A DNA stretch of 11,388 nucleotides, from positions 1 to 11,388 of IMG/VR virus record IMGVR_UViG_2737471853_000002; one strand, written 5' to 3'. The notes beneath the pieces were generated by a model that saw nothing but the letters and a program-made list of their open reading frames with translations, did not search any database and was not told the origin of the DNA. The translations under genes and the position numbers were made by a program. This document shows, piece after piece, positions 1-11,388 of this stretch (its first letter is position 1; every line of letters starts with the position of its first letter). Source of the DNA: a virus (taxonomy: Duplodnaviria; Heunggongvirae; Uroviricota; Caudoviricetes).

Positions 1-3000
1 TTGCTGATAGTGCCGTCCTGGATGAAACTGGCCCGGATGAATGTCTGCCCGTTCTGGATCACAAACGGCAAAGCCACGCTGTTACCTGCTGCCGTGGTGA
101 CGGCGAAGCGGTCAGCCAGGAAGATAACCTGCGACTGCATCCCGGACGGCGTATTCTCAACGCCGATCCCCATCCCCGCAGCGTAATACTGCCCGTTGCT
201 GGAGACACCCACTTTAATGTTGTACATCGCACTGAGATTATTATTCACATCAGCCACGGCCTTTGCGTTTACCGTAATGGCTGCAGTATTTTCTCCGGAG
301 GTAACAGTCAGCGTGTTGATTTTCGTGGCCGACGCCTGAGTGAAATCAGCCAGCGTTTCGGTGAGGTCGGTGGAGTTGGAAACATTGCCACCGGCAGACG
401 CATCAAGCGTCACCAGCGCGCGAGCAACGGCCTGGCTGGTATCTGCAATGGTGGTATCGATACGGTCAATGCTGGCGCTGTTACCCGCGTTTGTCACGGT
501 TTGAGAGCGGCGGGAAGTAACCTGTGCCAGCCCGTTCTGGATTATAGCGATAGCCGAGTTCTTTACACCACCCGTCATACCGTCCACAGACACGCTGATG
601 TTATCGATGCGCTGGCTCAGCGCGGTATCAGCCGTCGCCACTGTCTGCTCAAGCTTGCTCAGAGAAGAAGACACATCTCCGACCGTGCTCGACAGGTTTG
701 TAACGCTGGTCTGAACCTTCCCGATATCCTGGGCGTTTTTGGCGATATCCTGCGCCTGTTGCGCCAGTTCGTCGTTGGCCTGTTTAATGTCGTCAGCCAT
801 ACCAGCAATTTTTTCATTGCTGTCTACCGCGTTCTCGATCAGGTCTTTGAACGTATCGGAGCCTTTCATGTCCTCCAGGATTGCATCGGTGATATCGGAT
901 ACATCGATGCTGGCCTGCCCGCGCACAAAGTCTGTATACCCTGATTCGTTTCCGCTGCGGTCCACCAGCTGCGCGCGGTACCAGAAAATTTGCCCAGCCT
1001 TTAGGCCCATCTGCTGATACTTGCGCTGCGGATAGGGTACGTCTGCCAGCAGCATCGCATCGTCTTCCGTCCCAGTCAGACTGTACTGAATTTCCGTCTT
1101 CAGCGTGTCGTCGGTGTTCGCCGGGAATCCCCAGCTCAGCTCGATACCGAATACCACATTATCGGAAGCGATGAAGCCGACCGGTTTCGGCGGATTGCCC
1201 ACTTTACCCGTCAGCGTTTTCTCTTCCGAATATCCCCACCCGGATGAAATTTCTGCGGCATTGATGGCGCGTACACGTACCAGATAGCGCCCGGCATAAA
1301 TCCCAGGAACGTCGAATGACGTGGTGGAACTGCGCGGCACGTTAACCCAGTTCCCGTCGTTGCGGCGCCATTGCGCTTCATAGGCGATAGCATTCTGCGC
1401 CTGGTCCCAGCTCACGCGCATGGTTTCGACGCTGATATTCTGCTGCACCACCGAAAACGAACTGATTACGATGTTGTCTGGCGGTGACTGATTGCCCGGC
1501 GGGATCACGCTCACCGGCCGCTGGTCAATAATGGCTCCGGTATCGATTCGGGCATATTTATCCGGATCGTGCCATGCACCGGTAATGGTGAAAGTGCCAT
1601 CATCGTTATCAGTGACGCTCACAACACGGTACTGCTGTGCGTACAGTTCGTTTGACTCAACCACCCAGACAGCTTCGGCCTGCGGCGTCTCACTGTATGC
1701 AGTGGTGACTGTGACCGATTCCCCGTTAACCGCCTGAATTGTCCTGCTCTGTGACGCTCCGGAGGGAAGGTTGAGGATAAGGCGATCACCTGCTGCCGCA
1801 TCAGCTACACGGTCAAGTTTGATAACGCGACCATTAACGGCGCTGATGCGTCCGCCCATAACCTTTCCGGAAAGCAGCTCGTCTGCCACAGCGATGATAT
1901 AGCCAGGCTGCGGTATGTTTCCGTCCAGCCCGACATCGAACGAAACAACGCGATCCTTGTTGTTGGTGAGAATACCCCAGCGCCCCTTTCGGTTCGCTTC
2001 TGACTGTCTGGTACAACCAATGGCTGTCATTTCGAGCTGATTTGTGCCAAAGCGAGCAACGAGATCCTGCTCAAATACAGGCTCCATCGCATCCGCGTAG
2101 GCATTACCCGGATCGGACCAGGAAACCAGTGCTGTGGTATAGCGGGTTTTCGTGGTGCTGCCCGAATAGGTAAAGCGCCCATTAACCACGTTTGCACGCG
2201 TGTAGCTGTAATCCACATCGCGGGGCATATCCGCCAGCGCAACGATTTGATCGCCACCCCAGTAAGTCATGCCCCGGAATATCGCCGCAAAATCTCGTAA
2301 CACGGTATAGGCGTCATTCCTCTCCTGCACATACACGTTGCAGGTATAGCGAGGCTCAGTGCCGCTACCGCCTTTACCATCAGGAACCGGCTGATCGCAA
2401 TATTGCGCGACCTGGTAAAGCGTCCATTTATCAATATTGGCCGCCGTCAGGCGATTGCCCAGCCCAAAGCGGTCGCTCACCACCAGATCGTAAAAAATCC
2501 AGGCTGGATTATCCGTCCACGCCCACTTAAACGCCCCCGTCCATGTGCCGCTATAGGTGCGGGTCTCCGGGTCATACGTATCCGGAACGCGGATTACACG
2601 CCCTCGCGGTTCGCAGGATATTTGCGGGATAGAGCCGTTAAACTGGCTTGAGTCGAATTCGATGTACAGCAGCGCGGTATTTGGATAACGCAGTTTGGCG
2701 TCAATGACCTCTGTATAGCTCTGCAGCGTCATCGTGTCACCAATTTTCGCGCTGTTGGCATCCGCCGTTAGCTTACGCAGGCGCACCGTCCATGTGCTGC
2801 CTGCCTGCGGTAGGTCAATGCGATGGCTGCGTTCGTAGCCGGAAGTTGTCTTGCCGGTTACGCTGGTATTAAGTACCGTCTGCCAGGTGCCGCCATCGGT
2901 CTGCAGATCAATAGCGTAGTTAATTGAATAGCCAACCAGATCGCCATCATCCTCCTGTTTAAAAAGCGATGGCCACTTGAGGCGCAGGCGAACGGCTGAC

Positions 3001-3344
3001 AGTTGCGTGTTGGTAAAGGTATGTGTCCAGCCGGTGGTGCTTGACACTTCGGTGCCCACGCTGATTTCATTTTCGGTGCCGGGGATACCCTGAATATATT
3101 TTTGTGCCTGAGTCCCCGGACGAAATTCCCACGTAACGCCGCTGAAGTTTTGGGAGCCGTCGGCGTTCTCCAGCGCCGTTCCGTCCAGGTAGATATCCTT
3201 CCCGGTGAGCTGTCCAGCAAACTCCCCTTCCCCAAGCGCAACGAGGATCTTTGCCTTCGCTACAGATTGCAGATCATCAGGCTGTTCGGTGGGAGTTCGG
3301 GAACTGGAGCTCCCGCCTTTTCGTCCGGTAATTGTTTTAGCCAT
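1..3344 (-). CDS. J: Host specificity protein J / central tail fibre (tip attachment protein), 5' portion only; ORF continues past the left window edge
   Basis: Hand translation of the minus strand from ATG at 3344..3342 gives MAKTITGRKGGSSSSRTPTEQPDDLQSVAKAKILVALGEGEFAGQLTGKDIYLDGTALENADGSQNFSGVTWEFRPGTQAQKYIQ... and later ...YPNTALLYIEFDSSQFNGSIPQISCEPRGRVIRVPDTYDPETRTYSGTWTGAFKWAWTDNPAWIFYDLVVSDRFGLGNRLTAANIDKWTLYQVAQYCDQPVPDGKGGSGTEPRYTCNVYVQ..., open for every codon I checked down to about 1500. This resembles my recollection of lambda J (..YPNTALVG.., ..HLRGRILQVPSNY.., ..KWALYVIGQYCDQSVPDGFGGTEPRITCNAYL..). No minus-strand ORF in this frame appears in the track for 1..3344, consistent with one ORF that has no stop inside the window. 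It sits immediately after I, as in lambda. Confidence 0.85.
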   Translation of the reverse strand, partial: MAKTITGRKGGSSSSRTPTEQPDDLQSVAKAKILVALGEGEFAGQLTGKDIYLDGTALENADGSQNFSGVTWEFRPGTQAQKYIQGIPGTENEISVGTEVSSTTGWTHTFTNTQLSAVRLRLKWPSLFKQEDDGDLVGYSINYAIDLQTDGGTWQTVLNTSVTGKTTSGYERSHRIDLPQAGSTWTVRLRKLTADANSAKIGDTMTLQSYTEVIDAKLRYPNTALLYIEFDSSQFNGSIPQISCEPRGRVIRVPDTYDPETRTYSGTWTGAFKWAWTDNPAWIFYDLVVSDRFGLGNRLTAANIDKWTLYQVAQYCDQPVPDGKGGSGTEPRYTCNVYVQERNDAYTVLRDFAAIFRGMTYWGGDQIVALADMPRDVDYSYTRANVVNGRFTYSGSTTKTRYTTALVSWSDPGNAYADAMEPVFEQDLVARFGTNQLEMTAIGCTRQSEANRKGRWGILTNNKDRVVSFDVGLDGNIPQPGYIIAVADELLSGKVMGGRISAVNGRVIKLDRVADAAAGDRLILNLPSGASQSRTIQAVNGESVTVTTAYSETPQAEAVWVVESNELYAQQYRVVSVTDNDDGTFTITGAWHDPDKYARIDTGAIIDQRPVSVIPPGNQSPPDNIVISSFSVVQQNISVETMRVSWDQAQNAIAYEAQWRRNDGNWVNVPRSSTTSFDVPGIYAGRYLVRVRAINAAEISSGWGYSEEKTLTGKVGNPPKPVGFIASDNVVFGIELSWGFPANTDDTLKTEIQYSLTGTEDDAMLLADVPYPQRKYQQMGLKAGQIFWYRAQLVDRSGNESGYTDFVRGQASIDVSDITDAILEDMKGSDTFKDLIENAVDSNEKIAGMADDIKQANDELAQQAQDIAKNAQDIGKVQTSVTNLSSTVGDVSSSLSKLEQTVATADTALSQRIDNISVSVDGMTGGVKNSAIAIIQNGLAQVTSRRSQTVTNAGNSASIDRIDTTIADTSQAVARALVTLDASAGGNVSNSTDLTETLADFTQASATKINTLTVTSGENTAAITVNAKAVADVNNNLSAMYNIKVGVSSNGQYYAAGMGIGVENTPSGMQSQVIFLADRFAVTTAAGNSVALPFVIQNGQTFIRASFIQDGTIS

Positions 3345-3353
3345 ATCGCGCCC

Positions 3354-3380
3354 ATAAAAAAAGCCACCCGAAGGTGGCTT
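3354..3380 (-). terminator. Intrinsic-terminator-like hairpin in the I-J intercistronic gap (8 bp stem, UUCG tetraloop, U7 tract), 10 nt upstream of the J start
   Basis: Plus strand 3361..3380 is aagccacc-cgaa-ggtggctt, a perfect 8 bp stem. On the minus-strand RNA this reads AAGCCACC UUCG GGUGGCUU followed by UUUUUAU, giving seven consecutive U when the last two stem bases are counted. The loop is the hyper-stable UUCG tetraloop closed by a C-G pair. The plus-strand RNA would lack a downstream U tract, so the element is unidirectional. Confidence 0.5.
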
Positions 3381-3397
3381 GTAAAAAGGTTTGTTAA

Positions 3398-3985
3398 CTA
3401 CTGCTGATCTTCGACATAAATTCCGGCAGAAATAATTGCCCCGCCGATTCTCCGGCGGCCGTACAGGAGCGGAACCGGGTAACCCTGTGCGGCGGTATTT
3501 GTGACTCCGCCGAACGCGTATGAGGCGCGGTTATCTGAGCTCTGTTTGCTGGCCAGCCCTGTAGCCTGAGGGGATATCATCTGAACTACCCCCCCCAGCG
3601 TTATGGACGCACCAGCAGCAAACATCATATTGCTGGCAGCTATACTCAGACCTGGCATCCAGATCGATGCAATCACTAATACTGCGCCCAGGATAGTTTG
3701 AATCAAACCGGCTTTTTTACTCCCGATGATTACCGGGACAATGCGGATAACATCGCCGGTAACCGGGAAACCGAGGTCATCCACACCGATGTTTTTTTTA
3801 CCCTTAAATACGGAGTATGTGAGCCCACGGCGCTGGCTGGAAATCATAAACTGCTCAAAGCCCGGAATAGTCTTTGCGAGCGCCACTCCCGCCTCGCTTA
3901 CACGGGAAATCAGGCGGTGGTGAATTTTACCGAATGATTTCCCGAGCACGCCGCCAAGCTCAATGCGGGTCATTACTTCCTGCAT
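3398..3985 (-). CDS. I: Tail assembly / tail tip protein I
   Basis: 195 aa ORF (MQEVMTRIELGGVLGKSFGKIHHRL...GRRRIGGAIISAGIYVEDQQ) between K and J, with a hydrophobic Gly/Ala-rich central segment as I recall for lambda gpI. Start overlaps the 3' end of K by 13 nt. Stop TAG at 3400..3398. Confidence 0.85.
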   Translation of the reverse strand: MQEVMTRIELGGVLGKSFGKIHHRLISRVSEAGVALAKTIPGFEQFMISSQRRGLTYSVFKGKKNIGVDDLGFPVTGDVIRIVPVIIGSKKAGLIQTILGAVLVIASIWMPGLSIAASNMMFAAGASITLGGVVQMISPQATGLASKQSSDNRASYAFGGVTNTAAQGYPVPLLYGRRRIGGAIISAGIYVEDQQ

Positions 3986-4704
3986 GTTTCACCTGCCATT
4001 ACATCTTTATAGCGAACGATCTTCATCGTGCGCTCCTGCCAGTATCCGCCATAAGGAACTCGCTGGCTCAGATGCCCGTAAAGATGGTGCAGCAGCATGT
4101 TACCCTCCAGTAAAATCCCGGCATGATTCCACTTATCAGCCTGCACCTGCATGATGACGAGGTCCCCTTCCTGAGTCGGGCCGTCAAACTCCCTGAATCC
4201 GCATTCATACCAGCAATCCTGATAGAAATTGTCCGGGTAGTCGTTTTCCCACCAGGGATAATCCACCCGGTAATCGTAGAGCTCGATACCGTGGGTCTGC
4301 CGGAAATAGCTCATTACCAGACCCCAGCAATCGAAGTGGCCAAGCACAAACGGTCGCTCCAGCAATGGGAGCTCCCCGCGTGGCTGAATGGTACGTAAAT
4401 CCCCCTCTGGCCAGCTCACAATATGCCAGGGCAGCAGTGTTGCATCACACTGCGCCTTATCAAGCTCGCTGGCCTGTGTCGTCGCGTCAGGATGGCTGTG
4501 AACAATGGCTACCACCGTCCCCCAGTCTTCTGCCGCTGCGTAATCTTCGGGGGACAGGTGAAAATGTTCAGTCGGCTCTGCTGCGAGATTACGACAGGGA
4601 AAATAGCGCTCAACCCGGCTTTTCTGTGCCACCACGCCGCAGCACTCGCGCGGATATTCCGCTGCAGCGTGTGCCATGATGGCATCAATGGTTTTCTGAC
4701 GCAT
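3973..4704 (-). CDS. K: Tail tip assembly protein K (N-terminal MPN/JAMM metalloprotease-like domain plus C-terminal NlpC/P60 cysteine peptidase-like domain)
   Basis: 243 aa ORF. JAMM motif is intact in IVHSHPDATTQASELD (H-x-H-x7-S-x2-D) with an upstream Glu in YPRECCG. NlpC/P60-like Cys in GHFDCWGL and downstream His in WNHAGILL / LLHHLYG. The ATG at 4704 is separated from the L stop (TGA, 4708..4706) by one nucleotide. Confidence 0.88.
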   Translation of the reverse strand: MRQKTIDAIMAHAAAEYPRECCGVVAQKSRVERYFPCRNLAAEPTEHFHLSPEDYAAAEDWGTVVAIVHSHPDATTQASELDKAQCDATLLPWHIVSWPEGDLRTIQPRGELPLLERPFVLGHFDCWGLVMSYFRQTHGIELYDYRVDYPWWENDYPDNFYQDCWYECGFREFDGPTQEGDLVIMQVQADKWNHAGILLEGNMLLHHLYGHLSQRVPYGGYWQERTMKIVRYKDVMAGETCRK

Positions 4705-4705
4705 A

Positions 4706-5461
4706 TCAGCTCCTGATAAGAGATGTACCCGGGAAACCGCCGAACGGCAGTTCGTTGCTGTCTCCGTGCCGGAGCTTGCAGGCCGTCAGCGTGCCGTTGC
4801 AGACATCCAGCGAGGGATCGTCAACCGGATTATTGTTTTTGTCGAAATAGCGCGTTCCGGCATAGTCGCAGCCGTCGCCGGTCCGGTACTTGTTCCGGAT
4901 GCACCAGCTGCATAACGAATGCAGCTGACGCGTCGGAATCATCTGGCCCTGTAAATCCATCGGACTGGAAAGCGTAAATTCGACAACTTCATCCGTCTCG
5001 GTGCTTCTGGCATCGATATAAAAGACCTTCAGCTTTTCCTGTGACGGGTCTGCAGTGGGATTGCCCTGCGGAAAATTTCTGGCGTCCAGATACTGTGCCA
5101 GCGTGTCGTGGATACTCACTTTCGCCTGCAGCAGATCGTCATACGCCAGACAGAGCGCTGAGATCGAGCTGTCCAGGTTCGCCACCCTCAGTTTTGGCTG
5201 TGGGCTGGTACCATCCGTGGTCGCTTCAATACCCTCAACCTGACACGGCCAGGCTTTATACTCCTCCCCCTGCCACCAGATGGACTTCGCCGGAAGTTTA
5301 TTCTCGTCGCCGCCTGCGGCTTCAATCTCTTCCGGGGTGTGCGCGATATTGTGTGCGTGGAAGCGGAGCACATCTGACATACCGAACGCTGTACCATCGA
5401 CAGAAAAAAGCCGGACTTCATTGCCCGGCTCAAGTTTTTGATAATCAGCATTAAGACTCAT
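4706..5461 (-). CDS. L: Minor tail protein L (tail tip complex)
   Basis: 251 aa ORF resembling lambda gpL, including a C-terminal cysteine cluster (LCSWCIRNKYRTGDGCDYAG...DVCNGTLTACK) in the position of the gpL iron-sulfur ligands. Start overlaps the M stop as ATGA (5461..5458). Confidence 0.88.
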   Translation of the reverse strand: MSLNADYQKLEPGNEVRLFSVDGTAFGMSDVLRFHAHNIAHTPEEIEAAGGDENKLPAKSIWWQGEEYKAWPCQVEGIEATTDGTSPQPKLRVANLDSSISALCLAYDDLLQAKVSIHDTLAQYLDARNFPQGNPTADPSQEKLKVFYIDARSTETDEVVEFTLSSPMDLQGQMIPTRQLHSLCSWCIRNKYRTGDGCDYAGTRYFDKNNNPVDDPSLDVCNGTLTACKLRHGDSNELPFGGFPGTSLIRS

Positions 5462-5805
5462 GGTGTAAATGCCTGTTCAAACGTTGCGGTTACGGTTATC
5501 ACTTTTACGTTTTTAACCACCTTTTTGAGCGTGTCAGCCTCTACACGCCACAGCGCGGTATCGCCGAAAGGCGGAGTGAAAATAAATGACTTCACTTTAT
5601 GCCGACGAAGGAAGGCATGGATTTCATTCGCTGTAGTCGGATCTCCTGAAAAGGAATATTCATAGGTGCGAATCTCATCATTCAGGCCGGAGCCGCTCAC
5701 CTGTGCGTACCCGTCGCCGAACTGGACTTTCCTGACTATGTCTTTACTTCCCTCGGTGGGCTGGCTGGAAACCTTAATGCCCCAGGGGAATGTTTCTATC
5801 GTCAT
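5458..5805 (-). CDS. M: Minor tail protein M
   Basis: 115 aa ORF with a conserved RKVQFGDGYAQ motif (lambda gpM has RKVRFGDGYSQ as I recall). Lies immediately downstream of the tape measure gene with a 5 nt gap. Confidence 0.85.
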   Translation of the reverse strand: MTIETFPWGIKVSSQPTEGSKDIVRKVQFGDGYAQVSGSGLNDEIRTYEYSFSGDPTTANEIHAFLRRHKVKSFIFTPPFGDTALWRVEADTLKKVVKNVKVITVTATFEQAFTP

Positions 5806-5810
5806 AACTG

Positions 5811-8327
5811 TTACCTGCGATTGGTCGCATTCCAGATAAGCCCACCGGGCTGGATTGCCCTGGCGATACCATCATTGACAGATTTGTTAATCACCTGCTG
5901 ATACGCCTTACCCAGCCTGTCTCCGTCGTTTTGCTGCTGTGCGTTACCGGAAGCATTCTCGACCGTCACCGGGGCATACACACTGACACCGAAAGGTGCT
6001 GCAGCCGGGCCTGTACCACCGCCCCCGACATACCCTCCCGTTGCATAGCCTTTCATCATCCGGTAAAGATTGCCGACGCCGATCCTGCTGGTAGCCTCTT
6101 TGGTGAAAACAAACTCACCACGGTGAACGACACCTGCTGGCTCATATTTCCCGCCTGAACCGGTATAACCGCCACCTGCAAATCCCAGCGCGGTTGATGC
6201 TGAATCCACCAGGCCTACCATCGCCTGTTTCAGCAGGATCTGTGTCAGCATGGAGAGCGTGGAGCGGGTGAAGTCAGCCCAGTCAGCCTTTCCGCGCGTC
6301 AGCATGTCAGCCATATTTTGCCCAATGCCATCAAACGTACTGCTGGCAAACGACTTCATCTGGCCATAAGCATCAGAAGCAGAATCAACATAATCTGCCC
6401 ATGCGGATTTGGCTCCGGATTGCCAGTCACCCCGAAGCTTATCCTGCTCGGCGTAATACGCATGCAGCCCCTGCAGCTCATTCTGATAACCGGCATCGTT
6501 TTCGGAACCTCCACCATTTTTCCACCCCTGAAGAAGCTGGGCCTCCTCGTTGCGGCGTTGTGCTGCACGACTGCTCATACCAGCACTTTCCGCCAGGGCT
6601 CGGGTTTTCTCGCCGATCTGCGTGACGTATTTTTGGGACGTATCCTGCAGGCGATTAAGCCGCTCCTGCGCCACTATCTGATCGCCGAGCTTCGCGTTCA
6701 GCTCCGCACGGGAAAGCACCTCGCTTTTACTGGCCAGCAGGGATTTTTCCTCGGCAGAAAGCGTCCGGGTCTTCGCGGCCTCTTCCAGAACCGTAAAACG
6801 GGACTGCTTACGCCACAGCTCCTGACGCTGCTGGCTGATGGTGTCATTTATCCCCTTATGCTCCTGCAGGGTGCGCAGCTGTGCTTCCAGCTCCATCGTC
6901 TGGGCGCTGGCCGCATCGGTTGCACGGGTACCGGCAGGAGTCCTGACTGCAGGTGTTTTCTTCGGCTTTTTAAGGGTGTCTTCGTACTCTTTTTTCGCGG
7001 CAGCCAGGTTGATGTTGTAGTCAGCCTGGAGGATCCGCCCCTCTTTCAGCGCCTTGTTGAGCTCGCTCTGCCTGGCCGTGTATTTCTCCAGTGCCGTCTG
7101 CGTTTTGGCATAGTTTGCCTGTGCCTGCGCAGCATACTTCTGGCGATCCGATTCCGCAGCCGCTTCGCGCGATGCATTCTCTTCGTTCGCCCTGGCAATT
7201 CCCGCCTGCTGCTGCGCCATATCCAGCGCAAGCCTGGCCGTTTCGCGGTCATTCCAGAATCGGGCGCGAGCCTCATCATTGACATATCGGTCACCTTTAC
7301 GCAGGTTCCAGATTTCATCAGCTTTTTTGAACGCGGCTTCGGCTTTTGCCACCATCTCCTGCGCGGTGTCAGGTCGGCCAATATCGAGGGCTGCATCCCA
7401 CATCGACTTGAAGGCGCGCTTCAGGGAGTCCGCTGAAGACTCTATCGTCCCCATATTGTCGCGGATGGCTTTGGTCTGATCGTTGAATCCGGCTGTAGCA
7501 GCCTCGTTAGCCGCCTGCAGTGCGCCAGCCTCATCACCGGCACGCTGCAGCTGCGCCACATGGGCAATCTGTTCAGCGGTAACGTTATGGAACTGCTGGG
7601 CCATCGCGATCAGGCCCGATGTCGGGTCCGTTGCGAGCTTGCCGTAGGCTGCTGCGACTTTCTCCACCGGCACGCCGGAGGCATCGGTAAACCGCGACAC
7701 CGCCTGGCTCATGTCATCAAAGCGCGAGCCAGCACGCACCCCCGCGTTGATAAGCTCGGTCAGCGCTTCACTGGTCTGGTTGAAGGTCAGCCCCGCTGCC
7801 TGTCCGTTCCGCGCCAGCGCCAGAATGCGGTCAGCTGTCAGTCCGGCTGTGTTGCCCGACAGTACCAGCGTTTTGTTGAAATCAGACAGAGTGGAAGAGC
7901 CCTGGTACCAGGCATAGAACAACGCGCCCGTTGCAACGGACAATGCACCAATGCCGACCATCAACGGGGAAACCGTCCCAATCAGCGCCCGGAATGTCGG
8001 GATGATCCCGCCAAAGGAGTCCTTAACCTGACCACCCTGCTGAAGCAGAATCAGCCAGGGGTTCTGCCCACCTGCCAGCTGCGTGGCCACATCGGTAAAC
8101 TGCGCCGGGAGCATACGCATTGCGGCGTTATACTGACCCACTGAAATACCGGCCTTACGCGCGGCGTTCTCCTGGCGGATGAAGGACTGCTGGATACGTA
8201 ACGCTTCGTCGTTTGCCGCATTGCCGGTCTGTTTTAATTCTTTTTTGACGTAGTTAAGCTGCTCGCTGAATTTCGACGAGTTAACGTCAAGGTTAACGAC
8301 CAGATCACCGACTGCCGTCTGGGCCAT
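5811..8327 (-). CDS. H: Tail length tape measure protein
   Basis: 838 aa ORF. N-terminal region resembles lambda gpH; there is a long Ala/Gln/Glu/Lys/Arg-rich predicted coiled-coil centre and a Gly-rich C-terminal region (GFAGGGYTGSGGKYEPAGVVHRGEFVFTKEATSRIG...GGYVGGGGTGP). Strong Shine-Dalgarno AGGAGG at 8341..8336, 8 nt upstream of ATG 8327. Its position between G-T and M matches lambda. Confidence 0.92.
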   Translation of the reverse strand: MAQTAVGDLVVNLDVNSSKFSEQLNYVKKELKQTGNAANDEALRIQQSFIRQENAARKAGISVGQYNAAMRMLPAQFTDVATQLAGGQNPWLILLQQGGQVKDSFGGIIPTFRALIGTVSPLMVGIGALSVATGALFYAWYQGSSTLSDFNKTLVLSGNTAGLTADRILALARNGQAAGLTFNQTSEALTELINAGVRAGSRFDDMSQAVSRFTDASGVPVEKVAAAYGKLATDPTSGLIAMAQQFHNVTAEQIAHVAQLQRAGDEAGALQAANEAATAGFNDQTKAIRDNMGTIESSADSLKRAFKSMWDAALDIGRPDTAQEMVAKAEAAFKKADEIWNLRKGDRYVNDEARARFWNDRETARLALDMAQQQAGIARANEENASREAAAESDRQKYAAQAQANYAKTQTALEKYTARQSELNKALKEGRILQADYNINLAAAKKEYEDTLKKPKKTPAVRTPAGTRATDAASAQTMELEAQLRTLQEHKGINDTISQQRQELWRKQSRFTVLEEAAKTRTLSAEEKSLLASKSEVLSRAELNAKLGDQIVAQERLNRLQDTSQKYVTQIGEKTRALAESAGMSSRAAQRRNEEAQLLQGWKNGGGSENDAGYQNELQGLHAYYAEQDKLRGDWQSGAKSAWADYVDSASDAYGQMKSFASSTFDGIGQNMADMLTRGKADWADFTRSTLSMLTQILLKQAMVGLVDSASTALGFAGGGYTGSGGKYEPAGVVHRGEFVFTKEATSRIGVGNLYRMMKGYATGGYVGGGGTGPAAAPFGVSVYAPVTVENASGNAQQQNDGDRLGKAYQQVINKSVNDGIARAIQPGGLIWNATNRR

Positions 8328-8658
8328 AGCGCACGCCTCCTGAAATACCTGCAGCCTTCGCCATCAGCGTATTGTCATCCGGTTCATCAATGTCGATGGG
8401 TTCCGGTGCAGTATTAAGAATGCTGAAACTGTCCGGGGTTAACTCCGGATCGGCAAAAAACATGGTTGAGATGGTGTAGAGCAAGCCGGAGAAGTGAGCG
8501 TCCAGCTGCACATCATGAAAGTAATTGTCCTGATAGAAGATTTTCCAGTCGCCATACTCCGTTGAGGACATGCCAGCAAGCATGGCACGCCAGTCCGGGC
8601 GACCGAACTCACGCGCCAGTTTCATGGCAAAATTCAGCTCACTGGCGAGGACTTTTCC
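8305..8658 (-). CDS. T: Tail assembly chaperone T-frame segment, expected to be expressed only as a G-T fusion through -1 programmed ribosomal frameshifting
   Basis: The reading frame is -1 relative to G and open from 8670 down to the stop at 8307..8305 (...AAGISGGVRYGPDGSR*). The supplied ORF begins at an internal ATG (8625), but the frame carries no Shine-Dalgarno-dependent start of its own upstream of the G stop. This is the conserved G/GT architecture of long-tailed phages. The 3' end overlaps the H start by about 23 nt. Confidence 0.75.
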   Translation of the reverse strand, partial: GKVLASELNFAMKLAREFGRPDWRAMLAGMSSTEYGDWKIFYQDNYFHDVQLDAHFSGLLYTISTMFFADPELTPDSFSILNTAPEPIDIDEPDDNTLMAKAAGISGGVRYGPDGSR

Positions 8659-9056
8659 GCAGTAGCGGGTTCAGCGGGTTCATTACCTTCTTCGCCGGAC
8701 GCTGCCTGGTCATCAGTTACCGGCGCAATCATCCCGGACAGGAGTTTCACCTTATATTCCGCTTCGGCAACAAGTTCGGTTGGCCATGACTGCATGACCT
8801 CATCCTGAATCTTTGCCACTTCCGCCGCCGCATTTTCTCCCTGGGAGCCTTTCAGTTCGTGGCCGCGCCATAGCGACATCGCCACGAGGAACGCCCCACT
8901 TTTTACGGTGAGGGTGATGGCTGCCTGAAAATCGCCTGCTTCAACTGCCTCCAGCTGCTTCAGGTATTCGAGGTATTCAATACGCTGCAGCGCCGAAAGC
9001 TGGAACAATGTGACGCTGCTGCCGTTGCTTTCAAGCAGTTCGCTCTTTAGAAACAT
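8634..9056 (-). CDS. G: Tail assembly chaperone G
   Basis: 140 aa ORF (MFLKSELLESNGSSVTLFQLSALQRIEYLEY...SGAFLVAMSLW...) resembling lambda gpG (MFLKTESFEHNGVTVTLSELSALQRIEHL...TGAFLVAMSLW as I recall). Shine-Dalgarno GGAG lies 6 nt upstream of ATG 9056. Confidence 0.9.
   Translation of the reverse strand: MFLKSELLESNGSSVTLFQLSALQRIEYLEYLKQLEAVEAGDFQAAITLTVKSGAFLVAMSLWRGHELKGSQGENAAAEVAKIQDEVMQSWPTELVAEAEYKVKLLSGMIAPVTDDQAASGEEGNEPAEPATAEKSSPVS
8652..8658 (-). other. Candidate -1 programmed frameshift slippery heptamer for G-T (mRNA GGAAAAG; lambda has GGGAAAG)
   Basis: Reverse complement of plus 8652..8660 (cttttccgc) is GCG GAA AAG in the G frame (A-E-K) and (T)GC GGA AAA G in the T frame. 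The two frames overlap only between the T-frame upstream stop (TGA, 8673..8671) and the G stop (TGA, 8636..8634), and this is the only A-rich slippery-type run in that 34 nt. Confidence 0.55.
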
Positions 9057-9074
9057 ATTTACTCCAGGTGGGAA

Positions 9075-9090
9075 CGGGGCTCACGCCCCG
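9075..9090 (-). other. GC-only hairpin in the V-G intercistronic gap (6 bp stem; loop GUGA on the mRNA)
   Basis: Plus strand is cggggc-tcac-gccccg with six G-C pairs. On the minus-strand RNA the loop is GUGA, a GNRA-type tetraloop. It lies 5 nt after the V stop (9097..9095) and about 18 nt before the G start, with no U tract after it. Confidence 0.3.
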
Positions 9091-9094
9091 GCTA

Positions 9095-9832
9095 TCAGGA
9101 AACAGTGACTTTGCAGATCGCCACAAAGTTACCGTCATTGCTCATGACGATGATTTCGACGGTGCCCGCAGCTACCCCGGTGACGGTCAGGGTATTGCCG
9201 TTGACTGTGACCGTTGCTTTTGAAGGATCAGAGCTGGCTACGCGGAAGGATTTATCTGACGCACTTGCTGGCAGGACAGACACCACCAGTTGCGTTGTGG
9301 CCGCAATCGCCACAGCCGCAGTGGATTTATCCAGGCTGATCCCCGTGACTGCAATCGGCGCGGTACCGCTGTCTTCTGCCAGCGATGGTTTGCCGTTGTT
9401 GGTGATTTTGGCCGTGCGGGTCATGACCTCTTTGGAAGTGATGGTTTTACCGAGGCTGCTCACCCAGCCCTTAAACACATCGACGACACCATTTGGGTAT
9501 TTGATTTTATATCCCCTCACGGTGCCCTCATCGAACCAGGTCACCAGGTCCTGCTGGCCGGAATCTCCCGGCATCCACGCGAGCGTCAGGTTGGTTTCGC
9601 CGGCTGATTTCTGCCCCTGCATCGTTGATGTCCAGTCAGCATTCTCATCATCAATGTAGGTGTCATCTTCCGATTCAGCTGTCAGTTCGCCAGGCTGCAG
9701 GTCTTTAATCTTTGCCAGCCGCAGCCAATCAACGTCTGAAAGCGGATTGGCGTATGGATCTCCGGTTCCGGTGTAAACCCAGAGGGTGGTACCAGCACCT
9801 TTTGTTGGTGTCAGCGGGTTTGGTGTGGCCAT
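9095..9832 (-). CDS. V: Major tail tube protein V with C-terminal Ig-like (Big_2-type) domain
   Basis: 245 aa ORF ([57 protein letters not shown]...) closely resembling lambda gpV ([36 protein letters not shown]... as I recall). The C-terminal ~90 aa are Thr/Val/Ser-rich and beta-strand-like (..[36 protein letters not shown]..), typical of the gpV Ig-like domain. Confidence 0.95.
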
Positions 9833-9839
9833 AGGGTCC

Positions 9840-10238
9840 TCACATGTCGTAAGTAATGGAATATTTCAGGTCGGCAGAACTCCACAGCGCCATATCATCA
9901 TCGCGCTGGTAGTCATAGCCCTGCTGGATCATTGTGGTGATAAGGGATTCAAGCCCAGGAACCTCTGCGAGAACCGGATACACTCGCGTCTCCATCCAGT
10001 CATCCAGCTCAGAATCAGGTACCTGAGCCTCAAGAAAGACTTCGATATGCAGAATGGCCTGCCAAGTGTCGGCGTCCAGTTCTTCCCCGGTGTATTCCGC
10101 ATCGGTCAGGTAAACGGCAACAGCGGGAAAATCACCCTCTTCAAGCACTGCAGGTCTGCCGTCAAAATAAATGGCGTCAGTACCAATCGCGCTCTCCAGC
10201 GCGTCAATAATCACCTTGCGAATATCGCTGTGTTTCAT
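9840..10238 (-). CDS. U: Tail terminator protein U
   Basis: 132 aa ORF ([60 protein letters not shown]...) resembling lambda gpU. Start overlaps the Z stop as ATGA (10238..10235). Confidence 0.93.
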
Positions 10239-10789
10239 CGTGTCAGAATTAACCTGAGTTGGTTGGTAAGGGATGCCCGGAGTTCTTTGGGCATATCTGA
10301 CTCCATGAGCTTTGGCAGTTCTTCTTTAAACGCCGTAGTTAATGGAGCTGCCAGCGGGATGCTGACCACTTCAATGGGGTAACGAGGTTTTGACGTACGC
10401 CTCATGACATGCCAGCGGCCATTTTTAAGTTGCTGGATAAAACCGCCCGGAAAACGGAACGGTCCTATACGCAGAACGCTGTTGGCCCCTTTCTTGTCCC
10501 GTTTTCTGCGGGAAAGTCGCACGCTTGCGGTACCGAGTTTAATGGCCGGTAAATTGCCCCGGTTTACACGGATAAGCGCACGAGGTTTATTGACCGTCGC
10601 ACGCTTCACCCTGGCGCGTTGCTTTACCAGTTTTCTCGGTACGCGCGTATCTTTTGATACGACCGCCACGCTGCGACTGACGGCCCGGTTTGCCACGCGG
10701 TTAACAGCCTGCGCCGACGCACGCGGGACAGCCGTTTTGCTGATGCTGTTAAGGTTTTCTATCGCCTGTTCAAGGCCTTTTATTGACAT
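10235..10789 (-). CDS. Z: Tail completion protein Z
   Basis: 184 aa basic protein (MSIKGLEQAIENLNSISKTAVPRASAQAVNRVA...FIQQLKNGRWHVMRRT...PLTTAFKEELPK...) resembling lambda gpZ, positioned between FII and U. Confidence 0.9.
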   Translation of the reverse strand: MSIKGLEQAIENLNSISKTAVPRASAQAVNRVANRAVSRSVAVVSKDTRVPRKLVKQRARVKRATVNKPRALIRVNRGNLPAIKLGTASVRLSRRKRDKKGANSVLRIGPFRFPGGFIQQLKNGRWHVMRRTSKPRYPIEVVSIPLAAPLTTAFKEELPKLMESDMPKELRASLTNQLRLILTR

Positions 10790-10798
10790 AAGCGCTCC

Positions 10799-11152
10799 TT
10801 AACGGCGGCGCGCAGCAGCAGGCGGAGAGCCGTTACCCAGCCAGATGTGACATGATCCACAATCATCAGGACCAACACGATCAACCCAGAATTGCCGCCC
10901 GTTAATCGCCAGTGTGTCCATACGCTGCAGCTGGCTGACAGTGGAGGTTTTAACAAACAGCGTCGGGCTGGTACCTTCAACGCGAATCCCGGCACCGGCA
11001 TACCCGATGTTTTCTGGATCATCGAATACACCGACCAGGGTGGCACCTGACAATTCGCCTGACATCACCTTTGCCTCTGTACCCATCACACCACGGATAG
11101 CTCTATCAGCTCGCGACATGGCCTCGTCAAAGAGATTATCGAAATCAGCCAT
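10799..11152 (-). CDS. FII: Head-tail joining protein FII
   Basis: 117 aa ORF (MADFDNLFDEAMSRADRAIRGVMGTEAKVMSGELSGATLVGVFDDPENIGYAGAGIRVEGTSPTLFV...CHIWLGNGSPPAAARRR) closely resembling lambda gpFII (MADFDNLFDAAIARADETIRGYMG... as I recall). Confidence 0.93.
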   Translation of the reverse strand: MADFDNLFDEAMSRADRAIRGVMGTEAKVMSGELSGATLVGVFDDPENIGYAGAGIRVEGTSPTLFVKTSTVSQLQRMDTLAINGRQFWVDRVGPDDCGSCHIWLGNGSPPAAARRR

Positions 11153-11162
11153 GTGGCCCCCT

Positions 11163-11388
11163 TCAGACTTCGAAAGCCAGCCCCTTTGCGATCAAGTCGT
11201 CGGCATCCTGTTCAGATACGCGGATAATCACACCAGGCTCTACGATGGATACCGGTTCGTTACGCGTGGCATGCAGAGCGTCAATATGCAGGGTGGCCAG
11301 CGTTTCTACTGATACCAGGTCACCCGTTGTGGCCGATTCCGTTTTTACTTTTGCCACGTTAGCAACATTGCTGTCGGTGCTGTCGGTG
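11163..11388 (-). CDS. FI: DNA packaging / head assembly protein FI, C-terminal portion only; 5' end beyond the right window edge
   Basis: The frame is open to the window edge. C-terminal sequence ...LVSVETLATLHIDALHATRNEPVSIVEPGVIIRVSEQDADDLIAKGLAFEV resembles the lambda gpFI C-terminus (..LVKLHTDALHATRDEPVAFVLPGTAFRVSAG.. as I recall). The ATG at 11357 used in the ORF track is internal, not the true start. Confidence 0.8.
   Translation of the reverse strand, partial: TDSTDSNVANVAKVKTESATTGDLVSVETLATLHIDALHATRNEPVSIVEPGVIIRVSEQDADDLIAKGLAFEV

Follow-up and report, generated by a model that had tools for sequence, protein, structure and literature searches.

The tail-gene module

The window, by which we mean the whole 11,388-nucleotide stretch of viral DNA analysed here, carries a lambda-like tail operon on its minus strand, where the sizes and order of the open reading frames in the ORF list match Z, U, V, G, T, H, M, L, K and I. 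Gene G (8634..9056, minus strand) encodes, in the zero frame, a tail assembly chaperone of 140 amino acids whose translation matches Pfam PF06894 (Phage_TAC_2, E=3e-50), the family of the lambda tail assembly chaperone G. The T-frame coding segment that would be read after a slip (VLASELNFAMKLAREFGRPDW..., 115 codons plus stop; 8305..8652, minus strand) matches PF06223 (Phage_tail_T, E=6e-13), the minor tail protein T family, and both matches exceed the curated cut-offs. The major tail protein gene V (9095..9832, minus strand), directly upstream of G, matches the lambda tail tube family (Phage_TTP_12, together with Big_2), and the tape-measure gene H (5811..8327, minus strand), which lies directly downstream and overlaps the end of T, matches the lambda tape-measure families (TMP_2 and Tape_meas_lam_C). 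An overlapping pair of reading frames, the second in the -1 frame, thus sits between V and H, and the first-pass annotation was right to describe G and T as arranged in the lambda manner. A scan for promoters and terminators around G found none.

The G–T segment shares 97.7% DNA identity with coliphage HK225, 91.1% with N15 and 90.7% with mEp237. Against the whole window HK225 shows 95% identity across 92% of the length, and a copy at 90–95% identity is present in 31 of 5,426 complete E. coli genomes. Judged by sequence, the window belongs with the N15/HK225-like tail modules.

The G–T overlap and its heptamer

On the minus strand the 3' end of G reads GCG GAA AAG TCC TCG CCA GTG AGC TGA, so that the protein ends ...PATAEKSSPVS* with its TGA stop at 8636..8634. 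Translation of the -1 frame begins with a stop, a TGA at 8671..8673 (minus strand) beyond which the T frame cannot extend upstream; from 8670 the frame is open to its stop at 8307..8305 and reads ...GKVLASELNFAMKLAREFGRPDW... along the way. The two frames therefore overlap over 34 nt (8670..8637), the same interval to which any slip had been confined in the first reading. Within it, by direct reading, lies the heptamer G_GAA_AAG (8652..8658, minus strand), in the phase N_NNN_NNN relative to the G frame, with GAA (8657..8655) as P-site and AAG (8654..8652) as A-site codon. When all in-phase heptamers of the overlap were scanned, it was the sole one with a ZZZ run at positions 4–6, in agreement with its having been singled out as the only slippery-type candidate. 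The codons after a slip would be GGA AAA GTC CTC GCC..., which translate to ...AEK|VLASELNFA.

The heptamer departs from the canonical X_XXY_YYZ definition, as had been recognized, because its G-G-A followed by A-A-A has a third position unlike the first two. It does conform to the Z_ZZN tetramer and NNA_AAG hexanucleotide patterns, through the in-phase GAA AAG at 8657..8652 in the G frame. The bare 7-mer GGAAAAG occurs twice in the window, where 1.5 copies are expected, and so is not in excess of chance; the significance of the heptamer stems from its position and its conservation across relatives. The second copy, in frame within gene L (5039..5033), is incidental, and the -1 frame there stops after 16 codons. 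A Shine–Dalgarno-like stimulator of the dnaX or IS911 type (GGAGG-like, 6–17 nt 5' of the motif) is absent from the upstream sequence CCGCTGAACCCGCTACTGC, which is also the most variable region among relatives. Transcriptional slippage at the heptamer was rejected on general knowledge, a run of four A being too short.

The site has a history. In the GenBank record of phage N15 (AF064539), gene 15 is described as the 'downstream half of translational frameshift product', and a misc_feature at 10027..10033, 'slippery sequence for -1 translational frameshift', reads GGAAAAG. These seven bases align base for base with window positions 8658..8652. The site was therefore already known, having been annotated decades ago, and GGAAAAG at the G–T overlap is an ordinary N15-type frameshift site.

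Forms of the heptamer among relatives

We surveyed the heptamer in three ways. The first was an exact-pattern scan of IMG/VR with GCGGRAAAGYCCTCGCCAGTGAGCTGA, which is biased towards the query; all 69 viral contigs recovered carry A at the R position and none carries G. The second retrieved loci with a profile of diverse G proteins, taking one genome per species together with viral contigs, and is again query-biased; it yielded 120 distinct G genes, from 100% down to 36% protein identity to the G of the window, in genera that include Escherichia, Enterobacter, Kluyvera, Yokenella, Rahnella, Buttiauxella, Erwinia, Kosakonia, Serratia, Proteus and Xenorhabdus. Among these 120 genes the heptamer is GGAAAAG in 110, GGGAAAG in seven, and AAAAAAG, GGCAAAG and GGCAAAA in one each. 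GGCAAAG and GGCAAAA are broken forms. The third survey, much less biased towards the query, was anchored on GGRAAAG followed 56 nt on by the T-domain pattern GACTGGCG (DWR codons), and returned at least 69 instances of GGAAAAG (at least 40 distinct contexts) versus at least 47 of GGGAAAG (at least 16 distinct).

These counts are not independent events, since the relatives share descent and the probes are query-biased; read with that in mind, they place GGAAAAG among the major forms of the G–T shift site, at least as common as GGGAAAG and probably the commonest. The three surveys agree that the GGGAAAG of lambda is probably a minority form in its own family. The first-pass annotation had presented GGAAAAG as a noteworthy departure from lambda and asked whether it was a fixed variant or a one-off. 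Being fixed in the close contexts, in the majority among related loci and annotated in N15, it is a variant of the former kind, and its portrayal as a noteworthy departure does not stand.

Apparent selection on the heptamer bases

Codon use at and around the heptamer was compared across the 120 G genes. At the P-site position GAA occurs 110 times and GAG never, in contrast to the glutamate codon five positions upstream, where GAA (62) and GAG (46) are both common. The A-site codon is AAG in all but one gene, which has AAA. The codon before the P site is GCG in 86 genes, CTG in 32 and CCG in one, all ending in G, with GCA in the one remaining gene, whereas the alanine codon at -6 is GCA (33), GCT (31), GCG (9) or GCC (3), and the intervening threonine, valine and proline codons use every synonym. 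The sole GCA precedes AAA AAG and so creates a perfect A_AAA_AAG; in a pattern scan for the A_AAA_AAG context, all four contigs found read GCA, one of them being the contig already sampled. The first base of the heptamer is thus G in 117 of 117 cases in which the P-site codon is GAA or GGA, over three different preceding codons, and A where the P-site codon is AAA.

A requirement for the P-site tRNA to re-pair in the -1 frame would make the first base track the P-site codon in this way, and the comparative data imply that such re-pairing is probably selected. Indeed, all seven bases of the heptamer look selected, so that the site would behave as a near-cognate heptamer of the G_GA type and not as a bare A_AAG tetramer. 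Some of the conservation has other sources. Enterobacteria favour GCG, CTG and CCG as codons, and this accounts for some of the conservation of the first G; the invariance of the last G is partly a protein constraint, because that base is also the first of the first T-frame codon (valine or alanine). The genes compared also share ancestry.

These patterns bear most directly on the possibility that slippage involves one tRNA only, with tRNA-Lys alone re-pairing, the motif amounting to an A_AAG tetramer or GAA_AAG hexamer, and an efficiency like that of a tetramer. Such a mechanism has precedents. With ribosomes of the E. coli type, tRNA-Lys (mnm5s2UUU) decodes AAG as well as AAA and pairs more strongly with AAA (PMC4066793, PMC5009743); A_AAG by itself shifts more readily than any other tetramer in E. 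coli, and the X_XXA_AAG heptamers are the most efficient (PMC4066793, PMC5009743), and with the IS3 pseudoknot the tetramer reaches 5.6% (Sharma et al., 2014, PMC4066793). Natural NNA_AAG hexanucleotide sites exist as well, in IS1222 and B. subtilis cdd, the middle pair formed when GAA gives way to GGA is non-Watson–Crick, and two relatives carry GGCAAAG or GGCAAAA, in which P-site re-pairing would be even worse. A tetramer leaves unexplained, however, why the first base is invariably G before GAA or GGA and A in every case of AAA AAG, when the Ala, Thr, Val, Pro and Glu codons close by are free at their third positions. The absence of GAG does not discriminate between the two mechanisms, as a tetramer would require it too. 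We therefore consider slippage by a single tRNA improbable, and the earlier description of the site as 'one-tRNA-dominated' fits poorly with a first G and a GAA codon that are as invariant as AAG and with a first base that becomes A when the P-site codon is AAA.

Published efficiencies give a scale for the site. For G_GGA_AAG, Sharma et al. (2014, PMC4066793) report 0.28% without a stimulator, a value that rises to 3.8% when the IS911 stimulators are present and to 43% when the IS3 pseudoknot is. By inference, G_GAA_AAG would fall between the tetramer and a perfect heptamer. No published efficiency for G_GAA_AAG itself was found in the literature searched: a full-text search for GGAAAAG with frameshift returned unrelated papers only, a search on the N15 slippery site in tail assembly gave nothing useful, and a study of 64 dnaX variants contains no variant with Glu in the P site (PMC6787027).

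Position of the slip and the start of T

The relatives also locate the slip. Among them the overlap can shrink to 13–25 nt, and G can stop zero or one codon past the heptamer; in Proteus, G ends directly after AAG. The T-frame ORF opens 5' of the heptamer in every member examined, and from the first codon past the heptamer a T-frame peptide, [AV]-[LFV]-x-x-E-x-x-F-[AVI]-[LM]-x-L, is kept in 43 of 43 diverse sequences. With the T peptide retained from the heptamer onward despite such short overlaps, ...AEK|VLASEL... is the sole junction consistent with the family, and it is the junction that the first-pass annotation had predicted from the window.

The same alignment speaks to whether T needs a frameshift at all. 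An in-frame ATG at 8623..8625 (minus strand) lies 8 nt past the G stop, and several records (HK225, mEp237 and RefSeq PGAP annotations) call from it a separate T of 106 amino acids; in this lineage T might accordingly be made separately, by initiation or by termination–reinitiation at that codon. Across 43 relatives, however, the position is ATG in 17, CTG, CTC or TTG in 25 and CAC in one, and reading the window sequence reveals nothing Shine–Dalgarno-like ahead of it, so that independent initiation is not a conserved route. Nor would separate synthesis account for the nine T-frame codons 5' of the ATG, which are kept as protein family-wide, even where the G frame has stopped, for the nucleotide-level selection on the heptamer, or for a T ORF that opens upstream of the heptamer in all members examined. 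We regard this alternative as very improbable. The statement that T has 'no start of its own' needs a corresponding amendment: the window does contain an in-frame ATG, which annotators have used, and what holds is that this codon is methionine in a minority of relatives.

Almost negligible, and already refuted by the comparison, is the idea that position 8656 was misread in sequencing, or that its A arose by private mutation from a lambda-type GGGAAAG, perhaps in a decaying prophage. This idea has nothing more than a single-base difference from lambda in its favour and is contradicted by the same base in N15, HK225 and mEp237, in every same-flank viral contig and in distinct G genes from many genera.

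A candidate downstream helix

Downstream of the heptamer we predict a fold that is a candidate stimulatory structure (8572..8646, minus strand). Its outer helix of 10 bp pairs 8646..8637 with 8581..8572, after a spacer of 5 nt from the heptamer, and encloses a hairpin of 15 bp (8618..8603 with 8598..8583). The fold of 8660..8560 has a minimum free energy of -43.3 kcal/mol. Compared with dinucleotide shuffles its z is -3.5, and compared with synonymous-codon permutations, in which the T protein and its codon usage are unchanged, z is about -2.2 (p about 0.02). For lambda and many other lineages, too, the minimum-energy prediction has this architecture; it is absent from the Proteus, Xenorhabdus and Edwardsiella members.

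Covariation offers a second line of evidence. Across 43 sequences 84% of the cells pair, and 10 of the 25 pairs show double changes. The pair 8643/8575 is A-U in 99, G-C in 45 and C-G in 20 of 180 distinct sequences, with 8% unpaired, and its score ranks first of 19,306 column pairs, with the adjacent 8641/8577 ranking 41st, in a distribution where shared ancestry also gives high scores to many column pairs outside the helix. Position 8575 is the synonymous third position of an alanine codon and changes at 8643 exchange Ser, Gly and Arg for one another, so that a Watson–Crick correlation between them is hard to attribute to the protein. Other analyses were contrary or neutral: RNAalifold on 43 diverse sequences did not recover it, returning a different structure at -1.9 kcal/mol; synonymous variability along T showed no dip over T codons 10–30 (ratio 1.04); and Rfam gave no match at E<=1. 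A conserved downstream structure is listed for the G_GGA_AAG gpG cluster and for an A_AAA_AAG tail-chaperone cluster by Sharma et al. (2014, PMC4066793, Table S4). As a stimulator of frameshifting the predicted helix is plausible but unproven.

A model for expression of gpG and gpGT

Taken together, these observations make it very likely, as far as comparison of sequences can show, that the heptamer serves an N15/HK225-type lambda-like tail module as its site of programmed -1 ribosomal frameshifting, working by a slip of two tRNAs with the probable aid of the helix. Most ribosomes would read G to its stop at 8634 and produce the chaperone gpG, while a minority, their P site occupied by tRNA-Glu and their A site by tRNA-Lys, would move back by one base on G_GAA_AAG. 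We infer that both tRNAs re-pair. The move of tRNA-Lys from AAG to AAA would be perfect, and tRNA-Glu (anticodon 5'-UUC-3'), passing from GAA to GGA, would by base-pairing logic keep its G:C pair and the A:U34 pair and gain a central G.U; the first-pass annotation had reasoned correctly on both counts. Translation would then continue in the T frame (…AEK-VLASELNFAMKL…) to give a gpGT fusion, which, by homology with lambda, may connect the tail tube subunit with the tape measure. The rate of slipping would probably be raised by the helix that starts 5 nt past the heptamer.

Implications

As an annotated feature of a well-studied phage family, the site has little discovery value. It is of more use to annotation and as an example. 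Annotation pipelines that seek only X_XXY_YYZ miss G_GAA_AAG, and the HK225, mEp237 and RefSeq PGAP annotations all treat T as an ORF of its own, started at a non-conserved ATG; a rule accepting G_GAA_AAG in PF06894/PF06223 gene pairs would correct many records. The site also appears to be a clean natural bacterial example in which a G.U pair at the middle position of P-site re-pairing is tolerated and apparently selected, in a family where the textbook GGGAAAG of lambda is not predominant.

A further suggestion, which we offer tentatively and consider rather unlikely as a whole, has two parts: that the helix at 8646..8572 is a real stimulator common to lambda and the N15-type phages, and that the G:GT ratio of N15-type phages depends more than that of lambda on the host 2-thiouridine pathway (Tus/MnmA/IscS). 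Maynard et al. (2012, PMC3296357) showed that this pathway, which modifies the tRNAs for Lys, Glu and Gln, alters the G:GT ratio of lambda. Both tRNAs that would slip here, those for Glu and Lys, carry mnm5s2U34, and a stronger dependence than in lambda would follow.

Comparison with known frameshift systems

Several known sites share parts of the proposed mechanism. GGAAAA fits the two-plus-four pattern of the 'twofour' XXYYYY motif class that PRFect defines among phage chaperone shifts (PMC10274946), a class that, like the other PRFect classes, is descriptive only. The insect-specific flavivirus heptamer G_GAU_UUY, in which X_XX is G_GA (PMC5009743), involves the same imperfect P-site re-pairing of GAN to GGA, but on eukaryotic ribosomes and with another A-site codon. 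Closer in the A site are the bacterial -1 sites of the A_AAG tetramer or NNA_AAG hexanucleotide kind, for example in IS1222 (G_CGA_AAG) and B. subtilis cdd (A_CGA_AAG) (work of Licznar et al., 2003, summarised in PMC5009743; Sharma et al., 2014, PMC4066793), which likewise shift tRNA-Lys from AAG to AAA and have a P-site codon ending in A. Their P-site tRNA cannot re-pair, whereas at the window site two of three positions would be Watson–Crick and the third G.U, and the first base is conserved.

The G/GT system of lambda, with its G_GGA_AAG frameshift (Levin et al., 1993; Xu et al., 2004, 2013, as cited in PMC5009743), resembles the window in gene order, in Pfam families, in the A-site slip from AAG to AAA and in the position of the slip relative to the end of G. 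The T-frame motif after the slip, V-x-x-x-E-L-x-F-A-L-K-L-A-R-E, is also alike, and a comparable helix is predicted. The two differ in the P site, where lambda moves from GGA (Gly) to GGG with a wobble mismatch and the window would move from GAA (Glu) to GGA with a middle G.U, and their G proteins are about 47% identical. The lambda rate of roughly 3.5–4% and the ratio of 30:1 are measured values.

Closest of all are N15 genes 14/15 (AF064539 / NC_001901), HK225 and mEp237, which encode the same G and T proteins at 91–98% DNA identity, with the same overlap and the same GGAAAAG. Differences among them are small: directly 3' of the heptamer the window and HK225 have T, and N15 and mEp237 have C, giving Ser/Val in the former and Pro/Ala in the latter, and the variable tail of G carries a few substitutions between the window and its N15-type relatives. 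On every feature that sequence can test, strict X_XXY_YYZ form alone excepted, the site belongs to the lambda-type G/GT frameshift system.

Sequence context and copies of the heptamer

The base directly 3' of the frameshift heptamer GGAAAAG (8658..8652, minus strand) varies among close relatives, position 8651 (minus strand) being T in the window and in HK225, whereas N15 and mEp237 have C. In the wider family of related G genes, the codon after the heptamer is CCC in 47 and TCC in 46. At the related site A_AAA_AAG a 3' C shifts more readily than U (review PMC5009743), and by this analogy the T- and C-bearing sub-lineages may therefore differ slightly in shift efficiency.

Two relatives, L147 (IMGVR_UViG_3300048929_000058) and L118 (Klebsiella sp. 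BIGb0407), carry GGCAAAG or GGCAAAA, with an Ala codon in the P site. These heptamers have worse P-site re-pairing, or AAA as the A-site codon; the two loci may belong to prophages in decay, or their sites may function via the tetramer alone. A third locus, L204 (IMGVR_UViG_3300003109_000018), has a T frame that extends only 50 codons past the G stop, compared with 109 in near relatives, despite an unbroken heptamer, and is probably a defective copy.

The window itself contains a second GGAAAAG, also in the phase G_GAA_AAG, at 5033..5039 (minus strand) inside the minor tail gene L (5461..4706). This copy is probably incidental, because its -1 frame meets a stop after 16 codons.

Annotation and source labels of the G-T matches

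Public records generally present T as a stand-alone ORF of 106 aa with a non-conserved ATG start (window 8305..8625, minus strand, and its equivalents), as in HK225 (9997..10317), mEp237 (9986..10306) and the E. coli RefSeq matches (H8-H17), all of which leave G and T unjoined by ribosomal slippage. Among the N15, HK225, mEp237 and E. coli RefSeq records compared, only that of N15 marks the frameshift.

The profile search with diverse G proteins, through its genome contig matches, returned lambda-identical G-T DNA in assemblies (L080-L090, L092, L093) labelled Kitasatospora, Neobacillus, Oceanobacillus, Shewanella, Pseudomonas, Leeuwenhoekiella, Chromatium, Pseudoxanthomonas, Psychrobacter and Paenibacillus. 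Eleven loci match lambda G-T without a single difference, and the contigs that bear lambda-identical DNA are frequently of low coverage or about 48.4 kb long. These look like lambda DNA contamination rather than true prophages. Another G homologue (P0074, 73% identity) is labelled Bacillus amyloliquefaciens by its source, an implausible host for a lambda-like tail gene of the enterobacterial kind; its assembly is probably contaminated or mislabelled.

A hairpin between V and G

Right behind the V stop, between V and G, lies a GC-rich hairpin (CGGGGC-GTGA-GCCCCG; 9075..9090, minus strand). As read from the sequence it has no T tract, and a simple terminator scan around G did not call it. The hairpin might reduce expression of G, T and H relative to V. 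Its counterpart in N15 is annotated as a putative rho-independent terminator, and that in HK225 as a stem_loop.
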